In this document: one piece after another, positions 1 through 64,000 of the stretch
Layout of the letters: each line of letters begins with the position of its first letter
Numbering within the stretch: the first letter of the stretch is position 1
IMG/VR virus record: IMGVR_UViG_3300005532_000006
Location: 1 to 64,000 of that record
Source of the DNA: a virus
DNA length: 64,000 nucleotides
Strand: one strand, 5' to 3'
Position numbers and translations under genes: made by a program
The notes under the pieces: generated by a model
Seen by the model: only the letters and a program-made list of their open reading frames with translations
The model's database searches: none
Told to the model about the DNA's origin: nothing

Positions 1-1290
1 GACGACGCGGAAGTTGGTTCCATCCGATTGCAGCTGCAGATACTCGTAGTTGCCGGCGCCCAGGCTGACGGAAGACAAGGCCCTGCCGCCCGAAAGGATC
101 GAGCCGCTCGGCGCGGTGACGGTTATGCCCTTGCCGTTGTCGGTCGCGAAACCCATCCACCAGCCGGCGCCGACCGCCGCCGGGTCGGGGAGTGTCACCG
201 CCAGCGAGGCGCCGGGCGCGTTGTAGCTCGACACCGCCGTGCCGGTATCGAGACCGACGGCGGTGTAACTCGCGGCCGCCGGGAAGACCCATTGGGCCGC
301 CGATCCGCCGATGACCGACATCCCGACCGACTGCGGCCCCCGATTGACGACGGCCCCGCCGTAATTCGGGTTGATCAGCACGTTGCCGCTGCTCGCCGTC
401 GCGTTCACCGCGGTGGGGCAGTTGAAGTAGGGCGAGACGAACGTGTTGAGGCCGTTATGGGCGAAGGTGATTGCGAGGCAGGTCGGCGAGGCCTCGAAAT
501 CGAACGCGAACACCGTGTTGGAAAAGTTGTAGCCGTTTTCGAGGAGGAGCGAGGCGCCGCCGGTGCCGGAGGCCGAGCCGGCGCCGGCGATGCGGCTGAA
601 TTGCGTCTGCTCCAGAGCCAGGCCGGCGGCGCCGCCGGCCGAGTCGCAAACGGCGTAGATCTCGCTGTCGAGCACATAGTTCAGCTGGCAAGCGCCAGCG
701 CGAGCGGCGGTGCTGGCGTTGTTCACGACGAGGTGGTCGAGCTTCAGCGAGTTGTGCGCGTCGGAGAAGTCGCTCATGCCGATGACGACGGCGTAGCCGG
801 GCGTGTCGGCATTCACGAACAGCGTGCCCTCCTCCTTGAAGTAGAAGCAGTTCGCAGGCGCGGTCGGGGTGCCGCCGGAGCATTTGACCTGCAGCACCGG
901 CCCGCCGGCGATCGCGCGCCCGTCCAGGACCGCCCCTTCCGAGAGGAGGCGGAAGCCGCTGCCGGACTGGCCGGCGTAGTCGATCGTGAGCGGTGCCATC
1001 AGCTTGTATTTCCCCGCCGGGATGTGGAGCGGGTAGTTGCCAGCGACCGCGGCGGCGATCGTCGTCGAGAAAGCGGCGGTGTCGTCGTGGCTGTCGTCGC
1101 CGACCGCACCGTTGCATTTCACATCGATCCAGGGATGGCCGGAGCAGATCAAGGCGTCGCCGTTCAGGGTCGCGGTGCCCGAAGCCTGCAAGGTCGTGAA
1201 ATTGCCGGGCGACTGCGCCGTCGCCGCGAAGGCCACAAGGCAGCCCGCGAGCAGCGCCGCCAGTTCCAGGATGCGGTCGAGCCAGCGCAT
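1..1290 (-). CDS. Secreted/tailspike-like protein with pectate-lyase-3-type N-terminal domain (runs off the left edge)
   Basis: Hand translation from ATG at 1290: MRWLDRILELAALLAGCLVAFAATAQS...WIDVKCNGAVGDDSHDDTAAF...LHIPAGKY, a GAxGDG..DDT beta-helix start motif. Absent from the ORF track, presumably because its stop lies outside the window. Confidence 0.7.
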   Translation of the reverse strand, partial: MRWLDRILELAALLAGCLVAFAATAQSPGNFTTLQASGTATLNGDALICSGHPWIDVKCNGAVGDDSHDDTAAFSTTIAAAVAGNYPLHIPAGKYKLMAPLTIDYAGQSGSGFRLLSEGAVLDGRAIAGGPVLQVKCSGGTPTAPANCFYFKEEGTLFVNADTPGYAVVIGMSDFSDAHNSLKLDHLVVNNASTAARAGACQLNYVLDSEIYAVCDSAGGAAGLALEQTQFSRIAGAGSASGTGGASLLLENGYNFSNTVFAFDFEASPTCLAITFAHNGLNTFVSPYFNCPTAVNATASSGNVLINPNYGGAVVNRGPQSVGMSVIGGSAAQWVFPAAASYTAVGLDTGTAVSSYNAPGASLAVTLPDPAAVGAGWWMGFATDNGKGITVTAPSGSILSGGRALSSVSLGAGNYEYLQLQSDGTNFRVV

Positions 1291-1292
1291 CG

Positions 1293-1733
1293 TCACCACC
1301 GCCGCGCGGCGAAGGCCTGGCCCGTCGTCGCGCCGTAGAGGCTGACAGGGCCGGCCGGCTTGTAGCCGGGGGCGGTGACAAACATGCCGCCGTTGGCCGC
1401 GATCTGCAGGCTCGCGCCGCCGGCCGACGCAGCGCCGACATCGGAGATCCACAGCGCCGCCGAGGAATTGTTCTGCACCAGGAAGCCTGTCGGCGGCACC
1501 GCGCCGCCGAACAGCGTCTGCGCCGCGCCGCCGGCCGCGACCGTGCCGCTGCCATCCGCCGCTGGCGCGACCGTGGTCGGCACCACCGGCAGCGGGTTCT
1601 GCGGCCCGACCGGCGCCGCGACGCCCGCCGTCACGGAGCCGGCGGCGTGCAGCGGCACGAGGTTGCCGTTGGCATCGGCGACGGTGGCGAGCGCCTGCAC
1701 CGTCGTGTTGGCATCCTTCACCAGAAGACTCAT
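1293..1733 (-). CDS. Hypothetical phage-like protein (MSLLVKDANTT...)
   Basis: C-terminal part of ORF 1293..2321; its ATG overlaps the terL stop. Confidence 0.7.
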   Translation of the reverse strand: MSLLVKDANTTVQALATVADANGNLVPLHAAGSVTAGVAAPVGPQNPLPVVPTTVAPAADGSGTVAAGGAAQTLFGGAVPPTGFLVQNNSSAALWISDVGAASAGGASLQIAANGGMFVTAPGYKPAGPVSLYGATTGQAFAARRW

Positions 1734-3067
1734 CGGCCCTCTCCTTTCCCGGCGAGCTGGCGGTAGACCTCGAAAATCCCCTCGCCGCCTTTCGGCTCGA
1801 CCAGCAGTTCGGTCAGGGCCCAGACCAGCGCATCGACCCGATCGGGCGAAAACCCCGCCTCGGCCGGGTCGAAATCGCTGGAAAAGGCGCACATCTGGTC
1901 TTCGAGGGCAGGCATCGCGCCGACATGGTGAACGCGGCCTTGTTCGTAGAGCGCCGCCACCGGCTCGGCGCGTGCGACCTTGCCGCGCGAGGCGCGAACC
2001 GCGGCGAAGGCGACGTTCGGGTCGATCATCCGCAAGGTTGCCTCGACCATCTCGCCGCCGTTGTTGACCTCGCCGACGATGCGGTCGGCGCCGTGGGCGC
2101 GATAGGCGGCAATCGCCGTCTTCGCCCATTCCGGCGGCGAATACCGCCCCGAGGCGTCGGCGAGGACGTAGGCCGCGCCCGAGCCGTCCTTGCCGGCGAC
2201 CACGATGCCGGTCTCGTCGGCGTCCTCGCCGCTGCTGACCGCCGGGTCGATCGCGACGACGACCCTCGTCAGCTCCGGCGCCGCCGCGACGCGCGCCGCG
2301 TCGATGACGCCGTGGCTCCACAACGCCCCCGGCACGTCCTCGAGGATTTCCGCCTCGAGCTCCTGGCGGCCGAGGCGCGTGCCGGCGTAGCGGCGGACGA
2401 TCTGCGACAGGAAAGCGGGCGCGAGATTGGCGCGGTTTTCATCCGTCGAGCCGCGGATTACGACTACGGTCGGATCGGCGACGAGCGCGCGAATCAGCTT
2501 CGTCGGCCGCGGCGTCGTCGTTACGACGGCGCGCGGGTCCTGCCCGAGGCGCAGCCCCATCATCAGCATGTCCCACGCTTCAGGGTAGCGCCACGCCGCC
2601 AGCTCATCGCACCAGGCGAGGTCGTGCTGCGGGCCGCGCAGCCGTTCCGGCTCGTCGGCGCTGTAGGTCGTCGCGATCGCGCCGCTCTGCCACGTGATCC
2701 GCCGTTTCGACGGCTCGTAAAGCGGCCGATCCCACGGCGGCGCAATGGCGAGGATGCCGCTTTCGCCCTCGACGATGACGTCGCGCGCATCGGCGGCGGT
2801 CGGCGCCACAAGCGCGACCCGCACCGCACGGCCCGCCCCGACTTCGGCGCGGACGAACTCGGCGCCGGTGCGGGTCTTGCCGAAGCCGCGGCCGGCCAGC
2901 AGCAGCCAGATGCGCCAGTCCCCCTCGGGAGCCAGCTGGCTCGCGCGCGCCCAGAAGCGCCAGTTATGGTTGAGGTGCTTGCATTGCTCCTGCGTGAGGC
3001 CCGCCAGCAGGTTACTCCGCAGCGCCTCCGGCAGCGAGGCGAGCCAGGCGGCGTGCAAGGACCTCAC
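1730..3067 (-). CDS. terL: Terminase large subunit (second element)
   Basis: Walker A AGRGFGKT, Walker B AWCDE, coupling motif TTTP, RNase H-like VVAIDP and PDRVDALVWA. Confidence 0.93.
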   Translation of the reverse strand: MRSLHAAWLASLPEALRSNLLAGLTQEQCKHLNHNWRFWARASQLAPEGDWRIWLLLAGRGFGKTRTGAEFVRAEVGAGRAVRVALVAPTAADARDVIVEGESGILAIAPPWDRPLYEPSKRRITWQSGAIATTYSADEPERLRGPQHDLAWCDELAAWRYPEAWDMLMMGLRLGQDPRAVVTTTPRPTKLIRALVADPTVVVIRGSTDENRANLAPAFLSQIVRRYAGTRLGRQELEAEILEDVPGALWSHGVIDAARVAAAPELTRVVVAIDPAVSSGEDADETGIVVAGKDGSGAAYVLADASGRYSPPEWAKTAIAAYRAHGADRIVGEVNNGGEMVEATLRMIDPNVAFAAVRASRGKVARAEPVAALYEQGRVHHVGAMPALEDQMCAFSSDFDPAEAGFSPDRVDALVWALTELLVEPKGGEGIFEVYRQLAGKGEGR

Positions 3068-3345
3068 GCGCGTCCTCCGCAGGGTCGGGCCGGTCGGGTT
3101 CGTTGGGCCGGCGCGCCGGCGGGTTCAAGAGGCCGAGGTGGCGGGTCAGCGCGTCGAGCGCCGCCTTCTTGTCGTGCAGCTTGACCCGCGGCCCGGAGGC
3201 GCCGCTGCCCGGCACAATCTCGGAGATCGCCGCCGCCTCGGCGTCGCTCAGGTCCTCGGGCCGTTTCAGCACGAACCCATCGGGCCCCCAGTCGGCCACG
3301 CGGCGCAGATCGGCGAAGGCGATGCGGGCGTATTCCTGCAATATG
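3012..3345 (-). pseudogene. terS: 5'-truncated terminase small subunit
   Basis: LQEYARIAFAD...VKLHDKKAALDALTRHLG is the C-terminal half of a terS; the N-terminal HTH part is missing; lies directly upstream of terL. Confidence 0.7.
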
Positions 3346-3441
3346 CAACAGCCCCGCAACCGCAATGGCTTACGATGCGCTTTCCGTCATCTTTTCCGTC
3401 GTTTGTTCTTGGGGCGTGCCAACGTGAGGCGGCCTGAGCCT

Positions 3442-3663
3442 CTAACGACGGCGCTTGGCCCTGCGCAGCGCGATGCTTTTCTCGGCAGGGGGCTTCGGCG
3501 CCGGCAGCGGCTCGACCTCCGCCTCGGGCGGACACAGCTTGCGCATGATCGCCCGGAGCTGCGCGACGCGCGGAGACAGCGGGTAACGATCGGCGTCGAT
3601 GATGCGGCGGAGCGTCTCCGCCAGCACCGCGCACTCTTGCTCGGTGAGGTTCGGGCTTGCCAT
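3442..3663 (-). CDS. Small hypothetical protein
   Basis: 73-aa ORF, LRRIIDADRYPLSPRV motif, normal composition. Confidence 0.6.
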   Translation of the reverse strand: MASPNLTEQECAVLAETLRRIIDADRYPLSPRVAQLRAIMRKLCPPEAEVEPLPAPKPPAEKSIALRRAKRRR

Positions 3664-3710
3664 ATCGGCGATATGGTCAGATGCGGCGAGATAGCGAGTC
3701 GGCAGGACCG

Positions 3711-3914
3711 ATGACCCTGGGCCATGCGGTGCGGGCGCAGGTCCGGCTCATCGTGTGGTGCAAGGCATGCGGCCGCCAAGCCGAACCCGACGTCGCCGCC
3801 GCGGCGTCCACACATGGCGAGGCGTTGCCGGTTCAGGATTGGGCCGCGCGTCTCGTCTGCACAACCTGCGGCAGCCGATCAGCAGATTTTGTCGTCAGCG
3901 GCGCCCGAAAATGA
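3711..3914 (+). CDS. Small Zn-ribbon hypothetical protein
   Basis: WCKACG...LVCTTCGSR, two CxxC pairs. Confidence 0.65.
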   Translation: MTLGHAVRAQVRLIVWCKACGRQAEPDVAAAASTHGEALPVQDWAARLVCTTCGSRSADFVVSGARK

Positions 3915-3929
3915 CGGCTTGCCTCAGGA

Positions 3930-4559
3930 TCACGCCTGCAGTTCGGCAGACCAGTAGAGCCAGCCGCCGAAATCGTCCTTGATGTCGGCCGGCAGGAACT
4001 CGAGCCCGGCCCGGAGCAATTCCGCTCGGCTCGGCCGCCGCGGCGGCCTCAGTGGGCGCATCTGCCCCGCCGACGGCTTGCCTTTGCGGCCGGAGTAGTT
4101 CGGCAGGCTGTTGGCCTTCAGCGCGTTGCACCGCAGGCAGGCCGTGACGATGTTCTCCCACACGGTTTTGCCGCCGCGGGAGCGGGGGGTCACGTGGTCG
4201 TACGTCAATTCCGGCGACGGGAAGCGCTTGCCGCAGTAGCAGCAGGCCATCCGATCCCGCAGCAGGATGTTGCGGCGGCAGAACTTGACCTCACCCGAGA
4301 TCGGCGCGTACTCGCGCAGCATGATCACCTTCGGGATCGCGATCGTCGTCGAGGGCGACCGGAAGAACGCGTCCTCCCAAGTGTCGACGATCGAAGCCCG
4401 ATCGCGCCAGATCGCCGATACGGCGTCTTGTGCTGGGATGATGCTCAGCGGGAACGTGCTGAGCGGATTGCCGTCGGCGTTGAGCACGAGACAACGATGC
4501 TCGGCCGGGCGCAGCGATCTTCGCTGGTGGTGCTCGGAAAGCCGAGCGGCGGCGGTCAT
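3930..4559 (-). CDS. HNH endonuclease (McrA-like), last gene of the tRNA operon
   Basis: RRNILLRDRMACCYCG...TYDHVTPRSRGGKTVWENIVTACLRCNALK; SD-like GGGAGG before the ATG at 4559. Confidence 0.92.
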   Translation of the reverse strand: MTAAARLSEHHQRRSLRPAEHRCLVLNADGNPLSTFPLSIIPAQDAVSAIWRDRASIVDTWEDAFFRSPSTTIAIPKVIMLREYAPISGEVKFCRRNILLRDRMACCYCGKRFPSPELTYDHVTPRSRGGKTVWENIVTACLRCNALKANSLPNYSGRKGKPSAGQMRPLRPPRRPSRAELLRAGLEFLPADIKDDFGGWLYWSAELQA

Positions 4560-4581
4560 GTCGGCCTCCCTTGTGACGGTA

Positions 4582-4655
4582 TGGAGCTGACGGTCGGGAT
4601 CGAACCGACATCGGCGCATTACGAGTGCGCTGCACTGCCCTTGTGCTACGCCAGC
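4582..4655 (-). tRNA. tRNA-Thr(CGT)
   Basis: Cloverleaf, anticodon loop CTCGTAA, CCA end. Confidence 0.9.
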
Positions 4656-4660
4656 ATATC

Positions 4661-4734
4661 TGGTGCGGGCAGAGGGAATCGAACCCTCGTCAACGGCTTA
4701 AAAGGCCGTAGCTTGTCCTTCCAGCTATACCCGC
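4661..4734 (-). tRNA. tRNA-Lys(TTT)
   Basis: Loop CTTTTAA, TTCGA T-loop, CCA. Confidence 0.9.
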
Positions 4735-4738
4735 GGAG

Positions 4739-4815
4739 TGGTGCGCGACCCGAAACTCGAACTCGGAACATCCGGAATTTGAAGCCGGTGCCTCTGCCAG
4801 TTGGGCTAGTCGCGC
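4739..4815 (-). tRNA. tRNA-Leu(CAA), short variable region
   Basis: Loop TTCAAAT, A73, CCA. Confidence 0.8.
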
Positions 4816-4819
4816 GGGA

Positions 4820-4895
4820 TGGGGCGCCCGGTGAGGATCGAACTCACAATCTCCCGGTTCGGAGCCGGGTGCACGGTCCATCGTGCTGCGAGCGC
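4820..4895 (-). tRNA. tRNA-Arg(CCG)
   Basis: Loop CTCCGAA, CCA. Confidence 0.9.
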
Positions 4896-4899
4896 GTGA

Positions 4900-4974
4900 T
4901 GACGAGCCTGCGAGGAATCGAACCCCGATCCGCCGGGTAGAAGCCGGCTGCACTGTCCATTGTGCTACAGGCCC
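4900..4974 (-). tRNA. tRNA-Arg(TCT)
   Basis: Loop CTTCTAC; 3' end GTCA (CCA not encoded). Confidence 0.85.
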
Positions 4975-4981
4975 GTGAGGT

Positions 4982-5053
4982 TGGCGCCCCGCCGAGGAGT
5001 CGAACCCCGCGTCCCGGGTTCGTAGCCCAGGCCCCAGATCCGCTGGGCGAGGC
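4982..5053 (-). tRNA. tRNA-Arg(ACG)
   Basis: Loop CTACGAA, CCA, reduced D-arm. Confidence 0.82.
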
Positions 5054-5062
5054 GAAAGGAAT

Positions 5063-5136
5063 TGGCCGCGCAGACGGGATTTGAACCCGCGTTTCCCTGT
5101 TTGAAGGACAGGTGTCCTGCCTTAGACGACCGCGCG
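5063..5136 (-). tRNA. tRNA-Glu(TTC)
   Basis: Loop CCTTCAA (C33), CCA. Confidence 0.85.
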
Positions 5137-5137
5137 A

Positions 5138-5212
5138 TGGTAGGCCCGGCCGGTAACGCTCCGGCACCTCCGCCGTGTCGAGGCGGCGCACAACCTTCTA
5201 TGCGACGGGCCT
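5138..5212 (-). tRNA. tRNA-Val(GAC)
   Basis: Loop TCGACAC (C33), atypical T-loop AGCGTTA, CCA. Confidence 0.78.
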
Positions 5213-5286
5213 GTACCCGGTAGAGGATTCGCACCCCTGCTGACGCGGTGTGTAGGACCGCCGCTCTGCTGCTGAGCTAACCGGGC
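5213..5286 (-). tRNA. tRNA-Val(TAC)
   Basis: Loop CCTACAC (C33); abuts tRNA-Val(GAC); CCA incomplete. Confidence 0.78.
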
Positions 5287-5291
5287 GATGA

Positions 5292-5369
5292 TGGTCGGGG
5301 CGGGCGGATTTGAACCGCCGGTCTCCTGCTTCCGAAGCAGGCACTTTGGCCAGGCTAAGCTACGCCCCG
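5292..5369 (-). tRNA. tRNA-Pro(CGG)
   Basis: CGGGGCG acceptor, loop TTCGGAA, CCA. Confidence 0.92.
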
Positions 5370-5441
5370 TGGCGCCGACACTCGGAATCGAACCGAGGCT
5401 CCTGCCTTTAGGAGAGGCGGGCGCGATCCGTCGCTGTCGGC
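5370..5441 (-). tRNA. tRNA-Arg(CCT)
   Basis: Loop CTCCTAA, CCA, short D-arm. Confidence 0.78.
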
Positions 5442-5447
5442 CGGAAA

Positions 5448-5523
5448 TGGTCCGGAAGGAGGGACTCGAACCCCCGATATCCTCGCTCCAAACGAGGCGG
5501 TCTAGCCGCTGACCTACTCCCGG
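5448..5523 (-). tRNA. tRNA-Pro(TGG)
   Basis: Loop TTTGGAG, CCA. Confidence 0.9.
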
Positions 5524-5524
5524 C

Positions 5525-6763
5525 TTATCCTTTTACGCACAACACTTGACGAAGCTGGTGCACGATATCGACCAGATCGGCCTGTGCCGCCATCACCGTA
5601 TCGATATCCTTGTACGCCATTGGCGTCTCATCAATGACGCCCTCATCCTTGCGACACTCGACGCCGGCGGTTGCACGAACGTGATCATCGAGCGTGAACA
5701 GCTTCTTGGCCTCAGAACGGCTCATCTTCCGGCCAGCGCCGTGCGAGCATGACATGAAGCTGTCGGGATTGCCCTTGCCGCGCACGATGTAAGAGCGCGC
5801 ACCCATCGAACCGGGAATGATGCCGAGGTCGCCCTCGCGCGCCCTCACGGCGCCCTTGCGTGTGAGCAGCACATTCTGGCCGAAATGGTTTTCGCGGGCG
5901 ACGTAGTTGTGATGGCAATTGACCGCTTCTTCGTTCCACGTGATTCCGGGCTTGCCGAGCGCGCCGACAACCGCGCGCAGAGTCGCATCGAGCATGACGC
6001 GGCGGTTCTCGACCGCAAAATCCTGCGCCCAACTCACCGCTTGCATGTAGTCGTCAAATGCTTCGCTGCCTTCCGGCAGATAGGCCAAATCTTGGTCCGG
6101 CAGGTTAATGAACCAGCGCTTCATGTCGGCCTTGGCGCGGTCGATGAAAAAGCTGCCGATGGCATTGCCGATGCCGCGCGAACCCGAGTGCAGCATGATC
6201 CAGACGCGCTGTTCCTCATCTAGGCAGACCTCGATGAAGTGGTTGCCGGTGCCGAGCGTGCCGAGATGGTGCGGAGCACGCGCCGAGGCTCGCGTAAGTT
6301 TTGGATGCTTCTCGACGATCGCAGCCAGCCTTGCGGCGAGCGACTGGTTGCCGTGCTTGCCGATCATGTAGAGCACGTTCGCCGGCAATTCGCCCCACGC
6401 GCCGCGGTCGTTGATGCCGCCGTTATCGGTGCGGCCGTGCGGCACCGACGCCTCGATCGCGGCACGCATCGGCGCGAGGTTGTCGGGCAAGTCCGAGGCG
6501 GTCAGCGACAGCCGCGCCGCCACCATGCCGCAACCGATATCGACCCCGACCGCAGCCGGGATAATCGCGCCCTTCGTCGCGATAACCGAGCCGACCGTCG
6601 CGCCCATCCCCCAATGCACATCCGGCATCGCGGCGACATGCTTGTAAATGAACGGCAGCCCCGCGACGTTGCGGAGTTGATCAATGGCCATGCGCTCGAC
6701 CGGGACATCTTTCGTCCACATTTTGATCGGCTTCCCGGCGTCCGCGATTACCTCGTAAGACAC
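5525..6763 (-). CDS. rtcB: RtcB family RNA ligase (tRNA repair/splicing)
   Basis: MPDVH, VGVDIGCGM, GTLGTGNHFIE, HSGSRG, NCHHNY, RKGA, IIPGSMG and SCSHGAGR motifs. Confidence 0.97.
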   Translation of the reverse strand: MSYEVIADAGKPIKMWTKDVPVERMAIDQLRNVAGLPFIYKHVAAMPDVHWGMGATVGSVIATKGAIIPAAVGVDIGCGMVAARLSLTASDLPDNLAPMRAAIEASVPHGRTDNGGINDRGAWGELPANVLYMIGKHGNQSLAARLAAIVEKHPKLTRASARAPHHLGTLGTGNHFIEVCLDEEQRVWIMLHSGSRGIGNAIGSFFIDRAKADMKRWFINLPDQDLAYLPEGSEAFDDYMQAVSWAQDFAVENRRVMLDATLRAVVGALGKPGITWNEEAVNCHHNYVARENHFGQNVLLTRKGAVRAREGDLGIIPGSMGARSYIVRGKGNPDSFMSCSHGAGRKMSRSEAKKLFTLDDHVRATAGVECRKDEGVIDETPMAYKDIDTVMAAQADLVDIVHQLRQVLCVKG

Positions 6764-6789
6764 AGGCCTATCTCCTCGGGAAGTTGATA

Positions 6790-6863
6790 TGGCGCTCGCA
6801 GGCGGGATCGAACCGCCGTTCCGGCATCGACAGTGCCGTGTCCTGCCATTGAACGATGCGAGC
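6790..6863 (-). tRNA. tRNA-Asp(GTC)
   Basis: Loop CTGTCGA, G73, CCA. Confidence 0.88.
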
Positions 6864-6939
6864 TCTTGAGGGTGCCGCGGGCGCCTGCTCTTGGACCTAT
6901 GGCGCCGGCGCGGCGCGCCCGATCGTCACCGGGCGGTTC

Positions 6940-7013
6940 TGGTAGGGCCGTGCGGAGTTGAACCGCATCCTGCCGGTTAAGAGCCGGCTGCTCGACCGAT
7001 GAGCTACGACCCC
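6940..7013 (-). tRNA. tRNA-Lys(CTT)
   Basis: Loop CTCTTAA, CCA. Confidence 0.9.
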
Positions 7014-7017
7014 AAGC

Positions 7018-7093
7018 TGGTACTCCTGGCCTGTGCTGCCCAGGCATCTCGCGCTTATCGGGCGCGCGTTCTCGGCTGTTGAACTACAGGAGC
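7018..7093 (-). tRNA. tRNA-Ile(GAT)
   Basis: Loop CCGATAA (C33), T-loop GGCAGCA, CCA. Confidence 0.8.
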
Positions 7094-7100
7094 ATTTTGG

Positions 7101-7184
7101 TGGTGCGGAGGTGTGGTGCTGCCCCACTCCCCGAAGGACGGGTTTTACAGACCCGCTGCCGGAAGCTGCCGGCTTTCCCTCCGC
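7101..7184 (-). tRNA. tRNA-Tyr(GTA)
   Basis: Loop CTGTAAA, variable arm, T-loop GGCAGCA, CCA. Confidence 0.8.
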
Positions 7185-7190
7185 AATGAT

Positions 7191-7265
7191 TGGTGCTGAC
7201 GAGTGGACTTGAACCACTGACCTTCCCCTTACCAAGGGGATGCACCGCCGCTGTGCTACGTCAGC
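7191..7265 (-). tRNA. tRNA-Thr(GGT)
   Basis: Loop TTGGTAA, CCA. Confidence 0.92.
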
Positions 7266-7268
7266 AGA

Positions 7269-7356
7269 TGGAGGAAGGTGGAGGCATCGAACCTCTGTCG
7301 CAGAGCGACACTATGGTTTAGCAAACCATTCGGGGGAGCCTACCCCAGCACCTTCC
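7269..7356 (-). tRNA. tRNA-Ser(GCT)
   Basis: Loop TTGCTAA, long variable arm, CCA. Confidence 0.88.
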
Positions 7357-7426
7357 GTCGTCCCTTCCTGGTGTATCGCTTGCCGCACGACACGACCTTG
7401 TGGCCGAGCCGGCGCAACGCACGAGC

Positions 7427-7514
7427 TGGCGGAGAGCGAGGTACTCGAAACCCAGTCCGTGAGGACCCATCCCGCTTCGAACGGGCGGTGGTGCGCCTGC
7501 CCACTTCACTCTCC
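7427..7514 (-). tRNA. tRNA-Ser(CGA)
   Basis: GGAGAG acceptor, loop TTCGAAG, long variable arm. Confidence 0.88.
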
Positions 7515-7519
7515 AAGAT

Positions 7520-7607
7520 TGGCGGAGCGTGATCGCATCGAACGATCGCCGCAGTTGCGGCGCTGCCGTTTTCAAAACGGTGCGGGGAGCCAACCCCAGC
7601 ACGCTCC
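7520..7607 (-). tRNA. tRNA-Ser(TGA)
   Basis: Loop TTTGAAA, long variable arm, G73, CCA. Confidence 0.88.
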
Positions 7608-7609
7608 AG

Positions 7610-7696
7610 TGGAGGATGGCGTCGCTGCCGACGCGAACACCTTGCGGTGCCAACCGCTTTCCAAGCGGCGCCGGAGGCCGCTCCGGTTCACCATCC
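7610..7696 (-). tRNA. tRNA-Ser(GGA)
   Basis: Loop TTGGAAA, long variable arm, T-loop GTCGGCA. Confidence 0.82.
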
Positions 7697-7702
7697 CAAA
7701 AC

Positions 7703-7781
7703 TGGTACCCCACCGCGGATTCGAACCGCGAACCTCCGCCTTCTGAGGGCGGCGCCTCTGCCGGAGTTGGGCTAGTGGGGC
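7703..7781 (-). tRNA. tRNA-Leu(CAG), short variable region
   Basis: Loop CTCAGAA, A73, CCA. Confidence 0.88.
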
Positions 7782-7783
7782 GC

Positions 7784-7861
7784 TGGTACGCGCGGCCGGA
7801 TTCGAACCGGCACTGCCGAGCGCCTCGGGCTCGTGCCTCCTACCGATTGGGCTACGCGCGC
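7784..7861 (-). tRNA. tRNA-Leu(GAG), short variable region
   Basis: Loop CCGAGGC (C33), A73, CCA. Confidence 0.82.
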
Positions 7862-7868
7862 TTGATCT

Positions 7869-7951
7869 TGGTGCGGGCGACAGGAGTTGCACCTGCACGC
7901 TTGCGGCGGCGGGGTTTAAGCCCGCTGTGTCTGCTGTTCCACCACGCCCGC
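7869..7951 (-). tRNA. tRNA-Leu(TAA)
   Basis: Loop CTTAAAC, variable arm, CCA. Confidence 0.87.
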
Positions 7952-7958
7952 GAGAAAG

Positions 7959-8033
7959 TGGTCGCCCCGAGGGGTGTTGATCCCCTACCTCCCGGATGAG
8001 GGCCGGGTATCCAGACCGCTAGACGACGGGGCG
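7959..8033 (-). tRNA. tRNA-Glu(CTC)
   Basis: Loop CCCTCAT (C33), GTCTAGCGG D-arm, CCA. Confidence 0.83.
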
Positions 8034-8040
8034 CTGGATT

Positions 8041-8112
8041 TGGAAGCCCGCCTCGGGGTCGAACCGAGCCGCACGGCTTCAAAGGCCGCGATACCCTCCT
8101 GGGCCACGGGCC
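8041..8112 (-). tRNA. tRNA-Gln(TTG)
   Basis: Loop CTTTGAA, CCA, degenerate D-arm. Confidence 0.78.
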
Positions 8113-8121
8113 ATGAGTGAA

Positions 8122-8196
8122 TGGAAGCGAACCGGGGAGTCGAACCCACGATTTGCGCGTTCAGAGCGCGCCGTCCTGCCGTTGAACGAGTTCGCC
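8122..8196 (-). tRNA. tRNA-Gln(CTG)
   Basis: Loop CTCTGAA, CCA. Confidence 0.87.
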
Positions 8197-8197
8197 G

Positions 8198-8273
8198 TGG
8201 TGCCGCGGCTCGGACTTGCACCGAGGGCCAATCGCTTACAAGGCGATTGCTCTGCTGCTGAGCTACGCGCGGC
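8198..8273 (-). tRNA. tRNA-Thr(TGT)
   Basis: Loop CTTGTAA, CCA. Confidence 0.87.
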
Positions 8274-8274
8274 T

Positions 8275-8350
8275 TGGGGCGGCGCGCGGGTGCTGGCCCC
8301 GCTTCTTCCCCTCCACAGGGGGACGTGTCCGCTGGTCCACCAGCGCCGCC
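8275..8350 (-). tRNA. tRNA-His(GTG)
   Basis: Loop CTGTGGA, G-1:C73 present, T-loop GCCAGCA. Confidence 0.82.
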
Positions 8351-8360
8351 ACGATGCGAA

Positions 8361-8436
8361 TGGAGTTGCCGGTCGGAGTTGCACCGACATAAGACCCGCT
8401 TTGCAGGCGAGCGCCTCGCTGTTCGGCCACGGCAAC
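8361..8436 (-). tRNA. tRNA-Cys(GCA)
   Basis: Loop CTGCAAA, U73, CCA. Confidence 0.88.
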
Positions 8437-8440
8437 AAAT

Positions 8441-8513
8441 TGGCACCGGCGGAGCAGAATCGAACTCTCCTTCGCGGGTTTGGAGTCCGCGTTGTTCACC
8501 AGAACACGCCCGT
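8441..8513 (-). tRNA. tRNA-Trp(CCA)
   Basis: Loop CTCCAAA, G73, CCA. Confidence 0.85.
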
Positions 8514-8519
8514 ATGAAA

Positions 8520-8595
8520 TGGCTCCCATCCCAGGTACCGCCCCTGGCTGCATCCGCTTAACAGGCGGCGCCGTTCGCTTGCTCGGTCGATGGGA
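8520..8595 (-). tRNA. tRNA-Asn(GTT)
   Basis: TCCC acceptor, loop CTGTTAA, T-loop GGCGGTA. Confidence 0.83.
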
Positions 8596-8601
8596 ATGAA
8601 C

Positions 8602-8677
8602 TGGAGCGGGTAGCCGGACTCGAACCGGTCATCATCACCTTGGAAGGGTGAGGCCCTAGCCTTTGGACGATACCCGC
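8602..8677 (-). tRNA. tRNA-Gly(TCC)
   Basis: GCGGGTA acceptor, loop CTTCCAA, U73. Confidence 0.92.
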
Positions 8678-8686
8678 GTTGAATGA

Positions 8687-8762
8687 TGGTGCCGAGCCGA
8701 GGGATCGCACCTCGATATCCGGTTTTTCGGACCGGCGCATGCACTAGCACTGCCAGCTCGGC
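8687..8762 (-). tRNA. tRNA-Phe(GAA)
   Basis: Loop CCGAAAA (C33), CCA. Confidence 0.85.
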
Positions 8763-8764
8763 GA

Positions 8765-8836
8765 TGGTTGCGGCGGCCGGAGTTGCACCGGCGCGACGCG
8801 GCTTATGAGACCGCGCGGGAACTGTTCCTCACCGCA
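8765..8836 (-). tRNA. tRNA-Met(CAT), possibly initiator-like
   Basis: Loop CTCATAA, acceptor end CCGCAACCA, reduced D-arm. Confidence 0.75.
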
Positions 8837-8844
8837 TCAAGAAA

Positions 8845-8940
8845 TGGTAGGCGTCCTCGGTGCCGCCCCGAGCCGTCCCCGCTGATCTGGCAGGTCTCGG
8901 CCGTTTATAAAACGGCCCCGCGCTGCTGGCGCCGACGCCC
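8845..8940 (-). tRNA. tRNA-Ile(TAT) with long variable arm
   Basis: Stem GCCGT/ACGGC with loop TTTATAA; ~27-nt variable region with CCTGC/GCGGG hairpin; A73, CCA. Confidence 0.78.
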
Positions 8941-8947
8941 GATGAAT

Positions 8948-9023
8948 TGGAGCGGCCAGAGGTGGTCGAAACCTCATCTCGGCATTGGCAACGCCGCGCT
9001 CTCAGCCGTTGAGCTATGGCCGC
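8948..9023 (-). tRNA. tRNA-Gly(GCC)
   Basis: Loop TTGCCAA, U73, CCA. Confidence 0.92.
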
Positions 9024-9030
9024 AAAAGGA

Positions 9031-9104
9031 TGGTGGAGATGGTCGGAATCGAACCGACATTTTCTGCTTGCAGGGCAGAAGTCCTCCCGTTGAACGACAT
9101 CCCC
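9031..9104 (-). tRNA. tRNA-Ala(TGC)
   Basis: G3:U70 pair, loop CCTGCAA (C33), CCA. Confidence 0.88.
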
Positions 9105-9217
9105 GAAATTTCAAAACGAAGATCGCTGCGGCCGGCTTGACGGCTCTTTGCCCCGGAGCTTCCACCGCGACTGCTGTGTCGTGGCGCTGGCTTTTTGCCG
9201 CGCCGTACTGAATGCGG

Positions 9218-9253
9218 AAAATAAAAAACCTCTCGCGGAGTGATCCGGAGAGG
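9218..9253 (-). terminator. Intrinsic terminator (attenuator) upstream of the tRNA array
   Basis: CCTCTCCGGA-TCAC-TCCGCGAGAGG followed by TTTTTTATTTT on the minus strand. Confidence 0.85.
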
Positions 9254-9284
9254 CTCGATCGGTTCCGATCATGTTGCGGGTATA

Positions 9285-9449
9285 CTACCCGAGCGAGCCT
9301 CCTTCCGTACCGCGCCGATCGCACGAATTTTCGGGCATCAAGGACCCGAGCGCGATCCCGCTAAACGGCTTCCGCTGGCCTTGCGACAGCCGCGGCAAGC
9401 CGCTCCGCGTGGCGGCTGGTGCTTTCGCTATGGTCGATAACCACAACAT
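9285..9449 (-). CDS. Putative 54-aa leader peptide (MLWLSTIAKAP...EGGSLG)
   Basis: ATG 9 nt after the -10 box (near-leaderless); its last codons are complementary to the terminator 5' arm. Confidence 0.55.
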   Translation of the reverse strand: MLWLSTIAKAPAATRSGLPRLSQGQRKPFSGIALGSLMPENSCDRRGTEGGSLG

Positions 9450-9458
9450 GGGGCGCGG

Positions 9459-9487
9459 CTTGTGACAGAGCCTCGGGTTAATGTCAA
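9459..9487 (-). promoter_or_regulatory. Sigma70-type promoter of the tRNA operon
   Basis: TTGACA-17 nt-CACAAG followed by GC-rich discriminator CCGCGCCCC. Confidence 0.7.
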
Positions 9488-9536
9488 TATCGAAGATGAT
9501 ATGCGACGCAGACCCTCGCAATCCCCGCCCGGAAAA

Positions 9537-10388
9537 TCAGCGCGCCCGACGCAGCTCTGGCGACGCAATCTTCTTTGGCACGCGTCGGTACCAGACGAGC
9601 GCAAGCGCTGCGTAGAGCGGCCGTTCGTGCGTCAGCGCCATCGCCTCGGCCTCGCGCCGCTCATAGCCGGACGACGCCGCAACGATCGGGCCGACCGCGG
9701 CGGGATCCCAGTTGCCGCGGTAGTCGGGGTCGAACATCAGGAGTTCGAGCGCCCGCACTTCGATCATCTGGATCGGCCGCCGCGTCTTCAGCAGCGACAG
9801 CGCGGTGCGCAAGGCACCAGGGCCATGCGAGCGGTAGAAGTCGATGACGGTCCCGACCGCAACCGTGTCGCCCGGCTTGTAGAGGTCCTTGCGCGGCGGC
9901 GGCGAGCGCGGCACGCGGACACCCGTCTCGTCCATGACCTTCTGGATCGCGATGATTTCGGGGTCGCCGGCGACGAGGGCGGAATGGAACAGCTGCGGTT
10001 TCGTAACCGCGGTGCGGTCGGTGTTGATCGCGATGAACGACTCGGCCTGCCGCGCGACCGAACGCGGCCGGCTGACCAGCACCGGGATCAGCTCGACGGC
10101 GGGGTGCGTCGCGGCGATCGTCGCCGAGTGCTGGCCGTTGGTGATGACGAGGCCGTGCGGCGTCTCGATGACGTTCGGCGCCTGGAACTTCGACCAGTCG
10201 AACCGGCCGAGGATCCGCCGGATCAGGGCGGTGCCTTCCTTGCCGATCCGGCGCTGGTAGGTGTCGTCTACCCACAACGTCGCGGGATCGACCCAGCGCA
10301 GCTCCGGCGGATCGCCGACATCTTCGTTGAAGCGGACCCCATGCAGGGAGGCCGGCGCCAGCGATGCGATCGGGCGCAAGCCGCTCAC
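9537..10388 (-). CDS. ParB/Srx-like N-terminal domain protein
   Basis: LRWVDPATLWVDDTYQRRI...ITNGQHSATIAA...AESFIAIN; GTG start overlaps the sigma factor stop. Confidence 0.75.
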   Translation of the reverse strand: MSGLRPIASLAPASLHGVRFNEDVGDPPELRWVDPATLWVDDTYQRRIGKEGTALIRRILGRFDWSKFQAPNVIETPHGLVITNGQHSATIAATHPAVELIPVLVSRPRSVARQAESFIAINTDRTAVTKPQLFHSALVAGDPEIIAIQKVMDETGVRVPRSPPPRKDLYKPGDTVAVGTVIDFYRSHGPGALRTALSLLKTRRPIQMIEVRALELLMFDPDYRGNWDPAAVGPIVAASSGYERREAEAMALTHERPLYAALALVWYRRVPKKIASPELRRAR

Positions 10389-10912
10389 AGGCCGAGATGC
10401 TCGCGCTCGTCGCGGCCGAGCTCGGCGCCGTGCACCAGCGCGCGCAACGCCTGGCGGGCGCGGGACAGCCGCGATCGCACGGTCCCGACCGGGATCGCCT
10501 CGTACGCCGCCATCTCCTCGTAGTTGTCGGCGCTGAGCGCGGCCTGCATGAGGAGCCGCCGCTGCCCCCGCGGCAACCGGCGCATCGCCGCCTCGACCTC
10601 GCTCAGCAGCCGCCGCGCTTCGGGGTCGACAACGGCGCGGACCTGCTCGACCTGCTCCGGTTCGAGTTCGATCGTGCTCTCGCGAACCGCTTTCCTCACC
10701 GAATTGATGCGCTGGTTGTGCGCGAGCGTCATGAGCCAACCCGTCAGGTTGGTGCCCGGCTCGAACAGATGCCGCTTCGTGAGGGCGCGCATGATCGTCT
10801 GCTGCACCAGATCCTCGGCGTCGGCCGGATTGCGGGTGAGGCTGTAGGCATAGCGCCGCAGCTTGGGAAGGCACGCCAGGAGGTCGGCGTCGGAGAAGGG
10901 TTGCGTCGTCAT
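10385..10912 (-). CDS. ECF-type RNA polymerase sigma factor
   Basis: LRRYAYSLTRNPADAEDLVQ (region 2) and YEEMA...IPVGTVRSRLSRAR (region 4). Confidence 0.92.
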   Translation of the reverse strand: MTTQPFSDADLLACLPKLRRYAYSLTRNPADAEDLVQQTIMRALTKRHLFEPGTNLTGWLMTLAHNQRINSVRKAVRESTIELEPEQVEQVRAVVDPEARRLLSEVEAAMRRLPRGQRRLLMQAALSADNYEEMAAYEAIPVGTVRSRLSRARQALRALVHGAELGRDEREHLGL

Positions 10913-10972
10913 AACCCCGCTCCCCTAGCACTGCGGTTGCTTAGGATCGGTCTACTTCGGCCCGGATGGCTT

Positions 10973-11476
10973 TTACCGCGCCGGACAATTCTCATCGCGA
11001 AAGACGGCGCAGTATCCGACGCGCCAGTCCGGTGCGAGGAACCATCCCTGCGCCGTCGCCAGCGGCACGCGGCCGTCGCACACCTCGCGCGCCGCGTAGG
11101 CTTCAAACCGATCTTTCGCCGGATAGCCCCATAGGCCGCCCCGGTATTGCGGCCATAGGTTGCGGAGATCGTCGGCGCCGCCCAACGCCAGAGGCACACG
11201 ATGGTCAATTTCCCACCGGCGCCGCTCGGGCCCAACCGGGACGGCCATGCCGTACTCGGCAAAGACCTGTGCCTTCATCTCCGGCGTGGTGAAGCGATGA
11301 GCACGCGAGTAGGACCCGCCGCCAGCGTGGCCGCAGATCGCATCGGCGTCTGTCGAGGCGACGACGCCGGGGGTCAGAACCGGATCGGGGGTCAGCATCG
11401 CTGTCGGCGGATCGGCGGTGGCATTTGCCGCAAGTGCGTATGCCGCAATCATTGCGGCAACGGGACGGCTTAGCAC
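10973..11476 (-). CDS. HNH-like protein with N-terminal signal-like segment (start uncertain)
   Basis: PDPVLTPG...WEIDHRVPLALGGADDLRNLWPQ. Confidence 0.7.
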   Translation of the reverse strand: MLSRPVAAMIAAYALAANATADPPTAMLTPDPVLTPGVVASTDADAICGHAGGGSYSRAHRFTTPEMKAQVFAEYGMAVPVGPERRRWEIDHRVPLALGGADDLRNLWPQYRGGLWGYPAKDRFEAYAAREVCDGRVPLATAQGWFLAPDWRVGYCAVFRDENCPAR

Positions 11477-11677
11477 CAGTCTCGGCTGCCGTTCTTTGGT
11501 AAGGCAAGGTGGCGAAGATCTGCGCCTGTCGGGGCGGAGTGCGTTCATGAGCTGGTCGGGAGCCGGTTGCAGCAGTGTTGCGATCACCATATTCGTAAAG
11601 ACGGTGTATCAAAATATCGCAATTTGCGCTATTGCCGTCGCAGTGCACTGCCGCTGCACGTGAGGGAGAGGGAAATC

Positions 11678-12280
11678 ATGGACACTGCATCGACCATCGA
11701 CCGTGGCCTGCCGCAGCAGATCGCCGAACTCGGGCGCATGATCTACGCGTTGCCGACGCCCAATGCCGCCGCAGCCGAGGCGCGCGCCGGAATGCAGCAT
11801 GCGTTGACCGCGTACTCCGCTGCCGGTTGGGGCTATTCGCTCGGCACCCGGCAACAGCCCGCGGCGGCGACACCGCCGGCGGCGCGTACCGGCCGCGGGC
11901 GCCCGCGCAAGACCATCGCGACCGGGCGCAACCGGCGCACGAGCGCCGGCGCATCGTCGTCGTCGACCGCGCAGCAACCGCTGGGCAGCCGCATCCTCGC
12001 CGCGATCCCGTCCAACGGCATCACGCCGGCAACGCTGACGAGCCGCTTCACCGACCGGCCGAACCTGGTGGCGAGCGTCATCTCGCGCGCCGTCAAGAGC
12101 GGCAAGATCGTCGAGCGCGACGGCAAGTTGTTCGTGCCGGAGGCCAAGGTGGCGGACATCGACCGGGCGCAGCGCCGCCGGGGTCGGGCCGCGCAGACCG
12201 GCAGGCAGCGCGCCACCGGCACGGGCGGCAGCACCGGTGCCGTCACGGAGGCGCAGCCGCTCGCGGCGCAAGCCGGCTGA
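11678..12280 (+). CDS. Hypothetical basic DNA-binding protein (AT-hook-like GRGRPRK, winged-helix-like core)
   Basis: SD GGGAGAGGG before the ATG; composition. Confidence 0.6.
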   Translation: MDTASTIDRGLPQQIAELGRMIYALPTPNAAAAEARAGMQHALTAYSAAGWGYSLGTRQQPAAATPPAARTGRGRPRKTIATGRNRRTSAGASSSSTAQQPLGSRILAAIPSNGITPATLTSRFTDRPNLVASVISRAVKSGKIVERDGKLFVPEAKVADIDRAQRRRGRAAQTGRQRATGTGGSTGAVTEAQPLAAQAG

Positions 12281-12298
12281 AGACCTGGCCGGAAACGC

Positions 12299-12341
12299 AA
12301 AAAAGACCCGGCGGCGCCCACGAGGGGAGCCGCCGGGTCTT
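12299..12341 (-). terminator. Intrinsic terminator ending the late (lysis) transcript
   Basis: AAGACCCGGCGGC...GCCGCCGGGTCTT hairpin with A-tract on the left. Confidence 0.75.
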
Positions 12342-12658
12342 CATAGTGTCGTACTCTGACGCGCGCAGGCGCGTCAGCTATGCGGCGCCGAACCCCCGCT
12401 CAGTCATAGCAGCAGCACGAACCGTCGCACCGCTCAGGCACGAGGCCGCAAGGGCATCGCGCAACCGCGGCGTCGGCATCCTTCTTCCGGTCAGCCGCAG
12501 AATATTCGACCGTTCCCGCGCCGCCGCAATCCGGGCAGAGTTGCGGAAAGCGGTCGAAGGCCGGGCGTTGCGGATCGGCCGCGCGCGGCACCAGCCCATC
12601 CCGGCACGCCGGGTTCGGGCATCTGGTCCGCGCCGCGCGCATTTGAGTAATGCCGGCG

Positions 12659-13162
12659 CTAGGCGACGGTCCCTACCGCAGGTGCCGGTTCTGCGGCGGG
12701 CGCGGGCGGCACCGCAGGTACTGCAGGTGCGGCAGCGGTCGCATCACGCGGCACGATCATTCCCATCGCCTTGAGCGTCTCGATGATCATCGCAACGCGC
12801 TGCGCATCGGGGATCAGCGAAACCCCGGCCTCGGCGATCTTGACCGGCTGCAGCACTTTCGGTGCCTGCATGACGGCCTTGGCCTCGGCGGCAATGTCCT
12901 TCGCCACCGTGACCAGATTGTCGGCGATCGCGTGCGCCGCCTTGATCCTGTCTTCGGACAGCGGCGACGGGATGCCCTTATCCTTGGCGAGCGCCGACCA
13001 GATGCCGCCGGCTTTTTCGATCCAGGCATAGACCTTGCCCCATGTCGTGGCCGGATCGGGCGTGCCGGTCAGGTTGACGTAGGCCTCGGCGGCGCACCGC
13101 ACCAGCAGGAGGGCAAACGGCAGATACCAATGCGCGGCGAGCCACGCGGAAGCGGCGTCCAT
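12659..13162 (-). CDS. Hypothetical membrane protein (holin-like position)
   Basis: N-terminal hydrophobic segment; located in the lysis module. Confidence 0.55.
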   Translation of the reverse strand: MDAASAWLAAHWYLPFALLLVRCAAEAYVNLTGTPDPATTWGKVYAWIEKAGGIWSALAKDKGIPSPLSEDRIKAAHAIADNLVTVAKDIAAEAKAVMQAPKVLQPVKIAEAGVSLIPDAQRVAMIIETLKAMGMIVPRDATAAAPAVPAVPPAPAAEPAPAVGTVA

Positions 13163-13195
13163 GGCGGCGTCCTTTCGGGTTAGGGAGGGAGGAGT

Positions 13196-13678
13196 TCAGG
13201 CGGCGATCGGCACCAGCATGCTCAGCGCGAGCAGCAGATCGTCAGGGTCGATCTTGTTGACCTGGCAGCAGAGGGGCCGCGCGAAGACGCCTGCGGCCTC
13301 GAGTGCGGCAGCGATCAACTCCGAGCAGAACCAACTGTCGTCGGCGCGCCAGTCGCGGCCGGAGGCAAAGCCCAGGATGGCGGAGATATCGTAAGGCTTG
13401 CCGAGCTGATCGCGCAGATAGCGGTAGAACCACTGTTCCCGCGGCCACGGCACCGGGATATCGACGACGAGACGACGGCTGAACACGGCATAGTCGGGCG
13501 GCCGTATCTGCACTCCCCGACCGTAGGGGCCTCGCCAGCGTGCCCCAAGGAGCCAGCCTTGCCGCGGGCCGGTGTCGCGCATTATCGCATCGACATGGGT
13601 GAAGGGCCCGAGGTGGCCAAACCAGCGGATCAGCGCCGAACTGAGGCCGCGCTGCGTCGAGAACTGGAGGCGGATCAT
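13196..13678 (-). CDS. Permuted NlpC/P60 (YiiX/YebB-like) papain-like amidase
   Basis: FTHVD...QLGKPYD...WFCSELIAAAL. Confidence 0.8.
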   Translation of the reverse strand: MIRLQFSTQRGLSSALIRWFGHLGPFTHVDAIMRDTGPRQGWLLGARWRGPYGRGVQIRPPDYAVFSRRLVVDIPVPWPREQWFYRYLRDQLGKPYDISAILGFASGRDWRADDSWFCSELIAAALEAAGVFARPLCCQVNKIDPDDLLLALSMLVPIAA

Positions 13679-14201
13679 GTCGAGCCTCCAGTCGCGGGAG
13701 TGCCAAGGCCGCCCCGGAGCGGTGTTCAGGTTAGTTTGGCGTCGGCGCCGATGTCGGGTGACGCCTGCCGCACCTATTTGCGCTTTGTCTTGTCCCGCGC
13801 GAACATGTCGAGCGGATCGAGCCGAAAGGATGGCGAGTATGGAACGAGAGAGCGAGACAACTTCAACCACCGAGATAGAGGTTACGCCGGAGATGATTGA
13901 GGCCGGCGTCCGCGTGCTCGATGAGTTTTTCGACTACGCCGATGACTTCATAGCAAAGAAGGTATTTTGCGCAATGATCGCCAAATCGCGGCGGGAACCC
14001 AAAGAGGCCGCCCCGGCTCAGGCCACTGGTTTACCACATGCACTCTGACAGCTAAGCCACCCCCGCCGCGGTCGCGGTGGCGGTCAGTCTGCCGGCATCG
14101 ACGACGCAGGGGCAGTCGCCGCCGATGATCTGCATCTGGGCAGGCCGGCTCTGCCGCCGCCACCACCATCGCGAGCGCAGCGGCGAGATGGCGGGTCATT
14201 T

Positions 14202-14759
14202 TCAGGCGAACTCGCCCGAGGCTTTGAACTGCTGATAAAGCTGCGTCTTGCGCCGCCGCATGTCCGGCGTGTTCCAGCCGACGCAGGCGAGCATCATGTT
14301 GAACCCGCCGCCGTGGTAGCGCGCCTTGATGTAGGCGACGGCCGTCTCGGCGCCGATGACAGGATCGTTGACGAGATCGGGATTGCCGACGAGGTCCTGG
14401 CCGATGGCCTTGCCGATCGCGTCGTAATTGCCGCGGAAGGTCAGTTGGAACGGCCCCCGGCCGCGGTAGGTGTAGCCGTCATCGGTGCCCGGTCGGTTGC
14501 CGTAGCGGCCCCCATAGACGGCATCGAAGAACTCGCGGTCGTCGGCTTTCAGCGCATTGAGCGCCGCGTCGTCGGCCGGCACCCGGGTGCCGAAAATCTG
14601 CCGGATGCGGACGTTCGGCGTGTGCGCGTAGCTCATCTCGGTCTGCGGCGCGAACCCGCTCTCGCCGCCGGCAATCGCCGCGATCATCGCGCGCTCATCG
14701 GGATCGGTGATGCCGGCCTTGGTCATCGCCGCGATCAGCGCCGCCTTCATATCGGCCAT
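14202..14759 (-). CDS. Endolysin, glycoside hydrolase family 19 (chitinase-like)
   Basis: ESGF...YGGRYGN...DGYTYRGRGPFQLTFRGNY. Confidence 0.9.
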   Translation of the reverse strand: MADMKAALIAAMTKAGITDPDERAMIAAIAGGESGFAPQTEMSYAHTPNVRIRQIFGTRVPADDAALNALKADDREFFDAVYGGRYGNRPGTDDGYTYRGRGPFQLTFRGNYDAIGKAIGQDLVGNPDLVNDPVIGAETAVAYIKARYHGGGFNMMLACVGWNTPDMRRRKTQLYQQFKASGEFA

Positions 14760-14767
14760 GGCGCCAC

Positions 14768-15181
14768 CTAGCGGTTGTGGAACATCTGCGCCAGGACCCC
14801 ACCGCCAGTGAGCAGCGACACCGTCCAATGCACCCAGCGCTCCCAGCGCATCGCGGCCTTCTCGACGCCGCTGTCGCGGCCGCGCATTGCCGCCAGCTCA
14901 TCCTTCATCTCGCCGATTTTGGTATCGACGCCCTCGACCTTGGTTTCGAGGCGCGACAAACGGCCGTCGACGCCGGCCTGGGCATGGCTCAGCGTCTCCT
15001 TCTGGACCTCGTTGCGTTCGGTCATGCGCTCGAGGAGGCGTTGCTCGCTCGCCTTCAGGTCCTCACGGAAATCTTCTCGCAGGCGTGAAAGCGATGCGAC
15101 GATGCCCTCGACGTGGCCGCGCAGGGCGCCGATCTGCTGATGCACCGCGGGCGATCCCCGCGACTGGGTCGCGTTCGTCAT
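14768..15181 (-). CDS. Coiled-coil protein with C-terminal TM helix (holin-like)
   Basis: Heptad-rich body, hydrophobic C-terminus, directly upstream of the endolysin. Confidence 0.6.
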   Translation of the reverse strand: MTNATQSRGSPAVHQQIGALRGHVEGIVASLSRLREDFREDLKASEQRLLERMTERNEVQKETLSHAQAGVDGRLSRLETKVEGVDTKIGEMKDELAAMRGRDSGVEKAAMRWERWVHWTVSLLTGGGVLAQMFHNR

Positions 15182-15199
15182 CGTGTTCTTACCTCAAGG

Positions 15200-15880
15200 C
15201 TATCTTGCCAAGGGCGCGCTCTGCCGCCGCCGCGGCGCAGGTTTCTGGTGCTGCCCCTTGGCAACGAGATGCTCGCGCGTCAGCCGGATCGTCGCGCGGC
15301 GCAATTCATAGGGGTTGGTGTAAACCGTCAGGGTGTTGTTCTGCGCCCGGTACCGAGGGCCGCCGGGGCGGCCGTCGAGCACGAAAGTGCCCTCGCCGGA
15401 GGCCGACCAGTTCGTCGAGCCTTCCCATCCGACGACGCCGTCGATAACGCCGCCCTTGGTGTGGCTGATCTGGTGCGTCGCGCTCTGGCCGATCGCAAAA
15501 TGCGTGTCGAACTCGGCGAGCGCCTGCTTGCGGTCGGCTTCGAGGAGCTGCCGTTCGTGGACCCCGCCCGCCTGGCTTTTGTCCAGCGTCACCATGACCA
15601 GCACGGACGGGTCCATGACGAGCCGCATGACGAGGTCGTTGAGAGCCTCGTCCGCGTAGCCGAACATGTTCATGACCAGCGACTGGCGGGCCCGCGACAG
15701 CAGGTGCGCGAGGATGCCGTGCACGTCGTCGCAGCCGACGTAGAAGGTGCGGAACTCGGGATTGGCGTCGCGCGGAAACGATTTCTCGGCGCAGAACGGC
15801 GCCAGGTGGTCCAAGCTGAAGCCGTGCAGACTCGGCGGCGGCACATCTGCCACCGTCGCCGCGGCCGGGGTGCGGGTCAT
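15200..15880 (-). CDS. Phospholipase D-like (single HKD) nuclease/lipase
   Basis: SHTKGGVIDG...GSTNWS matches HxKxxxxD...GSxN. Confidence 0.85.
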   Translation of the reverse strand: MTRTPAAATVADVPPPSLHGFSLDHLAPFCAEKSFPRDANPEFRTFYVGCDDVHGILAHLLSRARQSLVMNMFGYADEALNDLVMRLVMDPSVLVMVTLDKSQAGGVHERQLLEADRKQALAEFDTHFAIGQSATHQISHTKGGVIDGVVGWEGSTNWSASGEGTFVLDGRPGGPRYRAQNNTLTVYTNPYELRRATIRLTREHLVAKGQHQKPAPRRRQSAPLAR

Positions 15881-15908
15881 TTTGCCGCTCGCAGGAAGGT
15901 CCGGCGCG

Positions 15909-16628
15909 TCAGGACACGACAGCGCATGACGCCACCAAAGCTGGCGACCCGGTGATCCGGCCGGCGCGGCGGTAGCTGCGGCCGATGGAGCGGATCGCGC
16001 GCCCGCTCAGCGAGCCATCCGCGAGCCGGGCCATCGTCGACTTCCACACGCCGTTCTCGAAGAACAGGCTGTAGCCGCCGGGGCGCAGGCTGGGGCATCC
16101 CGCCGTCAGCAGCCCGCGATGGTCGAAGCGCGCGTCGCCGCTGGGGTTGGGCAGGCCGAAGTAGCGTGGCGTCACGAAGTTGCTGACCTGCACGCCGCCG
16201 ATCGCGTAGCCGTCGCTGTCTGCCTCGACCGGATCGGCGATCTCGACCGCGTAACCGACCGGGCCGAGCTGAACCATGCGCTCGGTCGTCGGGTCCACCA
16301 GCATCTCGCACAGCTCGTGGCTGAGGGTGACGCTGAGCATGGCGCCGTACTTGGCGTCATCGGCCGCGAAGACCCTGGCTTCGGGCAGCGGTCCGCCGGC
16401 GGTATCGTGATAGCCGAGATCGCCCGCCTGATCGGAGCGATCCATGACCCAGATCGGCCAGTGCGTCGGTTCGGGCTGCGCGCCGGCGCCGACGAAATGC
16501 AGCGTCGCGGTGACGCCCCACCACGGGGCGAGGTCGCGCGTCACCTGGATTTGCAGTGCCGGCAGCATCGCCGACAGCAGCGCGTCGGTCGCTACCGTGC
16601 TGCGGTTGACGATCGCGATATCGGTCAT
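15909..16628 (-). CDS. Putative zincin-like metalloprotease
   Basis: LGYHD...TLSHELCEMLVDP...EIADPVE. Confidence 0.7.
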   Translation of the reverse strand: MTDIAIVNRSTVATDALLSAMLPALQIQVTRDLAPWWGVTATLHFVGAGAQPEPTHWPIWVMDRSDQAGDLGYHDTAGGPLPEARVFAADDAKYGAMLSVTLSHELCEMLVDPTTERMVQLGPVGYAVEIADPVEADSDGYAIGGVQVSNFVTPRYFGLPNPSGDARFDHRGLLTAGCPSLRPGGYSLFFENGVWKSTMARLADGSLSGRAIRSIGRSYRRAGRITGSPALVASCAVVS

Positions 16629-17128
16629 TGCCCGGCCGCCTTCCGTGCCGCCGCCTGCTGCGCCGCGACGGCCTGCGCCGGCTTGGTCAGCCCGGAGAGG
16701 TCGTTGGCGTAGGTGACGAGCGTCTGTATCTGCGTCGCGCTCGGCAGCGTCCCCGCGGTCGCGAGGGCGCAGGTATCCTGGATCGCGACATAGCCGATGT
16801 TGTCCGCCGTCATGACCGCGCTCGGCAGTTGCGGCGCCAGCACCAAGGCAAGCTGCACGAGGCTGTGCACGGTGTTGTCGAAGCCGCACATCGCCTTCAC
16901 GTCGTCGACCCCGATCCCGAGCTTGGCGTTTACCTTCTGGATCGCCGCCTGGGCCTTCGGGGCGAGGCCGTTCAGCCAGGCCAGGACGCCCTGGCCGGAT
17001 GGGGATTGCGCCAATTGCTGGGCGATCTGCTCGTACGACAGAACGTCGTTCTTCCCGGTCTGCGAGAGTGTGCAGGCGGCGGCCATCAGGGCGAGCGCCA
17101 GCGGCGCCACCTTCAGCAGCTTGGTCAT
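16625..17128 (-). CDS. Putative lipoprotein
   Basis: MTKLLKVAPLALALMAAAC lipobox-like. Confidence 0.7.
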   Translation of the reverse strand: MTKLLKVAPLALALMAAACTLSQTGKNDVLSYEQIAQQLAQSPSGQGVLAWLNGLAPKAQAAIQKVNAKLGIGVDDVKAMCGFDNTVHSLVQLALVLAPQLPSAVMTADNIGYVAIQDTCALATAGTLPSATQIQTLVTYANDLSGLTKPAQAVAAQQAAARKAAGQ

Positions 17129-17171
17129 CGAGGCGTCTCCTTGGGAAATCGTCGGCGGGCGACGGCGTTTG

Positions 17172-17681
17172 CTACGCGGGCGGCTGCCCCGCCAGGATCG
17201 CGGCTTCGCGCGCGCCGGTCAGCAGCGCGGCCGCGACGAGCGCGTCGAGTCCGGCCTTAGTCTTCGCCGCAGCAAGGTCGATGCTGTCGGCCGCCTCGGC
17301 GGTGATCAGCCAAACATTGACGGCATCGTTGGTTCGGGCGGCACCTGAGATCGCCACCAGCTCCGCTGTCGTGAACAGCGACAGAAAGACCGAGCGCGAG
17401 ACGATCTTCGTCACCGGCGCGGCCGGTGCGGGCACGGGTTGGTTGCCCGCCGCAAGCCACTCCTGGTAGCAGCGCCACATCGGGTTGTCGGGTGCGTTCG
17501 GGATGACTGCTCCGGTCGCGAGAAACACGACGGCGCCTTGCGCGGTCGCCTGGTATGCGCCGGCCCCCGGATGGGCTTCGCACGGCCCCGGCGGCAGCGG
17601 CGCCTGCGGTGTTGCGGGAGCCTGCGCAGCCGCGGGAGACCCCAGCAGCACGAGCGCCACGAGCGGGGCAAGCCGTTTCAT
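17172..17681 (-). CDS. Tail-fibre-assembly-like protein with signal-like N-terminus
   Basis: IPNAPDNPMWRCYQEWLAAGNQP motif typical of fibre chaperones. Confidence 0.6.
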   Translation of the reverse strand: MKRLAPLVALVLLGSPAAAQAPATPQAPLPPGPCEAHPGAGAYQATAQGAVVFLATGAVIPNAPDNPMWRCYQEWLAAGNQPVPAPAAPVTKIVSRSVFLSLFTTAELVAISGAARTNDAVNVWLITAEAADSIDLAAAKTKAGLDALVAAALLTGAREAAILAGQPPA

Positions 17682-17698
17682 CGTCGCGCGCTCCCGTC

Positions 17699-19024
17699 TC
17701 AGTGCACCGCGACCGAGCCGTTGGCGGCCGGCGGCGAGGTCATCAGCACCAGCCCAGTCCCCGGCTGCATCGTGATCGTGCCGGTCATTCGCAACCCGTT
17801 CATCCGCCAGTAGACGGTCGAGCCGAGATTGTAGGTGGCAACCGCGCCGCCCGGAGGGTTGACCAGGACCAGGGCGTTGGCGAACTGGCGGCTGTAGATG
17901 CCGCCGCTGACGGAATAGGGTCCCTGCGCCGGGCCGTGGTTCAGATACCACCACGGCGAGAGGCCATAGTCCTCGTACTGCGCGACGTGGTAGGCCGACA
18001 GCGCGAGATAGGTATGGTTGCCCTTGATCAGCATGTCGCTGGCGATGACGAATTCCAGCGCTTCCGCGCCCGGTTGCGACGGCGCCGAGTGGCAGTTGCC
18101 GCCGCCGCCGCCGGCGATGTCGGTCATGTAGTTGTTATCGACATAGCCGGGAATGCTGAGGGTCGCGAGCACCGCGAACAGGATCTGCCAGTAATTGTCC
18201 TGCGTATCCCAGGGGCCGCAGGCGAACCACCAGCCGTCTTCGTTGAACCAGACATCGAGCTGCTTCGCGATGGTCACGACATCGCTGGCGTGCTGCGCCG
18301 AAAAGCCCAAATTGCCCATCAGGCAGGTATTGGGATTGACCCCTTCGATGGCCACCCGCACCGTCTGCACCCAAGAAGCGACATCGGCGACGTACTGCGG
18401 ATCGCCGGCCCCGCCGGTGAATCGCTGCGTGAAGGTGCCACCGCCGCCCTCGCAGGTCGTGCCGGCAGAGAGCGCCACCGAGCAGGTGCCATAGTAGCCC
18501 CAGGTATTGACCGCATCGAGATTATCGAGCGAGATCGAGTTGTAGCCGTAGCGGACCTCGCTCAGGATATAGGCGAGCTCGACCTGCTGGCACTCCGATT
18601 TCCAGAACGCGAACGGCACCGACGGCGCGTCGGGCGGGCCGCCGAACATGTAGGCGATCGTCTTGTGGTCGCTCTGGTAGACGATGCAGCCGGGATGGTT
18701 GGCCTGCCACCACGACAGCGAATTGCCGGGGTGGTAATCGACCGCGAACGTCGTATAGGCCGAGGACCACACTCCTTGCGGCAGGGTTGGACTCGGCGGC
18801 CCAAGGCCGTTATCCGACGCCCATGTCATGTCGCGGTTGATCAGGGCCGAGGCATCGCTCATCGCGTAATCGAAGACCTGCATGCGCCCGAGCCGGTTCG
18901 TCGTATCCGCCGGGAGCGTGCAGGCGCCCGCGACCTCGATCGGTCCGACGAGGCAGGCGAGAAATCCGAGCGCGGCGGCGATCCGCCGCCAAGCCTTACG
19001 GCCCAGAGGGCGCGTTCTCTGCAT
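17699..19024 (-). CDS. Putative secreted glycoside hydrolase (GHL15-like)
   Basis: Signal peptide; YNSISLDN; C-terminal GIYSRQFANALVLVNP. Confidence 0.65.
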   Translation of the reverse strand: MQRTRPLGRKAWRRIAAALGFLACLVGPIEVAGACTLPADTTNRLGRMQVFDYAMSDASALINRDMTWASDNGLGPPSPTLPQGVWSSAYTTFAVDYHPGNSLSWWQANHPGCIVYQSDHKTIAYMFGGPPDAPSVPFAFWKSECQQVELAYILSEVRYGYNSISLDNLDAVNTWGYYGTCSVALSAGTTCEGGGGTFTQRFTGGAGDPQYVADVASWVQTVRVAIEGVNPNTCLMGNLGFSAQHASDVVTIAKQLDVWFNEDGWWFACGPWDTQDNYWQILFAVLATLSIPGYVDNNYMTDIAGGGGGNCHSAPSQPGAEALEFVIASDMLIKGNHTYLALSAYHVAQYEDYGLSPWWYLNHGPAQGPYSVSGGIYSRQFANALVLVNPPGGAVATYNLGSTVYWRMNGLRMTGTITMQPGTGLVLMTSPPAANGSVAVH

Positions 19025-19229
19025 CGCTGCGCTCCTTGCCGAGGTGATGGCGGATGATCTGGCAGCCGGCCGGGACGGTCTGGCCGGGGCCGAGCCGGGT
19101 CGGGGCTTGCCCGCCGCAGTGAACCCAGATTTCGACGCGGGGCGGCGTCGGCTCCGCAGCGATGGCGCGTTCGGCGACGGCGGCCAACGCCGCCGCGGCG
19201 AGCGTCATGACGATGACCCGGCGCATCAC
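18996..19229 (-). CDS. Small secreted hypothetical protein
   Basis: Signal-like N-terminus; overlaps neighbouring genes. Confidence 0.5.
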   Translation of the reverse strand: MMRRVIVMTLAAAALAAVAERAIAAEPTPPRVEIWVHCGGQAPTRLGPGQTVPAGCQIIRHHLGKERSDAENAPSGP

Positions 19230-19819
19230 GGATGCCCCGCGCAGTATTTGACCGACCAGGAGATGCCGTAGCGCGACCCCGCCGCCCCGCCGACGGCCTT
19301 GTAGAGCACCCAGAAGCTGCCGCCGTTGACCTCGACGGCGTGGCTCGGATCGGCATCGACGAGCAGGTTCTGACCCGGCGTCACCACGCCGCCGACGGCG
19401 GTATTCTGCGTCTCGTAGTTAAGGTAGACCGTATCGCTCGACCCGGCCGGAGGCGCCGTGGCGACCCACACCGTGAGGTCGTAGAGCCAGCCGATCCCCT
19501 CGGGCAACGTCACCGCGACGGCGCCCGAGCCGCCGCTGTAGCCGGCGAGGCCGAAATAGGCCGGGCTGGTGTCGGGGCCGAGCGGAGGCTGCATCGGGTC
19601 GGAATGACCGAAGATGGTCTGGCAGATGTTCGGAGCCGGCGCGACGCAGCTGTCCGCGAGGGTGGTCTGCGGCCCGGCGACGAGCACGTCGCCGGGATTG
19701 ACCGTGCCGGTCTGCGGGCACGGTGCGATCGACTGCGCATGGCCGAGCGGGGCAGCGAGCCACAAAAGGCCGAACGCCAGCACAACGCATTGCAGCGCCG
19801 CCCGAAGCGGTCTGTTCAT
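19226..19819 (-). CDS. Secreted hypothetical protein
   Basis: MNRPLRAALQCVVLAFGLLWLAAPLGHAQ signal peptide. Confidence 0.65.
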   Translation of the reverse strand: MNRPLRAALQCVVLAFGLLWLAAPLGHAQSIAPCPQTGTVNPGDVLVAGPQTTLADSCVAPAPNICQTIFGHSDPMQPPLGPDTSPAYFGLAGYSGGSGAVAVTLPEGIGWLYDLTVWVATAPPAGSSDTVYLNYETQNTAVGGVVTPGQNLLVDADPSHAVEVNGGSFWVLYKAVGGAAGSRYGISWSVKYCAGHP

Positions 19820-19842
19820 GCCAGGGTTTCTCCCGGTTCGGT

Positions 19843-21495
19843 TTAGGCGCCGCTGTTGCGGCAGTCGGCGGCCCAGTGGTAGCCGAAGAATGAGACCGTC
19901 CCGGCCGACGCGGTGGAGTTGATGTGCGCCGCCGTCTGTCCGATCAAGCCGGTGTTGAAATTGACATCGGTATTGTTCTGGAAGTCGCGCACTTTGCCGG
20001 ACGCGCCGGTCGTAGGACTCCAGATCGTCAACGTCGGGTCGCACACCTTGCGGGATTTGAAGTAGATCGGCACTCCCATTCCCGCCGAAGCAGACGAATA
20101 TAATTCGGCGACGCCGTTTGTGGTCACCGTCGCCGGCGCGACGCCGTTGTCGTAGCTCGTCTCAAAGAAAGCCTGGTTCCACGCCGCATCAAAGGCCGGC
20201 GGAGCGACTTCCATCGGTGGCGGATTGGCGTTGAGCCCGGTCGCCACGTTGGGGGTTGCACGACAGTCCATGCCGCCAAGCGCGATGAAATTCGGGCTCG
20301 TGATCGCGGTGTTGAGGTCGAGATCGATCGACAGGCCAAGGCCGCTGGCGTTGTTGGCGGCGAAGGTATAGGCGACGGTCGCCACCTGCGTAGCCGGGAC
20401 GGTTTGCAGGCTGACGGCGCTGACATCTGTTGCGTTGCTGCCGAAGCTGTCCTGTCCGGCGGTCGCCCGCTTGACCGTCAACTTCGGCGTAACCGCCGTC
20501 GAAAGCGAGTTGTAGAGCAAGAACTGGCAGGTGACGTTCTGGCCCGCCAGTTGCGCCGCCGTCTGGCTGTAGATCGGGAAGCGCAACACGATGTCGGTGA
20601 CGCTCGACGCCGGCACCAGGGCCATCGCCCAATAAGCCTGCGGCGGCGAGAAGTAAGTGGTGGCGGTCCCCTGCTGCGCGCTGACCGATCCGCCGGTCGG
20701 GACGATGTAGACGCCCTCGGGCCCCCAGCCGCCCGAAGTCGTGACCGTTGGAGTGGTGCCGCCGTACCACTGTGACAGGCTCGAATTGCGTAGCTTGTTG
20801 ACGAAGCCCCGGATCGGCGTCGCCGGATAGAGCGTCCCGGCGTTCGCGGTGAATCCCGTGGCCGCCAGCGGCACGCTGGTCGGAGCGGCGGAGGAGGAAT
20901 TGGGGTTGCCGTAGAGCGAAAACCCCGGCAGTGAGGTGAGCGGCGCGAGGCCGCTGTCCTGGAACTGCCCAGATGTGGACGAGGCGGTCGGCAGATGGCC
21001 GATCGTGAACGAGCCGGTATAGGTCGCGAGGCTGCTGCCCTGCACAAAAGCGCGGGTGAATGCCACCCAGTTCGCCGTCGCCCCATGGCAGCGCCAGACG
21101 ATGGCCTGCCCGTTGAAATTGAGGGCTTCGCTCGCGCCCCCGTCGATGGTCCCGCCGGAGGGGGTGACCGTGTCGTTGTACGCCCCGGCGTTCAGCGCCT
21201 CATCGGCAACCGCGAAATAGTGCCCGTCATTGGTCGAATTGCACGCGGGGGCGGAAATCGCCGTGGCGCCGGGAGAACCCGAGGCGACGACGTAAAGTAT
21301 CTGCCCAAGCGAAACCGATCCTGCGGTTCCCGATTGCAGTTGCGCCGTCGCGAGGATCGGCACCAGCCCGTCGTAGGAGGTCTGGAACGGCACCGGGGTC
21401 TGCGCCGCGACCGGCAGGGAGGCGAGTAGCGCCGAGAGGATGGGCGCGAGAAGCCGGCGCAGCCCTCTCGGCGCCGCGAAGTGCGGCGTGAGCAT
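19843..21495 (-). CDS. Tail fibre-like protein
   Basis: Thr/Ser/Gly-rich beta protein; VNKLRN and QAFFETSYD resemble fibre-tip modules. Confidence 0.65.
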   Translation of the reverse strand: MLTPHFAAPRGLRRLLAPILSALLASLPVAAQTPVPFQTSYDGLVPILATAQLQSGTAGSVSLGQILYVVASGSPGATAISAPACNSTNDGHYFAVADEALNAGAYNDTVTPSGGTIDGGASEALNFNGQAIVWRCHGATANWVAFTRAFVQGSSLATYTGSFTIGHLPTASSTSGQFQDSGLAPLTSLPGFSLYGNPNSSSAAPTSVPLAATGFTANAGTLYPATPIRGFVNKLRNSSLSQWYGGTTPTVTTSGGWGPEGVYIVPTGGSVSAQQGTATTYFSPPQAYWAMALVPASSVTDIVLRFPIYSQTAAQLAGQNVTCQFLLYNSLSTAVTPKLTVKRATAGQDSFGSNATDVSAVSLQTVPATQVATVAYTFAANNASGLGLSIDLDLNTAITSPNFIALGGMDCRATPNVATGLNANPPPMEVAPPAFDAAWNQAFFETSYDNGVAPATVTTNGVAELYSSASAGMGVPIYFKSRKVCDPTLTIWSPTTGASGKVRDFQNNTDVNFNTGLIGQTAAHINSTASAGTVSFFGYHWAADCRNSGA

Positions 21496-21513
21496 CTGGT
21501 CTGTTCTCCGGCT

Positions 21514-22089
21514 TTAGGGGATCGTGACGGGCTGCGTCGGCCAGGTCCCGCCGTGGCCGCCAAGCATCGAGGCTTGCGCCTGGATCAGGTCGTAGACGTA
21601 GGTTTCGAGCGCCGCCGCCAGATTAAGGAAGTCGGCGTTGCCGATCGCGTGCGCGGCTCCGGAGGCGTCGTAAAGGTTGAAGGTCGAGCCGCCGCCGGGC
21701 AGGCCCTTGCCGTTGCCGATACCCGCCGCGATCGCGGTGATCTTGCCGATGCTGGCGTCATCGATCGCGTAGGCAGCATCAAGGCTTGGCGTCGCGGTCG
21801 AGGAGATGCGGCACCCGGCCGCCTTCAGAACGGCGTATTGGTCGGCGATCGAGACCTCGCCCCAACCCGTCCAGCCCGCTGCCTGGATCGCTGCGGCGGT
21901 CGCGCCAGCCTTCGCCAGCACGTCCGCGAGTTCGCCGTCGGTGGCGATGCGGCTCGGGAGGTTTCCCGCGGCGAGCCAGGCCTCATACCCCGCATCGGTG
22001 AGTGCGACATAACCGGGGCCGGCGCTGGAAAAGACGAGGTCGCTCTTGTTGCCGACCAGCCAGTACCAGGAGAGCGGTGTATAGGCCAT
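21514..22089 (-). CDS. Tail fibre-associated protein (DUF4376-like)
   Basis: YEAWLAAGNLP motif; follows the fibre gene. Confidence 0.65.
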   Translation of the reverse strand: MAYTPLSWYWLVGNKSDLVFSSAGPGYVALTDAGYEAWLAAGNLPSRIATDGELADVLAKAGATAAAIQAAGWTGWGEVSIADQYAVLKAAGCRISSTATPSLDAAYAIDDASIGKITAIAAGIGNGKGLPGGGSTFNLYDASGAAHAIGNADFLNLAAALETYVYDLIQAQASMLGGHGGTWPTQPVTIP

Positions 22090-22102
22090 CTCTCGCTCTC
22101 CT

Positions 22103-23776
22103 CTAGTTGTAGACGCTGGTGGCGTCGACCGCGCCCGCCGTCGAGCCCGGCAGGAAGCTCGCGCCGCCGCCGTCGGTCTTGATGTACGACTGCACCGCCG
22201 CGTTGTAGCGCTGCCCGGTCGCGCCGCCGGAGAAGGTCACGTACGCGGCGCTCAGCTGCACGAAGGACTGGTAGTTCAGCGATATGAAGGTTGTGAAGGC
22301 GGGCGTGCCGGTCAGCGTGATCGTGCACACGGTGGCCTCCGGCGCGTAGAAGCTGCCGTTGCCGCCGTTGACGTGCTGTCCTGCATTGCCGTTGATCGTG
22401 TAACCGGTGGCCAGTTCGACGGTGCCGCCCTGCGTCAGATAGATCTGGTTGACCGCGGCCCCAAAGGCGATGCCGGTCGAATTGAGCAGGATGAAGCCGC
22501 CGGCCCCGATCTGGACGCAGGATGCCGAACCGCCGCCGGTCGAGCTGAGCTGCACCGTCCCCGTGATCTGGATCGCCGCGTTGACAGCGCTGATGCAGTA
22601 GGTGGAGACGGCGCTCAGGGCAATTGAGGAACTCGACGTGAAGTTCCAGATTTCGCCGACCGAAGGCAGGCCGGAAATCGTGCCCGACGCCAGGAGGCCG
22701 GCAGTGAAAGCGCCGGTGCACTGGAAAGTGAGGCTGTAGACGCCGCCGCCATCGAAATGCGAGAACGCGTAGTTGCGCGCGGCCTGAAGCGTGCGGAACG
22801 GCTTTGCCGAGGTACCGTCTGCAGTCGAGTCGTTGCCGGTCGAGGCGTTGACGTAAATCGTCGTATTGGCGGTGAGGCGGGTGCGGTTGCCGCCGCCGAC
22901 CCATTTCGCGGTCAGTGCATTGCCGGTCTGGCTGCACACCCACATCAGGCCATCTGTCGTGTCCCAGCAGAAGTTCGGGGCGTAGCTCGGCCCGACCGTG
23001 CCGACGACGGTGCCGGCGAGGTTGCCGTTCGGATTGCCGGCGTAGGTCCCGACCGTCGGCTTCTGCGTCAGGCCGGCGAGGAAGGGCGCCTGCGGGTAAT
23101 TGCTCGGGGTGTTGCTGCCCTGCGACGGACCGGCGACGAGTATCTGGTTGGCGTTGACCTGCGTCTGGCCGAAGGTCAGGTCGATCAGGTAAAGCCCGAC
23201 CGCACCGCCCGGCGCGTTCGGTGGCACTTCCGAACCCGTGGTCGCGACCGTGCCGTAGGTGACGCCGATCGTGCACACACCCTGCCGGCGGGTGTTCTGC
23301 AAGGTGTTGTTGTTGTTCGGACCGCTGTACGGCGCGCCGGTCGGGTTGACGGTGTTGAGGTAATAGAGGAGGCCACCGGTCGGATCGTCGGACGGGATTG
23401 AATCTGCCTGGCTGAACGAGGCGGTGATCAGGGCATAGCGAGACTGGCCGGCACCGAGGCCGGAGGTCGAGAGCAGCACGGTCTGCGCGACCGCGAAGCC
23501 CTGCATCATCGTCTGCGTCGTATCCGGGTTCAGCGAGCCGTAAGCGGTCGTATCGAGCTGCGCCAGCTGGTAGATGTCGCCGGCCGCAAGATTGATCGTC
23601 AGGCTGGCGGGAGCGGTCGGCGTCGCGCCGAGGCCGGTGACGACGGTGCCGGTGCTGCCCAGGAGGTCCGCGAGGCTCTGAGAGCGGGCGTACTCGTTGC
23701 CGCGCCAGGCCCAGAGATGGTCGTAGTCCCTGACCATCGACTGGTCGTAGATGATCGGTCGCCCGTAGATGCCCAC
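22103..23776 (-). CDS. Baseplate-anchored tail fibre protein
   Basis: Follows baseplate genes; TIYVNASTGNDSTADGTSAKPFRTLQAA beta-helix start. Confidence 0.8.
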   Translation of the reverse strand: MGIYGRPIIYDQSMVRDYDHLWAWRGNEYARSQSLADLLGSTGTVVTGLGATPTAPASLTINLAAGDIYQLAQLDTTAYGSLNPDTTQTMMQGFAVAQTVLLSTSGLGAGQSRYALITASFSQADSIPSDDPTGGLLYYLNTVNPTGAPYSGPNNNNTLQNTRRQGVCTIGVTYGTVATTGSEVPPNAPGGAVGLYLIDLTFGQTQVNANQILVAGPSQGSNTPSNYPQAPFLAGLTQKPTVGTYAGNPNGNLAGTVVGTVGPSYAPNFCWDTTDGLMWVCSQTGNALTAKWVGGGNRTRLTANTTIYVNASTGNDSTADGTSAKPFRTLQAARNYAFSHFDGGGVYSLTFQCTGAFTAGLLASGTISGLPSVGEIWNFTSSSSIALSAVSTYCISAVNAAIQITGTVQLSSTGGGSASCVQIGAGGFILLNSTGIAFGAAVNQIYLTQGGTVELATGYTINGNAGQHVNGGNGSFYAPEATVCTITLTGTPAFTTFISLNYQSFVQLSAAYVTFSGGATGQRYNAAVQSYIKTDGGGASFLPGSTAGAVDATSVYN

Positions 23777-23871
23777 GCGCGTGCTCCTGCCTTGCCGCGC
23801 GCCGTTTGGCGTGCGGTTTGGTTCAGACGATGTGCGGAAGGCCCGGAGCTAGCCGGGCACAAAGAGACGGG

Positions 23872-24702
23872 TTACGGCGTCAGCGGCCGGCCGCCGCTGT
23901 CGTCGAGCGGTCGGAGGCTGCCGTCGATCAGGAAATCGTAGGCAAGCTGCTCGGTGACGTTGACCGGGTTGAGGAACCTGACCCAGACCGTCGTGCCTTC
24001 GGACTTGAGCCGGTTCACGAGGCCGTAGACGAGCTGCGCCCCAGAGCCGCCGGCGGTGGGGCCGTCCCAATACCAGCCGGCAAAGCCCGAGTTGTTGCCG
24101 TAGAAACCACCGTCGTAAAACGACCACTGCGGCTGCGCCCCGAGGCTCTTGACGGCCGGCAGCGAGCACTCGACGAAGCCCTGGTAGCGGGCGTTGCCGT
24201 TCGAGTAATTGCCCGGCCGCGCCGTCGCATCGACGCCGTAGAAGGCATAGCCGTAGCAGGCGTTATCGCGCGGGTCCCACGGCTCGATCATGCGCACCGG
24301 CGCGCCCGTCAGGGTAGCGACCGCGGCCTGGATGGCGCTCCTCGTATTGGCTGGCGGAAACAGGTTCTGCTGGATGCGCAGCCGGAACGGATCGTCGAGT
24401 TCACCGGGAAGGCGGGGCAGGCTCGGCCCGAGGTAATCCGTCGAGGCGATGTCGAGCCAGCCGCCGGTCGCGGTGGTGATGTAGAGCTGCGCCGTGACGT
24501 ATTGCAGAAACCACCAGATCCAGCCGGCGATGCCGTTGGCCCAGCCGGCGAGATAGGCCTCCAGGACCGGCTCGGGCGTGTCCGTCGCGCCGAGTTCGTC
24601 GCCCGGCTCCGGGAACCAGCCGCGCGGCAGCAGATCCCGCACCCGCCGCAGCATCGATGGCGTGACCGTCGCCGGCGGCAACGGGGTGACCGGAGCGGTC
24701 AT
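23872..24702 (-). CDS. Baseplate wedge protein (gpI-like)
   Basis: TATGGWLD...RLPGELDDPFRLRI. Confidence 0.8.
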   Translation of the reverse strand: MTAPVTPLPPATVTPSMLRRVRDLLPRGWFPEPGDELGATDTPEPVLEAYLAGWANGIAGWIWWFLQYVTAQLYITTATGGWLDIASTDYLGPSLPRLPGELDDPFRLRIQQNLFPPANTRSAIQAAVATLTGAPVRMIEPWDPRDNACYGYAFYGVDATARPGNYSNGNARYQGFVECSLPAVKSLGAQPQWSFYDGGFYGNNSGFAGWYWDGPTAGGSGAQLVYGLVNRLKSEGTTVWVRFLNPVNVTEQLAYDFLIDGSLRPLDDSGGRPLTP

Positions 24703-24706
24703 GGAT

Positions 24707-25063
24707 TCAGGCTCCGAAGGTCTCGCGCTGCGCCTCGCTCAGGTTGGCGCGCCATTCCTCCATCACATCGACCGCTTCGGATGCGGTCGCGGCCTTGCGG
24801 TCGAGCCGCCGGCCACCGGCGGCAAACGCGAGGCCATAGCCCTCGCCTTTCACCGCATTGCGCGTGATCCGGCCGCGGATGTTGCTGAAGGCGTGGCGGT
24901 CGGGGATCGCGAAGACCGCGATCGTCGCCGTCTCGCCGCCGTCCTCACCGCCGCCGAACGACAGCACGATGGCGCCGTTCGGATAATGCGTCTGGTGGAA
25001 GGCTCCGGCGAGCCAGCCGCGCGCCTCCAGCTCGGCGAGGAGCGCATCGTGGCGCACATCCAT
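24707..25063 (-). CDS. Hypothetical protein
   Basis: Fills the gap in the baseplate operon; SD GAGG. Confidence 0.55.
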   Translation of the reverse strand: MDVRHDALLAELEARGWLAGAFHQTHYPNGAIVLSFGGGEDGGETATIAVFAIPDRHAFSNIRGRITRNAVKGEGYGLAFAAGGRRLDRKAATASEAVDVMEEWRANLSEAQRETFGA

Positions 25064-25082
25064 GGCCTCTTTCTCCCGAGCC

Positions 25083-26315
25083 TCAGGCGGCGGCGACCGT
25101 GCCCGGCACGGGCACCTGGATCAGGGTCAGCGCCAGATCGGCATTGGAGCCGTTGATCAGCACCGAGGGGACGCTGACGTTGATGACGCCCGGAACCGAC
25201 AGCGCGACATCGACCGCCGCGGCGACGGACACCGTGATCGGCGTCGGCGCGGTGCCGGCCGGCAGGGTCTGGAGGTAGGCGACCCAGCTCTGCCACATCG
25301 TGTTGAGCCAGTTTGCCCAGGCAGCGTCGACCGCCTGCACCACCGTGCCGTGGTTGAGGCCAGGCGCCGAAGTGATCGTCCCGGATAGGCTCACCGTCAC
25401 GGTCGTGGGGCCGTAGACGCCCTGCGGCCGCACCGTGAACGCCCGAACAGCGTAGATGGCGTTGTAGACGGCGGTCAGGAGGCTCGACGGCGGGTTGTGT
25501 GAGCCGTCGTCGATGACGACGAAGAACGAGCCGTAGTCGGTGCCGAGGCCGGGGTAGTCCTTGTTCTCGACGAGCAGGTAGAACAGCCCCTGCTGGACGT
25601 TGGCGATGGCGCTTTCGATTGCGGTTTCGTCGGCGGAGGGCAATGCCGCGATCGCGAGCTGGAAGCGCTGGCGGAAGGCGTCGTCGTTCTCGGCCGCCAT
25701 GCCGCCGGTAAAGGCGGCGACATTCGTGACCGAGTCGAAATTGCTGATCGTGCCGTCGACGATGGAGGTGATCGTGTTGGCGGCGACGTTGCCGACCGTG
25801 CCCGCATTGACCGCGACCGCCGGGACGATGATGCTCGCGGTGCCGGCCGGGCAGACATAGCTGCCGGTCGCCGGGTTGTAGTAGGCGTTCGCCGTGTCGA
25901 GGGTGACGGTGAAGCCCTGCGTGCCGTCGGCGCTTTGCAATTGCGCCGTGCCCGCCGGGCCGATCGTGACGACACCTTGCAACGATGTGTCGCCCCGCGT
26001 GAAGGTGACGGTCCCGGTGGCGTAGGTCGCCGGCAGGCGGGTGAAGGCGCTCTGGCCGATCGGCAACGGCCACTGCGCCATCCAGCTGTCGAGGTCGGCG
26101 CCGGTGGAGGTCTGGGCCCGCGTCAATGCCAAGAGCCGCAGCCCCATGCGCTGAAACCACAGCGCCATGAAGGACGAGGCCTCGCCGATCGCCAAGCCCA
26201 CAGAGCCGACCGAGAAGTCGAGCGCCGTCTTTGAAGCCGCTTGCGCGGCGGCGGCGAACGATTGGACGAACTGCTGGAACGAGCGGGTAACGATCGTCGG
26301 CAGGGCAATCGCCAT
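25083..26315 (-). CDS. Baseplate J/gp47 family protein
   Basis: STGADLD...ATGTVTF...GTVGNV...TGGMAAENDDAFRQR. Confidence 0.93.
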   Translation of the reverse strand: MAIALPTIVTRSFQQFVQSFAAAAQAASKTALDFSVGSVGLAIGEASSFMALWFQRMGLRLLALTRAQTSTGADLDSWMAQWPLPIGQSAFTRLPATYATGTVTFTRGDTSLQGVVTIGPAGTAQLQSADGTQGFTVTLDTANAYYNPATGSYVCPAGTASIIVPAVAVNAGTVGNVAANTITSIVDGTISNFDSVTNVAAFTGGMAAENDDAFRQRFQLAIAALPSADETAIESAIANVQQGLFYLLVENKDYPGLGTDYGSFFVVIDDGSHNPPSSLLTAVYNAIYAVRAFTVRPQGVYGPTTVTVSLSGTITSAPGLNHGTVVQAVDAAWANWLNTMWQSWVAYLQTLPAGTAPTPITVSVAAAVDVALSVPGVINVSVPSVLINGSNADLALTLIQVPVPGTVAAA

Positions 26316-26318
26316 GAT

Positions 26319-26720
26319 CTACCCGCCGTTGCTGTTGCCGACCGCCGGATTGAACGTGAGCAGCATCGGGGCGCCCGACTCGGCGTCCTGGTACTTGATG
26401 TTGACGATCTGCTCGCCCGACCCGGCGGGGATTTCCTGGATTTCGACCGCCGGCTGCGGCGAGTGCGCCACCGCCGCCTCCTGGTACATCTGCGCCCGGA
26501 CGATGCCGGTGATCGTGCGCACGTTCCGGGTCGAACCGATCTTCTCCGGCAGCCCCGCGCCGTACTCGGGATGCGCCAGCAAGGCACGCTTCGGGGTCAA
26601 GAGACGGCGGATCACCCGCTGCGTGCCGAGCGCGGAGCCGTCAACCGTCTGAAGATCGCCCGAGGGCGTCTGCACCAGATCGGCGGCCCAGCCGTACTGG
26701 CCGATCGAGATGTCGGCCAT
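26319..26720 (-). CDS. Baseplate protein (gp25/gpW-like sheath initiator)
   Basis: QRVIRRLLT...HPEYGAGL. Confidence 0.85.
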   Translation of the reverse strand: MADISIGQYGWAADLVQTPSGDLQTVDGSALGTQRVIRRLLTPKRALLAHPEYGAGLPEKIGSTRNVRTITGIVRAQMYQEAAVAHSPQPAVEIQEIPAGSGEQIVNIKYQDAESGAPMLLTFNPAVGNSNGG

Positions 26721-26995
26721 TATTCCGGGATGACCCTGAATCCAAGTCGCTCAGCCGCCGCGTTCAGAGCCGCTTCGTCCGCCGGCCAGAAGATCGCGGG
26801 CACGTCCTCAAAATCGAGCCTACCCGCTAGGCTATAGTATATCTCTGCCGTGATTACATCGTCGGCCGTTGGGCAAGAAATGCGATACCCGGTAATAAGG
26901 CCGGGAATCAAATCACCGTTCTCATCCCTGATCTCAGTATCTCGCCCGATCAGAATGCTATCTTGCGCCTTCGCCTTGATGCTCAACCTCATCAT
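26720..26995 (-). CDS. Small hypothetical protein (lower GC)
   Basis: 91-aa ORF abutting the next gene. Confidence 0.5.
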   Translation of the reverse strand: MMRLSIKAKAQDSILIGRDTEIRDENGDLIPGLITGYRISCPTADDVITAEIYYSLAGRLDFEDVPAIFWPADEAALNAAAERLGFRVIPE

Positions 26996-27007
26996 GGTAG
27001 CTCCGAT

Positions 27008-27607
27008 TTACTGTGCAAACAGTACGGTGGAATTGGACCCGTCAGCGAGCTTGACCGGCTGCGTCGAGCCGCCGTTCTTGAAGGTCGCGTTGGGCGTGTT
27101 CGTCGTCCACGTATTCTGAGCCGTGTGCGTGTAATCGGGCGCCGACGTGACGATCTTGACCTTCCCTTGCAGGGTCAGCGAGCCGTCCTTCGTCATCGAA
27201 TACATCGACCCCTGCTTATCGATCAGCATCAGTTCTCCAGCCTGTAGCTGCTTCACGGCGTCGGGGATTTTCTTGCGCGCATCCCAGGCGCGGGTGACGC
27301 CGAAGCCCTCGTTGGCCCCGAACTGCGGGAAGGCGTGGAAAATCTGGTCGCCCTGATCCGGCCCCACGGCGGGCGGGGCAAAGAAGCCGTAACCGTCGCC
27401 CACCCACGGCGCGTGCATCGGCGACCACCCGGTGACGACGCCCTCCGGCTGGATCGCGTACTTGGCCGACCAGGTCTTCGGGTCGAACGCGTTGACGAGC
27501 GAGTGCCGGGCTGTCGGCTGCAAGCGGATCACCCGCTCGACCTCGTCGCGCACGAGGTCCTGGACGCGGCGCACGATCGCCTCGAAGAAATGATCGAAGG
27601 CCGACAT
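27008..27607 (-). CDS. Baseplate spike (gpV-like)
   Basis: IQPEGVVTGW...WVGDGYGFFAPP..G.Q OB-fold pattern; synteny. Confidence 0.85.
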   Translation of the reverse strand: MSAFDHFFEAIVRRVQDLVRDEVERVIRLQPTARHSLVNAFDPKTWSAKYAIQPEGVVTGWSPMHAPWVGDGYGFFAPPAVGPDQGDQIFHAFPQFGANEGFGVTRAWDARKKIPDAVKQLQAGELMLIDKQGSMYSMTKDGSLTLQGKVKIVTSAPDYTHTAQNTWTTNTPNATFKNGGSTQPVKLADGSNSTVLFAQ

Positions 27608-28795
27608 CTAGCTGCTCTCCGCCGACCCGACCGAGCCTTGGCTGTCCTTGTCGCGTGCCGTGACGTGCATCGTGTAGCCCGACCGCACGTCGAACGAATG
27701 GGTGATCTCGTTGACGTGGTAGGGCTGGTCGAACGCCGTCCCGGTGCCGGACAGGGTGACGGTGAACTTTGGCGTCAGGCTCGGGTCGCCCGGCAGGTGG
27801 AAGGAAATTTCCTTCTCGAATTTCGACAGCTGGTCGGCCTTGTTGCGCGCGTGCTTCCCCGACTGCGACTTGGTCATGCCGGGGATGTTGTGGTGGTAGG
27901 CCAGCGGCTTGTTCGAGTGCCGGCCGCGGTATTTGCTCAGCGAGGTGTGCGACTTGCCGGTCTTGGCGTGGAAGCTCTGAACCTTGCTGTCGATCCCTTT
28001 CGAGACCTGCAGGTCGCGCGTCAGGGTCAGCGACTCAACATTGGCCGAGGCCGGGCTGAACGAACCCGAAGTGCCTTGGCTGATCCGCGGCGGCGAGTAG
28101 TAGACCTTGAAGTCGCTGCCGGCGTCTGCGGCATCGGGTGGGGCCAGGGTGATGTTTTTGCCCTGCACCGTGATGTCGAGCGCCTCGTGGTCGGCGATCC
28201 CGGTCAGCACATCCCATTCCGAGCGGTTCAGAAACAGCCGATGCTGGTCCTGGTTGTACGGGTCCCCCACGGCGTCGCCGCCATCGTCGCCCGCCCCCTG
28301 GATCGAGATGTTCAGCTCGGGATGGTTCTGCTGGATTTTGCCGATGATCTGCTGGTTCGAGACGGGGTTGCCCTCGAAACCCTCGTCCATCCGCGAGTCG
28401 ATCAGCTGCCCGGCATAGTCGCGGCCGGTGATGACGAGCTTTGCCTCGTGGCCGGCGTGGCCGCCTTCGTGCTCGCCCCCGCCCTCGCCGGCGAGCGGCG
28501 TCAGGGTTTGCTTCTCGACCGGCCCGGTGATCAGCGAGGTCCACTGGCCGCCGCCGTCATTGCTGGCGTTCTGGGCCAACGAAATGGAGATTTCGATCTC
28601 TATCTCGGCCTGTTCCGACCACCATTTCCAGTCGAATGGCGCCTTGGCGTCGAACAGCGGCAACTCGACGGTGAAATGGTCGCTCTTGTGGTTCGAGGTC
28701 TTGGTAACGTGGAACGACTCGAAGCGCAGCGGCGTGCCGTTCGCGGTGACCCGCCCCAGCGGTCGGCGGACCTGCGACTGGACGTTAGACGACAG
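27608..28795 (-). CDS. Baseplate hub / late control D-like protein (probable CTG start)
   Basis: ITGRDYAGQLID, LPGDPSL...YHVNEITHSF; frame open from CTG at 28795 preceded by GGAGG. Confidence 0.8.
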   Translation of the reverse strand: MSSNVQSQVRRPLGRVTANGTPLRFESFHVTKTSNHKSDHFTVELPLFDAKAPFDWKWWSEQAEIEIEISISLAQNASNDGGGQWTSLITGPVEKQTLTPLAGEGGGEHEGGHAGHEAKLVITGRDYAGQLIDSRMDEGFEGNPVSNQQIIGKIQQNHPELNISIQGAGDDGGDAVGDPYNQDQHRLFLNRSEWDVLTGIADHEALDITVQGKNITLAPPDAADAGSDFKVYYSPPRISQGTSGSFSPASANVESLTLTRDLQVSKGIDSKVQSFHAKTGKSHTSLSKYRGRHSNKPLAYHHNIPGMTKSQSGKHARNKADQLSKFEKEISFHLPGDPSLTPKFTVTLSGTGTAFDQPYHVNEITHSFDVRSGYTMHVTARDKDSQGSVGSAESS

Positions 28796-29015
28796 GCTGG
28801 CCTCCCGTGTCGAGCTTCGACGGGATCAGCAAAGTCACGGACCCCTGAATCCACGGGTCGGTCAGGCCGTTCAGCACCGCGATCCGATCCCATTGCGTCG
28901 CGTCGCCGAGTTCGTCGAGCGCGATGCGGAACAGGTTGCCGCCGATGACGCGGAGCGTCTTCTGCGGCGCCGGCGCGAGCACGCCGCCGTTGACGAGGGC
29001 GACCCCGGCCATCAC
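28785..29015 (-). CDS. Tail protein X / LysM-like
   Basis: NLFRIALDELGDATQWDRIAVLNGLTDP. Confidence 0.8.
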   Translation of the reverse strand: MMAGVALVNGGVLAPAPQKTLRVIGGNLFRIALDELGDATQWDRIAVLNGLTDPWIQGSVTLLIPSKLDTGGQPVV

Positions 29016-29347
29016 ACGGCCCCGGCCTCAAGGTTGATCGCCATGCGGTTGAGGTAGGACTGCATGTCGATGAGGTCGGGCGCCTGATCGGCGGTGGACT
29101 GATAGGCAAGGAAGGCGGCGGCGTTGACCGCACCGTCCACGCCGGAGACGACCCCCGCGACGGTATCACCGATCATCTGCGTCTCGGCCTGCGCCAGCGC
29201 GCTCTCGACATCGCCGATGCAGCTGTCGAGCGCGGCGATGACAGGCGCCATGCCGGCCTGGCTCTCGCCGACGAACGGGCCGTTGGCCTGAACCGTCTGG
29301 CGCAGCGTCGTCAGATCGGTGGCGAGCTGCGTCAGATCGATCGTCAT
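29012..29347 (-). CDS. Hypothetical tail protein
   Basis: Stop overlaps the next ATG; synteny. Confidence 0.6.
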   Translation of the reverse strand: MTIDLTQLATDLTTLRQTVQANGPFVGESQAGMAPVIAALDSCIGDVESALAQAETQMIGDTVAGVVSGVDGAVNAAAFLAYQSTADQAPDLIDMQSYLNRMAINLEAGAV

Positions 29348-29467
29348 GGCTTGCTGCCGTTCCGCGATGCGCTCAGCGGTCCCGATGCTGCTCGTAGTGA
29401 TCGACCGCGACACTGACCAGCGCGATCAGCACCAGCTTCTGCATTTTGGCGGCTCCTTTTTTTGGGC

Positions 29468-30016
29468 CTATCCGTTCCACGTGATCGCCTGATTGGCCGG
29501 CTGCGCCGAGCCGAAGGAGGCGGAGAACGGCGACGGCATCGCGCTCGGCACGGTCATGTTGAGCTGTGTCGCCGAGTTCAGCGTGTTGGTCATGTCGCCG
29601 GCGACCAGGGTATCGAGGTCGCCCGTGCCGTTCTGATCGGCAGGCGACTGCGGATCGTCGATGACCTTGATGACCATCTCGAACGGCACCCGCGAGACGA
29701 ATTCGAACTCCGGTTTGAAGTGCGCGATGACGACCGTATAGGAAAGCACATCCCACGACAGCGTGACCGGGGTGCCGGTCTGCCGCATCTGGTCGATTTC
29801 CAACGCCGCCGCGACGGCGTCGCCGACATCGTCGGAATAGAGCGTGCCCTTCCAGTGGATGTCGTCGTCGCTCGGCCCCATCACGTCGACGATACGCACG
29901 CCGCCCGGCAATTGGTGGACGCCGAGCCGCTGCGCGCCGCCGAAGTTGATGTTCTTGTCGGGGACTGAGCCGCCGCGGGCCGTGAACTGCCCGATCTGGA
30001 CGGGAAAAAGCTCCAT
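29468..30016 (-). CDS. Tail tube initiator (gpU-like)
   Basis: INFGGAQRLGVHQLPGGVRIVDVMG...G.PVTLSW. Confidence 0.8.
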   Translation of the reverse strand: MELFPVQIGQFTARGGSVPDKNINFGGAQRLGVHQLPGGVRIVDVMGPSDDDIHWKGTLYSDDVGDAVAAALEIDQMRQTGTPVTLSWDVLSYTVVIAHFKPEFEFVSRVPFEMVIKVIDDPQSPADQNGTGDLDTLVAGDMTNTLNSATQLNMTVPSAMPSPFSASFGSAQPANQAITWNG

Positions 30017-30333
30017 GGCGGAGAATTACCGCCGCGCGCGATCGACGATCGTCGTGCCCAAGCAAAGCATCGGCTGGACCTCGATCGACAGCGTCTTTGC
30101 GGCGTACTCGCAGTCCTGCTGCTGCGCGTAGTAGCGGATCAGATCGGCCTCGACGTGACCCGAACTCAGCCACACCGCGACGAGCGCCCACGCCATCGTA
30201 TTCATGATCGGGGACCCTCTTGGGAAATCAGTTCGGCGACGGCCGCGCCGAACCGCCGGACGTGTCGGGCCGCGCGAAATCCAGCTTGTCAGGCACCATT
30301 GCGGCCACTACGCTTACTCCTATCGCGTAAAGT

Positions 30334-30606
30334 TTGGAGCAACAGCCCGTGACGCCGGAAGAGGGCACTCCCTTTACTAAAGAGCAGTTGACTATAATGG
30401 CAGGTGCGCTTGAGAAATTGCCAGATCACGTGATGCTTGTGGTCGAGTTTTTGATGAAGTCACTATTGGACAAAAATATTTTATCGGAGGCAGACATCGC
30501 GGGATGGATCGAAAAGCTTGGCACATCGACTTATCCACCCGCAGTCACCGCCGTGGAAAAGCTCAAAGCTTTTTTAGTTCGGACTGGGTTTGACCGAACC
30601 GCCTGA
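30334..30606 (+). CDS. Small AT-richer hypothetical protein (moron-like)
   Basis: Opposite strand, low GC, globular composition. Confidence 0.55.
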   Translation: MEQQPVTPEEGTPFTKEQLTIMAGALEKLPDHVMLVVEFLMKSLLDKNILSEADIAGWIEKLGTSTYPPAVTAVEKLKAFLVRTGFDRTA

Positions 30607-33198
30607 GTAGTCAGGCCGGGCACCGCCAGCAGCCTTGCCGCCGCCGGACAAGGCTTGTGCGACACCCTTGGCGGCCAAGGCCGCGATCTGCGAGCCAAGT
30701 TGGCCCATGTTGATGTTGACGTTGCCGGTCAGGGTCGCGGTGCCTTGCAGCTGCACGGCCCGGCTCGCGGTCGCCTGGATGGCTGCGGCCGCGGCCTGAA
30801 GGGCCGCCACCGCTCCCGCTAGAGCGCCCGCCACGGCACCGGCGCCTGCGGGGTTGTGTCCCTCGCCCCCGGCCATGCCGCCGTGGACCCCGCCGACGGT
30901 GCCGAGCGCGTACGAAGCGCCTTCGGCTTCGTGAGCAGCCGTCCGAGCCACGGGCATCGTGTGTAAATCGAGGCCCAGCGCCTTGCGCTCCGCAGGTGTG
31001 GGGACAAACCCGGGGATTTCTCCAGCCATCGTGCCAGCGCGCCGGATGAACGGCGGCATGGTCCGGTTGTGAGCATCCAAATTTAGCGGTGCTTTGTATC
31101 CAGGAAGCGCTTCGGCCAGTTCCGGAGTTAGCTCAGGATCAAGGCCAACAAGCGCCCGAACGTAGTCTGAAATCGTCTGCCACATCTCGGCCTGGCCGAT
31201 CTTCTGCGAAGACCAGCCCTTTTTCCGCAATTGTGGCTCTATCTTGTTAAACTTCTCCCAGTCGATGCTATTCAAGTAGTCGTATGCAAGGAATCCAGCG
31301 CCCGCTGTGCCAAGTGCGGCACCGAACGCTCCAAAACGCCGTAGGACGCGACTTGCTTTCGAGACTGCTGCCCCAGCACCGGCGCCGGCTGCGGCCTTGG
31401 CGGGGCCGCCGGTTATAGTGCTCCCCGTTAACCGGCCCGCGGCCGCCGAGAGCTGGCCCGCCGCCAAGGAGAGCCTTCCGGCGGCACCAGTAAGAGCAGG
31501 GCCTGCCGTCAGTAGGCGATAAGCTGCCCATCCGCCGGCCAAGCCTATGCCCCCGATCCCGCCGATCTCTGTGGCGCGGGCAATGCTCGGATGTGCAGCG
31601 CGCTTCTCTGCAATCCAGCTCAGCGCATCCGTCGCCAGATTGACAACACCCAGATTGTCGGTGACTAAGCCAATCGTTGAGGCGAGCGAGTCGAGTTGTT
31701 GCCGGAATGCCTGAAGCGCCTGTTTCGGATCGGAGCGGTCATAGTCGGTGCCGACCTGGTTAACCATTTCTGATGTCCGAACCATGTTCGGATATTGCGC
31801 CAGGAGTTCTTCGACGAACTGTACGGCCTTGCGATCGCTGAAAGCCATGTTCAACGCGCGCATCGCCTTCGCGCGCTCGTTGATGTCTCCGGCTTTGGCC
31901 TTCCCCCAATCTATGCCGAGGTTAGAAAGGGCCGGCAGGAGATCTTTGACGACCCATTTCAGCGGCTCGTTCATCTTGAGCAGTTCGTCTTTCCAAGCAC
32001 CAGCCTCAATTTTCACGTGGCCGTGCTCTGAGCGCCATTTGTGCGGGTCAAGCAGGCCAAGCTTCGTTGCAAACTCCATGGATGCGACTGTCCCGCGGCC
32101 GAATGTCGAGCGCTGGAAAGTCTGTGCCATAGTGCCGACTTTTGAGCCGCTGCCCATCGCCATAAACAGTTCGGGCAGATAGTGGGTGATAAAATCCGGG
32201 TCCATCATGTAAGCGGCGGACCCGGCTGTTGACGCGAACTGTGTGAACGCATTCGCGCCCATCTTGCCGCCGGACGCGATTACGGCACGCATTGCGCCCG
32301 TGATGAAGCTGTTGAGGCGTTCCGGGCTCGTATTAAAACCGAGCTGCTCGCCGGCGCGTATTGCGCTGTAGAACTGGCTGGCTCGCTCTCCGGTCGTGCC
32401 GGCGTTCTCTCCCATGCTGTTTGCCAGAACAGCGTTCCACTTGGCCGCTTCCGGAAGCCAGTGCATCAGCTCCGGCATCGGATCGCCGCCGTGAGACATG
32501 CTCATCATGATCGGATAGAGCTCGCGCTCCAGCGCCATGACCGAGGCTGCCGACATGTTCGGGACCTGCCGGGCCACCCGATAGGCGGCTTGGTTCATCA
32601 GGCCCAAGTTGGCTGCGGCGCCCGGACTCGTGCCGAGCATCTGCCGCGCAAGAAATCGTTGATGGCCGTATTCAACACTCGGTTCGAGGACGGTGCCGGC
32701 CATGCTGGCCATCATCTCGATGTCATTCACGGCGTAGAAGCCGCGGCGGGCAAGTTCCCACATGCTGGCATGTCCACCGCGCGGAGCATGCCCCCCTGAA
32801 CCGATAGCGGGCGGCCTGCCGCTCGGCGGAACGCTGCCCCCAGTGCCACGCGGCGGCGCGCGGAGCGTCGAAAGCAATTTCGACAAAGCCGACGCTTCAC
32901 TCCTGGCCGCCTTCAAATCGCCAGCCAATGTCTGGACACCGCTGGCTGCGCCGGAATTCAGCCGGACTGTCCGAAGCGTCTCCCCAAGCTCCCTTGACGA
33001 TTTTGCTGCTATCGCGGCAGTGCGCGACAACAGTTCCATATCCTTGGCCGCTCGGCCGACGCCGAGGGTACTAAAGGACTTACCGAACTCCTTCTCAAGC
33101 CGGCCGATCTTCTCAAACATTGCTCCGATTTCGCGGAGCCGCCGCGTGGCGCGGTCATTCAAAACAAGATCGGCTTCAACCAAAAAGCGAGCACCCAT
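30574..33198 (-). CDS. Tail tape measure protein
   Basis: 874 aa, Ala/Gly-rich helical, upstream of gpU/baseplate genes. Confidence 0.85.
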   Translation of the reverse strand: MGARFLVEADLVLNDRATRRLREIGAMFEKIGRLEKEFGKSFSTLGVGRAAKDMELLSRTAAIAAKSSRELGETLRTVRLNSGAASGVQTLAGDLKAARSEASALSKLLSTLRAPPRGTGGSVPPSGRPPAIGSGGHAPRGGHASMWELARRGFYAVNDIEMMASMAGTVLEPSVEYGHQRFLARQMLGTSPGAAANLGLMNQAAYRVARQVPNMSAASVMALERELYPIMMSMSHGGDPMPELMHWLPEAAKWNAVLANSMGENAGTTGERASQFYSAIRAGEQLGFNTSPERLNSFITGAMRAVIASGGKMGANAFTQFASTAGSAAYMMDPDFITHYLPELFMAMGSGSKVGTMAQTFQRSTFGRGTVASMEFATKLGLLDPHKWRSEHGHVKIEAGAWKDELLKMNEPLKWVVKDLLPALSNLGIDWGKAKAGDINERAKAMRALNMAFSDRKAVQFVEELLAQYPNMVRTSEMVNQVGTDYDRSDPKQALQAFRQQLDSLASTIGLVTDNLGVVNLATDALSWIAEKRAAHPSIARATEIGGIGGIGLAGGWAAYRLLTAGPALTGAAGRLSLAAGQLSAAAGRLTGSTITGGPAKAAAGAGAGAAVSKASRVLRRFGAFGAALGTAGAGFLAYDYLNSIDWEKFNKIEPQLRKKGWSSQKIGQAEMWQTISDYVRALVGLDPELTPELAEALPGYKAPLNLDAHNRTMPPFIRRAGTMAGEIPGFVPTPAERKALGLDLHTMPVARTAAHEAEGASYALGTVGGVHGGMAGGEGHNPAGAGAVAGALAGAVAALQAAAAAIQATASRAVQLQGTATLTGNVNINMGQLGSQIAALAAKGVAQALSGGGKAAGGARPDYSGGSVKPSPN

Positions 33199-33645
33199 TT
33201 ACTTGGCCCCCGTAAAGACGTGCTCGAATTTTCTTGCCATTTCTTGCTCGACCGGCTTTTGACTGAGCTTCATCGCCGGCTCCATTACCGGCCGCGGCGG
33301 TATTCCGCGCGACGTGCCTAGTTCCTGAAACAGGTCAATCAGATCATTGCTGCCAACTGAAAATTCGCGCTCGCCAGCGACCACAGACTCGACGCTGTCG
33401 CGGATCGCGCCGCTGCGCAGCAAAGGACTGGGCGAAGGCCAGCCGTGCCGCGCCTTGTCTTCCAAGGTCGAAGCCGCCAGCCCAGGCCAACCCGCGCCAG
33501 CGCCATTGCCGTACAAGCTTTGCGCCCGCTTTTTGACGATCTCGGCGCCCTCTTTGAGCATCCGCCGCTTGGCCTCCGGCATATGGCCGGCGCAGCGCTG
33601 GAGAAACTCGCCGAACTCGGCGAGGCTCTTGAAGGTGCGGGTCAT
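33199..33645 (-). CDS. HK97 gp10-like / virion morphogenesis protein
   Basis: W..LAAST...PLLRSGAIRDS...FQELGTSRGIPPRPVM. Confidence 0.85.
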   Translation of the reverse strand: MTRTFKSLAEFGEFLQRCAGHMPEAKRRMLKEGAEIVKKRAQSLYGNGAGAGWPGLAASTLEDKARHGWPSPSPLLRSGAIRDSVESVVAGEREFSVGSNDLIDLFQELGTSRGIPPRPVMEPAMKLSQKPVEQEMARKFEHVFTGAK

Positions 33646-33685
33646 CGGTGTCTACTTTTTGGTTTGCGGCGTAGATGGGGAGGGA

Positions 33686-34063
33686 GTGGTGCGCTACCTC
33701 GTTCTCATCGTGATCATTCTGATCTTCATTTTCCCGACCTCGCGCGAAGCCACGCTCGCGGTAATCGCGGGGCTGATGCACCAAGCAAGGGATCTTGGAC
33801 AGTCGGGGTTGCCCGAGTGTGACAGTCCTCGGGCGCGCGAAGAAGTTGACGACACGATCTCCCGCGCTCCCCTAGGGAAGATCTACGGGATATCGGTTAT
33901 TGAATACGACGCAGTTGAGACAGTTTCCCAATCAGCCTCTTTGGTGGAATGCAAGGCGACAGTTGTGCTCAACAACGACACGTCGCATCCCGCGACTTAC
34001 AGCTTCACGCTCAAGGGCGATCAGCAGTTTGTGCGCTTCCGGATCATAGGATTGGGCGACTAA
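33686..34063 (+). CDS. Hypothetical membrane-anchored protein
   Basis: N-terminal TM YLVLIVIILIFIF; SD GGGAGGGA. Confidence 0.6.
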   Translation: MVRYLVLIVIILIFIFPTSREATLAVIAGLMHQARDLGQSGLPECDSPRAREEVDDTISRAPLGKIYGISVIEYDAVETVSQSASLVECKATVVLNNDTSHPATYSFTLKGDQQFVRFRIIGLGD

Positions 34064-34286
34064 CCATGCAAACCATGAAGCAGCGGCGCGGCCACTTCAG
34101 GCGCCCAGTTATCCTGGCGCTTCTATCCATATTGCTCACGCTCAGCCCCATGGCAGACAGCGCCGCTCGCGGTCATCGCGGCGGCATCTACGGCTTCCGC
34201 TCCAGCCCGTGCAAAAGCTCATCGTGCTGGTCGAAGCACCCGAGCGGGTCGTGGACGCACCCGCTGACGCGGCGGAGGCGGTAGGA

Positions 34287-34631
34287 TCAGGCCATCGCCA
34301 GTTGGCGGTCGGTCTCCGGCTCCGCCTCCCGGTCCTCGAATTCGATTACCAGCCGCTTGCCGACTGCGAGGGCCGCACGGTCGAGCGTATCGATTGTTAT
34401 GCCGGCACCGTTGGGGTCGAGAAGCCTGTCTACGGCGGTGCGGCTGGTGTGCATGCGGCGGGCCATCTCGGCCTTCGTGATGCCCGATAGCCGGATCCAG
34501 TCTGCCACCATGTAGGCGATCACCTTGCGCCACGCCTGATCGACCACGACTGCATCAATCCCCTCTTCGACGAGGAAATCGTCGAAATCGCTGCCGATAT
34601 GAGGATTTGTCTTTCCAGTGTTTGCGGTCAT
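34287..34631 (-). CDS. XRE-family HTH antitoxin (HigA-like)
   Basis: NPHIGSDFDDFL...TKAEMARRMHTSRTAVDRLLDP. Confidence 0.88.
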   Translation of the reverse strand: MTANTGKTNPHIGSDFDDFLVEEGIDAVVVDQAWRKVIAYMVADWIRLSGITKAEMARRMHTSRTAVDRLLDPNGAGITIDTLDRAALAVGKRLVIEFEDREAEPETDRQLAMA

Positions 34632-34987
34632 TTTGCTTTTTCCATTCGGCGTTTGCGCGCACGCGCCAGGTTGATGTCCGATTGAGGGGTTTTCTGCTGC
34701 TTCTTGATGAAGCCATGCAACAGCAGCATGCGACCCTCGTAGACGCTGAAGATCACCCGCGCGATGCGCGTCGGCAACTCGGTCCGCACCTCCCATAGCC
34801 CATTGCCCAGAGGCCGGCACAGCGGCAACCCGACTGGCCACCCGTACTCTGCCGCCTTGATGTCTCTCCCGATCGCAATCCGCTCATTCTCAGGCAAACC
34901 CTTGAGCCAATCCCTTACCGGCTCCGCTCCCGCCGCGGTCCTGTAGAACGAGACCGGGAGCTTTTTCCCTGACCCAGGCTGTACCAA
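34628..34987 (-). CDS. RelE/ParE-family (gp49-like) toxin
   Basis: FYRTAAGAEPVRDWL...GLWEVR...LLHGFIKKQQKTP. Confidence 0.88.
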   Translation of the reverse strand: MVQPGSGKKLPVSFYRTAAGAEPVRDWLKGLPENERIAIGRDIKAAEYGWPVGLPLCRPLGNGLWEVRTELPTRIARVIFSVYEGRMLLLHGFIKKQQKTPQSDINLARARKRRMEKAK

Positions 34988-35061
34988 ATTTGGTGCGCCA
35001 GTGCCAGGGATTAAATCGCTCCGCCCAGATAAAGGTTCCGTTACCGGCGAGCTCTTCGTCC

Positions 35062-35265
35062 TCACTCGCTCGCTTTCCCTCGCGGCTTCGGCCGGTGCAC
35101 CGGTATCTCGTCCCGCGACAGCCCGCGCTCGATAAGTTGGCGGATCGCTTCCGCCTCTGTGGGTATGCGGTGCGCGAACCGGAAATCCTCTATCGCCTTC
35201 GCCTGCTCCGTCGTCAGTGCGACGAGCTTCTTGACGGGGTAAATCACTGCTGAGTAGCGCGCCAT
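35062..35265 (-). CDS. Small ribbon-helix-helix-like repressor
   Basis: AIEDFRFAHRIPTEAEAIRQLIERGL; divergent from the plus-strand operon. Confidence 0.7.
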   Translation of the reverse strand: MARYSAVIYPVKKLVALTTEQAKAIEDFRFAHRIPTEAEAIRQLIERGLSRDEIPVHRPKPRGKASE

Positions 35266-35283
35266 CGCCTGGCAAAAATAGTC

Positions 35284-35340
35284 GATATTGACGCTATTGA
35301 CAAGAGCGCCTATAGGCTATATGTTCAATGCGTTCAATAG
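35284..35340 (+). promoter_or_regulatory. Promoter with inverted operator repeats
   Basis: TTGACA(35297)-17 nt-TATGTT; TATTGAC twice on the left and GTTCAAT twice on the right. Confidence 0.65.
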
Positions 35341-35400
35341 CGGCCCGACCGAGAGCTGGAACCTCCCGACCGGGCCTAACCCCAGCCAAGGAGATGGCCC

Positions 35401-35733
35401 ATGGCTACGGCTACTGCCACACTTACCACATCCTCTCTGCACAATCTGCCCGTTGGCGACATCGTCGATGAACTCGGCGCACTGAAAGCCAGTATCGCGG
35501 ACCTCGAAGCCCGCGAGAAGCGGCTGCGCGACGAGCTGGTCGCCCGCGGCGTCGGTGAGGCCGAGGGTGCGCTGTTCCGCGCCACCGTCTCCGAGGCGAT
35601 CCGTTGGACGCTCGACAGTTCCTTGGTCAAGGAGCGGATGGGCCACGATTGGTGGAACCAACACTGCCGCACTGCCAGCGTGACGACGGTCAAGGTCTGC
35701 GCCCGCACCGGCTCCTTCAAGGCGGCGGCGTGA
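35401..35733 (+). CDS. Hypothetical phage protein
   Basis: SD AAGGAGA; IVDELGALKASIADLEAREKRLRDEL coiled coil. Confidence 0.7.
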   Translation: MATATATLTTSSLHNLPVGDIVDELGALKASIADLEAREKRLRDELVARGVGEAEGALFRATVSEAIRWTLDSSLVKERMGHDWWNQHCRTASVTTVKVCARTGSFKAAA

Positions 35734-35734
35734 G

Positions 35735-36277
35735 ATGGCCGCGACCAATCCCGCTGCCGGCGTTCGCCGGCGCAAGCCGCGCGCACGCCTCTACCGGCGG
35801 ATCGATCTGCGCCGCCGGCGGCGGCGCGTTCATCCCCCGACGATCACCGCGGAAGCCGCACTGCATCTGCTGATGGAAGAGGCGGATATCTTCGCAGTCG
35901 GCCGCAGCCGCTATCTCGTTGCGTGGATCGATGCCGACGTACTGGAAACCCTGATCGTCGCCGCGGGCGCCACCGAAGACCGCGAAGAGAACGGCGACGA
36001 CGAGCCGGATAGCGATCGCGAGCCGGATGTGGACGACGAGCCATCGGTCGGAGCCGATGATCTCGAAAGCGATGGTCTCGACGACGAGGGCGGCGAACGG
36101 ACCGACGAAGACGTGCTGCCTTCTCCAAGACCGCGGCCGCCCATCCTCGACGGCGGTCTCGTCGAAGTCAGCTACGACCCCGTGAACGGCCAGAAGGTTT
36201 TCACTGTCGTCCGCGCGTTGCGGGTCGATCTCGCCAGCCCCGAGCCGCCGCTCGTCGCACCGACAGGAGCACGCTAA
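35735..36277 (+). CDS. Hypothetical acidic protein
   Basis: Translationally coupled within the operon. Confidence 0.55.
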   Translation: MAATNPAAGVRRRKPRARLYRRIDLRRRRRRVHPPTITAEAALHLLMEEADIFAVGRSRYLVAWIDADVLETLIVAAGATEDREENGDDEPDSDREPDVDDEPSVGADDLESDGLDDEGGERTDEDVLPSPRPRPPILDGGLVEVSYDPVNGQKVFTVVRALRVDLASPEPPLVAPTGAR

Positions 36278-36924
36278 TGGCAAAGAGCACAAAAGCGAAG
36301 GATGAGGCACCAAGCGCGATCGTCGTGATCGAACCGCCGAAGTTCCAGCGGGCCGTGATCCGGATCGTGGGCACGTCGCCCTACGTGCAGAATAAATTCA
36401 GCCAGAAGGCGCGCGAGCAGATGGAGGCGAAACAGCGCGCCGGATCGCAGGCGACAAAGGGCCGCAAACGCGAGCCCAAGGACTTCGACGCGGTCTACGA
36501 AGGGGCGCTGCACGTCAGCCGCGAGGGTTGGTACGGCATTCCGGCGCCCGCCTTCCGCAACGCGATGATCTCCGCGTGCCGGGTCGTTGGATTTCGCATG
36601 ACGCTCGCAAAGCTGAGCGTCTTCATTGAGGCCGATGGGTTCGACCGTGACGACGGTACTCCCCTGGTCAAGATCGAGGGTGCTCCAAGGCCCTTTCATA
36701 TGACTGCCCGTAACGAGACGGGTGTAGCGGACGTTCGGGTGCGGCCGATCTGGGATGACTGGTCCGCCAATGTGCGGGTACGCTGGGACGCGGATCAGTT
36801 CTCCGCGACAGACATCATGAACCTGCTGGCGCGCGCCGGCATGCAGGTCGGCGTTGGCGAAGGTCGGCCGGACAGCAGAAACAGCAACGGCCTCGGTTGG
36901 GGCCTTTGGGAGGTGGCAGGATGA
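36277..36924 (+). CDS. Solo RAMP/Cas7-like protein
   Basis: IRIVGTSPY (beta1), GIPAPAFRNAMISAC (IPxxxxK/R helix), RPIWDDWSANVRV, C-terminal G-rich loop AGMQVGVGEGRP...GLGWGLWEV. Confidence 0.7.
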   Translation: MAKSTKAKDEAPSAIVVIEPPKFQRAVIRIVGTSPYVQNKFSQKAREQMEAKQRAGSQATKGRKREPKDFDAVYEGALHVSREGWYGIPAPAFRNAMISACRVVGFRMTLAKLSVFIEADGFDRDDGTPLVKIEGAPRPFHMTARNETGVADVRVRPIWDDWSANVRVRWDADQFSATDIMNLLARAGMQVGVGEGRPDSRNSNGLGWGLWEVAG

Positions 36925-37388
36925 GAACCAAATCGACAGTCGCCGGGGAACTTCTGGCGCTCGCGTCGCAGATCAACACCGGCGACAAATTGCAGGCGCA
37001 ACAGGTAGTCGATTGGGCGCGCTCGCACCCGAAATCGGCGCTCTACGCTGCCCTGTGTCCGCTTGGCACCGACGGGAAGTGGGATCTTGTCAAGGCCGCC
37101 GAAGAATATTTGTTGCATCAGGCCCGGCGGCTCATTGCGGTCCACATTGTGGACGAAGCGGGAGCGCGCAAGGTCGTATCACTCAGCGTTGACCGCGTCT
37201 CTGGCGGCGGCTATCGGCGCGTCAAAGACGTGCTGATGGATGTGGAACTGACCGCCGTCATGCTCAAGGACGCGCTGGCAGAACTTCAGAGGGTGCGGCT
37301 GAAGTACGAGACGGTTCAGGCTCTCGCCGGTGTGTGGCGCGAACTGGACCGGGTCAAAGAGCAGTACCGCAACGAGGACGCTGCTTAG
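36921..37388 (+). CDS. Helical accessory protein coupled to the RAMP-like gene
   Basis: ATGA overlap; VVDWARSHPKSALY...AAEEYLLHQARRLI...ALAELQRVRLKY. Confidence 0.75.
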   Translation: MRTKSTVAGELLALASQINTGDKLQAQQVVDWARSHPKSALYAALCPLGTDGKWDLVKAAEEYLLHQARRLIAVHIVDEAGARKVVSLSVDRVSGGGYRRVKDVLMDVELTAVMLKDALAELQRVRLKYETVQALAGVWRELDRVKEQYRNEDAA

Positions 37389-37412
37389 GTTCAGGACAGT
37401 ATCATGAGTTCG

Positions 37413-37641
37413 GGCACGGATGGGCTAGGCGCAGCTGGGCAAGGCCAGGCCCGGCACCGCAGGCGTGGCAAGGCACAGCGAGGGATGGCGGGGCATGGCG
37501 AGGCTGGGTTGGGCAACGCAACACACGGCAGGCATGGCGACGTGTGGCTAGGCCAGGCGAGGCATCGCGGGTCACGGCTCGGCACCGCAGGCGAGGCAAC
37601 GGAACTGGCTTGGCGAGGCAGGGCAAACCATGGCAGGGCCA
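37413..37641 (+). repeat. 5-nt periodic GGC-NN array, probable non-coding RNA
   Basis: About 45 consecutive pentamers, most starting GGC (GGCAC GGATG GGCTA GGCGC AGCTG GGCAA GGCCA...), punctuated by CACCGCAGGC / CACGGCAGGC. Confidence 0.85.
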
Positions 37642-37666
37642 AGGGGGCGGCTTTCGGGCCGCCTCT
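37642..37666 (+). terminator. GC-rich hairpin closing the array
   Basis: AGGGGGCGGCT-TTCG-GGCCGCCTCT; weak U-tract. Confidence 0.6.
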
Positions 37667-37758
37667 CCGCGTTCTGTAGCATTCTATGGAACCGTAGTTG
37701 ACAGCCTCCGTTGGCGTATCATATTGATACAGCCAGCTAGGGCTGTTGGCGCGGATGA

Positions 37759-38106
37759 ATGGCCGATCCCATACCGTTCAAACGGCCCGTCAACTGGGCC
37801 AGGCTTCGCGCCGACCAAGCCGAAGCGATCGTCCGCGAGCGCGCCAAGACCGAGGTCAACGTCATCTTCGGCGATCATGCGTTCGACCGTATCGACGACC
37901 GCTCGATCCTCGCCGAAGACGCCTACTGGATTTTGCAGACTGGGTTTGTCGAGGGGCAGCCGGAGTATGTGGGCGAAGGCGAGTGGAAGGTCATCATGGT
38001 TCGCCGCATGCCCGGATGCCGCGAGGCGGGTGTCGTCACAATCATTGTCTCAAGCAACGATGAGGTCTTCGTAAAAACCGTGGAATGGATGGATTGGCTC
38101 AGATGA
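37759..38106 (+). CDS. DUF4258-like toxin (RelE-fold)
   Basis: VIFGDHAFDRIDDRSI...ILQTG...VFVKTV. Confidence 0.75.
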   Translation: MADPIPFKRPVNWARLRADQAEAIVRERAKTEVNVIFGDHAFDRIDDRSILAEDAYWILQTGFVEGQPEYVGEGEWKVIMVRRMPGCREAGVVTIIVSSNDEVFVKTVEWMDWLR

Positions 38107-38582
38107 CCGACCAGATGACCGAACTGCACCATTACACGAACTGCGGCCTGGACTATGTCTACCTGCGCAACGGCTTTGTGGTGCGAGAGACGCGCCATGG
38201 CCGCGGGATCGCGATCCACGACGCCGCAGCGCTGCACGAGGCCATCGCGCGCGTCGTGATTACGCGACCGCAGCGTTTGCGCGGCCAGGAAGTGCGCTTT
38301 CTGCGCTCGCTGCTCAAGCTTTCGCAGGATGGACTGGCTCGCATTCTGCGCACGAGGCGTGTTTCGGTGGCGCGTTGGGAAGCGCGGCCGAACCATCCCA
38401 TACCGGGCGCCGCCGACTCGGCCCTGCGCTTGTTCTACGCGTTGAAGCTCGAGAAGCACGGTCTTGCCCAGCAGATTTGCGAAATCCTGGCCGAGCTGGA
38501 CGATTTGGAGCATTCGTTGCATGTGATGAGCGACATCAGGCTGCGCGAAACCGAGCGCGGCTGGCAGCGAGAGGCAGCCTGA
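38103..38582 (+). CDS. MqsA/YgiT-like HTH antitoxin
   Basis: HYTNCGLDYVYLRNGF...EVRFLRSLLKLSQDGLARIL...VARWE. Confidence 0.82.
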   Translation: MTDQMTELHHYTNCGLDYVYLRNGFVVRETRHGRGIAIHDAAALHEAIARVVITRPQRLRGQEVRFLRSLLKLSQDGLARILRTRRVSVARWEARPNHPIPGAADSALRLFYALKLEKHGLAQQICEILAELDDLEHSLHVMSDIRLRETERGWQREAA

Positions 38583-38750
38583 CGGCACGGGAATCTGGTC
38601 TTCAGCTATCGAATAACCCTTTCTCGCCGGCCAGCTTCTTGAAGGCGTGAATGAAGGCGAGGCGCCGCGCCCGCGACATCGTCATCGCAACGTCGTACGC
38701 GATCCCGTTCTTTATCAGGCAGGCAACCTCATAGAGGGCTGCCTGCCGGG

Positions 38751-39212
38751 TCAGTTTTTTGCGATCGCCTCGTCGCTGTCGGCATTGTCGATCTGGCTCT
38801 CAAGGTGCTCCCGCACGGCGCGGACTCCAGAGCGATCCACCATCTGGAACATGCTGCGGAGTTGGACCCCGTTTCTCGGAAAGGGCACTTTGGCGCCGTC
38901 GATCTCGGCCACTCGCGCGGCCAGGACGAGCTGGACCATCCAGGATCCATTCTCAGTACGGGCACCCGCAAGTTCCAGCAGGTCCAATTCGTCGAGATAA
39001 GACAGCTCCCGCAGCCTCAGCCGTCGCCCCTTCTCGTCAATCAGCAGCCCGTCCGGCGTGATCTTAGGCCGCGGCGTCGGCGCTTCGGGCGCTACCGGCG
39101 CAACCGCAATCGGCTCCGGTTCCGGCGTTCCGCCGATCGGCTGCTGCACGACGGCGGGCGCCTCTGCGGCGGGGCCGGCATAGGCGATGGTCGGCCCGAT
39201 GGCGTCGGACAT
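38751..39212 (-). CDS. Tail assembly chaperone (gpG-like); -1 frameshift extends it to 38602
   Basis: Follows the tail tube gene; ends GCA AAA AAC TGA; -1 frame stays open for about 50 codons. Confidence 0.8.
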   Translation of the reverse strand: MSDAIGPTIAYAGPAAEAPAVVQQPIGGTPEPEPIAVAPVAPEAPTPRPKITPDGLLIDEKGRRLRLRELSYLDELDLLELAGARTENGSWMVQLVLAARVAEIDGAKVPFPRNGVQLRSMFQMVDRSGVRAVREHLESQIDNADSDEAIAKN

Positions 39213-39295
39213 GGTGGGTTCTCTTCTGTTGTGGAGGGGCGTTGTGCGCGGTCCTGCGCTCGGCGCAGACTGCTCGAAAGCTGGGGGAGGCGGCG

Positions 39296-39571
39296 ATGGC
39301 AGAGACACCGCAGCGCGGGTTATTCGCGCTCGGCTTCACCGTGATCGGCATGCAAGATTTCGCGGCCAAGCTGCTGCGGGCTGCGCTGAACGACGAGCCG
39401 CTTGACGAGGCCGCGCTGGCCGCGATCCAGGCGAGCTGCATCCGCGATTTGAAAGACGCGTATCCGGTTGGTCTGACGATCGAGGACGAGGCCGCAATCA
39501 TCGGGCAGGCGATCCAGAACCTCGAAGAGCACATGCGCCTCGCAATCCAGCGAGCGCGGCAACGGGACTGA
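39296..39571 (+). CDS. Small hypothetical protein
   Basis: SD GGAGG, helical composition, opposite strand. Confidence 0.55.
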   Translation: MAETPQRGLFALGFTVIGMQDFAAKLLRAALNDEPLDEAALAAIQASCIRDLKDAYPVGLTIEDEAAIIGQAIQNLEEHMRLAIQRARQRD

Positions 39572-39654
39572 GCGCAGGCTTCCGTCCAAGCCGATCACGC
39601 TCACCTGTCGGGCATCGACAATAAGCATCGCCTGATCCACCGAACGATGATCGC

Positions 39655-40101
39655 CTACGACAGCTGCGTCCGGGTCGATGCTCGGCCCTGGACCCGCATC
39701 TTGATCATGTCGTCGGCCTTCACGTCGCCGATGTCTTCGCAGGTCAACATGAGGCCGCTGAACAGGAAAACGTGCACCGCGCCAGTGTCGGCGTCGATGA
39801 TCGTCTCGGTGATCGTGCCGGCGTTGATCGCGCCGCCCTGGTAGTAGGTCGATTCCAGGTTGGCGAAGAACGTATCGACGCCGGCGTTCTGGCGGTCGAG
39901 TTCGAAGTCGAGTTCCCAGCCGGCGATGATCGGCACGAACTTCGGCGGCCCGTTGATCGGCCGCGACACGCGATGGTCGTAGAGGCCGCGGCGCCGGAAC
40001 GACTGCGTGATGTCGAGGCTGAGGAGCCCGGCGTCGGTGACGATGTTGAACGATACGTCGCGGCCGGTATTGACCTGGTTGATGCCACCAAGCTGCGCCA
40101 T
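39655..40101 (-). CDS. Tail tube protein
   Basis: 148 aa directly after the sheath; GWELDFELDR...GTITETI. Confidence 0.85.
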   Translation of the reverse strand: MAQLGGINQVNTGRDVSFNIVTDAGLLSLDITQSFRRRGLYDHRVSRPINGPPKFVPIIAGWELDFELDRQNAGVDTFFANLESTYYQGGAINAGTITETIIDADTGAVHVFLFSGLMLTCEDIGDVKADDMIKMRVQGRASTRTQLS

Positions 40102-40178
40102 GGCGGTGTGCTCCCGTCAAAAGAAAAGCGGCGCCGGTTGAGGCGCCGCCACGTGTGAAGAGGGAAAAGGGGAGCGGG

Positions 40179-42083
40179 CTAGCTCCGGGCGAAGGCCGGC
40201 GGCGTCTGCGAGACGTTGACCTGGACGGTCTGGCCGCCCATCAGGTTGACGACGAACCAGCGGATGACCGCGAGATACTGGACCCGCACCGCGGCGATTT
40301 CGTAGCCGAGCGCGGCCATGTTCGGCGGCGTCGTGGTGTCGTCGATCTCCACCGACCAGGGCGGCACGCCGATGCCGTTGGCGCTGTCGGCGTTGCCGAT
40401 CATGCCCTCCTGCCACATGTCGTTGAAGAAGTCGTCCATGACGGCCTTCGCCGCCTTGCGCTGGTCCGGCGTCTGCAGCAGGCCGATGTTCTTGCCCGCC
40501 CACAGCCCGATCGAGCGGGCGATGAAGTCCGTCATCATCGCGTAGTTGTCGCCGTTGATCGCGGCGTTCGACGACGTGTTGATGCCGTTGTTGGCGGCCC
40601 AGTACTGGCCGCCCGGCGGGTTGTTGCAGATGAGGTCGAGCCGGTAGGAGTAGAGCGCGTCCTTGTCGGCGTCCGACCAGACGCCGCCGGTCAGCGTCTT
40701 CTGCGACCCGATGATGCCGTTGATGATCTTGTTCAGGGTCGAGTTCTGTGGCGCCTGCTGAGCCCGCATCGCGGCCATGAACGTAGCCGGGGCCAGGACC
40801 CGCTCCGTCTGGTTCGTCGTGTCGTACCAGTAGAGCCAGTCGCCGAAAGTGACGCGCAGCGCATAGTTGTCGACGCCGGCCGTCGCCAGTTCGGTGGCGG
40901 CGTTGGTCAAGGTATCGGCGCTCGGGGTCGAAGTCTCGACGAGGATGCCCTCGGACTGGCCGAACGCGGCGAAATTGGTCCAGTAGGTCGAGACCGAGGC
41001 GTCCACCGGGCAGGCGATGCCGACGCCCTGCGCGCGCAGCGCGTAGAGCCCCTTGCGCGGCACCACATCGACGCCGAGGAGCGTCGCGTCGGTGATGCCG
41101 GACCAGCCGTCGGTGCCGCCCGTCATCGGGACGGTCGTGGCGGCGTTCGGGGCGGCGGCGGCGCCCGTTCCGGCGGAGGCGACGCACAATTGCGACGGGC
41201 CGCGCAGCGCCGAGTTGCCGTTGTTGACGGCATTGGCGATGTTCGCCCACAGAAGGTTGCCGGTGCCGGTGAGGTTGTCGAACTTCTCGGCGACGAAGCC
41301 GGGCCGCGCCAGGACCAGCGCGGTCGAGCCGGCGAGGGTGCCCGGCTGCAATGAGGCGAGCAGGCCGTTGCCGACGGTGCCGGTGTAGAGCGCCGTCAGG
41401 GTGAGCTTCACGGTCGCCGCGGTCGAGGTGCCGGCGGTGAAGGTCGTCGTCGGGCTGGAGCCGCCGACCGAGGGCGTGATCGAGGTCCATCCCGTGCCCG
41501 GAGCGGTGCCGCCGGGGCAGTAGACCGAGATGACCGCGCCGGCGACCGAGAAGGCGAAACCCGCGGCTTGCAGCTGCGTATTGGCGCTGAGCAGCGCCGC
41601 CAGCGAGGCGGCCACCGCCGAGGCCGTAGGCGGACCCGCGGGGACGGTGTAGCTGACGACGATCGGCGAACCGGCGGTCGGAGTGAAGGTCAGGGTCGGG
41701 ATGTCGCCGGCCTTGACGGTGCCGGCGATCGTCTCGGTCGCGAAGGTCTCGCTCGTCGAGTACGTGCCGGTCGCCGCCGTGTCGGTGCCGTCGCTGACGC
41801 GCACGTTCTTGAAGCTCGACACGTAGTTCTCGACCGCGACCGCGACCGCGCTGGAGAGGTCGAACTTGCGGTTGGTGACCGGTCCGAACGTGGCGACCTG
41901 CTCGTCGTTGCCGCCCACCACCATCGGGATGTTGACCGGACCCCATGAGGCGGCGCCGATGTAGCCGAGGATGTTGACCGGAACCCCGGTGACCGGCGGC
42001 GTCGGGGTTTGAATCTGAACCACCGCCTTCGGTGCGCCGAGCGCGAGGACGTTGGTGGTGCCGGCTTGCACGATCTGCGTCAT
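40179..42083 (-). CDS. Tail sheath protein
   Basis: IGAASWGPVN, TALYTGTVGNGL, MTGGTDG; 634 aa. Confidence 0.93.
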   Translation of the reverse strand: MTQIVQAGTTNVLALGAPKAVVQIQTPTPPVTGVPVNILGYIGAASWGPVNIPMVVGGNDEQVATFGPVTNRKFDLSSAVAVAVENYVSSFKNVRVSDGTDTAATGTYSTSETFATETIAGTVKAGDIPTLTFTPTAGSPIVVSYTVPAGPPTASAVAASLAALLSANTQLQAAGFAFSVAGAVISVYCPGGTAPGTGWTSITPSVGGSSPTTTFTAGTSTAATVKLTLTALYTGTVGNGLLASLQPGTLAGSTALVLARPGFVAEKFDNLTGTGNLLWANIANAVNNGNSALRGPSQLCVASAGTGAAAAPNAATTVPMTGGTDGWSGITDATLLGVDVVPRKGLYALRAQGVGIACPVDASVSTYWTNFAAFGQSEGILVETSTPSADTLTNAATELATAGVDNYALRVTFGDWLYWYDTTNQTERVLAPATFMAAMRAQQAPQNSTLNKIINGIIGSQKTLTGGVWSDADKDALYSYRLDLICNNPPGGQYWAANNGINTSSNAAINGDNYAMMTDFIARSIGLWAGKNIGLLQTPDQRKAAKAVMDDFFNDMWQEGMIGNADSANGIGVPPWSVEIDDTTTPPNMAALGYEIAAVRVQYLAVIRWFVVNLMGGQTVQVNVSQTPPAFARS

Positions 42084-42158
42084 CGGGCGAGTTCCTTCAA
42101 AGGGACGGCGGCGCTATCCAGCGGCGCGCGGCGCTTGCCCAAGGCGCTTTCCGGGCAA

Positions 42159-42180
42159 CAAAAAGCCCCCTCGCGGGGGC
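42159..42180 (-). terminator. Intrinsic terminator
   Basis: GCCCCC-GCGA-GGGGGC followed by TTTTTG on the minus strand. Confidence 0.65.
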
Positions 42181-42207
42181 GCGGTTCACGTGGTGGAGGG
42201 TGCGGTT

Positions 42208-42546
42208 CTACGCCGGTTCGGCGGCTCCCTCAGGAGCGCTATCGCGGCGGCGAGATGGTGCCGCCGGCGTCGCATGGGGCGCAGCAGCGATGGCGCGCGC
42301 GAGCCGCACAGGGTGGCCCTCCGGCAGCGCCGCGAGCGCGGGATGGCCGTCTGACAGATGCGGCAGTACCGCATCGTGGTCGTCGGGCAACTGCATGTTG
42401 TGGCCGTGCGCCGCGTGCTCGCTGTCGCGGATGTCGGCGAGCCGCTCCGGGTGCGCGACGATGTCGCCCTTCTTGTACTCGACAAGCTCCCCGGTGATGG
42501 GGCACTTGCGCGAGAACGGCACGCGCACGATGAACGAATTCGTCAT
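42208..42546 (-). CDS. Hypothetical protein
   Basis: In operon; SD GAGGAG. Confidence 0.55.
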   Translation of the reverse strand: MTNSFIVRVPFSRKCPITGELVEYKKGDIVAHPERLADIRDSEHAAHGHNMQLPDDHDAVLPHLSDGHPALAALPEGHPVRLARAIAAAPHATPAAPSRRRDSAPEGAAEPA

Positions 42547-42563
42547 GGAGAGCTTCTCCTCAG

Positions 42564-42899
42564 TTACGCCGCCACCCGGCAAGGGATGTGCGAGTAGGCC
42601 GACAGGACGCGGGGCGGTGTGTCGGTGGTCGTGACCGTCACCCGGAACAGGTAGATCACCCCGTCAAGGCAGTTGCCGACATCCTGGCTGACCGTCGTGA
42701 TGCCGTTGGCTGTGGCGTGGTTCGCGCTGCCGATCAGACGCGAGGCCGGCGCGTTGTCGGTCGCGGTGCCGAACGGCGTGGCCAGAAGCTCGACATCGAC
42801 CGAGGCGATCGTCGAGACGCCGAGCATTGCGGTTACGTCGAAGGTGAAGGTATCGACGTCGCCCGGCTCGATCGGAGAGAAGTCGTTGCCGACAAACAT
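42564..42899 (-). CDS. Phage fibre-tail adaptor-like protein
   Basis: FSPIEPGDVDTFTFD...Y.FRVTVTT. Confidence 0.6.
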   Translation of the reverse strand: MFVGNDFSPIEPGDVDTFTFDVTAMLGVSTIASVDVELLATPFGTATDNAPASRLIGSANHATANGITTVSQDVGNCLDGVIYLFRVTVTTTDTPPRVLSAYSHIPCRVAA

Positions 42900-42913
42900 G
42901 CGCGGCCCCTCCT

Positions 42914-43150
42914 CTACTGCGCGAGCAGTCCGCCGATAGCGCCGCCGACGGCGAGGCCGCCGGTCACGATGTTGCCGCTGAACAGCCCGGAACCGCTGAT
43001 CACGGTCGTCCCTTGCGGCTGCGCCACCTGGCAGAACGACAGGCCGCCGTCGTGGCACTTCGCCATGACCTCTCCGGTAACCGGGTCTTTGACGGTGTAG
43101 GTGCAGCCGGCGAGGGCGAGGAAGCCCGCGAGAGCAAGAGCGTGTTGCAA
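42914..43150 (-). CDS. Small lipoprotein
   Basis: FLALAGC lipobox. Confidence 0.6.
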   Translation of the reverse strand: MQHALALAGFLALAGCTYTVKDPVTGEVMAKCHDGGLSFCQVAQPQGTTVISGSGLFSGNIVTGGLAVGGAIGGLLAQ

Positions 43151-43241
43151 GTTGCCTCCCGCTACCGCGGCGCACCCAGCAGCCAGAACAGGATCAGCCC
43201 TTCGACGACGGCGCTGAAGACGCCCGCGGCAAAGCCGGCCA

Positions 43242-45071
43242 TCACGCCGTCGATGAACTTGCGCATCGGACCGCCCGTGTTGGGCCGGGCGCGACGACGC
43301 GCCGGCCGCTTGCTGGCACGGCCACCGTTCGGCCTGCTCCGATCGCCTTCAGGGTCCGGTTGGCATTCGCCTGAACCGCCGAGGCGAGGACGCCGAGAAT
43401 GCCGGCGATGCCCATCGCCGCGACGCCGGTCAGCGGCACAGCATTGGTCGGCACCTGCACGGTGATCGTGCCAGCCGCGCCGAAAGCCGCTTCGCGTACC
43501 AGCGAGGCGACGACGCTGTCGATGATCGACGAAACCGACGCCGTAGCACTCGCCGAGCCGAGTGACCCATTCCACGAGGCCGAGGCTGCCCCCGCGGTGC
43601 CCATAGCCGCGGTTCCAGCGATAGGAATCTGTTCTGCCCTTGCCACTCCCCCGGCAGCGCCAGACGCGCTTACAGAGCCTCCTACGGCCTCTGGCGAGCC
43701 TTCTACCGATCCGGCTCCCGTCGCAGCGGTCGCTGCCGGCAGGGTGAAGGCGTTCGCGAAGCCGAGGGTTCCCGCTGCCGTCGAGACGCTCGCGCCGGTC
43801 AGATCTACTGACGCCGAGCCGCCGGCATCCACATTCAGAACGCCAACGGCGGCCGAAGCCGTGGCCGCCGGGAGCGTGACAGACTCGGCAGGACCGAATA
43901 TTCCGCTCGCGCCCAATCCGGTTGCGCCCGATAAGCTATTGCTTGCCGCATCGGAGAGCGAACCCACCGCACCCGCCCCGGATTGTCCGGCCAGAGCATT
44001 GGCGGCAGATTCGCTCAGCGTACCTGCCGCGCCCGACCCGGCAACGGCTGAGAGGCTGTGCTGGTCGGCGTCGGCGATGGCCCCAAATGCCCCGGAACCC
44101 GCGGCGCTATTGAGTGCTACGGACCCGGCCGTTACGACCGACCCGGCGGCACTGGACCCGCTCGCGCCCGCGAAGCTGGCGATCTCGGAGAGGCTAAGAG
44201 GTTGCGCCGCGGCCGACGCCGACACGGTACCAAGATTGATCAAGACCGACGGGACGAGGCCGCCTACCGCACCTGCCGCCGCTACCCCGGTCAGCGGAAA
44301 GCTGATAAGCGAGGGTGCCGCAGCACCTAAGATCGACGAAACAACGTCGTCCGGGAATATCAGAAACCGGGTCGGGTCCCGCGAGAGTTCTTGCGCGGCC
44401 GAGGCCGGGATAGCAACATTGTAGAGAGCGGCAAGCGCCATGGCGTAATCGCCGTCGCCAGCCGACGAGCCGCCGATGTACATCGTGCCGGCGGTATAGG
44501 CGATCGTTCCCGCGACCGCTGTGCCGCTCGATACGGGCGCGCCCTTGTTGTACCAGTTGACCGCGCCGCCCATCGTCAGGGTGACGACCATCGAGACCAC
44601 ATCGCCGTTCGACGGATTCGGTCCGGAAGTAAAGGCTTCGAATGCCGAACCGTTGTTGTATCCCAGCTGAATATCCGGGGTGCCATCGTAGATGGTCAAC
44701 GCGGTAAAGGGAGACGCGTTGGTCGGGTTCGGGTCGAGGCCGAAGATGCGAAAATTGCTGAAGCTCCGGGCCAGGATGCGGCCAGAGTACAGCAGTGTTC
44801 CCTGCGTCGTGACCTGCCACGTCGGCAGGGCGGCCAGAGACCAGTAACCCGTTCCGGCGCTGTTGGCTTCGACGCCCTCCGGCCCGAGGCTCCGGGATAC
44901 GGTTCCTGTTGGCGTCAGGTAGACGCCGGACACAAGATCGATAATCTTGTTCCCGACCGGGAAGAAGCACGCAACCAGCCCCTTCGTAAGCGGGTTGCTC
45001 CAGTCGATCTTCGGGACCCCAGGCCGCATCCCTCCGGCGCGGCGCGATTTGAGGGCCAGCGGCGCGAACAT
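43242..45071 (-). CDS. LamG/ConA-like domain plus Ala/Gly/Ser-rich fibre protein
   Basis: IDWSNPLTKGLVACF...ALYNVAI..LSRDP followed by low-complexity repeats. Confidence 0.7.
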   Translation of the reverse strand: MFAPLALKSRRAGGMRPGVPKIDWSNPLTKGLVACFFPVGNKIIDLVSGVYLTPTGTVSRSLGPEGVEANSAGTGYWSLAALPTWQVTTQGTLLYSGRILARSFSNFRIFGLDPNPTNASPFTALTIYDGTPDIQLGYNNGSAFEAFTSGPNPSNGDVVSMVVTLTMGGAVNWYNKGAPVSSGTAVAGTIAYTAGTMYIGGSSAGDGDYAMALAALYNVAIPASAAQELSRDPTRFLIFPDDVVSSILGAAAPSLISFPLTGVAAAGAVGGLVPSVLINLGTVSASAAAQPLSLSEIASFAGASGSSAAGSVVTAGSVALNSAAGSGAFGAIADADQHSLSAVAGSGAAGTLSESAANALAGQSGAGAVGSLSDAASNSLSGATGLGASGIFGPAESVTLPAATASAAVGVLNVDAGGSASVDLTGASVSTAAGTLGFANAFTLPAATAATGAGSVEGSPEAVGGSVSASGAAGGVARAEQIPIAGTAAMGTAGAASASWNGSLGSASATASVSSIIDSVVASLVREAAFGAAGTITVQVPTNAVPLTGVAAMGIAGILGVLASAVQANANRTLKAIGAGRTVAVPASGRRVVAPGPTRAVRCASSSTA

Positions 45072-45078
45072 CGCTGGC

Positions 45079-45576
45079 CTAGTTGTTCAGGTTGACGTTC
45101 TCGGTGATGAACTTCATCACGTTGTTACCCGCAGTACCGGAGAACGTGAGCCCGGTGAAGTTGCCCAAGATCCACAGGAAGTTCCGCGGCGGCAGCAGGA
45201 TCGCCGAGACGGATCCCATCATCTTCGTCAAGGCGGTGCCGCTCTCGATCGGGATGATCGCGGCCGGAGCCCAGGGCGGCGTGTAAGCAGCCTGGACGCC
45301 GGCGGTCAGCTGGCCGTCGCCGTAGGTCGTGCCGTCTTCCTGGAGCGGGGCAATCCATAGCGCGATATAGGCACCGGCCGATGGCGTGGACGATGCGATC
45401 GTGATTTCGACCGACGCGTCGGCGAACATATCAAGGTTCGCGCCGTTCGCGATGGCCGCTCCAGAAGACAGCACCACGTCGCCCGAAGGCAGGCTGGTCA
45501 GATCGGCGGCGCCGAAACCGCTGGTCCAGGTCAGGCCAGCGCCGTTCCCTGCTGTCCATGCGGTTCGATTCGCCAT
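45079..45576 (-). CDS. Hypothetical virion protein
   Basis: Operon context, beta-rich. Confidence 0.65.
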   Translation of the reverse strand: MANRTAWTAGNGAGLTWTSGFGAADLTSLPSGDVVLSSGAAIANGANLDMFADASVEITIASSTPSAGAYIALWIAPLQEDGTTYGDGQLTAGVQAAYTPPWAPAAIIPIESGTALTKMMGSVSAILLPPRNFLWILGNFTGLTFSGTAGNNVMKFITENVNLNN

Positions 45577-45579
45577 GAC

Positions 45580-46104
45580 TTAGGCCCCGTAAGTTCCCAG
45601 AGGGATGAGTCCAGCCGCTTCCAGGTCCATGATCGTGATCGGGTCCGCGTAGCCGTTAGCGACGCGCCACAGCACTGTCGTGTCCGCCATCGCGAGCAAT
45701 GCCGTGACGTCGGCCGCAACAATCCCGCTGGCGCTATCCGCGGCGAGCGCGTTCAGAAAGTTCTCGACCGCGGTACCAGTGGCCGGGTTCGACATCTGAA
45801 ACGAGGTTATGCTCGGGGTCGAGAGCAGCGTCAGAAGCTCTTTTGCCGCGACCAGCGACTGCGGCTGCTGCCCGGTCCCGGCGACATAGGTCTGCAACCC
45901 CGTCAGTTTGCCCTGGAGGGCGAGATAGGCGATGACCGATCCGATCGGCACATCGACCTTCGATCCGGCCACGACCCATCCGTTAATGGCATCGGCCTTC
46001 TGCTGGTTCGTCATCGAACCAATGAGCGCTGTACCGGTGACCCCGGAAGGTGGCTGCGTCGATGAGTTCCACGCAGTCTTGAGGGCCGTGTAATCGCGCG
46101 GCAT
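45580..46104 (-). CDS. Hypothetical virion protein
   Basis: Start overlaps the upstream stop. Confidence 0.65.
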   Translation of the reverse strand: MPRDYTALKTAWNSSTQPPSGVTGTALIGSMTNQQKADAINGWVVAGSKVDVPIGSVIAYLALQGKLTGLQTYVAGTGQQPQSLVAAKELLTLLSTPSITSFQMSNPATGTAVENFLNALAADSASGIVAADVTALLAMADTTVLWRVANGYADPITIMDLEAAGLIPLGTYGA

Positions 46105-46769
46105 TAGTTGATCCGCAAGATCGCGCTTGACGAATTGTTGGTCGGCAGCACCAGGGTCAGGGTGCCGGCGGTGACCTTCTGCTCGCCGCCGAAGTCGCCG
46201 ACATACACCGCGCGGCCCGCAGCGCCCGCTCGCGTCGAATTGTTGTAGAACATGCAGCCCTGGACATCGAGGGTCGCCGAGGCCCAGGACGGGTTCGTGC
46301 TCCACGACCAGAACGCCGTGGTTCCCGAAGTCGCCGGGGTGGTGTTGGCGGTCAGCGTCTGGCCGCCGGCCGTGTATCCGGCACCGGTTGCCTCGTCAGA
46401 ATTGCCGGTGATGTTCGAATAGTTCGTGGAGGCGGCGCCGTACGTGCCGGCACAGCCGTTCTTGATCAGCGCGACATTGAACGTGTCGCCGGCGCAGGTC
46501 AGCGTCGTGCCGCTGTTGGTCGCGGTCGCGGCCTGCGACAGGGTGAGGGTCGTCGAGGTCGGGAGGTCGGCGATGAACGTGTTCGCCGGGATGCCCGTGC
46601 CGGAAATCGCCATGCCGCGGCAGAGATTGGCCGGCGACGACAGCGACGTTACCCCGGTGCTCGTGTTCGTCGTGTTGCCCGTCGGGGTTTGCGACCCGGT
46701 AAAGCAGTGCATGCCTTGGGCAAGTTCCTGCTTGAAGCTGGTCGGGAAAGCGGTGGTCGTTCCGGCCAT
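46104..46769 (-). CDS. Phage fibre-anchoring-like structural protein
   Basis: TSFKQEL...EATGAGYTAGGQTL...DFGG pattern common in phage structural genes. Confidence 0.7.
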   Translation of the reverse strand: MAGTTTAFPTSFKQELAQGMHCFTGSQTPTGNTTNTSTGVTSLSSPANLCRGMAISGTGIPANTFIADLPTSTTLTLSQAATATNSGTTLTCAGDTFNVALIKNGCAGTYGAASTNYSNITGNSDEATGAGYTAGGQTLTANTTPATSGTTAFWSWSTNPSWASATLDVQGCMFYNNSTRAGAAGRAVYVGDFGGEQKVTAGTLTLVLPTNNSSSAILRIN

Positions 46770-47339
46770 TTACGCCTCCGCCGCAGAGGGATGGGCGCCC
46801 GGATGGCGCGCCGCCTTGAAGGCGAGGACGCTTGGGTGCCGTGGATCGTGGTCCGGGTTCGGAACGGCCCTACCGTCGGCAGCGATGTTGTGCCCGTTGG
46901 CGTGCCAGTCGCGCTCGATATCGACGACGGAGGAAAAGTCCATCAGCAATCGATCGCGCAGCATCGCCCGCACCTCTTCCTTGTCGAAGTGCGCGAACAG
47001 ATCAGGATGAAGCTTGGCCTCATCCACGACAGCCTCAACGCACGCATCGACGTCGATGTGGTCGTGCACCGCCGCGTGCGGCGCACCGTCGAGCCGGGCA
47101 TGACCGTGCTCTGCCACTGCGGCGCGCTCTTTGTCCTGCACGGTTTGGTGATGGCTCTTCAGCACCTTGTAGAGATTGCGCTCCAGGTCGTCCCGGGCCT
47201 CGCGGATCTCGATCGCCTTGGCCAACGCGCTCTTCTCGTCGACCTCGATCAGGTGGTTGGCGATCATCCAAGCCGTCATCCGCGCCCATTTTTCGGGCGG
47301 GTGCGGGCCGTAATCCGTGGTCAGGACGCCGACTTGCAT
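46770..47339 (-). CDS. Hypothetical protein
   Basis: 189-aa ORF in operon. Confidence 0.65.
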   Translation of the reverse strand: MQVGVLTTDYGPHPPEKWARMTAWMIANHLIEVDEKSALAKAIEIREARDDLERNLYKVLKSHHQTVQDKERAAVAEHGHARLDGAPHAAVHDHIDVDACVEAVVDEAKLHPDLFAHFDKEEVRAMLRDRLLMDFSSVVDIERDWHANGHNIAADGRAVPNPDHDPRHPSVLAFKAARHPGAHPSAAEA

Positions 47340-47348
47340 GGTCTGGCC

Positions 47349-48254
47349 TCAATTGGTGAAGGTGATCGAGGGTGCCGTACCGAGGGTGCTGTTGCCCATC
47401 TCGGTCTGGCTTTCCATGACGATGATCTCCGCCGCCGCTATCGTTTGCGTCGTGGCGTAGTCGCACTCGACCCCGATGATGCGGCGATAAAGGTTCGCCT
47501 TTTCCGGATCGTCGAGCCAGTGGTCGGCGCCCATCGTGATGCGCATGCCGGAGCCGTCGGCGAGGGTCACCCACTCGATGCAGCCGGCGGTGAATTGCGC
47601 ACTCAGTGCCTGCCGGAGCGGGATGCCGATCTGGTCGCGCAAGGCGGGGGTCGGGGTCCACACGTGCAGGTCGACCATCTGCGCCTGGCGCGAGATTTCG
47701 CGGATCGCGGTGCCGGTCACGCCGATGCGGCCGATGATCGAAAACGCGGCCGGGATCGTGATGACCTCTCCCACTGCGGACGCGGGAGTGGCGGCGTTGA
47801 TGAGAGCCGCGAGGGAAGCGGCGATGGTGTTCAGCGTATCGGATGGGGTCGTCTGGTAGACGAAGCCCTGATAGGCGGTGCCGAACCCGACGATGGCGGC
47901 GACGTTCTGAACAGCGCCGTTCGCTCCCGGCGCCGCGCCGCCGATGGTCAGCGTATCGCCCGCGACGGTGATCGTCAGCGTCGCGGTTGGGCGCGACAGT
48001 TCCTGCCACTTGGCTGGGTTGCGGGTGAGGTTCCGGAACCCGTTCGGGACTGGGTAGATCGAGATCAGCGCCTGTGGGTTGGCGGCGCTGTAGCTGGCGG
48101 CGATGCCGTTGAGGGTCGCTTCCGTGGGCCAGCCGTTGCCGATCGCAATCAGGGTGTTCGGCACGACCGTCGAAAGACCGCCGCCGCTGGGGATGCCCAA
48201 TGCCGTCAGCGCGATCGATTTGAGCGCGTTGCAGACATCGACGAGGTCTGCCAT
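47349..48254 (-). CDS. Tail terminator / neck-like protein
   Basis: MADLVDV.NAL...GWP...LYRRII..DYATT; synteny. Confidence 0.7.
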   Translation of the reverse strand: MADLVDVCNALKSIALTALGIPSGGGLSTVVPNTLIAIGNGWPTEATLNGIAASYSAANPQALISIYPVPNGFRNLTRNPAKWQELSRPTATLTITVAGDTLTIGGAAPGANGAVQNVAAIVGFGTAYQGFVYQTTPSDTLNTIAASLAALINAATPASAVGEVITIPAAFSIIGRIGVTGTAIREISRQAQMVDLHVWTPTPALRDQIGIPLRQALSAQFTAGCIEWVTLADGSGMRITMGADHWLDDPEKANLYRRIIGVECDYATTQTIAAAEIIVMESQTEMGNSTLGTAPSITFTN

Positions 48255-48269
48255 GCGCGCTCCGTCACG

Positions 48270-48632
48270 TTACGCGGTCAGCAGCTCGGCCCGAATGTCG
48301 TAGCCGAGGGCGGTCCAGTAAGGCGCCTCGATCTGGTAGCGCAGCCCCTGATCGTCGGTCACGACATCAGTTTGTCGAAGCGACCCGAGGGGAAGCGCAG
48401 GGGTGACCGGAAGAAAGATTTTCCACAGGGTGCGGCCCTCGGCATCCGAGGGGACGCGCGCATCGGGTCGGGTACCGTGCCGGTCGAACTGGATGCTCGC
48501 CGGGATGTTGCTGGCGATGACCGTCTCGTTGGCCTCTTCGAGGCCGAGATAGCCGGCGTCGCCCGAGGTCGTGGCAAGCGCCGGCCGGGTGATCGTGACG
48601 GTGCGGTCGTAGAGCGCCTGCGGGTCGGCCAC
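48270..48632 (-). CDS. Head-closure/stopper protein
   Basis: RTVTITRP...DVVTDDQGLRYQI; synteny. Confidence 0.7.
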   Translation of the reverse strand: MADPQALYDRTVTITRPALATTSGDAGYLGLEEANETVIASNIPASIQFDRHGTRPDARVPSDAEGRTLWKIFLPVTPALPLGSLRQTDVVTDDQGLRYQIEAPYWTALGYDIRAELLTA

Positions 48633-49094
48633 TTATTCGACCTCGTCGATCTCGGCCTGGGTTTCCGGTCCTACGGGTGCCACCGGGAGAAAATCGTCCG
48701 TCATGCCGATGTTGAAGTTCGGCGGCACGCGATCGCTGTCCTGCGTCTGCTGCGCCTTGTCGGAAATGCTGATGCCGCCGGCGTACGGCATGCCGCCCCC
48801 GCGGGCTGCCGCGAGGTTCTTGTATTCGGCGGCCATGGCGCGGTAGGCCTTTGCGCGCTGGCTGTAGGCGATTTTCGTTTGCCCCGCCGACTGATCGGCA
48901 AGCGAGGAGAATTTTGCGGCCACTTGGGAGCAGGCCATCGCGGCGGCGCCGTACACCGTCGGCACCTGCGTCAGATCGAATGCGATCTCTTCATCCTGCA
49001 GCAGCGGATTTGTCGAGTTGGTGTCGCCGATCAGCAGGCGCACTTGGTCTTTCTGCGACGAACCGACCCCAACCGCATTGTAGGACCAAGTCAT
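48633..49094 (-). CDS. Head-tail adaptor protein
   Basis: MTWSY...DQVRLLIGDT...LLQDEEI. Confidence 0.8.
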   Translation of the reverse strand: MTWSYNAVGVGSSQKDQVRLLIGDTNSTNPLLQDEEIAFDLTQVPTVYGAAAMACSQVAAKFSSLADQSAGQTKIAYSQRAKAYRAMAAEYKNLAAARGGGMPYAGGISISDKAQQTQDSDRVPPNFNIGMTDDFLPVAPVGPETQAEIDEVE

Positions 49095-51563
49095 CTACTG
49101 AAAATTCCCGATGACGCAAAGCTGGCCGGCCGCGCCATTGCCGCCGGCACCACCGGTCGCGCTGTAGCCGCCGGCTCCGCCGCCGCCGCCGTAATTCCCG
49201 CCAACACCGCCGTTGCCGCCGGTCGCCGAGTTCTGCACGCCGCCGCCGCCGCCGCCGCCGCCGCCGGGGCTGATCGCCGTTGTGCCGCCGACACCATTGC
49301 CGCCAGCGCCACCGGTGCCGCCGGTCACCGCAGCCGTCGAGCCGCCGCCACCGCCGCCGCCCGATCCGTGCGAACCAGAACCGCCCGCGGTTGGGGAAGC
49401 GCCGCCGGTTCCGCCAGTGCCGCCCGCAGTGCTGTCCTGCGCCGCGCCGCCAGCCTGACCGTTGATGCCGCTGCCGGCCGTCCCGACGCTACCGCCATCG
49501 GATGCGCCGCCGCCAGCGCCGCCTTGATTGGAGCCGGATTGGGCACCGCCGGCCGCGCCCGCGCCATGCGGACCGCCAGCACCGCCAGCACCGGCCGCGG
49601 CATAGCCGACCTGATCGTTGGTCCCGCCCGATCCGCCATTGTGGCCGGTCGTTCCGGTGCCGCCGGAACCGCCAGATCCCGCAGCGCCTGCCGCTGTCCC
49701 GCCGCCGCCGCCATTGGCGACAACGACGGTGCTGTCCCATGTCGTTGCGCCGCCAGCCGTCCCGTTCCCGGACGGGGCTCCCCCAGCCCCGCCGCTGCCG
49801 ATGACGATGGCCTTGCTGGTGCCTGAGGCATACGCGAGCGACGCGGCGCGGTACTCGCCGCCGCCGCCCGGCCCGCCGATAGAAACGCCGCCGTTCGAGC
49901 CGGCTCCGCCGCCGCCGCCGCCAATCGCCTCGACGGTGATGTTCGAGCCGTCGCTGTTCTTGTTGAACGTCGCCGAGGAGGTAAAGCACACCGTCTGGCG
50001 CGTGTAGCCGAGGAAAGGACCGCCGCCGCCGAACAGGGAGATCATGCCGCCGCTCGACAGCGGGGTGCCGCCGCTTGCGAACTCGACCGCGCCCATCGCC
50101 GTTGGGCTGCTGCGCGTCGTGCCGAAGAAATCGACGCTCGGTGCCGCGAACCCGCCCGCTGCGCCAATCGCCGGCGATCCTGCCTGAAGATGGAAATTCG
50201 CCACGCTGGTGAAGCCGGGGCTGGTCAGCTTCGGGTCGCCGGTAATGTCGTTCGCGCCCGTGACCGCTGCGCCCGCCCCCTGGAAACGGTCGTTGTAATT
50301 GCCGCCGAGAGTGCCGGTCCCGAGCGAACCTATCGTGTAATTGTCGGTAGTGTTCTTCGAATAAAGGATATTCGCGAAGTAGCGGGCCGAGTTGTTGTTG
50401 CTGTCCACTTCGCCGTTGGCCGAGCACGGCGCGGCGCAGCCGGATTGCAGCGCGCCCGTCCCGTTCGGCGACTGCTGGTTCTCATAGACCGTATTGTAGA
50501 CGAGATCGCAGGCGGCGGGCGCGCCGGATACCGCCGTCACGTTGATGCAGTGCGCCCCGTCGCCGGAGTTTCCGGTCAGGATGTTGTTCATGATCAGGAC
50601 CGACCCGGTATAGGTCGAGGTCCCGCCGATGATGATGCCGTTGCCATCCGAACGATGGCCGGTCTGCGTCTCGGTGACCTGCTCGTTGTTGTTGTACGAC
50701 CAGTTGCCGACGACGCAGATGTGATAGAGGTTGCCCGACGTATCGTCCGGGCAGGTCATGCCGGGACTGCTGTCGAGCGCCAAGGGGAGAGATGAAATCC
50801 CGGAGCCGCCTGCCGGCGAATAGTAGGCGTTGTCGTGCGCCGCGTTGTAGGCGTAGATCAGGTAGTCCTGCGGCGCGCCACCACCGTTGGACGCTCCCTC
50901 GATGCCCGAGGAGCCGTGAAAGTAGACCTCGACCCCTTCAACCGTGATGTGGTGCCCGTAGGCGCCAACGGCGTTGCCGTTGCAGATGAAGGCCGAGGGG
51001 TTGGCGACGCACGCCGCGAGATTGTCGGCATAGCCGCCGCCGAGGATCGTATTCGCCTGATCGTCGCCGCCGTAGATTTTCCAGCAGCTCGACACGCAGG
51101 TCGGGCCGTGCAGCGGGTTGCCGAGGATCGAGATATAATTCACGCCCTCGACTTCTATGCCGTAGAAGAGGACGTGGTTGTTGCTGGCGCTCGGGCCGTT
51201 GAGGCGGGAAATCGTGACGACGTTGCCGCCGGCACAGCCATCGGCGGCGCGTACGGAAAGCTTGATCGGGTTGCCGGATGTCCCGCTTGGCGAGCCTGAG
51301 CTGCCGCCGAAATGCACGACGCGCTGATCCGAAGCCCCGCCGGTCTGGCCGTTTTCGAACGTCCCGTCATACGTCGCGGTGTCATCGACGCACACCGTAT
51401 CGCCCGCGACCGCGGCCGAGATGCCTTTCCAGATGTGTTGGAACGGGCTTCCGGAGGTGCCGGGGTTGCTGTCGGAGCCGGTCTGCTGGACGTGGTAGAC
51501 CGTCGCCCAGGCCGGGCTCGACACCAGCGCGAAGAGCGCGGCGGCGAGAACGATGCGCCGCAT
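49095..51563 (-). CDS. Secreted-type parallel beta-helix protein with Gly-rich C-terminal domain
   Basis: Signal peptide; YHVQQTGSDSNPGTSGSPF; SDGNGII; FHLQAGSPAIGAA; GGGGG tracts. Confidence 0.8.
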   Translation of the reverse strand: MRRIVLAAALFALVSSPAWATVYHVQQTGSDSNPGTSGSPFQHIWKGISAAVAGDTVCVDDTATYDGTFENGQTGGASDQRVVHFGGSSGSPSGTSGNPIKLSVRAADGCAGGNVVTISRLNGPSASNNHVLFYGIEVEGVNYISILGNPLHGPTCVSSCWKIYGGDDQANTILGGGYADNLAACVANPSAFICNGNAVGAYGHHITVEGVEVYFHGSSGIEGASNGGGAPQDYLIYAYNAAHDNAYYSPAGGSGISSLPLALDSSPGMTCPDDTSGNLYHICVVGNWSYNNNEQVTETQTGHRSDGNGIIIGGTSTYTGSVLIMNNILTGNSGDGAHCINVTAVSGAPAACDLVYNTVYENQQSPNGTGALQSGCAAPCSANGEVDSNNNSARYFANILYSKNTTDNYTIGSLGTGTLGGNYNDRFQGAGAAVTGANDITGDPKLTSPGFTSVANFHLQAGSPAIGAAGGFAAPSVDFFGTTRSSPTAMGAVEFASGGTPLSSGGMISLFGGGGPFLGYTRQTVCFTSSATFNKNSDGSNITVEAIGGGGGGAGSNGGVSIGGPGGGGEYRAASLAYASGTSKAIVIGSGGAGGAPSGNGTAGGATTWDSTVVVANGGGGGTAAGAAGSGGSGGTGTTGHNGGSGGTNDQVGYAAAGAGGAGGPHGAGAAGGAQSGSNQGGAGGGASDGGSVGTAGSGINGQAGGAAQDSTAGGTGGTGGASPTAGGSGSHGSGGGGGGGSTAAVTGGTGGAGGNGVGGTTAISPGGGGGGGGGVQNSATGGNGGVGGNYGGGGGAGGYSATGGAGGNGAAGQLCVIGNFQ

Positions 51564-52276
51564 CAGTTGACCGTCCAGGAGCCGGTCAGGGCGCCGATCT
51601 GGTAGTGCGTTGCGTCGCGGCCGGTGAGGCAAACCCGGTCACCCAGGGCACCGGCGCTGACCATCGTACCGGTGCCGGCAGTTCCGTAGCCGGAGTGGTC
51701 GGTCTTTTCGTACGCATCGCTGCCGCCGAGCGCGGCCAAAGTGATGGCGGTTGAAACCCCGGTGTCGTTGTAGACGCAATATTCGGCGGCGGCCGCCGGG
51801 GTCGGCAGGGTGATCGTGCAGGCCCCGGTGCAGACGAAATACGCGGCGGTGCCCGAGAGGGTGTGAGCGCCGGAGCCGGCCGAGAGAGTCGGAGCGCTGC
51901 CGCCTCCGGCCGGCGCGGCCCAGGTTCCGTCGGCGCGCAGGTAATTCGTGGTGCCGCCGCCCGAGGCTGGGACAAGGCCCTGGAGAGAAGATGAGAACTG
52001 GTTCAGGGCTGCGGTGAGCACCGCCGCGGTCAACGATCCGCCAAGGCCGACGGCTTGGCCGGCGATCGTCAGCGAGTTCGCAAGACCGCCAAAGCTTCCG
52101 GCGTTGTTGTATTGAATCTGGCCGTTGGTGCCGCCCGGCGGGGTCGATCCGCCACCGCCGCCGCTGCTGCCACCGCCAATGTCGGCCCAAGCCGTTCCGG
52201 CCAATAGGCCGAGCGTGAACGCTCCTGCTGCAGCGCGTCTCGCGATGGCGGCGATCCGTGTTCCGAGCGGCGTCAT
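51563..52276 (-). CDS. Fibre-like protein with signal-like N-terminus
   Basis: GGTNGQIQYNNAGSFGG, GLVPASGGGTTNYLRADGTW. Confidence 0.7.
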   Translation of the reverse strand: MTPLGTRIAAIARRAAAGAFTLGLLAGTAWADIGGGSSGGGGGSTPPGGTNGQIQYNNAGSFGGLANSLTIAGQAVGLGGSLTAAVLTAALNQFSSSLQGLVPASGGGTTNYLRADGTWAAPAGGGSAPTLSAGSGAHTLSGTAAYFVCTGACTITLPTPAAAAEYCVYNDTGVSTAITLAALGGSDAYEKTDHSGYGTAGTGTMVSAGALGDRVCLTGRDATHYQIGALTGSWTVN

Positions 52277-52281
52277 CGGGA

Positions 52282-52692
52282 TCACCAGGAGTGCGCGCCG
52301 ACGAAGCTGCCGGCCGTCCCAAAAACGCGAATCCGCCCGGTATGCGGCATCCCGGCCATATCCATCCATGAGCCGATGCCGTTCAGACCCAAGGGCAAGA
52401 TCGTGCATTTTCCGGGGGTACAGTTCGTTCCCGTGTCTGTTCCGTCATCCAGCGTCACGTAGTAGGCGACGCTCGACGAGACGACGATGAGGTAACCGAG
52501 CCGGTGGCCACCAGCGGCTGGGATTGTCGTCAGCAACGTCAGCCCGGAAAGCGATGGCGGGTTGACGCTGTAGTCCGAGCCGTTGATGCCGGACGCGTAT
52601 TCCGGTTGCACGGCCGCCGCATTCGCGACAGATGCAACCAGCAATATCGAGGCGAGGACCAGGAGAAGGCGAGACAGCCAGGCGCGCATCAT
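52282..52692 (-). CDS. Secreted hypothetical protein
   Basis: Hydrophobic N-terminus LLLVLASILLVASVANA. Confidence 0.65.
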   Translation of the reverse strand: MMRAWLSRLLLVLASILLVASVANAAAVQPEYASGINGSDYSVNPPSLSGLTLLTTIPAAGGHRLGYLIVVSSSVAYYVTLDDGTDTGTNCTPGKCTILPLGLNGIGSWMDMAGMPHTGRIRVFGTAGSFVGAHSW

Positions 52693-52784
52693 CGCCCTCC
52701 ACGCAGGAACAGCACGAACAGGATGAGAAGGCCGCCGGCGACCAGAGCGGTCGCGAGGGCCTCCATCAGTGCAATCAGGACCGT

Positions 52785-53327
52785 CTAGTCCGAAGCTACG
52801 ACGTACCAGCCGTTGAGGGTCACATCGTTCGCCGCCGCCGTCCCGGTCTGGCCGGTGACCTTGAGCGTAATGGCCGACGTATCGGTTTCGGTGCCGCTCT
52901 GGTTGACGACGCCGCCATGCGTGGCTCCGGTGATCAGCTGGCCGCTGATGACCTGCGAGTTGGCGCCGGCTTTGGCGATGACCATTTCGAGGGCCCAGCC
53001 GACATTGGCGCCGGTCTGCGCGCCGGTCGAAACGACCTCCGACCCGAAATACAGCTTCGCGGTCTTCGAGTGCGCGTTGTTGGCGAGCATGCCCCACGCG
53101 TAGATGTAGAGCATGCGGCCGACGACATCGAGGGAATTGGCCGGCAGCGAGAAGCTGTCGAGCGTGTCTTCGGTCGTGTCGTTGCCATTGCCGAGGCCGG
53201 CCGCGGACAGCTTCGAATAGATGTTGCCGGATGCGCCGAACGTCGCGCCGGACTTGCCGAACTGGAACAGGCTTCCGGCAGGAACGAGGATCTTGCCCTT
53301 GAAGCGCTGGATGAAGCCATTAGCCAT
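52785..53327 (-). CDS. Hypothetical virion protein
   Basis: 180 aa beta-rich; SD AAGGA. Confidence 0.7.
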   Translation of the reverse strand: MANGFIQRFKGKILVPAGSLFQFGKSGATFGASGNIYSKLSAAGLGNGNDTTEDTLDSFSLPANSLDVVGRMLYIYAWGMLANNAHSKTAKLYFGSEVVSTGAQTGANVGWALEMVIAKAGANSQVISGQLITGATHGGVVNQSGTETDTSAITLKVTGQTGTAAANDVTLNGWYVVASD

Positions 53328-53383
53328 GGGTGATGTTCCTTCTCAGGGACGGCCGGCGTCATCCCGACGCGGGCATTGTAATT

Positions 53384-53740
53384 TCAGCCGGCCGCCAGCG
53401 CCTGCGCCGCTTCGCGCGTCATCGGCTCGGCGGTGATCCGCCAGCCTTCGACCACACCGAATTCGCCCTTGCCGAGCGACACGACGAACTTCCGCGCCGG
53501 GCCTCGGTTCTCTGCCGGATCGGGATCCCGCGGGAATGGCGCGATATAGCGGTTGTTGACCAGCGCCCGCAGGTTCGACGCCGGAATAGCGAGCAGCGTC
53601 TCGCGCGGCAGGCGGTCGCCCTTGCGGAAGGTTTGGGCGCCGACCGTGAAGGGCCGGAAGACTTGCGCGCCGCCCATCTCTGCGGCATCGACGATGCCGA
53701 TCAGGCGCGGGGGCGAAAACGGGACGCGGGCGGCTTCCAT
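53384..53740 (-). CDS. Hypothetical protein downstream of the major capsid gene
   Basis: SD GAGGA; synteny. Confidence 0.6.
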   Translation of the reverse strand: MEAARVPFSPPRLIGIVDAAEMGGAQVFRPFTVGAQTFRKGDRLPRETLLAIPASNLRALVNNRYIAPFPRDPDPAENRGPARKFVVSLGKGEFGVVEGWRITAEPMTREAAQALAAG

Positions 53741-53850
53741 TTTTTGGACTTCCTCTGATCGAAAGATGGTGGGCGGGGCCGATTGGTCCCGGCCGCACTG
53801 GTGGCTCCCCCCGCCGGAGCGGGGGGCCGTCACTCAGGGGTTCGCGGCGG

Positions 53851-54846
53851 CTACTGGACGATGCCGCTGAAGAAGTAGCCGAGGTCGCTCCCGACCACCT
53901 GCATGTCGAAGGACATTTCGCCCTCGATGCGCACGGTGTTGTTGCCGCGCCACGGCATCGGGATTTCCAGGATGCGGACGCCCATGTTGTTGAGGCCGGT
54001 GTAGCCTTCCCACGGGAAGATGTAGCCGGCCGAGGCGACCATCAGGCCCGGCGCATCGGCGCGGTGGCAGAGCAATGCGCTCTTGCCCATCGTGAAGCTG
54101 TAGGACCCGGCGATGCCTTCCGATGCGGTGTTGTAGACCGCCTTCGAGACCAGCACCTCCTCCACGTCGAACGCCGCGGCGAGCAGCTGCGGGGTGATCG
54201 ACTTGGCGTCCGCCTGCATCGTGTACTTGATGCGGTCGACGACGAGCGGGTGCTTGCGCAGCGCCGCATACACCGGATAGGACAGCACGAGGATGTTGGC
54301 CTCGTGGCCGGTGTTCTGCAGGATCGTGCTCTGGCCGACTTCGACATCGGTGAACGGATCGCCGCCGGCATCGTCGTTCCAGAAGGCCGGGGTCGTGGTG
54401 CCCGGCGTGCCGCCGGCGGTGCCGGTGTTGTCCGTGCCCCAGACGCCGGTCGTCATGTACTTCGCCATGAAGAACCGCTCGCGGCGGATCAGCAGGCGCT
54501 GCATGACAAACTTCGTGGCGGCGACATCGATGTCGAGCGCCGGATCGGCGTTGCGGCGGGTCTGGTCGCCGATGTCCTTGTGGAACGCCCACACGGAGGC
54601 CGAATAGCTATTGGTCGAAAGCGTGAAGCCGCCGCCGGCCGACTCCTCGGCGTCGGCGCGCAACTGCGCTTCGTCACGGAAGTAATCGTCCTTCGAGAAG
54701 ACGAAATACTTGTCGGACTGATGCACGACCGGCACGGTCGGGAACACCTTGTCGGCGACGTAGTGGGCCTCGTCCTGGAGGTACGCGACCGAGATGTCGG
54801 TCAGGGCCGCGTTGACATGGACGTCCGAGTTTGAAGGTTGCGGCAT
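53851..54846 (-). CDS. Major capsid protein
   Basis: VHVNAALTDISVAY...VADKVFPTVPV...SDLGYFF; 331 aa. Confidence 0.92.
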   Translation of the reverse strand: MPQPSNSDVHVNAALTDISVAYLQDEAHYVADKVFPTVPVVHQSDKYFVFSKDDYFRDEAQLRADAEESAGGGFTLSTNSYSASVWAFHKDIGDQTRRNADPALDIDVAATKFVMQRLLIRRERFFMAKYMTTGVWGTDNTGTAGGTPGTTTPAFWNDDAGGDPFTDVEVGQSTILQNTGHEANILVLSYPVYAALRKHPLVVDRIKYTMQADAKSITPQLLAAAFDVEEVLVSKAVYNTASEGIAGSYSFTMGKSALLCHRADAPGLMVASAGYIFPWEGYTGLNNMGVRILEIPMPWRGNNTVRIEGEMSFDMQVVGSDLGYFFSGIVQ

Positions 54847-55049
54847 AGTGCCATCTCCATCAATGGGATCGCGCGCCTCTCGGCGGGCTTTTCCGCAGGG
54901 TTTACGTGGACAGCAGCCGCACGCGGCCCGCGATCCTTCGGAGACGAAGGGGCGGCGGTCTCACGACCCTGCGGCGGTGGGCCTTGCCCAAGGGCCAGAC
55001 GGGGCAAGGCCGGCACCCGAGGGCACCGGCCTATGGAGTGAGCGGCCGA

Positions 55050-55427
55050 TCAGGTCACGGTGCCGATCGGGCGCAGGAACACGGTCACGATCTGGCCGGC
55101 CTGGGTGGCGGCTTCGAGAGCGCTCGCGACGCGATGGTTGGTCGAGGTGGCGGCGATCAACCTTCCCGACGTATCGGTCATCAGCTGTGCGCCCGCCGAG
55201 AACGCGGCGCCGGCGACAGCCTTGCAGATACCGTAGAGCGCAACGTCGGCGACTTGGCCGGAGGTTGGCTTGTTCTGCAGCACGCCATAGATGTCTTCGC
55301 CGCCGGCGCTGGCCAAATTGACTTGGCGCGCGCCGGTCAGCTTGACGGCGTAGAACTGGTTGCTGGAAAGATCGGCGGCCGCAGTGGTCTGCGCGCCGTC
55401 CGCAAGGAATGGGCCTTCTGTAGCCAT
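55050..55427 (-). CDS. Capsid cement/decoration protein (DUF2190-like)
   Basis: AAADLS..QFYAVKL...GVLQNKP...ALEAA. Confidence 0.85.
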   Translation of the reverse strand: MATEGPFLADGAQTTAAADLSSNQFYAVKLTGARQVNLASAGGEDIYGVLQNKPTSGQVADVALYGICKAVAGAAFSAGAQLMTDTSGRLIAATSTNHRVASALEAATQAGQIVTVFLRPIGTVT

Positions 55428-55525
55428 GGGGCATACTCCGTCTGTGGGACAGCCGGCGCCTCTCGGCGCGGGCGAAAAGAAGGGCGCCTGACGCTCTCCC
55501 TTCGGGTGCGGGCGATGACGGCCTC

Positions 55526-57001
55526 TTAGGCGCCGCGCTTGCCCTGCGTGGCCGCCTTGTAGGCGTACCAGAGGTCACGGTGCTCCGGCATGGTCGCGAT
55601 CTTGGCGATCGCCTTCGCCTTGCTGAGCTTCCCATCGGACTTCTGCAGTTCGGCGACGACCGCACCGACCTTGCCGACCGGGTCATCGACCGAGACCGAT
55701 CCGCGGGCACCGAACTCCTTGAACACCTCGCCGGCCTTCACCTGCGCGGCAAGCGCCTCAAGCTGCTTCTGGATTTCGGCATAGGCTTCCGGCGCGGCCT
55801 TGTGCAACGCGATCATGTGCGGCACGAGGTCATTACCGAGGCCCATGTCCGACGCGCGCTTTGCGAATTCGGTCGCCACCGCCTCGTCAGCGAGCTTCTG
55901 CACCTGTTCGGCTGCCGCCTTGCCGGCCTCAAGCGCCTTCCGGACGCTCTCCGGCAGCGAGGCGATCCGCTTCTCGGTCTTCTCGGCGATCGGGTGCGCC
56001 TTGATGAACTCGTCCCGCTCCGACGCGGACTTGTTGACGAACGCCACCTTCTCGGTGACGGTCATGTCCTGGTCAGGATGGTTCATGTAGTCGCGATGCG
56101 CGACCGGCATTTCGAGTGACGCATGGAGCGCCTTCTCGATGCTCTCTTTCTCCCTGGCGGCCATCTCGCGGGCGGCCTTTTCGTCGTCCATATCCTTGCG
56201 GGCCTTGGCGAGTGCCGCCTCGGTCTCCGCAAGCTTCTTCTCCAGATCGGTCATGCGATCCTCCTGCTTGTGCACGGCGCCTTGCGGGTTGATCGTGTAG
56301 CCATCCGCCACTAGCGCCGCTGCGGCCATGGCCGTCTCTATGCCCTCGGGCACGATGCCCTGGACGTGTTCCTGGAATTGCCCGAACGTCTCGTCGAGCG
56401 CCGCCTGTTTGTCGGTCAGCTCGTCGTCGCACATGATCGAGTTCACCGACTCGCGCAGGGAGCCGACCGCCTCGCAGATTTCCTGAAGCATGCCGCAGGC
56501 GTATTCCCGGGCCTCGACTGCGGCCTGGACCGTATCGAAGTCGTGACCATCCTTGGCGACACCGAAGACGGCGAAGAATTTCTCCAGCACCGCCGGCAGC
56601 GCCCGCTTTTTGACGTTCCAATCGTCGGGCAGCATGCTGGTCGCGCCCAACGCGCGGGCCCGGGCGATGATGTGTCGCCGGATCGCTTCGTGAGAATTGT
56701 TCCTGCCGCGGCCGACCGCGTGAATGGCTCGCTCAAGGTCCGCTCGGTTGGCGATCGGGTAGGAGCCGTCCTTCATTGCGACGCCGCTGCGGGCGTACTC
56801 GCGCCGCTGCTGTGCCGTGAAGGTGCGCTTGATGACGGGGTCTGCTTCGCCGGCCGCGTCGATCTTGGCGAGCGCGGCGTCGATCTGAATATCCATGGTT
56901 TTTTCATCCCGCTTCATCAGCACGACCTTGACGCCTTCGCCGGCCCCGCGATCGACAGACGACACCTCGGTGATTCGGAGATTGCGCAAGATCTTCGCCA
57001 T
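55526..57001 (-). CDS. Prohead protease-associated/scaffold protein
   Basis: ITEVSSVDRGA N-terminus, AMKDGSYPIANRADL...LPDDW insert, coiled-coil C-terminus; upstream of cement and capsid genes. Confidence 0.8.
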   Translation of the reverse strand: MAKILRNLRITEVSSVDRGAGEGVKVVLMKRDEKTMDIQIDAALAKIDAAGEADPVIKRTFTAQQRREYARSGVAMKDGSYPIANRADLERAIHAVGRGRNNSHEAIRRHIIARARALGATSMLPDDWNVKKRALPAVLEKFFAVFGVAKDGHDFDTVQAAVEAREYACGMLQEICEAVGSLRESVNSIMCDDELTDKQAALDETFGQFQEHVQGIVPEGIETAMAAAALVADGYTINPQGAVHKQEDRMTDLEKKLAETEAALAKARKDMDDEKAAREMAAREKESIEKALHASLEMPVAHRDYMNHPDQDMTVTEKVAFVNKSASERDEFIKAHPIAEKTEKRIASLPESVRKALEAGKAAAEQVQKLADEAVATEFAKRASDMGLGNDLVPHMIALHKAAPEAYAEIQKQLEALAAQVKAGEVFKEFGARGSVSVDDPVGKVGAVVAELQKSDGKLSKAKAIAKIATMPEHRDLWYAYKAATQGKRGA

Positions 57002-57038
57002 CGCGATCACCCGGAAAAGGTTGTTCTGGACGTGAAGA

Positions 57039-57368
57039 TCAGTCGGCCGCGGCCGGCTCGATCGTCTTTGCCTCTGCCTTTGCAGCGGCCTTCTTCGGTG
57101 CCGCCGCAGCTGCGCGCGCATCAAGCCATTGACCCAGTTCGTCGCCGAAGCGCGCCAAGAGCGCACCCATCAGGCTGTAGCCGGTCACCTTCTTCCCGGC
57201 CGGGTCAACATCCGGAAGCGGTGGCGAGAAGGACAACCCGTTGCCGTCGGGGTAGGCCGCGACGAACTCGCCGGTGACGACGTATCCCGGCGTCAGGTTG
57301 GTCGGGTTCTGCTCCGCCTGGTGGCGGACGATGCGTCCGTCCGGGGTCTGTATCTCAAAAAACCGCAT
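57039..57368 (-). CDS. Hypothetical protein
   Basis: SD AAGGAG; 109 aa. Confidence 0.6.
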   Translation of the reverse strand: MRFFEIQTPDGRIVRHQAEQNPTNLTPGYVVTGEFVAAYPDGNGLSFSPPLPDVDPAGKKVTGYSLMGALLARFGDELGQWLDARAAAAAPKKAAAKAEAKTIEPAAAD

Positions 57369-57383
57369 GATGGTCTCCTTGCA

Positions 57384-57977
57384 TTACCGCGGCTCATTGC
57401 GCAGCGCGTGATGGCGCAGCGCCTCGCGGATCGCGTCCTCGACTTCGCCGACCGGGATCTTCCGATTGCCGACAACAGCGGTGTCGTCAGACAGAAAAAT
57501 CACCTCGATGCCGGCGCCCCAGGCTTCCTTGACCACCTGGTCAAAGAGGCGCGGAATGCCGATCGGCCTGGCTGCCTGTTTCAGGTCCTCGTCGAGCTCG
57601 TCGTTCGGCGGCAAGCCGTCATCTGCTGCGGTGGATTGCGGCCCGCTTGCTTTTCGGCCCTGCCGCTGGGATTTCGGTAGCCGCGCCAGGATCGCGCCGC
57701 CATCGGCCCGCCAGACCAGCGGCAAGTTCCGACACGGCGGCGGCGCATTGTCGAACAGCGCCAAAGGAACTGTGACGGCGGTGGGGGTTGGATTGCCGAT
57801 CGTGCCGTCCCGACTGAAACGAACCCAACCTGCGTGCTCACCATCGCCGAGCTGCACTCTTATCCCCCCGGCACCAGCCAATGGAGGCGTACAATCCGAT
57901 CCGATGCGGAATCGGGCCGTCTTCGGGGCGACCGTGAGCGTCACGCCATCGGCGCTGGGCAGATCCTGCCAGCTCAT
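57384..57977 (-). CDS. Hypothetical protein
   Basis: 197-aa ORF filling the gap. Confidence 0.5.
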   Translation of the reverse strand: MSWQDLPSADGVTLTVAPKTARFRIGSDCTPPLAGAGGIRVQLGDGEHAGWVRFSRDGTIGNPTPTAVTVPLALFDNAPPPCRNLPLVWRADGGAILARLPKSQRQGRKASGPQSTAADDGLPPNDELDEDLKQAARPIGIPRLFDQVVKEAWGAGIEVIFLSDDTAVVGNRKIPVGEVEDAIREALRHHALRNEPR

Positions 57978-58006
57978 TTCGTTTCCATTCGAGTTGCTTG
58001 CGGTGC

Positions 58007-59122
58007 TCAGGCTTCCTGCGAAACGGCCATGCCGCCAATCGAGAACTCAGGGCGCTCGCCTTGCTTGTGGGCGGCCCAGACGCCGGGGTCATCGACCTTG
58101 AAGCCGATCCACCAGCCTTCGATCTGGCGGCCCGCCTCGTCTTTCACGACGATGCCGAGAGCGTCCTGCTTTTCCTTCGTAAAGACCATCGACTCGATCA
58201 TGCGGCCGACGCCCACCTTCTCGTGCATGTCGCCCTGAGCGCGGCTGTACAGCACGAACTCGTAGGCCGCCTTTTCAAGCTCGGCCGGTTCGATCACGTC
58301 CTGCTGCTTGTCGACCACAAGCTCGCCGTTCTTGGTGACGACCGAGGCCCAACCGAAGATCAGCTGCTGCTCCGGCTCGGCCTTCCGCACCTCGAACGGA
58401 AGGCGCCAACCCGCATCGCGCTTCACCGCGTTGTTCATGGGGGTCAGGTCGAGGTAGTGCACCTCGGCCGCGTCATGCCCATCGACGTAGTCCGCCGCCA
58501 GACGATGATGCCCATCGGCGATATAGTCTCGGTCGTTCCAGCGGATGACCATTGGCTTGGTCTTGCCCCGCATGGCGCCGCGGCGCATGCGCTCGACCTT
58601 TTCGGGATCGACCCGGTTCTGGATCGCGTGGAGCGACTTCAGGTCTACGTGACGCGTCGGGTGCGCGCCGGGGTTCGTGACAGCGCCAAGGAAGCGCGGA
58701 ATCTGGTCATGCCGCAGCGAGCCGAGCGCGTTTGCATCGTACGGGAAGGGCGTATGCGCCATCCCGTCTTCGAAGGGCTTGAGCGCGCGGTCTGCCGCCT
58801 TTGCGGTCTTTGCCTGCCAATGCCGGCAATGGCCGTCGGGCCTGATCAAGCCCATAACCAACGTGCAGCGGCCGGGTGCGCGGAACATTGAGCATGCGGA
58901 ACACTGATGGCCGCCTACTGGATGCTCCACGTAGCCGGCGTGCTCTTTCGTCTCGGTAGCGAGCTTTTGCGTCACCTCAGTCGGCTCGTTCGAACCGCCG
59001 GTGATGGCGCTGAACAGCCGATAACGGCGGCGCCGGGTGCTGTTGCCGACGGCCGTCGTGGCATGGACATCGCCGACCGTGGGCGCATCCTTCCGGATCT
59101 CGTTGAAGAGGCGAGCCTTCAT
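58007..59122 (-). CDS. XkdF-like phage head protease fused to HiPIP-like and ParB-like domains
   Basis: C-terminal QQLIFGWASV...DKQQD...ELEKAAYEF...MHE...ES...WWIGFKV...FSIGG; middle YIADGHHRLAA; N-terminal C-x2-C-x8-C-x12-C. Confidence 0.85.
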   Translation of the reverse strand: MKARLFNEIRKDAPTVGDVHATTAVGNSTRRRRYRLFSAITGGSNEPTEVTQKLATETKEHAGYVEHPVGGHQCSACSMFRAPGRCTLVMGLIRPDGHCRHWQAKTAKAADRALKPFEDGMAHTPFPYDANALGSLRHDQIPRFLGAVTNPGAHPTRHVDLKSLHAIQNRVDPEKVERMRRGAMRGKTKPMVIRWNDRDYIADGHHRLAADYVDGHDAAEVHYLDLTPMNNAVKRDAGWRLPFEVRKAEPEQQLIFGWASVVTKNGELVVDKQQDVIEPAELEKAAYEFVLYSRAQGDMHEKVGVGRMIESMVFTKEKQDALGIVVKDEAGRQIEGWWIGFKVDDPGVWAAHKQGERPEFSIGGMAVSQEA

Positions 59123-59209
59123 GCTTGAGCCTCTCCCAACATCTCGTCAGCCCCTCCGGCCGTAGCATCTCGGCTTTGGCGGGGCGGGAAATCGCCCCCA
59201 AGCCGGTTG

Positions 59210-59485
59210 TCAGCCGATCGGTCGCAGCTTGTTCAAGGTCTCCGGGCCGGCCGCCACGAGTGCCGCTTTGCGAGCCTGCGGCACGCCAGCGTGCAGTACA
59301 GCCAGATTGTCGGGCCTCACCTCGAGGCGGAACGGAAGATCGCTGGGCACATCTTCAACGCGGATCGATACCGCTCCTCCCGCAGCCATCACCAAGCGAT
59401 GAAGCAGCGCCGCCATGATGTTTTCGGCGGTGATCTGCTGTTGCGCCGTCACCGGCGTGCGCTTATCGCGATCAGGCAGAATCAC
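59210..59485 (-). CDS. Hypothetical protein
   Basis: Coupled to the upstream ORF. Confidence 0.55.
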   Translation of the reverse strand: MILPDRDKRTPVTAQQQITAENIMAALLHRLVMAAGGAVSIRVEDVPSDLPFRLEVRPDNLAVLHAGVPQARKAALVAAGPETLNKLRPIG

Positions 59486-60036
59486 TTGGCGGCTCCACGC
59501 GTCATCGCTGCCGCATAGGCCATTCTGGCTCGGTCCACCGCCGGATCTTCGTCGCCCTGCAGGGCGGGGTGGCGCAGGAGGTTGCCTAGAGCCTCGGCCG
59601 CGTCGAGATAGGCCGGGAGGCTCTCAATCGCCGACCGGGCGCGCCTTGCCTTGTCGCTGCCGTCAAGTGCGGCGATTGCTGTCGTCTCGTCGCGATAGCC
59701 GATCACCAAGACCGGTCCGTTCGGCTCGCCGTTGAACTCTTCGATGCGCCAACTCGATTTTTCGGCCGTGGTCAGTGTGGCGCGGGTGACATAGACCGGC
59801 TCGGACAGGACGATCGGGAGGTTCTCCTCGCCACCGATCCGGCGCCAATGGAAGCCGCCGAAGCCGCCGCCGAGGATGATCTCGCCGATGATATGCCGCG
59901 GATCGGCCAAGCCGGTGTTGCCCAGCTCGCGCTGCTCGGCCGCCAGCGCCGAAGCGGTCGTGTCGTAGACCTGGGTTCCGCCGTCTTCCGAGTTCACCGT
60001 GACGGTGATGTCCATATCGGGCTGCTCGCCGGTCAT
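59482..60036 (-). CDS. Hypothetical protein
   Basis: ATGA overlap with the portal gene. Confidence 0.6.
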   Translation of the reverse strand: MTGEQPDMDITVTVNSEDGGTQVYDTTASALAAEQRELGNTGLADPRHIIGEIILGGGFGGFHWRRIGGEENLPIVLSEPVYVTRATLTTAEKSSWRIEEFNGEPNGPVLVIGYRDETTAIAALDGSDKARRARSAIESLPAYLDAAEALGNLLRHPALQGDEDPAVDRARMAYAAAMTRGAAK

Positions 60037-61592
60037 GTCACGGTCACCGAGGCGATCGGCTTGCGCCCTTTTCGCTTGCGTTGCGCCTCTCGCAGCGCCA
60101 TGCGGACCAGTGCTTTTGCGGTGTTGCGCGCCGGCGAGTCATCGGCGGGATCGTCATCGTCGGTCAGGCCGCTGGCGCCGTTGCCGTCGCCCCGCCGCGC
60201 CTCCCCTTCGCGATCCGCGGCGTCGCGCTCGGCGCCCAGTTCGTCCTCCTCTTCGGAGACTTCCGGGAGTCCTGCGGCGCCGCGAAGGTACTGCCGCGTC
60301 TCGGGGTCGTCGAAGAGGTGCACGCCCGCCCTTGATAGGTTGAGAACAAAATTGCCGATCGCGTCGATGTCGATCCGATCCGGCATGTCCGGGCTGATTT
60401 GCGGCAGCAGGTCGGGATCGAAGCGGTTCAGCTCCCAAAGCCGCGGCAGACCGTGCTGGTTGAGCACTGCCGCCATGCTGTCGAGCCAGCCCTCGATGCC
60501 GGCGTAAAACATGTCGACCTTGGAGATCGCGAGATTTTGCGTTCCCCGCGCTTGGTGGCCGAGATCGATGAAGTCGGCCAGCACCGTCTTCAGGATGTTG
60601 AGACTGTGCCGGGTGACGATCTCGTGCGACCGCACGCCTGACTGCGTTCCTTGCGGCGTCAGCAGTTCAAGCGTGTACCGCGGCACGTTGCTGGGTCCGT
60701 CCGCCCCCTCGTACGTGTCGGAGGGCATCATGACGCCCATCTGCTCGTCGACCCGGATGTTGGTCACGAGCTTTTTATAGGCGGCCACCTGCGCCGTGGC
60801 GGTAGCGTCACCGGTCGCGGCCGCCTCAAGGAGGGCGCTCGGCACCTTGACCACCGGGAGGCCGGCGAAACGCTCCATCAGGATCGCCTCCATCTCCTCC
60901 ATGCGCTTTACCAGGTAGTAGCTGCGATACGCAGTCCTGAGAATGCTACGCCCTTCAGGGTTGTTCTTGTGGCTCGACGGCCGGAACAGCAGGAACTTCT
61001 CGATCGGCAAATCGATCAGCCGCCCCACCCACGGCTGTTGCGTCACGCCCTTTATTTGGCCGTTGGCATCGAAGAACCACTTGAGGATCGTGTCCTGGGA
61101 GCGGATCGGCAAGCGGCGCCAGCCGATCTTGCCGTCGTTGTATTTGCTCGACGCATCGGCACCGTCCTTCGGCTTGCGGCCGAGGCGGCGTTTGTAGACG
61201 ACCTCGTTTATGGCGTAGCCGTAGCCGAGCATCGACAGCGCCTCGACGACGAAGCCGGGCCACGTGTGCGACATGTCGTCCATCAGGCCATGGACAAACT
61301 CGGCCGCCTCTTCCGCTTCCGGTGTGTCGGCCGCAGGAATGACCCGCCAGTCGACCCTGCGCATCGTCTGCATGATCGCGAACATCACCGCGCCCACGGT
61401 GGCGGAGTTGTCCATCATCTCGCGATAGGCGCGGGCGGCGAGCCGGCCTTGCAGGTCGGGAAGAAATTCCTCGCGGACCCAACCGGAAAACTGCCGCAGA
61501 CCGTAGGAGCCGACGTCCTTGAACGTCATTCCATGGTCGAATACCGGCAGCTGCCAGCCGCCCGACCCATCCGTGTACGGATCAGTCGCCAT
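60033..61592 (-). CDS. Portal protein (DUF935/Mu gp29-like)
   Basis: YREMMDN...ALSMLGYGYAINEVVY...NPEGRSILR; follows terL. Confidence 0.9.
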   Translation of the reverse strand: MATDPYTDGSGGWQLPVFDHGMTFKDVGSYGLRQFSGWVREEFLPDLQGRLAARAYREMMDNSATVGAVMFAIMQTMRRVDWRVIPAADTPEAEEAAEFVHGLMDDMSHTWPGFVVEALSMLGYGYAINEVVYKRRLGRKPKDGADASSKYNDGKIGWRRLPIRSQDTILKWFFDANGQIKGVTQQPWVGRLIDLPIEKFLLFRPSSHKNNPEGRSILRTAYRSYYLVKRMEEMEAILMERFAGLPVVKVPSALLEAAATGDATATAQVAAYKKLVTNIRVDEQMGVMMPSDTYEGADGPSNVPRYTLELLTPQGTQSGVRSHEIVTRHSLNILKTVLADFIDLGHQARGTQNLAISKVDMFYAGIEGWLDSMAAVLNQHGLPRLWELNRFDPDLLPQISPDMPDRIDIDAIGNFVLNLSRAGVHLFDDPETRQYLRGAAGLPEVSEEEDELGAERDAADREGEARRGDGNGASGLTDDDDPADDSPARNTAKALVRMALREAQRKRKGRKPIASVTVT

Positions 61593-61612
61593 GCCAGCCT
61601 CTGCCTATCCGG

Positions 61613-62980
61613 TCATCGCCGCGGCGCCGTCATCACGATCGGTATCGCGCGGCCATGATCCTGCTGCGGCCCCAGGGCGAGGTCGGTCAACGCCCAGATC
61701 AGCGCGTCCGCTCGGTTGGGTGACCGCGCGCCCTGGTAGCCGAACACCGAGAAATTGAGCAGTTCGTCTTCGAGCTCGGGGAACTGGCCGGCATGCCGCA
61801 CCTTGTCGCCGATCCAGGCGCCGTCCTGCTCGTGACCGTAAAGAGCCGAAACCGGCTCGGCGCGTGCCGCCTTGCCGCGCGACGCCGTGACCACCTTTAC
61901 GGGGATCGCGGCGTTGGCGGCCTTGATGACAAACCGGACCATCGCCCCGCCGAAGTTCGTCTCGGCGACGACGCGATCCGCCTTCCACTTGTCGAACATG
62001 AACGCAACCCGCCGGCCCCAGCCTTCCGGGGGAAGATTGCAGGTCGCGTCCTCCAGCAGATATGCCGTGCCGTCCATCGCGAGGCCGGCCGCGACGATGC
62101 CGACGGCGTCGGATCGGGTTTCCTCGTTGCCTTCGGTCCCGGAGGGATCGACCGCGATGATGACCCGGCGCAATGTGGTTGGCACGTCGGCACTATCGCA
62201 GCGCGCATGCTCCAGCGTTTCCACTGTCCATAACGCGCCGTCGATGTCGGAGACGTATTGCCCGAGAAAGAACCGCTTGCGTTGCCGCTCCGGCAGGCTG
62301 CGATACACCCGGAGGGTTTGTTCCGGCAGGTTGTCGGCGTTGTCTTCGGGGTTAATCGTGCCGTACCGGTAGAGTGCCCTGTCGGCTTCCGACAATCGGG
62401 TTCGGCTGATCGGGTCGATCCCGTCGATCCATAGCTGATATGTCCAGTGGCGCGTGCCGGCCGGGTTCAGGTCGTAATATGCGCGCAGCGGCAGTCCGAT
62501 GTTCTGCGCCAGACGGGTCTGGGCCACGAGCACCGAGCTGTACGGTATCTGCGAGCACTCGTTGAAGTAGATGCCGGCAAATTCCTGACCGAGGATTTTC
62601 TCGACTCGGTCCTTCTCGTCGAGACCGCCGAACCAGATTTGCGACCCGTTGTCGATCTCGACAAAGCCGTCTTGACGATGATCCCTGATCTCCAGATCGG
62701 GAAAGCACAACCTGGTCACCTTCGGCAGCGTGTCTAACCATATCGAAGACCGAACCGCATTGCCGCGCAACCTGACGATGGCGTGCCGCGATCCCGCGGC
62801 TCGAACCGCGCGGATCAGGATCGACCGCACGATTAGGAAGGTTTTCCCGGATCGGCCGCCGCCGTAGATCAGCGTGTGAAGTTGCGGTCCGCTGAGAAGA
62901 TTGCGCAGCTCGCGCTGCTTTTGGGTCAGCCTAAAGGTCGGCGTCTTCGGGGCTGATGCGGATGACGATCGGCCGGCCAT
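61613..62980 (-). CDS. terL: Terminase large subunit
   Basis: YGGGRSGKT, IYFNEC, DLNP, IIAVDPSG, SPNRADALIWA. Confidence 0.93.
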   Translation of the reverse strand: MAGRSSSASAPKTPTFRLTQKQRELRNLLSGPQLHTLIYGGGRSGKTFLIVRSILIRAVRAAGSRHAIVRLRGNAVRSSIWLDTLPKVTRLCFPDLEIRDHRQDGFVEIDNGSQIWFGGLDEKDRVEKILGQEFAGIYFNECSQIPYSSVLVAQTRLAQNIGLPLRAYYDLNPAGTRHWTYQLWIDGIDPISRTRLSEADRALYRYGTINPEDNADNLPEQTLRVYRSLPERQRKRFFLGQYVSDIDGALWTVETLEHARCDSADVPTTLRRVIIAVDPSGTEGNEETRSDAVGIVAAGLAMDGTAYLLEDATCNLPPEGWGRRVAFMFDKWKADRVVAETNFGGAMVRFVIKAANAAIPVKVVTASRGKAARAEPVSALYGHEQDGAWIGDKVRHAGQFPELEDELLNFSVFGYQGARSPNRADALIWALTDLALGPQQDHGRAIPIVMTAPRR

Positions 62981-63284
62981 CCTTGCCCGTGTGTTCGTTG
63001 AGGGTGGTTTCCTTCCAGCCGGCGCGGGTCTTGAGCCAGAATATCTGCGCCGTCACCCGCGCCCGCGGATCCTTGCCTGCCGTCGCCTCCTGATAGAGAC
63101 CCTCGGCAACTTTGGCCGTCGCTACCGTGGTGCCGGTGTCGAGCTCGTCGCGGCACGCGCTGCGCAATGTCTTCGGTGCGACGCCGAGCACGCGCGCGAT
63201 ATCGTCTTGCGGGATGCCGTAAGCCGCCATCGCCTGCACCTGCCGGCGCTCGGCGGCGTCCGGCACCCATTTCTGCCGCGCCAT
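62931..63284 (-). CDS. terS: Terminase small subunit (HTH)
   Basis: GIPQDDIARVLGVAPKTLR...AQIFWLKTRAGWKE; directly upstream of terL. Confidence 0.8.
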   Translation of the reverse strand: MARQKWVPDAAERRQVQAMAAYGIPQDDIARVLGVAPKTLRSACRDELDTGTTVATAKVAEGLYQEATAGKDPRARVTAQIFWLKTRAGWKETTLNEHTGKDGRPIVIRISPEDADL

Positions 63285-63406
63285 CCCGTGCTCCCGCGCC
63301 CTTGCAACCCTCGTGCGGGGCGCCGCGCCGAAGCTCTGCGTCCCTCGCAATGCGGCTCCAGGACCGCCCTAGAGCTTCGATCCTTGCTTTGGCGCGATGG
63401 CGAGCT

Positions 63407-63955
63407 TCACGCGATCGATCCCCGGCACGTGCGGCCCTCGGCCTGCAGGCGTTGGATCAAATCGACCTGATCGGCCTCGCTGGCACAGTCGACCACGACG
63501 ACGTAGCCCTCGGGCGTGGCGTCTACCGCGGCGTCGCCGCCGGCGCCGAGGCCGCCGAGGCCGTTCAATTCGGTCGCAGAGAAACCCGTGAGGGAGAGAT
63601 CGAAGCCGTCCTCGCCGAGCCGCCCGAGTTCGATCGCCAGAAGCTCGTCGTTCCAGCTTGCGTTCAGCGCCAGCTTGTTGTCGGCGATGACGTAGGCTCG
63701 CCGTTGCGCCTCTGTCAGATACTTGAGTTCGATCGTCGGGACTTCCTCGATCCCGATCTTCTGCGCCGCCAGCACACGACCGTGACCGGCGATGATGCCG
63801 CCGTCTGCATCGACGAGGACCGGATTGGTAAATCCGAACTCCTTTATCGACGCGGCGATCTGGCCGATCTGGGCGGGGCTGTGCTCGCGGCTATTGTTCG
63901 CGTAGGGGATCAGCGATGCGACGGCGCGCATCACGATCTTGTCGGCGATGTTCAT
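63407..63955 (-). CDS. ParB/Srx N-terminal domain protein
   Basis: LIPYANNSREH...SIKEFGFTNPVL...IIAGHGRVLAA...IADNKL. Confidence 0.9.
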   Translation of the reverse strand: MNIADKIVMRAVASLIPYANNSREHSPAQIGQIAASIKEFGFTNPVLVDADGGIIAGHGRVLAAQKIGIEEVPTIELKYLTEAQRRAYVIADNKLALNASWNDELLAIELGRLGEDGFDLSLTGFSATELNGLGGLGAGGDAAVDATPEGYVVVVDCASEADQVDLIQRLQAEGRTCRGSIA

Positions 63956-64000
63956 CCTGCCGCAGGCCCTGTTTTATAGCCGGTAGATTTGCGAAAGATC

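Follow-up and report, generated by a model that had tools for sequence, protein, structure and literature searches.

A candidate leader-peptide attenuator ahead of a phage tRNA array with an embedded rtcB gene

The window analyzed here is the first 64 kb (64,000 nt) of a 90,867-bp IMG/VR virus record with an estimated completeness of 83%. The record is that of a phage, and terminase, tail, lysis, and ECF sigma genes are found close to the locus. In the direction of minus-strand transcription, the surrounding features are the following.

14828-14202, minus strand: endolysin gene, coming after the tail and baseplate genes with which the minus-strand gene order starts
12339-12296, minus strand: strong terminator, between the endolysin gene and a 205-aa ORF
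10912-10385, minus strand: ECF-type sigma factor gene (Sigma70_r2 and r4_2; phrog_1740)
10388-9537, minus strand: gene for a ParB-like protein, directly upstream of the element under study
9105-9217, minus strand: 113-nt spacer between the terminator of the element and tRNA-Ala
4582-9104, minus strand: proposed regulated unit, consisting of a tRNA block (9104-6790), rtcB (6763-5525), and a second tRNA block (5523-4582)
Downstream of the array, minus strand: genes for an HNH endonuclease, TerS, and TerL (3067-1730)

The 205-aa ORF, the ECF-type sigma factor gene, and the ParB-like gene form a three-gene unit bracketed by terminators at 12339-12296 and 9253-9220. No other canonical terminators were found on the minus strand from 30 kb to 1 kb, and since these two flank the sigma/ParB unit on either side, the second one has an ordinary job in any case. 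A simple scan missed this second terminator, probably because its stem is bulged. From 9220 to TerL (1730-9220 of the window), no canonical terminator was detected on the minus strand; the sole match, at 6194-6143 inside rtcB, is doubtful. Therefore, read-through transcripts could reach the HNH, TerS, and TerL genes, and these three genes may form one transcription unit with the tRNA array and rtcB. A gap of 430 nt without a long gene, as seen at this locus, is unusual for this compact phage genome. The gene caller of the record chose an antisense ORF here (9271-9465), which was rejected since it has no relatives.

Distant relatives of the ParB-like protein belong to prophages of Hyphomicrobiales and other Alphaproteobacteria, so the host of this phage is probably an alphaproteobacterium, with Hyphomicrobiales likely. 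A copy of the ParB-like protein that is identical except for the start residue (P0009) is encoded on a 146,364-bp contig (NCBI, ENA, Logan). The phage is therefore probably also present within a larger assembly, possibly as a prophage.

The rtcB gene is embedded among tRNA genes, which total 29 with ARAGORN or 32 at a relaxed threshold. The first tRNA of the array is tRNA-Ala, starting at 9104. Three minus-strand tRNAs were seen only at the relaxed ARAGORN threshold: tRNA-Phe-GAA (8687-8762), tRNA-Trp-CCA (8425-8515, with a 12-nt overlap with Cys-GCA), and tRNA-Ser-CGA (7427-7514). The array also has gaps of 77-178 nt, which may hold further aberrant tRNAs. A sigma-70 scan and a further search gave no convincing promoter candidate in the spacer at 9217-9105. 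An ECF-type promoter in this spacer, GGAAG-N16-CGTC at 9163-9139, was rejected because the motif occurs at chance frequency.

The element itself lies between the ParB-like gene and this spacer. Its parts, in the order of transcription, are listed below.

9482-9492, minus strand: -35 region, GATATTGACA, with TTGACA at 9487-9482; within the sole AT-rich patch in the spacer
9459-9467, minus strand: weak -10 box, TGT and then CACAAG (9464-9459), separated from the -35 by 17 nt and from the ATG by 9 nt
9285-9449, minus strand: leader ORF of 54 sense codons and a TAG (ATG at 9449-9447, TAG at 9287-9285), without a Shine-Dalgarno sequence
9309-9459, minus strand: predicted multi-branch RNA domain inside the ORF, with a long hairpin at 9410-9359 (z -4.9 and -2.5)
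9294-9307, minus strand: antiterminator 5' strand, CGGAAGGAGGCTCG, leader codons 48-52
9277-9291, minus strand: predicted small 6-bp hairpin holding the stop codon TAG
9257-9270, minus strand: predicted second small hairpin, GATCGGAACCGATC, in the antiterminator junction
9246-9257, minus strand: antiterminator 3' strand, CGAGCCTCTCCG, with 9253-9246 common to the terminator 5' arm
9218-9253, minus strand: intrinsic terminator, a bulged 10-bp hairpin (9253-9229) followed by T6AT4 (T-tract 9228-9218)

A preliminary description of this DNA had proposed a TTGACA-17-CACAAG promoter with an ATG 9 nt later. Both are present, with a poor -10. A TG precedes the CACAAG at 9467-9466, and the promoter fails a sigma-70 scan because the -10 is without its final T. 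Most genes of this phage have a Shine-Dalgarno sequence, but none is found before the leader ATG at 9449. By analogy with the phages discussed at the end, the message is probably leaderless or nearly so.

Two further sequence matches involving this region were also seen. The AT-rich 11-mer TCGATATTGAC of the -35 region (about 9482-9493, minus strand) recurs at 35282-35292 on the plus strand, in a well-formed promoter/operator region. It could be a strong -35 with an upstream element or the site of a common regulator. The region of the start codon, CATGTTGTGGTTAT (9437-9450, minus strand), is complementary at 12 of 14 positions to ATACCCGCAACATG after the stop codon (9270-9283, minus strand), and a long-range pairing of the two ends of the ORF is possible.

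The terminator stem is formed by CCTCTCCGGA and TCCG-c-GAGAGG around the loop TCAC, with one bulged C. The core stem has an energy of -14.6 kcal/mol, or -19.1 kcal/mol when the flanks are included. A terminator followed by the tRNAs had been claimed, and the hairpin, the T6AT4 tract, and the tRNA-Ala gene from 9104 bear this out. The same is true of a proposed 12-bp pairing that would exclude the terminator. The strands 9307-9294 and 9257-9246 match exactly over 4 + 8 bp, interrupted by an AG bulge, and their helix overlaps the terminator 5' arm by 8 nt, so the two helices are mutually exclusive. A longer alternative register pairs 9301-9289 with 9262-9250. The antiterminator duplex has an energy of -20.9 kcal/mol, compared to -16.5 +/- 2.2 kcal/mol for dinucleotide shuffles, and is stronger than 96% of them (P = 0.04). 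The leader stop codon lies 7 nt past the antiterminator 5' strand.

Folding of the RNA was predicted in several ways. For the stretch 9460-9205, the predicted fold has a z of -4.9, and locally the two states are equal in energy (-31.9 kcal/mol for the antiterminator state and -31.2 kcal/mol for the terminator state). When the upstream RNA is included, the terminator is favored at equilibrium, with a margin of 0.4 to 9 kcal/mol that varies with the 5' end. The preliminary description had suggested checking co-transcriptional folding, and a series of minimum-energy folds of growing length, starting at the ATG, gave the order that it implied: the antiterminator is present with the 3' end from 9250 to 9232, and the terminator appears only from 9229, when its last base is complete. 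If the 5' end lies within the ParB-like gene, the antiterminator is weaker in the fold series, and such transcripts should therefore terminate more readily than those from the leader promoter.

The effect of a ribosome was modeled by masking its footprint. With the footprint at the stop codon, the terminator forms. With footprints at earlier codons, the antiterminator stays for transcripts starting at 9452 or 9460, and it is lost in two of three cases for a 5' end at 9536. It had been proposed that a ribosome at the stop would cause termination, and that a stalled or absent one would allow read-through. The geometry and the fold model agree with this, but the terminator wins at equilibrium, so read-through with no ribosome present would depend solely on the order of folding. 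The leader holds no strong candidate for a region 1 that could occupy the antiterminator strand without translation. A search of 4000-12000 against Rfam at E up to 1 gave tRNA matches only, with no riboswitch, T-box, or other leader RNA.

Next to the structure stands the open frame. As described earlier, the 54-codon ORF has no single-amino-acid run and uses 17 of 20 amino acids; these counts are correct. An open frame of this length arises in 24% of dinucleotide shuffles, so the ORF alone is not significant. Its codon-usage score per codon is 0.00, compared to 0.39 +/- 0.21 for real genes, and among all genomic ORFs with 45-70 codons, 29% reach at least this score. Three-base periodicity is marginal (GC3 0.76, P about 0.05 to 0.06), with a phase that matches the upstream ParB-like gene. 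A repeated regulatory codon of the classical type is absent. Rare codons and the use of 17 amino acids had been taken as signs of a sensor. Both are present, but random sequence of this composition gives the same and they are therefore no evidence of design. Likewise, high codon diversity was rejected as a sign of design, since the 34 distinct codons of the leader match the mean of shuffled sequence.

The leader shares the frame of the ParB-like gene, which stays open for 84 codons beyond its TGA at 9539-9537, and the GC3 phase continues at a lower level. Stop-codon read-through from the ParB-like gene was rejected because its homologues are 280-283 aa long and end within about three residues of each other, so they do not extend into the leader. 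The shared frame is probably a coincidence.

The codons of the leader were also compared to the anticodons of the array, in a test devised post hoc with the data already seen. For 38 of the 54 codons, the 32 array tRNAs include an anticodon that is an exact Watson-Crick match. This count compares to 30.1 +/- 3.5 in open shuffles (P = 0.016) and 31.8 +/- 3.7 in windows of real genes (P = 0.054). In the remaining five frames of this DNA, 25-28 of 55 codons match exactly; in the leader, 24 of the first 28 do. The leader codons are thus biased toward the array anticodons, which moderately supports an attenuator.

Relatives of the leader are rare. An exhaustive phmmer search of 1.84 billion proteins gave a single true homologue, P0011 (E 1.8e-8), and a profile search of 5.8 billion proteins again returned only P0011. 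This protein is encoded on a 3,552-bp JGI metagenome contig, has 54 aa with 56-58% identity, and has the same start position and length as the leader. In a protein comparison over the strongest predicted hairpin, at 9410-9359, two loop codons differ and the arms are mostly kept; this pattern would fit a constraint on the peptide or on the RNA alike. Three further matches (P0010, P0012, and P0013) were taken to be compositional: they are long proteins that match only 30-42 query residues at 30-38% identity, two of them in only two stretches.

Searches through the neighboring genes did not reveal a second such locus. In viral, metagenome, and genome collections, the ParB-like protein had relatives of at most 41% identity, none with a tRNA array, and contigs of 14-70 kb encoding ParB-like proteins with 49-64% identity yielded no leader homologue. 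Relatives of RtcB (up to 72% identity) and TerL (up to 77%) had no comparable array, with at most 8 tRNAs per locus. In total, about 250 loci were found via ParB-like, RtcB, or TerL, and none had a comparable array or similarity to the leader. No match was obtained with an exact terminator-derived pattern or a back-translated query against viral contigs, or with blastn and tblastn of the leader and P0011 against the 250 or so loci and GenBank phages. Mesorhizobium phage Cp1R7A-A1 has no tRNA array beside rtcB.

Taken as a whole, we give about an even chance to the element being a leader-peptide transcription attenuator that gates the phage tRNA array and rtcB. The preliminary description had interpreted it in this way; the anatomy is present and fits together, and the interpretation is partly supported. 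In such an attenuator, a weak host-type promoter (TTGACA, 17 nt, TGT-CACAAG) would begin transcription no more than a few bases ahead of the ATG at 9449, and the 54-codon frame would be translated as a leaderless or near-leaderless message. As the RNA emerges, 9307-9294 would pair with 9257-9246 and lock most of the terminator 5' arm, so that RNA polymerase would continue into the tRNA genes. A ribosome that keeps pace and reaches the stop codon at 9287-9285 would cover the antiterminator 5' strand; the terminator would then form and the transcript would end at 9218. Slow decoding anywhere in the leader would raise the synthesis of tRNAs and RtcB, and fast decoding would lower both. Such slow decoding could result from scarce or cleaved tRNAs, or from inhibition of translation in general.

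A simpler explanation, which we regard as unlikely, is that a plain terminator ends the sigma/ParB transcript and that the ORF and the pairing are chance features of a GC-rich spacer. The array would then be driven by an unrecognized promoter in 9217-9105, for example one recognized by the ECF sigma factor that the phage itself encodes, or by leaky read-through. This would suit the position of the only two canonical minus-strand terminators around the sigma/ParB unit, the phage sigma factor two genes upstream, the poor -10 box, and a leader ORF that is statistically unremarkable and without a Shine-Dalgarno sequence; the antiterminator P of only 0.04 could also be chance. However, the terminator is 284 nt from the ParB stop codon, which is long for a compact phage, and another phage (P0011) keeps the intervening stretch as an intact frame. 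The bias of this frame to the array anticodons would not be expected either, and neither would the same layout before the tRNA blocks of unrelated alphaproteobacterial phages. In addition, the spacer offered no promoter, only the ECF-like motif at chance frequency.

The fold raises another explanation. Its z of -4.9, together with differences to P0011 that fall in a hairpin loop with the arms kept, could reflect an RNA that acts without the ribosome, with the open frame incidental. This could be a stand-alone structured small RNA that spans about 235 nt (roughly 9455-9218) or a switch in which a protein or RNA antitermination factor overcomes the terminator, as at lambda PR'-tR', or in which the leader senses a ligand or protein. 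For a switch, the equal energies of terminator and antiterminator resemble the expression platforms of riboswitches, and the HNH, TerS, and TerL genes come soon after the module, with no terminator detected beyond its own. The start, stop, and length of the frame are nevertheless kept in P0011, and an anticodon bias specific to one frame is unexpected for a non-coding RNA. No Rfam family matched at E up to 1, no Q-like antiterminator was recognized among the neighboring genes, and a processive antiterminator needs no built-in antiterminator helix. We consider a ribosome-independent element improbable. Finally, an ordinary gene for a 54-aa small protein with its own terminator, unrelated to tRNA control, would fit the conserved frame (P0011) and the marginal periodicity (GC3 0.76, P about 0.05), but it is very unlikely given a peptide rich in Gly, Ser, Arg, and Pro in which disorder is expected, codon usage unlike that of the phage's genes, no ribosome-binding site, no family match, and a 3' end that forms part of a structure competing with the terminator.

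If the element is an attenuator, a more specific and tentative reading, which we hold to be possible but doubtful, is that it serves as a general gauge of translation capacity. The leaderless 54-codon frame would sample most anticodons of a near-complete tRNA set, and lagging ribosomes would open transcription into 32 or more tRNAs and the RtcB repair ligase. Defense nucleases cutting tRNAs, a host pool ill-suited to the phage codons, or poisoned translation would be the triggers, and transcription might also run into the HNH and terminase genes. An attenuator at this locus would mean that phages regulate their own tRNA supply by direct readout of decoding speed, with ties to tRNA-cleaving defense systems, phage tRNA arrays, and RtcB repair. 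Leader-peptide attenuation is textbook knowledge for amino-acid operons, and our literature searches gave no published account of it controlling tRNA genes.

The classical attenuators of enterobacterial amino-acid operons (trpL, hisL, leuL, thrL, and ilvL) have a short promoter-proximal frame and a terminator before the regulated genes. Their antiterminator overlaps the terminator 5' arm, and a ribosome at the stop codon masks it. The present leader shares the short frame, the terminator, the overlapping antiterminator, and the placement of the stop codon, which is about 57 nt from the end of the hairpin, near the trp distance. Unlike in the trp type, the genes proposed to be regulated encode tRNAs and an RNA ligase rather than biosynthetic enzymes. 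The leader also differs in having 34 codon types and no regulatory codon run, no Shine-Dalgarno sequence, and no clear region 1, and it is about twice as long as trp-type leaders.

A second known module, lambda PR'-6S RNA-tR', combines a promoter with a strong terminator and, between them, a short structured transcript of roughly 200 nt, and is subject to Q antitermination. The present element likewise has a promoter, a short structured RNA, and a terminator just upstream of packaging genes. Q-type antitermination does without an RNA helix competing with the terminator.

Among published systems, the closest in function is the trn operon of Anabaena sp. PCC 7120 (PMC8421152, PMC10272220). This long additional tRNA array has a functional link to rtcB and is co-regulated with it; it is off by default and comes on under translational stress. 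There, the TrcR repressor acts by binding direct repeats of 9 nt that cover the -10 box and the transcription start, and the words leader, attenuation, and terminator do not occur in the paper on this control. The Anabaena array is cellular and lies on a megaplasmid, whereas the present one is in a phage. The TrcR repeat motif has two chance-level matches elsewhere and none in the leader, and there are no tandem 9-nt direct repeats in 9100-9560.

The closest parallel in layout comes from the Dolichocephalovirinae. The region before a tRNA block of the Val-Ile-Gln-Asn-Arg type was compared in the published genomes of CcrColossus, phiCbK, CcrRogue, and two Brevundimonas phages. All five have a TTGAC -35, 17 nt, a -10 box, and, after exactly 7 nt, an ATG without a Shine-Dalgarno sequence, which from its sequence we read as a leaderless message. 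The missing ribosome-binding site in the present leader would thereby be accounted for. The frames have 31-32 codons, with an abundance of those for the amino acids that the downstream tRNAs carry (Tyr, Arg, Asn, Gln, Phe, Val, and Ile). These frames vary by substitutions and whole-codon indels only, and they contain GCG GGC C, a copy of the terminator 3' arm. A terminator, a spacer of about 130 nt, and the tRNA block follow. The genome paper on phiCbK does not describe these modules of mini-ORF and terminator, and neither "leader" nor "attenuat" occurs in it (PMC3556154). Past the terminator and before the tRNAs, a conserved GGAGATCG followed by an ATG was seen at four Dolichocephalovirinae loci (L259 at 9920-9960, L261, L263, and L264); in CcrColossus, the second, very short frame after GGAGATCG reads Met-Asn-Asn-Gly-Gly and stop.

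These modules and the present leader have the same order of parts, with a TTGAC -35, a 17-nt spacer, a weak or non-canonical -10, no ribosome-binding site, the antiterminator strand inside the frame, 110-150 nt from the terminator to the tRNAs, and alphaproteobacterial hosts, in the present case probably so. In CcrColossus, the stop codon is in the loop of a small hairpin, and here it is likewise held in a small hairpin. CcrColossus also has GATATTGAC at the head of a plain tRNA promoter, and its -10 region reads TGTGAGACA at the position homologous to TGTCACAAG here. The differences are in the distance from -10 to ATG (9 nt here and 7 nt in the Caulobacter and Brevundimonas phages), in the antiterminator strand (the final codons here and about 10 codons before the stop there), and in scale: 54 codons precede a near-complete tRNA set here, compared to 31-32 codons before a block of 7-12 tRNAs. 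Their leaders are dominated by the few amino acids of their tRNA block and the present one is not. Searches with blastn and tblastn, including GenBank phages, detected no sequence homology between the two groups of leaders. The resemblance is an analogy of design without detectable homology, and it raises the prior for an attenuator. If this holds, the pattern would reach beyond the large Caulobacter phages into another phage lineage, with a genome of about 90 kb and Hyphomicrobiales as probable hosts, and beyond blocks for a few amino acids to a generalist leader before a near-complete tRNA set.

What the first reader, a model, noticed from the sequence alone, without database searches (positions are those of the whole stretch)
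36277..37666. Solo RAMP/Cas7-like protein, accessory protein and GGC-NN periodic RNA: candidate non-CRISPR RNA-guided system in a phage
Seen in sequence: a tight plus-strand operon ending in a 215-aa ORF, an ATGA-coupled 155-aa helical ORF, a ~230-nt tract with near-strict 5-nt periodicity, and a UUCG-capped hairpin. The 215-aa protein has the RAMP/Cas7 layout: N-terminal strand IRIVGTSPY, GIPAPAFRNAM helix and C-terminal glycine-rich loop GVGEGRP...GWGLWEV. No cas1/2/3/5/6 genes or CRISPR array were seen in the window. Established: RAMP/Cas7 proteins polymerise along RNA with a fixed nucleotide step. Inference: each pentamer is one protomer footprint, with invariant GGC as the protein-bound scaffold and the variable NN as information specifying a gapped target such as a competing phage or host gene. 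I recall a recently reported phage class with this architecture (RAMP plus GGY/NN repeat RNA, named VIPR) but cannot verify the match here.
Basis: partly seen in the sequence, partly recalled or inferred. Interest (0 to 1): 0.95.

Follow-up and report, generated by a model that had tools for sequence, protein, structure and literature searches.

The report
Phage VIPR system with four-guide array
This phage carries a VIPR system (a small Cas7-like protein, an accessory gene and an array of GGC-NN pentamer guide RNAs), a kind of RNA-guided DNA silencer first described in 2026 preprints, so it is a real new member of a known family, not a new kind of system.

Summary
ORF 36277-36924 (215 aa) overlaps ORF 36921-37388 (155 aa) by ATGA. 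A 229-nt tract (37413-37641) of 46 units follows, 33 of them canonical GG[C/T]NN, then a 10-bp UUCG-looped hairpin (37643-37666). No other stretch of the 64-kb window reaches this in-register GGY density.

VIPR is described in three bioRxiv preprints of 2026.
- The 215-aa protein's only hit among solved structures is the SUSP1 Vipr protein (phmmer E 2e-4; hhalign to a SUSP1-family Vipr 89.7%, E 1.9e-6).
- 84 of 92 related loci score a same-strand GGY pentamer array beside the gene. The eight that do not belong to four locus groups and, in a representative of each inspected, carry variant-scaffold arrays.
- The 155-aa partner is found in 77 of 94 related loci.
- Pooled over 4,782 units, GGY is conserved and NN carries 0.06 and 0.02 bits.

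Three 4-nt junctions (CGCA, GGCA, CGCA) shift the register by -1 and divide the tract into four guides. This is the "staggered array" the preprint mentions.

No natural target was found. Expression and binding could not be tested. Verdict: new member of a known kind, moderate interest.

The parts
35297..35325 (+). Sigma-70-like promoter candidate (TTGACA-17-TATGTT) upstream of the co-oriented gene run that ends in vipr-vap and the array
   Evidence: Consensus scan: 3 sites found against 0.5 expected in shuffles. A consensus match only. No promoter-like site lies between vap and the array.
35401..36277 (+). Two co-oriented, tightly packed ORFs of unknown function (110 aa at 35401-35733; 180 aa at 35735-36277) just upstream of vipr. 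They are not part of the conserved module.
   Evidence: ORF list. No Pfam, PADLOC or NCBIfam family. No homologue in any of 94 related VIPR loci.
36277..36924 (+). vipr: 215-aa stand-alone RAMP (Cas7-like) protein
36921..37388 (+). vap: 155-aa accessory protein, overlapping vipr by ATGA. It has a globular N-terminal part and a roughly 48-residue C-terminal helix.
37413..37461 (+). vrRNA 1: nine GGYNN units (NN = AC TG TA GC TG AA CA CC AC) and the 4-nt junction CGCA
   Evidence: Register parse. The junction lies inside a 13-mer that is repeated exactly at 37453 and 37581.
37462..37530 (+). vrRNA 2: thirteen units (NN = GT AA AC GA AT GG AT GA TG TG AA AA AC) and the 4-nt junction GGCA
   Evidence: Register parse. 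GGCA makes up 83% of the 519 four-nt units seen in arrays of related loci.
37531..37589 (+). vrRNA 3: eleven units (NN = AT GA GT TA CA GA AT GG AC TC AC) and the 4-nt junction CGCA
   Evidence: Register parse.
37590..37641 (+). vrRNA 4: two units (GA AA), an irregular 7-nt unit at 37600, then seven units (TT GA AG AA AT AG CA)
   Evidence: Register parse. Whether the 7-nt unit splits this segment is not known.
37643..37666 (+). GC-rich hairpin (10-bp stem, UUCG loop) closing the array. It is a probable transcript end or 3' cap.
   Evidence: RNA fold: -30.1 kcal/mol for the 66-nt stretch, z -2.28. It does not pass the terminator scan because no T-run follows. A crude test found no general enrichment of hairpins after arrays in relatives.

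Best explanation
This is a VIPR (Viral Interference Programmable Repeat) locus in a tailed phage. It consists of vipr (36277-36924), a vap accessory gene (36921-37388) and a staggered array of four vrRNAs (37413-37641) closed by a hairpin.

The mechanism is inferred from the published SUSP1 system. The array is probably transcribed together with the genes upstream. Vipr protomers bind one per pentamer, sequester each GGY and present the NN dinucleotides. Each 4-nt junction ((C/G)GCA before GGC) shifts the register by -1, so a filament cannot run on and four separate guide particles of about 9, 13, 11 and 9 units form. Each particle would then bind double-stranded DNA that reads NN-x-NN-x..., skipping every third base, and silence transcription there. 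The likely target is a competing phage, prophage or satellite of the same host.

Shown here: homology, fold, architecture and co-occurrence across relatives. Inferred: transcription, processing, binding, the skip rule in this clade, and the target.
For: - Sequence homology to an experimentally characterised Vipr. The only PDB hit is SUSP1 Vipr. hhalign to a SUSP1-family Vipr gives 89.7%, E 1.9e-6 over 164 columns.
- Contact residues. Of the residues that contact GGY in the SUSP1 structure, R138 maps to R156 and R179 to R197, both invariant in the 38-sequence alignment. D177 maps to E195, the majority residue.
- Array. 33 of 46 units are canonical, and the tract is unique in the window and strand-specific.
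- Co-occurrence. 84 of 92 related loci score a GGY pentamer array on the vipr strand beside vipr or vap, and only three loci score any tract on the opposite strand. The eight non-scoring loci include a group of five near-identical ones. A representative of each of the four groups was inspected and carries an array with a variant scaffold (AGC-NN, GGA-NN or mixed GGN).
- Conservation pattern. Over 4,782 units from 82 arrays, the positions read G 0.90, G 0.88, Y 0.88, N4 0.06 bits and N5 0.02 bits.
- Junctions. The 4-nt junction is GGCA in 83% of 519 cases and recurs mostly every 8-11 units. This fits vrRNAs of 9-16 repeats and the 'staggered arrays' with 1-nt overlap in the preprint.
- Context. 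The record is a virus record. No Cas1, no Pfam RAMPs family, no CRISPR array and no PADLOC hit were found.
- Self-targeting. No self-target was found, as the preprint also reports for its systems.
Against: - No RNA data could be obtained, so transcription, processing at the junctions and Vipr binding are unshown.
- No natural target was found in the phage itself, in related VIPR loci, in IMG/VR, in metagenome contigs or in 401 genomes.
- W178 of SUSP1, which stacks on G2, aligns to an invariant Gly. H17 aligns to a variable position (N39). GGY recognition may therefore differ in detail.
- 13 of 46 units are degenerate, and vrRNA 4 holds a 7-nt unit.
- The preprint reports sRNA-seq confirmation for the ribozyme and single-vrRNA architectures only. 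It reports none for staggered arrays.
- The 1-nt skip rule was established for type II systems only.
- Similarity to SUSP1 Vipr is weak at the single-sequence level (24 bits).
Confidence: 0.9

Rival explanations
1. It is the same VIPR machinery put to a different use. The guides would act on the phage's own or the host's genes as a timing or regulatory device, or on RNA rather than DNA, instead of silencing a competing mobile element.
For: No external target was found. The locus lies in an accessory island beside toxin-antitoxin-like genes and a divergent small gene. NN bases are 38% G+C in a 66.6% G+C phage, so the targets may be unusual sequence.
Against: No site in the 90.9-kb phage record matches any guide above the shuffled-guide null at skip 0, 1 or 2. 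Published natural targets are competing phages, prophages and satellites, on either DNA strand. The host genome is not known, so host targets were not really tested.
Confidence: 0.07
2. The locus is a decaying or inactive remnant. The genes are intact but the array has drifted (28% degenerate units, an irregular 7-nt unit) and no longer yields working guides.
For: 13 of 46 units are non-canonical, and there is one +2 slip. No target was found.
Against: Both ORFs are intact and overlap by ATGA. [quoted passage not shown] The junction spacing (9, 13 and 11 units) is typical of relatives. Most degenerate units keep the GC core of the scaffold (for example AGC, CGC), and AGC is the main scaffold in some relatives.
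Confidence: 0.03
3. The tract is translated. ORF 37404-37679 (91 aa, rich in Gly, Ala and Arg) would be a real protein, and the 5-nt period a by-product.
For: One frame is open across 99% of the tract.
Against: Period-5 power is 6.36 against 0.55 at period 3; the vipr gene shows the reverse, 0.64 against 6.29. Only 29 of 65 homologous tracts of at least 150 nt are open throughout. The -1 junctions recur as a conserved RNA-level feature. T-poor sequence stays open by composition alone.
Confidence: 0.01

Closest known systems
VIPR systems: type II of Escherichia phage SUSP1 and the Pseudomonas fulva prophage (bioRxiv 10.64898/2026.04.26.720920, .720927, 2026.10.15.759431)
   Same: A single small RAMP protein homologous to SUSP1 Vipr. 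An adjacent accessory gene. Same-strand arrays of GGY/NN pentamers with hypervariable NN. No cas genes and no CRISPR array. Carried by a phage.
   Different: The Vipr is very divergent; tblastn of this protein against GenBank phages does not reach SUSP1-family phages. The accessory protein shows no similarity to the one in the vap1 position. The guides abut one another through 4-nt junctions with a -1 register shift, where SUSP1 vrRNAs each end in a conserved pseudoknot tail. SUSP1 W178 is replaced by Gly, and the G-loop is longer and ends in a conserved G-x-G-W-G motif. The VIPR type (I-VII) could not be assigned because the preprint's figures and data files are not held.
'Staggered vrRNA arrays' of the VIPR preprint (fig. 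S18 legend)
   Same: The legend says individual vrRNAs derive from 1-nt overlapping positions, so that the end of one marks the start of the next. Read as (C/G)GCAG overlapping GGCNN by one G, the three junctions here fit that description.
   Different: Only the legend could be read. The preprint does not report sRNA-seq confirmation for this architecture.
Cas7-family backbone subunits of class 1 CRISPR effectors (Csm3, Cmr4, type VII Cas7, Cas7-11 domains)
   Different: About 10% identity. No match to Pfam RAMPs. No partner Cas5, Cas6, Cas10, Cas11 or Cas1 and no CRISPR array. A 5-nt step instead of 6-nt. Three guide bases are hidden per step and the target is gapped.
The same clade in named GenBank phages: Cyanophage Cy-LDV1 and Mycobacterium and Gordonia phages (for example Brocalys gp45)
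   Same: Vipr homologues at 58% identity (Cy-LDV1) and about 35% (25 Mycobacterium and 5 Gordonia phage records), all annotated 'hypothetical protein'. Cy-LDV1 and Brocalys have GGC-NN arrays with GGCA|GGC junctions next to the gene.
   Different: In those temperate phages the locus lies beside the repressor and excisionase region. Here it lies in an accessory island within the tail-gene region of a tRNA-rich phage record of about 91 kb.

Membership tests
VIPR system | Vipr protein: a homologue of the described Vipr RAMP lineage | tested here: met
   The only PDB sequence hit is SUSP1 Vipr, at E 2e-4 and E 1.4e-5 with a profile. hhalign against the Vipr of SUSP1-family phage Alf5 gives Prob 89.7%, E 1.9e-6 over 164 columns.
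VIPR system | GGY-contacting residues of the SUSP1 structure (H17, R138, D177, W178, R179) | tested here: inconclusive
   R138 maps to R156 and R179 to R197, both invariant. D177 maps to E195, a conservative change. W178 maps to invariant G196. H17 maps to variable N39. The alignment is remote, so single-residue mapping is uncertain.
VIPR system | Adjacent vrRNA: at least 4 tandem YNNGG (GGY/NN) units with variable NN, on the vipr strand | tested here: met
   46 units, 33 canonical, 25 nt downstream of vap. The tract is unique in the window. In relatives GGY is conserved and NN carries 0.06 and 0.02 bits.
VIPR system | Minimal locus: vipr with a vap gene, no other cas genes and no CRISPR array | tested here: met
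   vap is co-conserved in 77 of 94 loci, while the flanking genes are conserved in none. There is no Cas1 or Pfam RAMPs match in the record, no PADLOC hit and no CRISPR-like repeat.
VIPR system | vrRNA is expressed and co-purifies with Vipr | not testable with these tools
VIPR system | Guides match dsDNA targets by the 1-nt skip rule | tested here: inconclusive
   No match above chance was found in the own genome, 94 related loci, IMG/VR, metagenome contigs or 401 genomes. The collection scans accept exact patterns only, and the host is unknown.
VIPR type II (SUSP1 clade) | vap1 accessory gene, and vrRNAs each ending in a conserved 3' tail or pseudoknot | tested here: not met
   The Vap profile against the protein in the vap1 position of Alf5 gives hhalign Prob 0.2%. 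The guides abut through 4-nt junctions without tails.
Class 1 CRISPR-Cas effector (type III or type VII Cas7) | A Cas7 backbone together with Cas5, Cas10, Cas11 or Cas6 partners and a CRISPR array | tested here: not met
   Only the fold is shared. There is no CRISPR array, no Cas1 or Pfam RAMPs family and no PADLOC cas model hit.

The most novel reading that the evidence does not exclude
In this large Vipr clade the 4-nt (C/G)GCA junction may be the punctuation of the array. A -1 register shift would end one Vipr filament and start the next, so that one transcript yields several independent guide particles without tails, ribozymes or a dedicated processing enzyme. The clade's own accessory protein, unrelated in sequence to vap1 and carrying a long coiled-coil-like helix, would then be a new partner that dimerises or bridges filaments on DNA. 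The variant scaffolds in close relatives (AGC-NN, GGA-NN) would mean that scaffold specificity co-evolves with the G-loop.
Probability: 0.3. Interest if true: 0.55.

Novelty: new member of a known kind. Interest (0 to 1): 0.35.

Why it matters
VIPR is a very recent discovery: an RNA-guided DNA binder of about 20 kDa that reads a gapped code and has been proposed as an ancestor of CRISPR RAMPs. This locus does not change that picture. It does give a clean natural example of the least studied array form, in which four guides are separated only by -1 register slips.

It also belongs to a very large clade: 6,324 protein clusters matched in one search. That clade reaches named, culturable phages of Mycobacterium smegmatis and Gordonia, and a cyanophage record, where the genes are still annotated as hypothetical. 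Those phages offer tractable systems for three questions:
- how staggered arrays are processed;
- what this clade's accessory protein does;
- how the scaffold triplet can change from GGY to AGC or GGA.

Tried and rejected
**Target search with the published 1-nt skip rule**
- Own 90.9-kb record: the best scores equal the shuffled-guide nulls at skip 0, 1 and 2. Skip 3 recovers the array itself, which serves as a positive control.
- 94 related VIPR loci: nothing above the null.
- IMG/VR exact scans:
  - Guide 2 with degenerate units masked: 0 hits.
  - Guide 3 in full: 0 hits.
  - Second half of guide 2 with AG added: 0 hits.
  - Guide 1 in full: 1 hit, L093. My rough estimate is that about one chance hit is expected. 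The locus has 46% G+C and no other guide matches it, so I rejected it as chance.
  - Guide 3 masked: 8 hits, all AT-rich, none above 18 of 22.
- Metagenome scan with guide 2 masked: 24 seeds. The best scores 24 of 26 (L104). It has 43% G+C, lies at a gene boundary in a context that does not look like a phage, and has a family-wise chance of about 0.1-0.2, so I rejected it.
- 401 genomes of the order of the nearest named relative (an Aestuariivirga MAG), guide 2 with up to 3 mismatches: 0 hits.

**Vap function**
- No Pfam family passes its curated cutoff. phrog_15946 is of unknown function. PADLOC returned no family. The only NCBIfam row (TIGR03221) scores 13 bits against a cutoff of 130.6.
- Foldseek found nothing at E <= 0.001. 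A few winged-helix proteins (FOXP, IscR) appear at probability at or below 0.05.
- The protein atlas returned only viral hypothetical clusters.

**Other checks**
- Hairpins after arrays in relatives are not enriched over random places in a crude test, so no conserved tail is claimed.
- A weak second tract at 75186-75290 (-) of the whole record, outside the window, is GC-rich coding sequence at a gene junction and was dismissed.
- Rfam found only tRNAs: no hammerhead and no other family in the locus.
- megablast of 15 kb around the locus against GenBank phages found no match.

- The genome search draws no relatives for a virus record.
Full report
**What is in the sequence**

On the + strand a 215-aa ORF (36277-36924) overlaps a 155-aa ORF (36921-37388) through ATGA. 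The stop codon of the second ORF is followed after 24 nt by a tract of pentamers. A register-aware parse gives 46 units over 37413-37641 (229 nt). 33 units start with GG[C/T], against 0.056 expected per position from base composition.

The tract is unique. All 60-nt windows with at least 6 of 12 in-register GGY lie at 37388-37670 on the + strand, and none lies on the - strand. Fourier power is 6.36 at period 5 and 0.55 at period 3. The vipr coding sequence shows the opposite, 0.64 and 6.29.

A 10-bp hairpin with a UUCG loop follows at 37643-37666. It lacks a T-run and fails a strict terminator scan.

The periodicity is not strict. 13 units are degenerate. Three 4-nt units (CGCA at 37458, GGCA at 37527, CGCA at 37586) shift the register by -1, and one 7-nt unit sits at 37600. 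The first and third junctions lie in an exact 13-mer repeat at 37453 and 37581.

**The literature lead is real**

A full-text search found three bioRxiv preprints of 2026 on "Viral Interference Programmable Repeat" systems. They describe:
- a stand-alone RAMP protein (Vipr) found by structure search;
- usually one accessory gene (vap);
- vrRNAs of 9-16 YNNGG repeats, in which GGY is conserved and NN is hypervariable;
- binding of double-stranded DNA with one skipped base per unit;
- transcriptional silencing of competing phages and satellites;
- seven types with different array architectures, among them "staggered arrays with overlapping vrRNAs".

**Is the 215-aa protein a Vipr?**

By sequence, its only match among all PDB chains is entry 36pp, "SUSP1 Vipr protein" (E 2e-4 over residues 29-199). 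A 38-sequence profile gives the same single significant hit (E 1.4e-5).

I located a SUSP1-family phage (Alf5) in GenBank using a 53-residue stretch printed. The profile was then compared with its Vipr: hhalign probability 89.7%, E 1.9e-6, 164 aligned columns.

The residues that hold GGY in the SUSP1 cryo-EM structure map as follows:
- R138 to R156, invariant in my alignment;
- R179 to R197, invariant;
- D177 to E195;
- W178 to an invariant Gly;
- H17 to a variable position.

Pfam, NCBIfam and PADLOC have no model for this protein. PHROGs has one of unknown function (phrog_4652, E 1.3e-18).

**Do relatives carry the RNA?**

The protein family is large: 6,324 clusters matched in one search. I fetched 92 loci encoding relatives at 48-70% identity, 12 from genomes and 80 from IMG/VR.
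- 84 loci score a GGY pentamer tract on the vipr strand directly beside vipr or vap. Only three loci score any tract on the opposite strand.
- The other eight are a group of five near-identical loci (L014-L018) and three more (L029, L036, L044). I inspected L014, L029, L036 and L044. All carry strongly 5-periodic arrays with another scaffold: AGC-NN, GGA-NN or mixed GGN. This agrees with the preprint's "related consensus".
- A ninth locus, L059, scores only at the 6-of-12 threshold and shows weak period-5 power.

Pooled over 4,782 five-nt units from 82 distinct arrays, the five positions read G 0.90, G 0.88, C/T 0.88, then 0.06 and 0.02 bits. The first three values are inflated because tracts were chosen by GGY. 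The last two are not.

The 4-nt unit is GGCA in 83% of 519 cases and recurs mostly every 8-11 units. The -1 slips in the window are therefore a family feature, not noise.

**The accessory gene and its neighbours**

The 155-aa protein has a homologue in 77 of 94 related loci, in varying order relative to vipr and the array. The two upstream ORFs (110 and 180 aa) and the downstream toxin-antitoxin-like genes have none. The conserved module is vipr, vap and the array.

Vap has no informative family or fold match. Its model shows a globular N-terminal part and a helix of about 48 residues that aligns only with coiled coils. It is not detectably related to the protein in the vap1 position of a SUSP1-family phage.

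**Reading the array**

The junctions divide the tract into four segments of 9, 13, 11 and 2+7 full units. If the last unit of a segment is read as (C/G)GCAG, sharing its final G with the next GGC, this is a 1-nt overlap. That is what the legend of the preprint's fig. S18 describes.

The mechanism I propose is an inference from the SUSP1 structures. One Vipr binds per pentamer. A filament cannot cross a -1 slip. One transcript therefore gives four guide particles, each specifying 26-38 bp of gapped target.

The only promoter-like site upstream lies at 35297-35325, and none lies between vap and the array. Co-transcription with the operon is therefore the simplest reading.

**Targets**

I applied the published scan (NN joined by one wildcard, both strands, shuffled-guide nulls). 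Nothing exceeded chance in:
- the phage's own 90.9-kb record;
- the related loci;
- IMG/VR;
- metagenome contigs;
- 401 genomes of the order of the nearest named relative.

The single exact IMG/VR hit for guide 1 and the 24-of-26 metagenome hit for guide 2 both lie in low-GC, unrelated contexts. Both are within chance expectation.

The collection scans need exact patterns and the host is unknown, so this is a weak negative. The NN bases are 38% G+C in a 66.6% G+C phage. NN positions are A-rich across the clade as well.

**Context**

The record is an IMG/VR-type virus record. It is linear, and CheckV estimates it 83% complete. It has 20 tRNA genes at 4.6-9.1 kb.

The VIPR module sits among accessory genes: a Gp49/HigB-like gene, a weak DUF4258 match and an HTH gene. 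Large minus-strand ORFs on both sides look like tail genes.

The same clade occurs in named GenBank phages. Cyanophage Cy-LDV1 has a homologue at 58% identity. 25 Mycobacterium and 5 Gordonia phage records have homologues at about 35%. All are annotated as hypothetical proteins. Cy-LDV1 and Brocalys carry GGC-NN arrays with GGCA|GGC junctions.

**Rivals**

- Translation of the tract is very unlikely. The periodicity is 5, not 3. Only 29 of 65 homologous tracts are open throughout, and the junction feature is conserved at the RNA level.
- A class 1 CRISPR fragment is excluded by the absence of an array and of other cas genes.
- Two readings remain open. The module could be used for self or host regulation or for RNA targeting, or it could be decaying. 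Both are minor variations on the same machinery.

**Verdict**

This is a new member of the VIPR family, with the staggered array form and an accessory protein unlike vap1. Its VIPR type could not be assigned because the preprint's figures and data files are not held.

Noticed in passing
L036:5150-5480 and L044:5570-6120; L029:3680-3960; L014:5060-5300: Close Vipr relatives (53-65% identity) use other scaffold triplets in their pentamer arrays. L036 and L044 use AGC-NN, with each segment ending AGCA and the next starting GGC. L029 uses GGA-NN and L014 a mixed GGN. The scaffold base seems to change within one protein clade.
   Followed up: partly
L118 (Cyanophage Cy-LDV1, BK059895.1) 3139-3360 and 3936-4104; L119 (Mycobacterium phage Brocalys, NC_031262.1) 2080-2353: Named GenBank phages carry the same vipr clade with GGC-NN arrays and GGCA|GGC junctions, next to the repressor and excisionase region. 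The genes are annotated as hypothetical proteins and the arrays are not annotated. 25 Mycobacterium and 5 Gordonia phage records have the protein.
   Followed up: partly
window 4585-9104 (-): A cluster of 20 tRNA genes in this phage record (Rfam tRNA hits at 41-67 bits).
   Followed up: no
window 34287-35275 (-) and 37759-38582 (+): Toxin-antitoxin-like pairs flank the VIPR operon. On the left is a Gp49/HigB-like gene (Pfam PF05973, E 2e-20) with an overlapping HTH-like ORF. On the right is a weak DUF4258 match followed by an HTH protein (phrog_5119, E 1e-27), preceded by a promoter-like site at 37698-37725. None of these genes is conserved in related VIPR loci.
   Followed up: partly
window 35401-36277 (+): Two ORFs (110 aa and 180 aa) lie between the promoter-like site and vipr. 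The 180-aa ORF has a very acidic central tract. Neither matches any family or has a homologue in 94 related loci, so their function is open.
   Followed up: partly
whole record 75186-75290 (-), outside the window: A weak in-register GGY signal (7 of 12). On inspection it is irregular, GC-rich sequence at the junction of two long ORFs, and not a convincing solo vrRNA.
   Followed up: yes
L093:5146-5171 (IMGVR_UViG_3300045988_026285): The only exact 1-nt-skip match to guide 1 in IMG/VR (18 of 18 specified bases). The locus has 46% G+C, no other guide matches nearby, and by my rough estimate about one such hit is expected by chance.
   Followed up: yes
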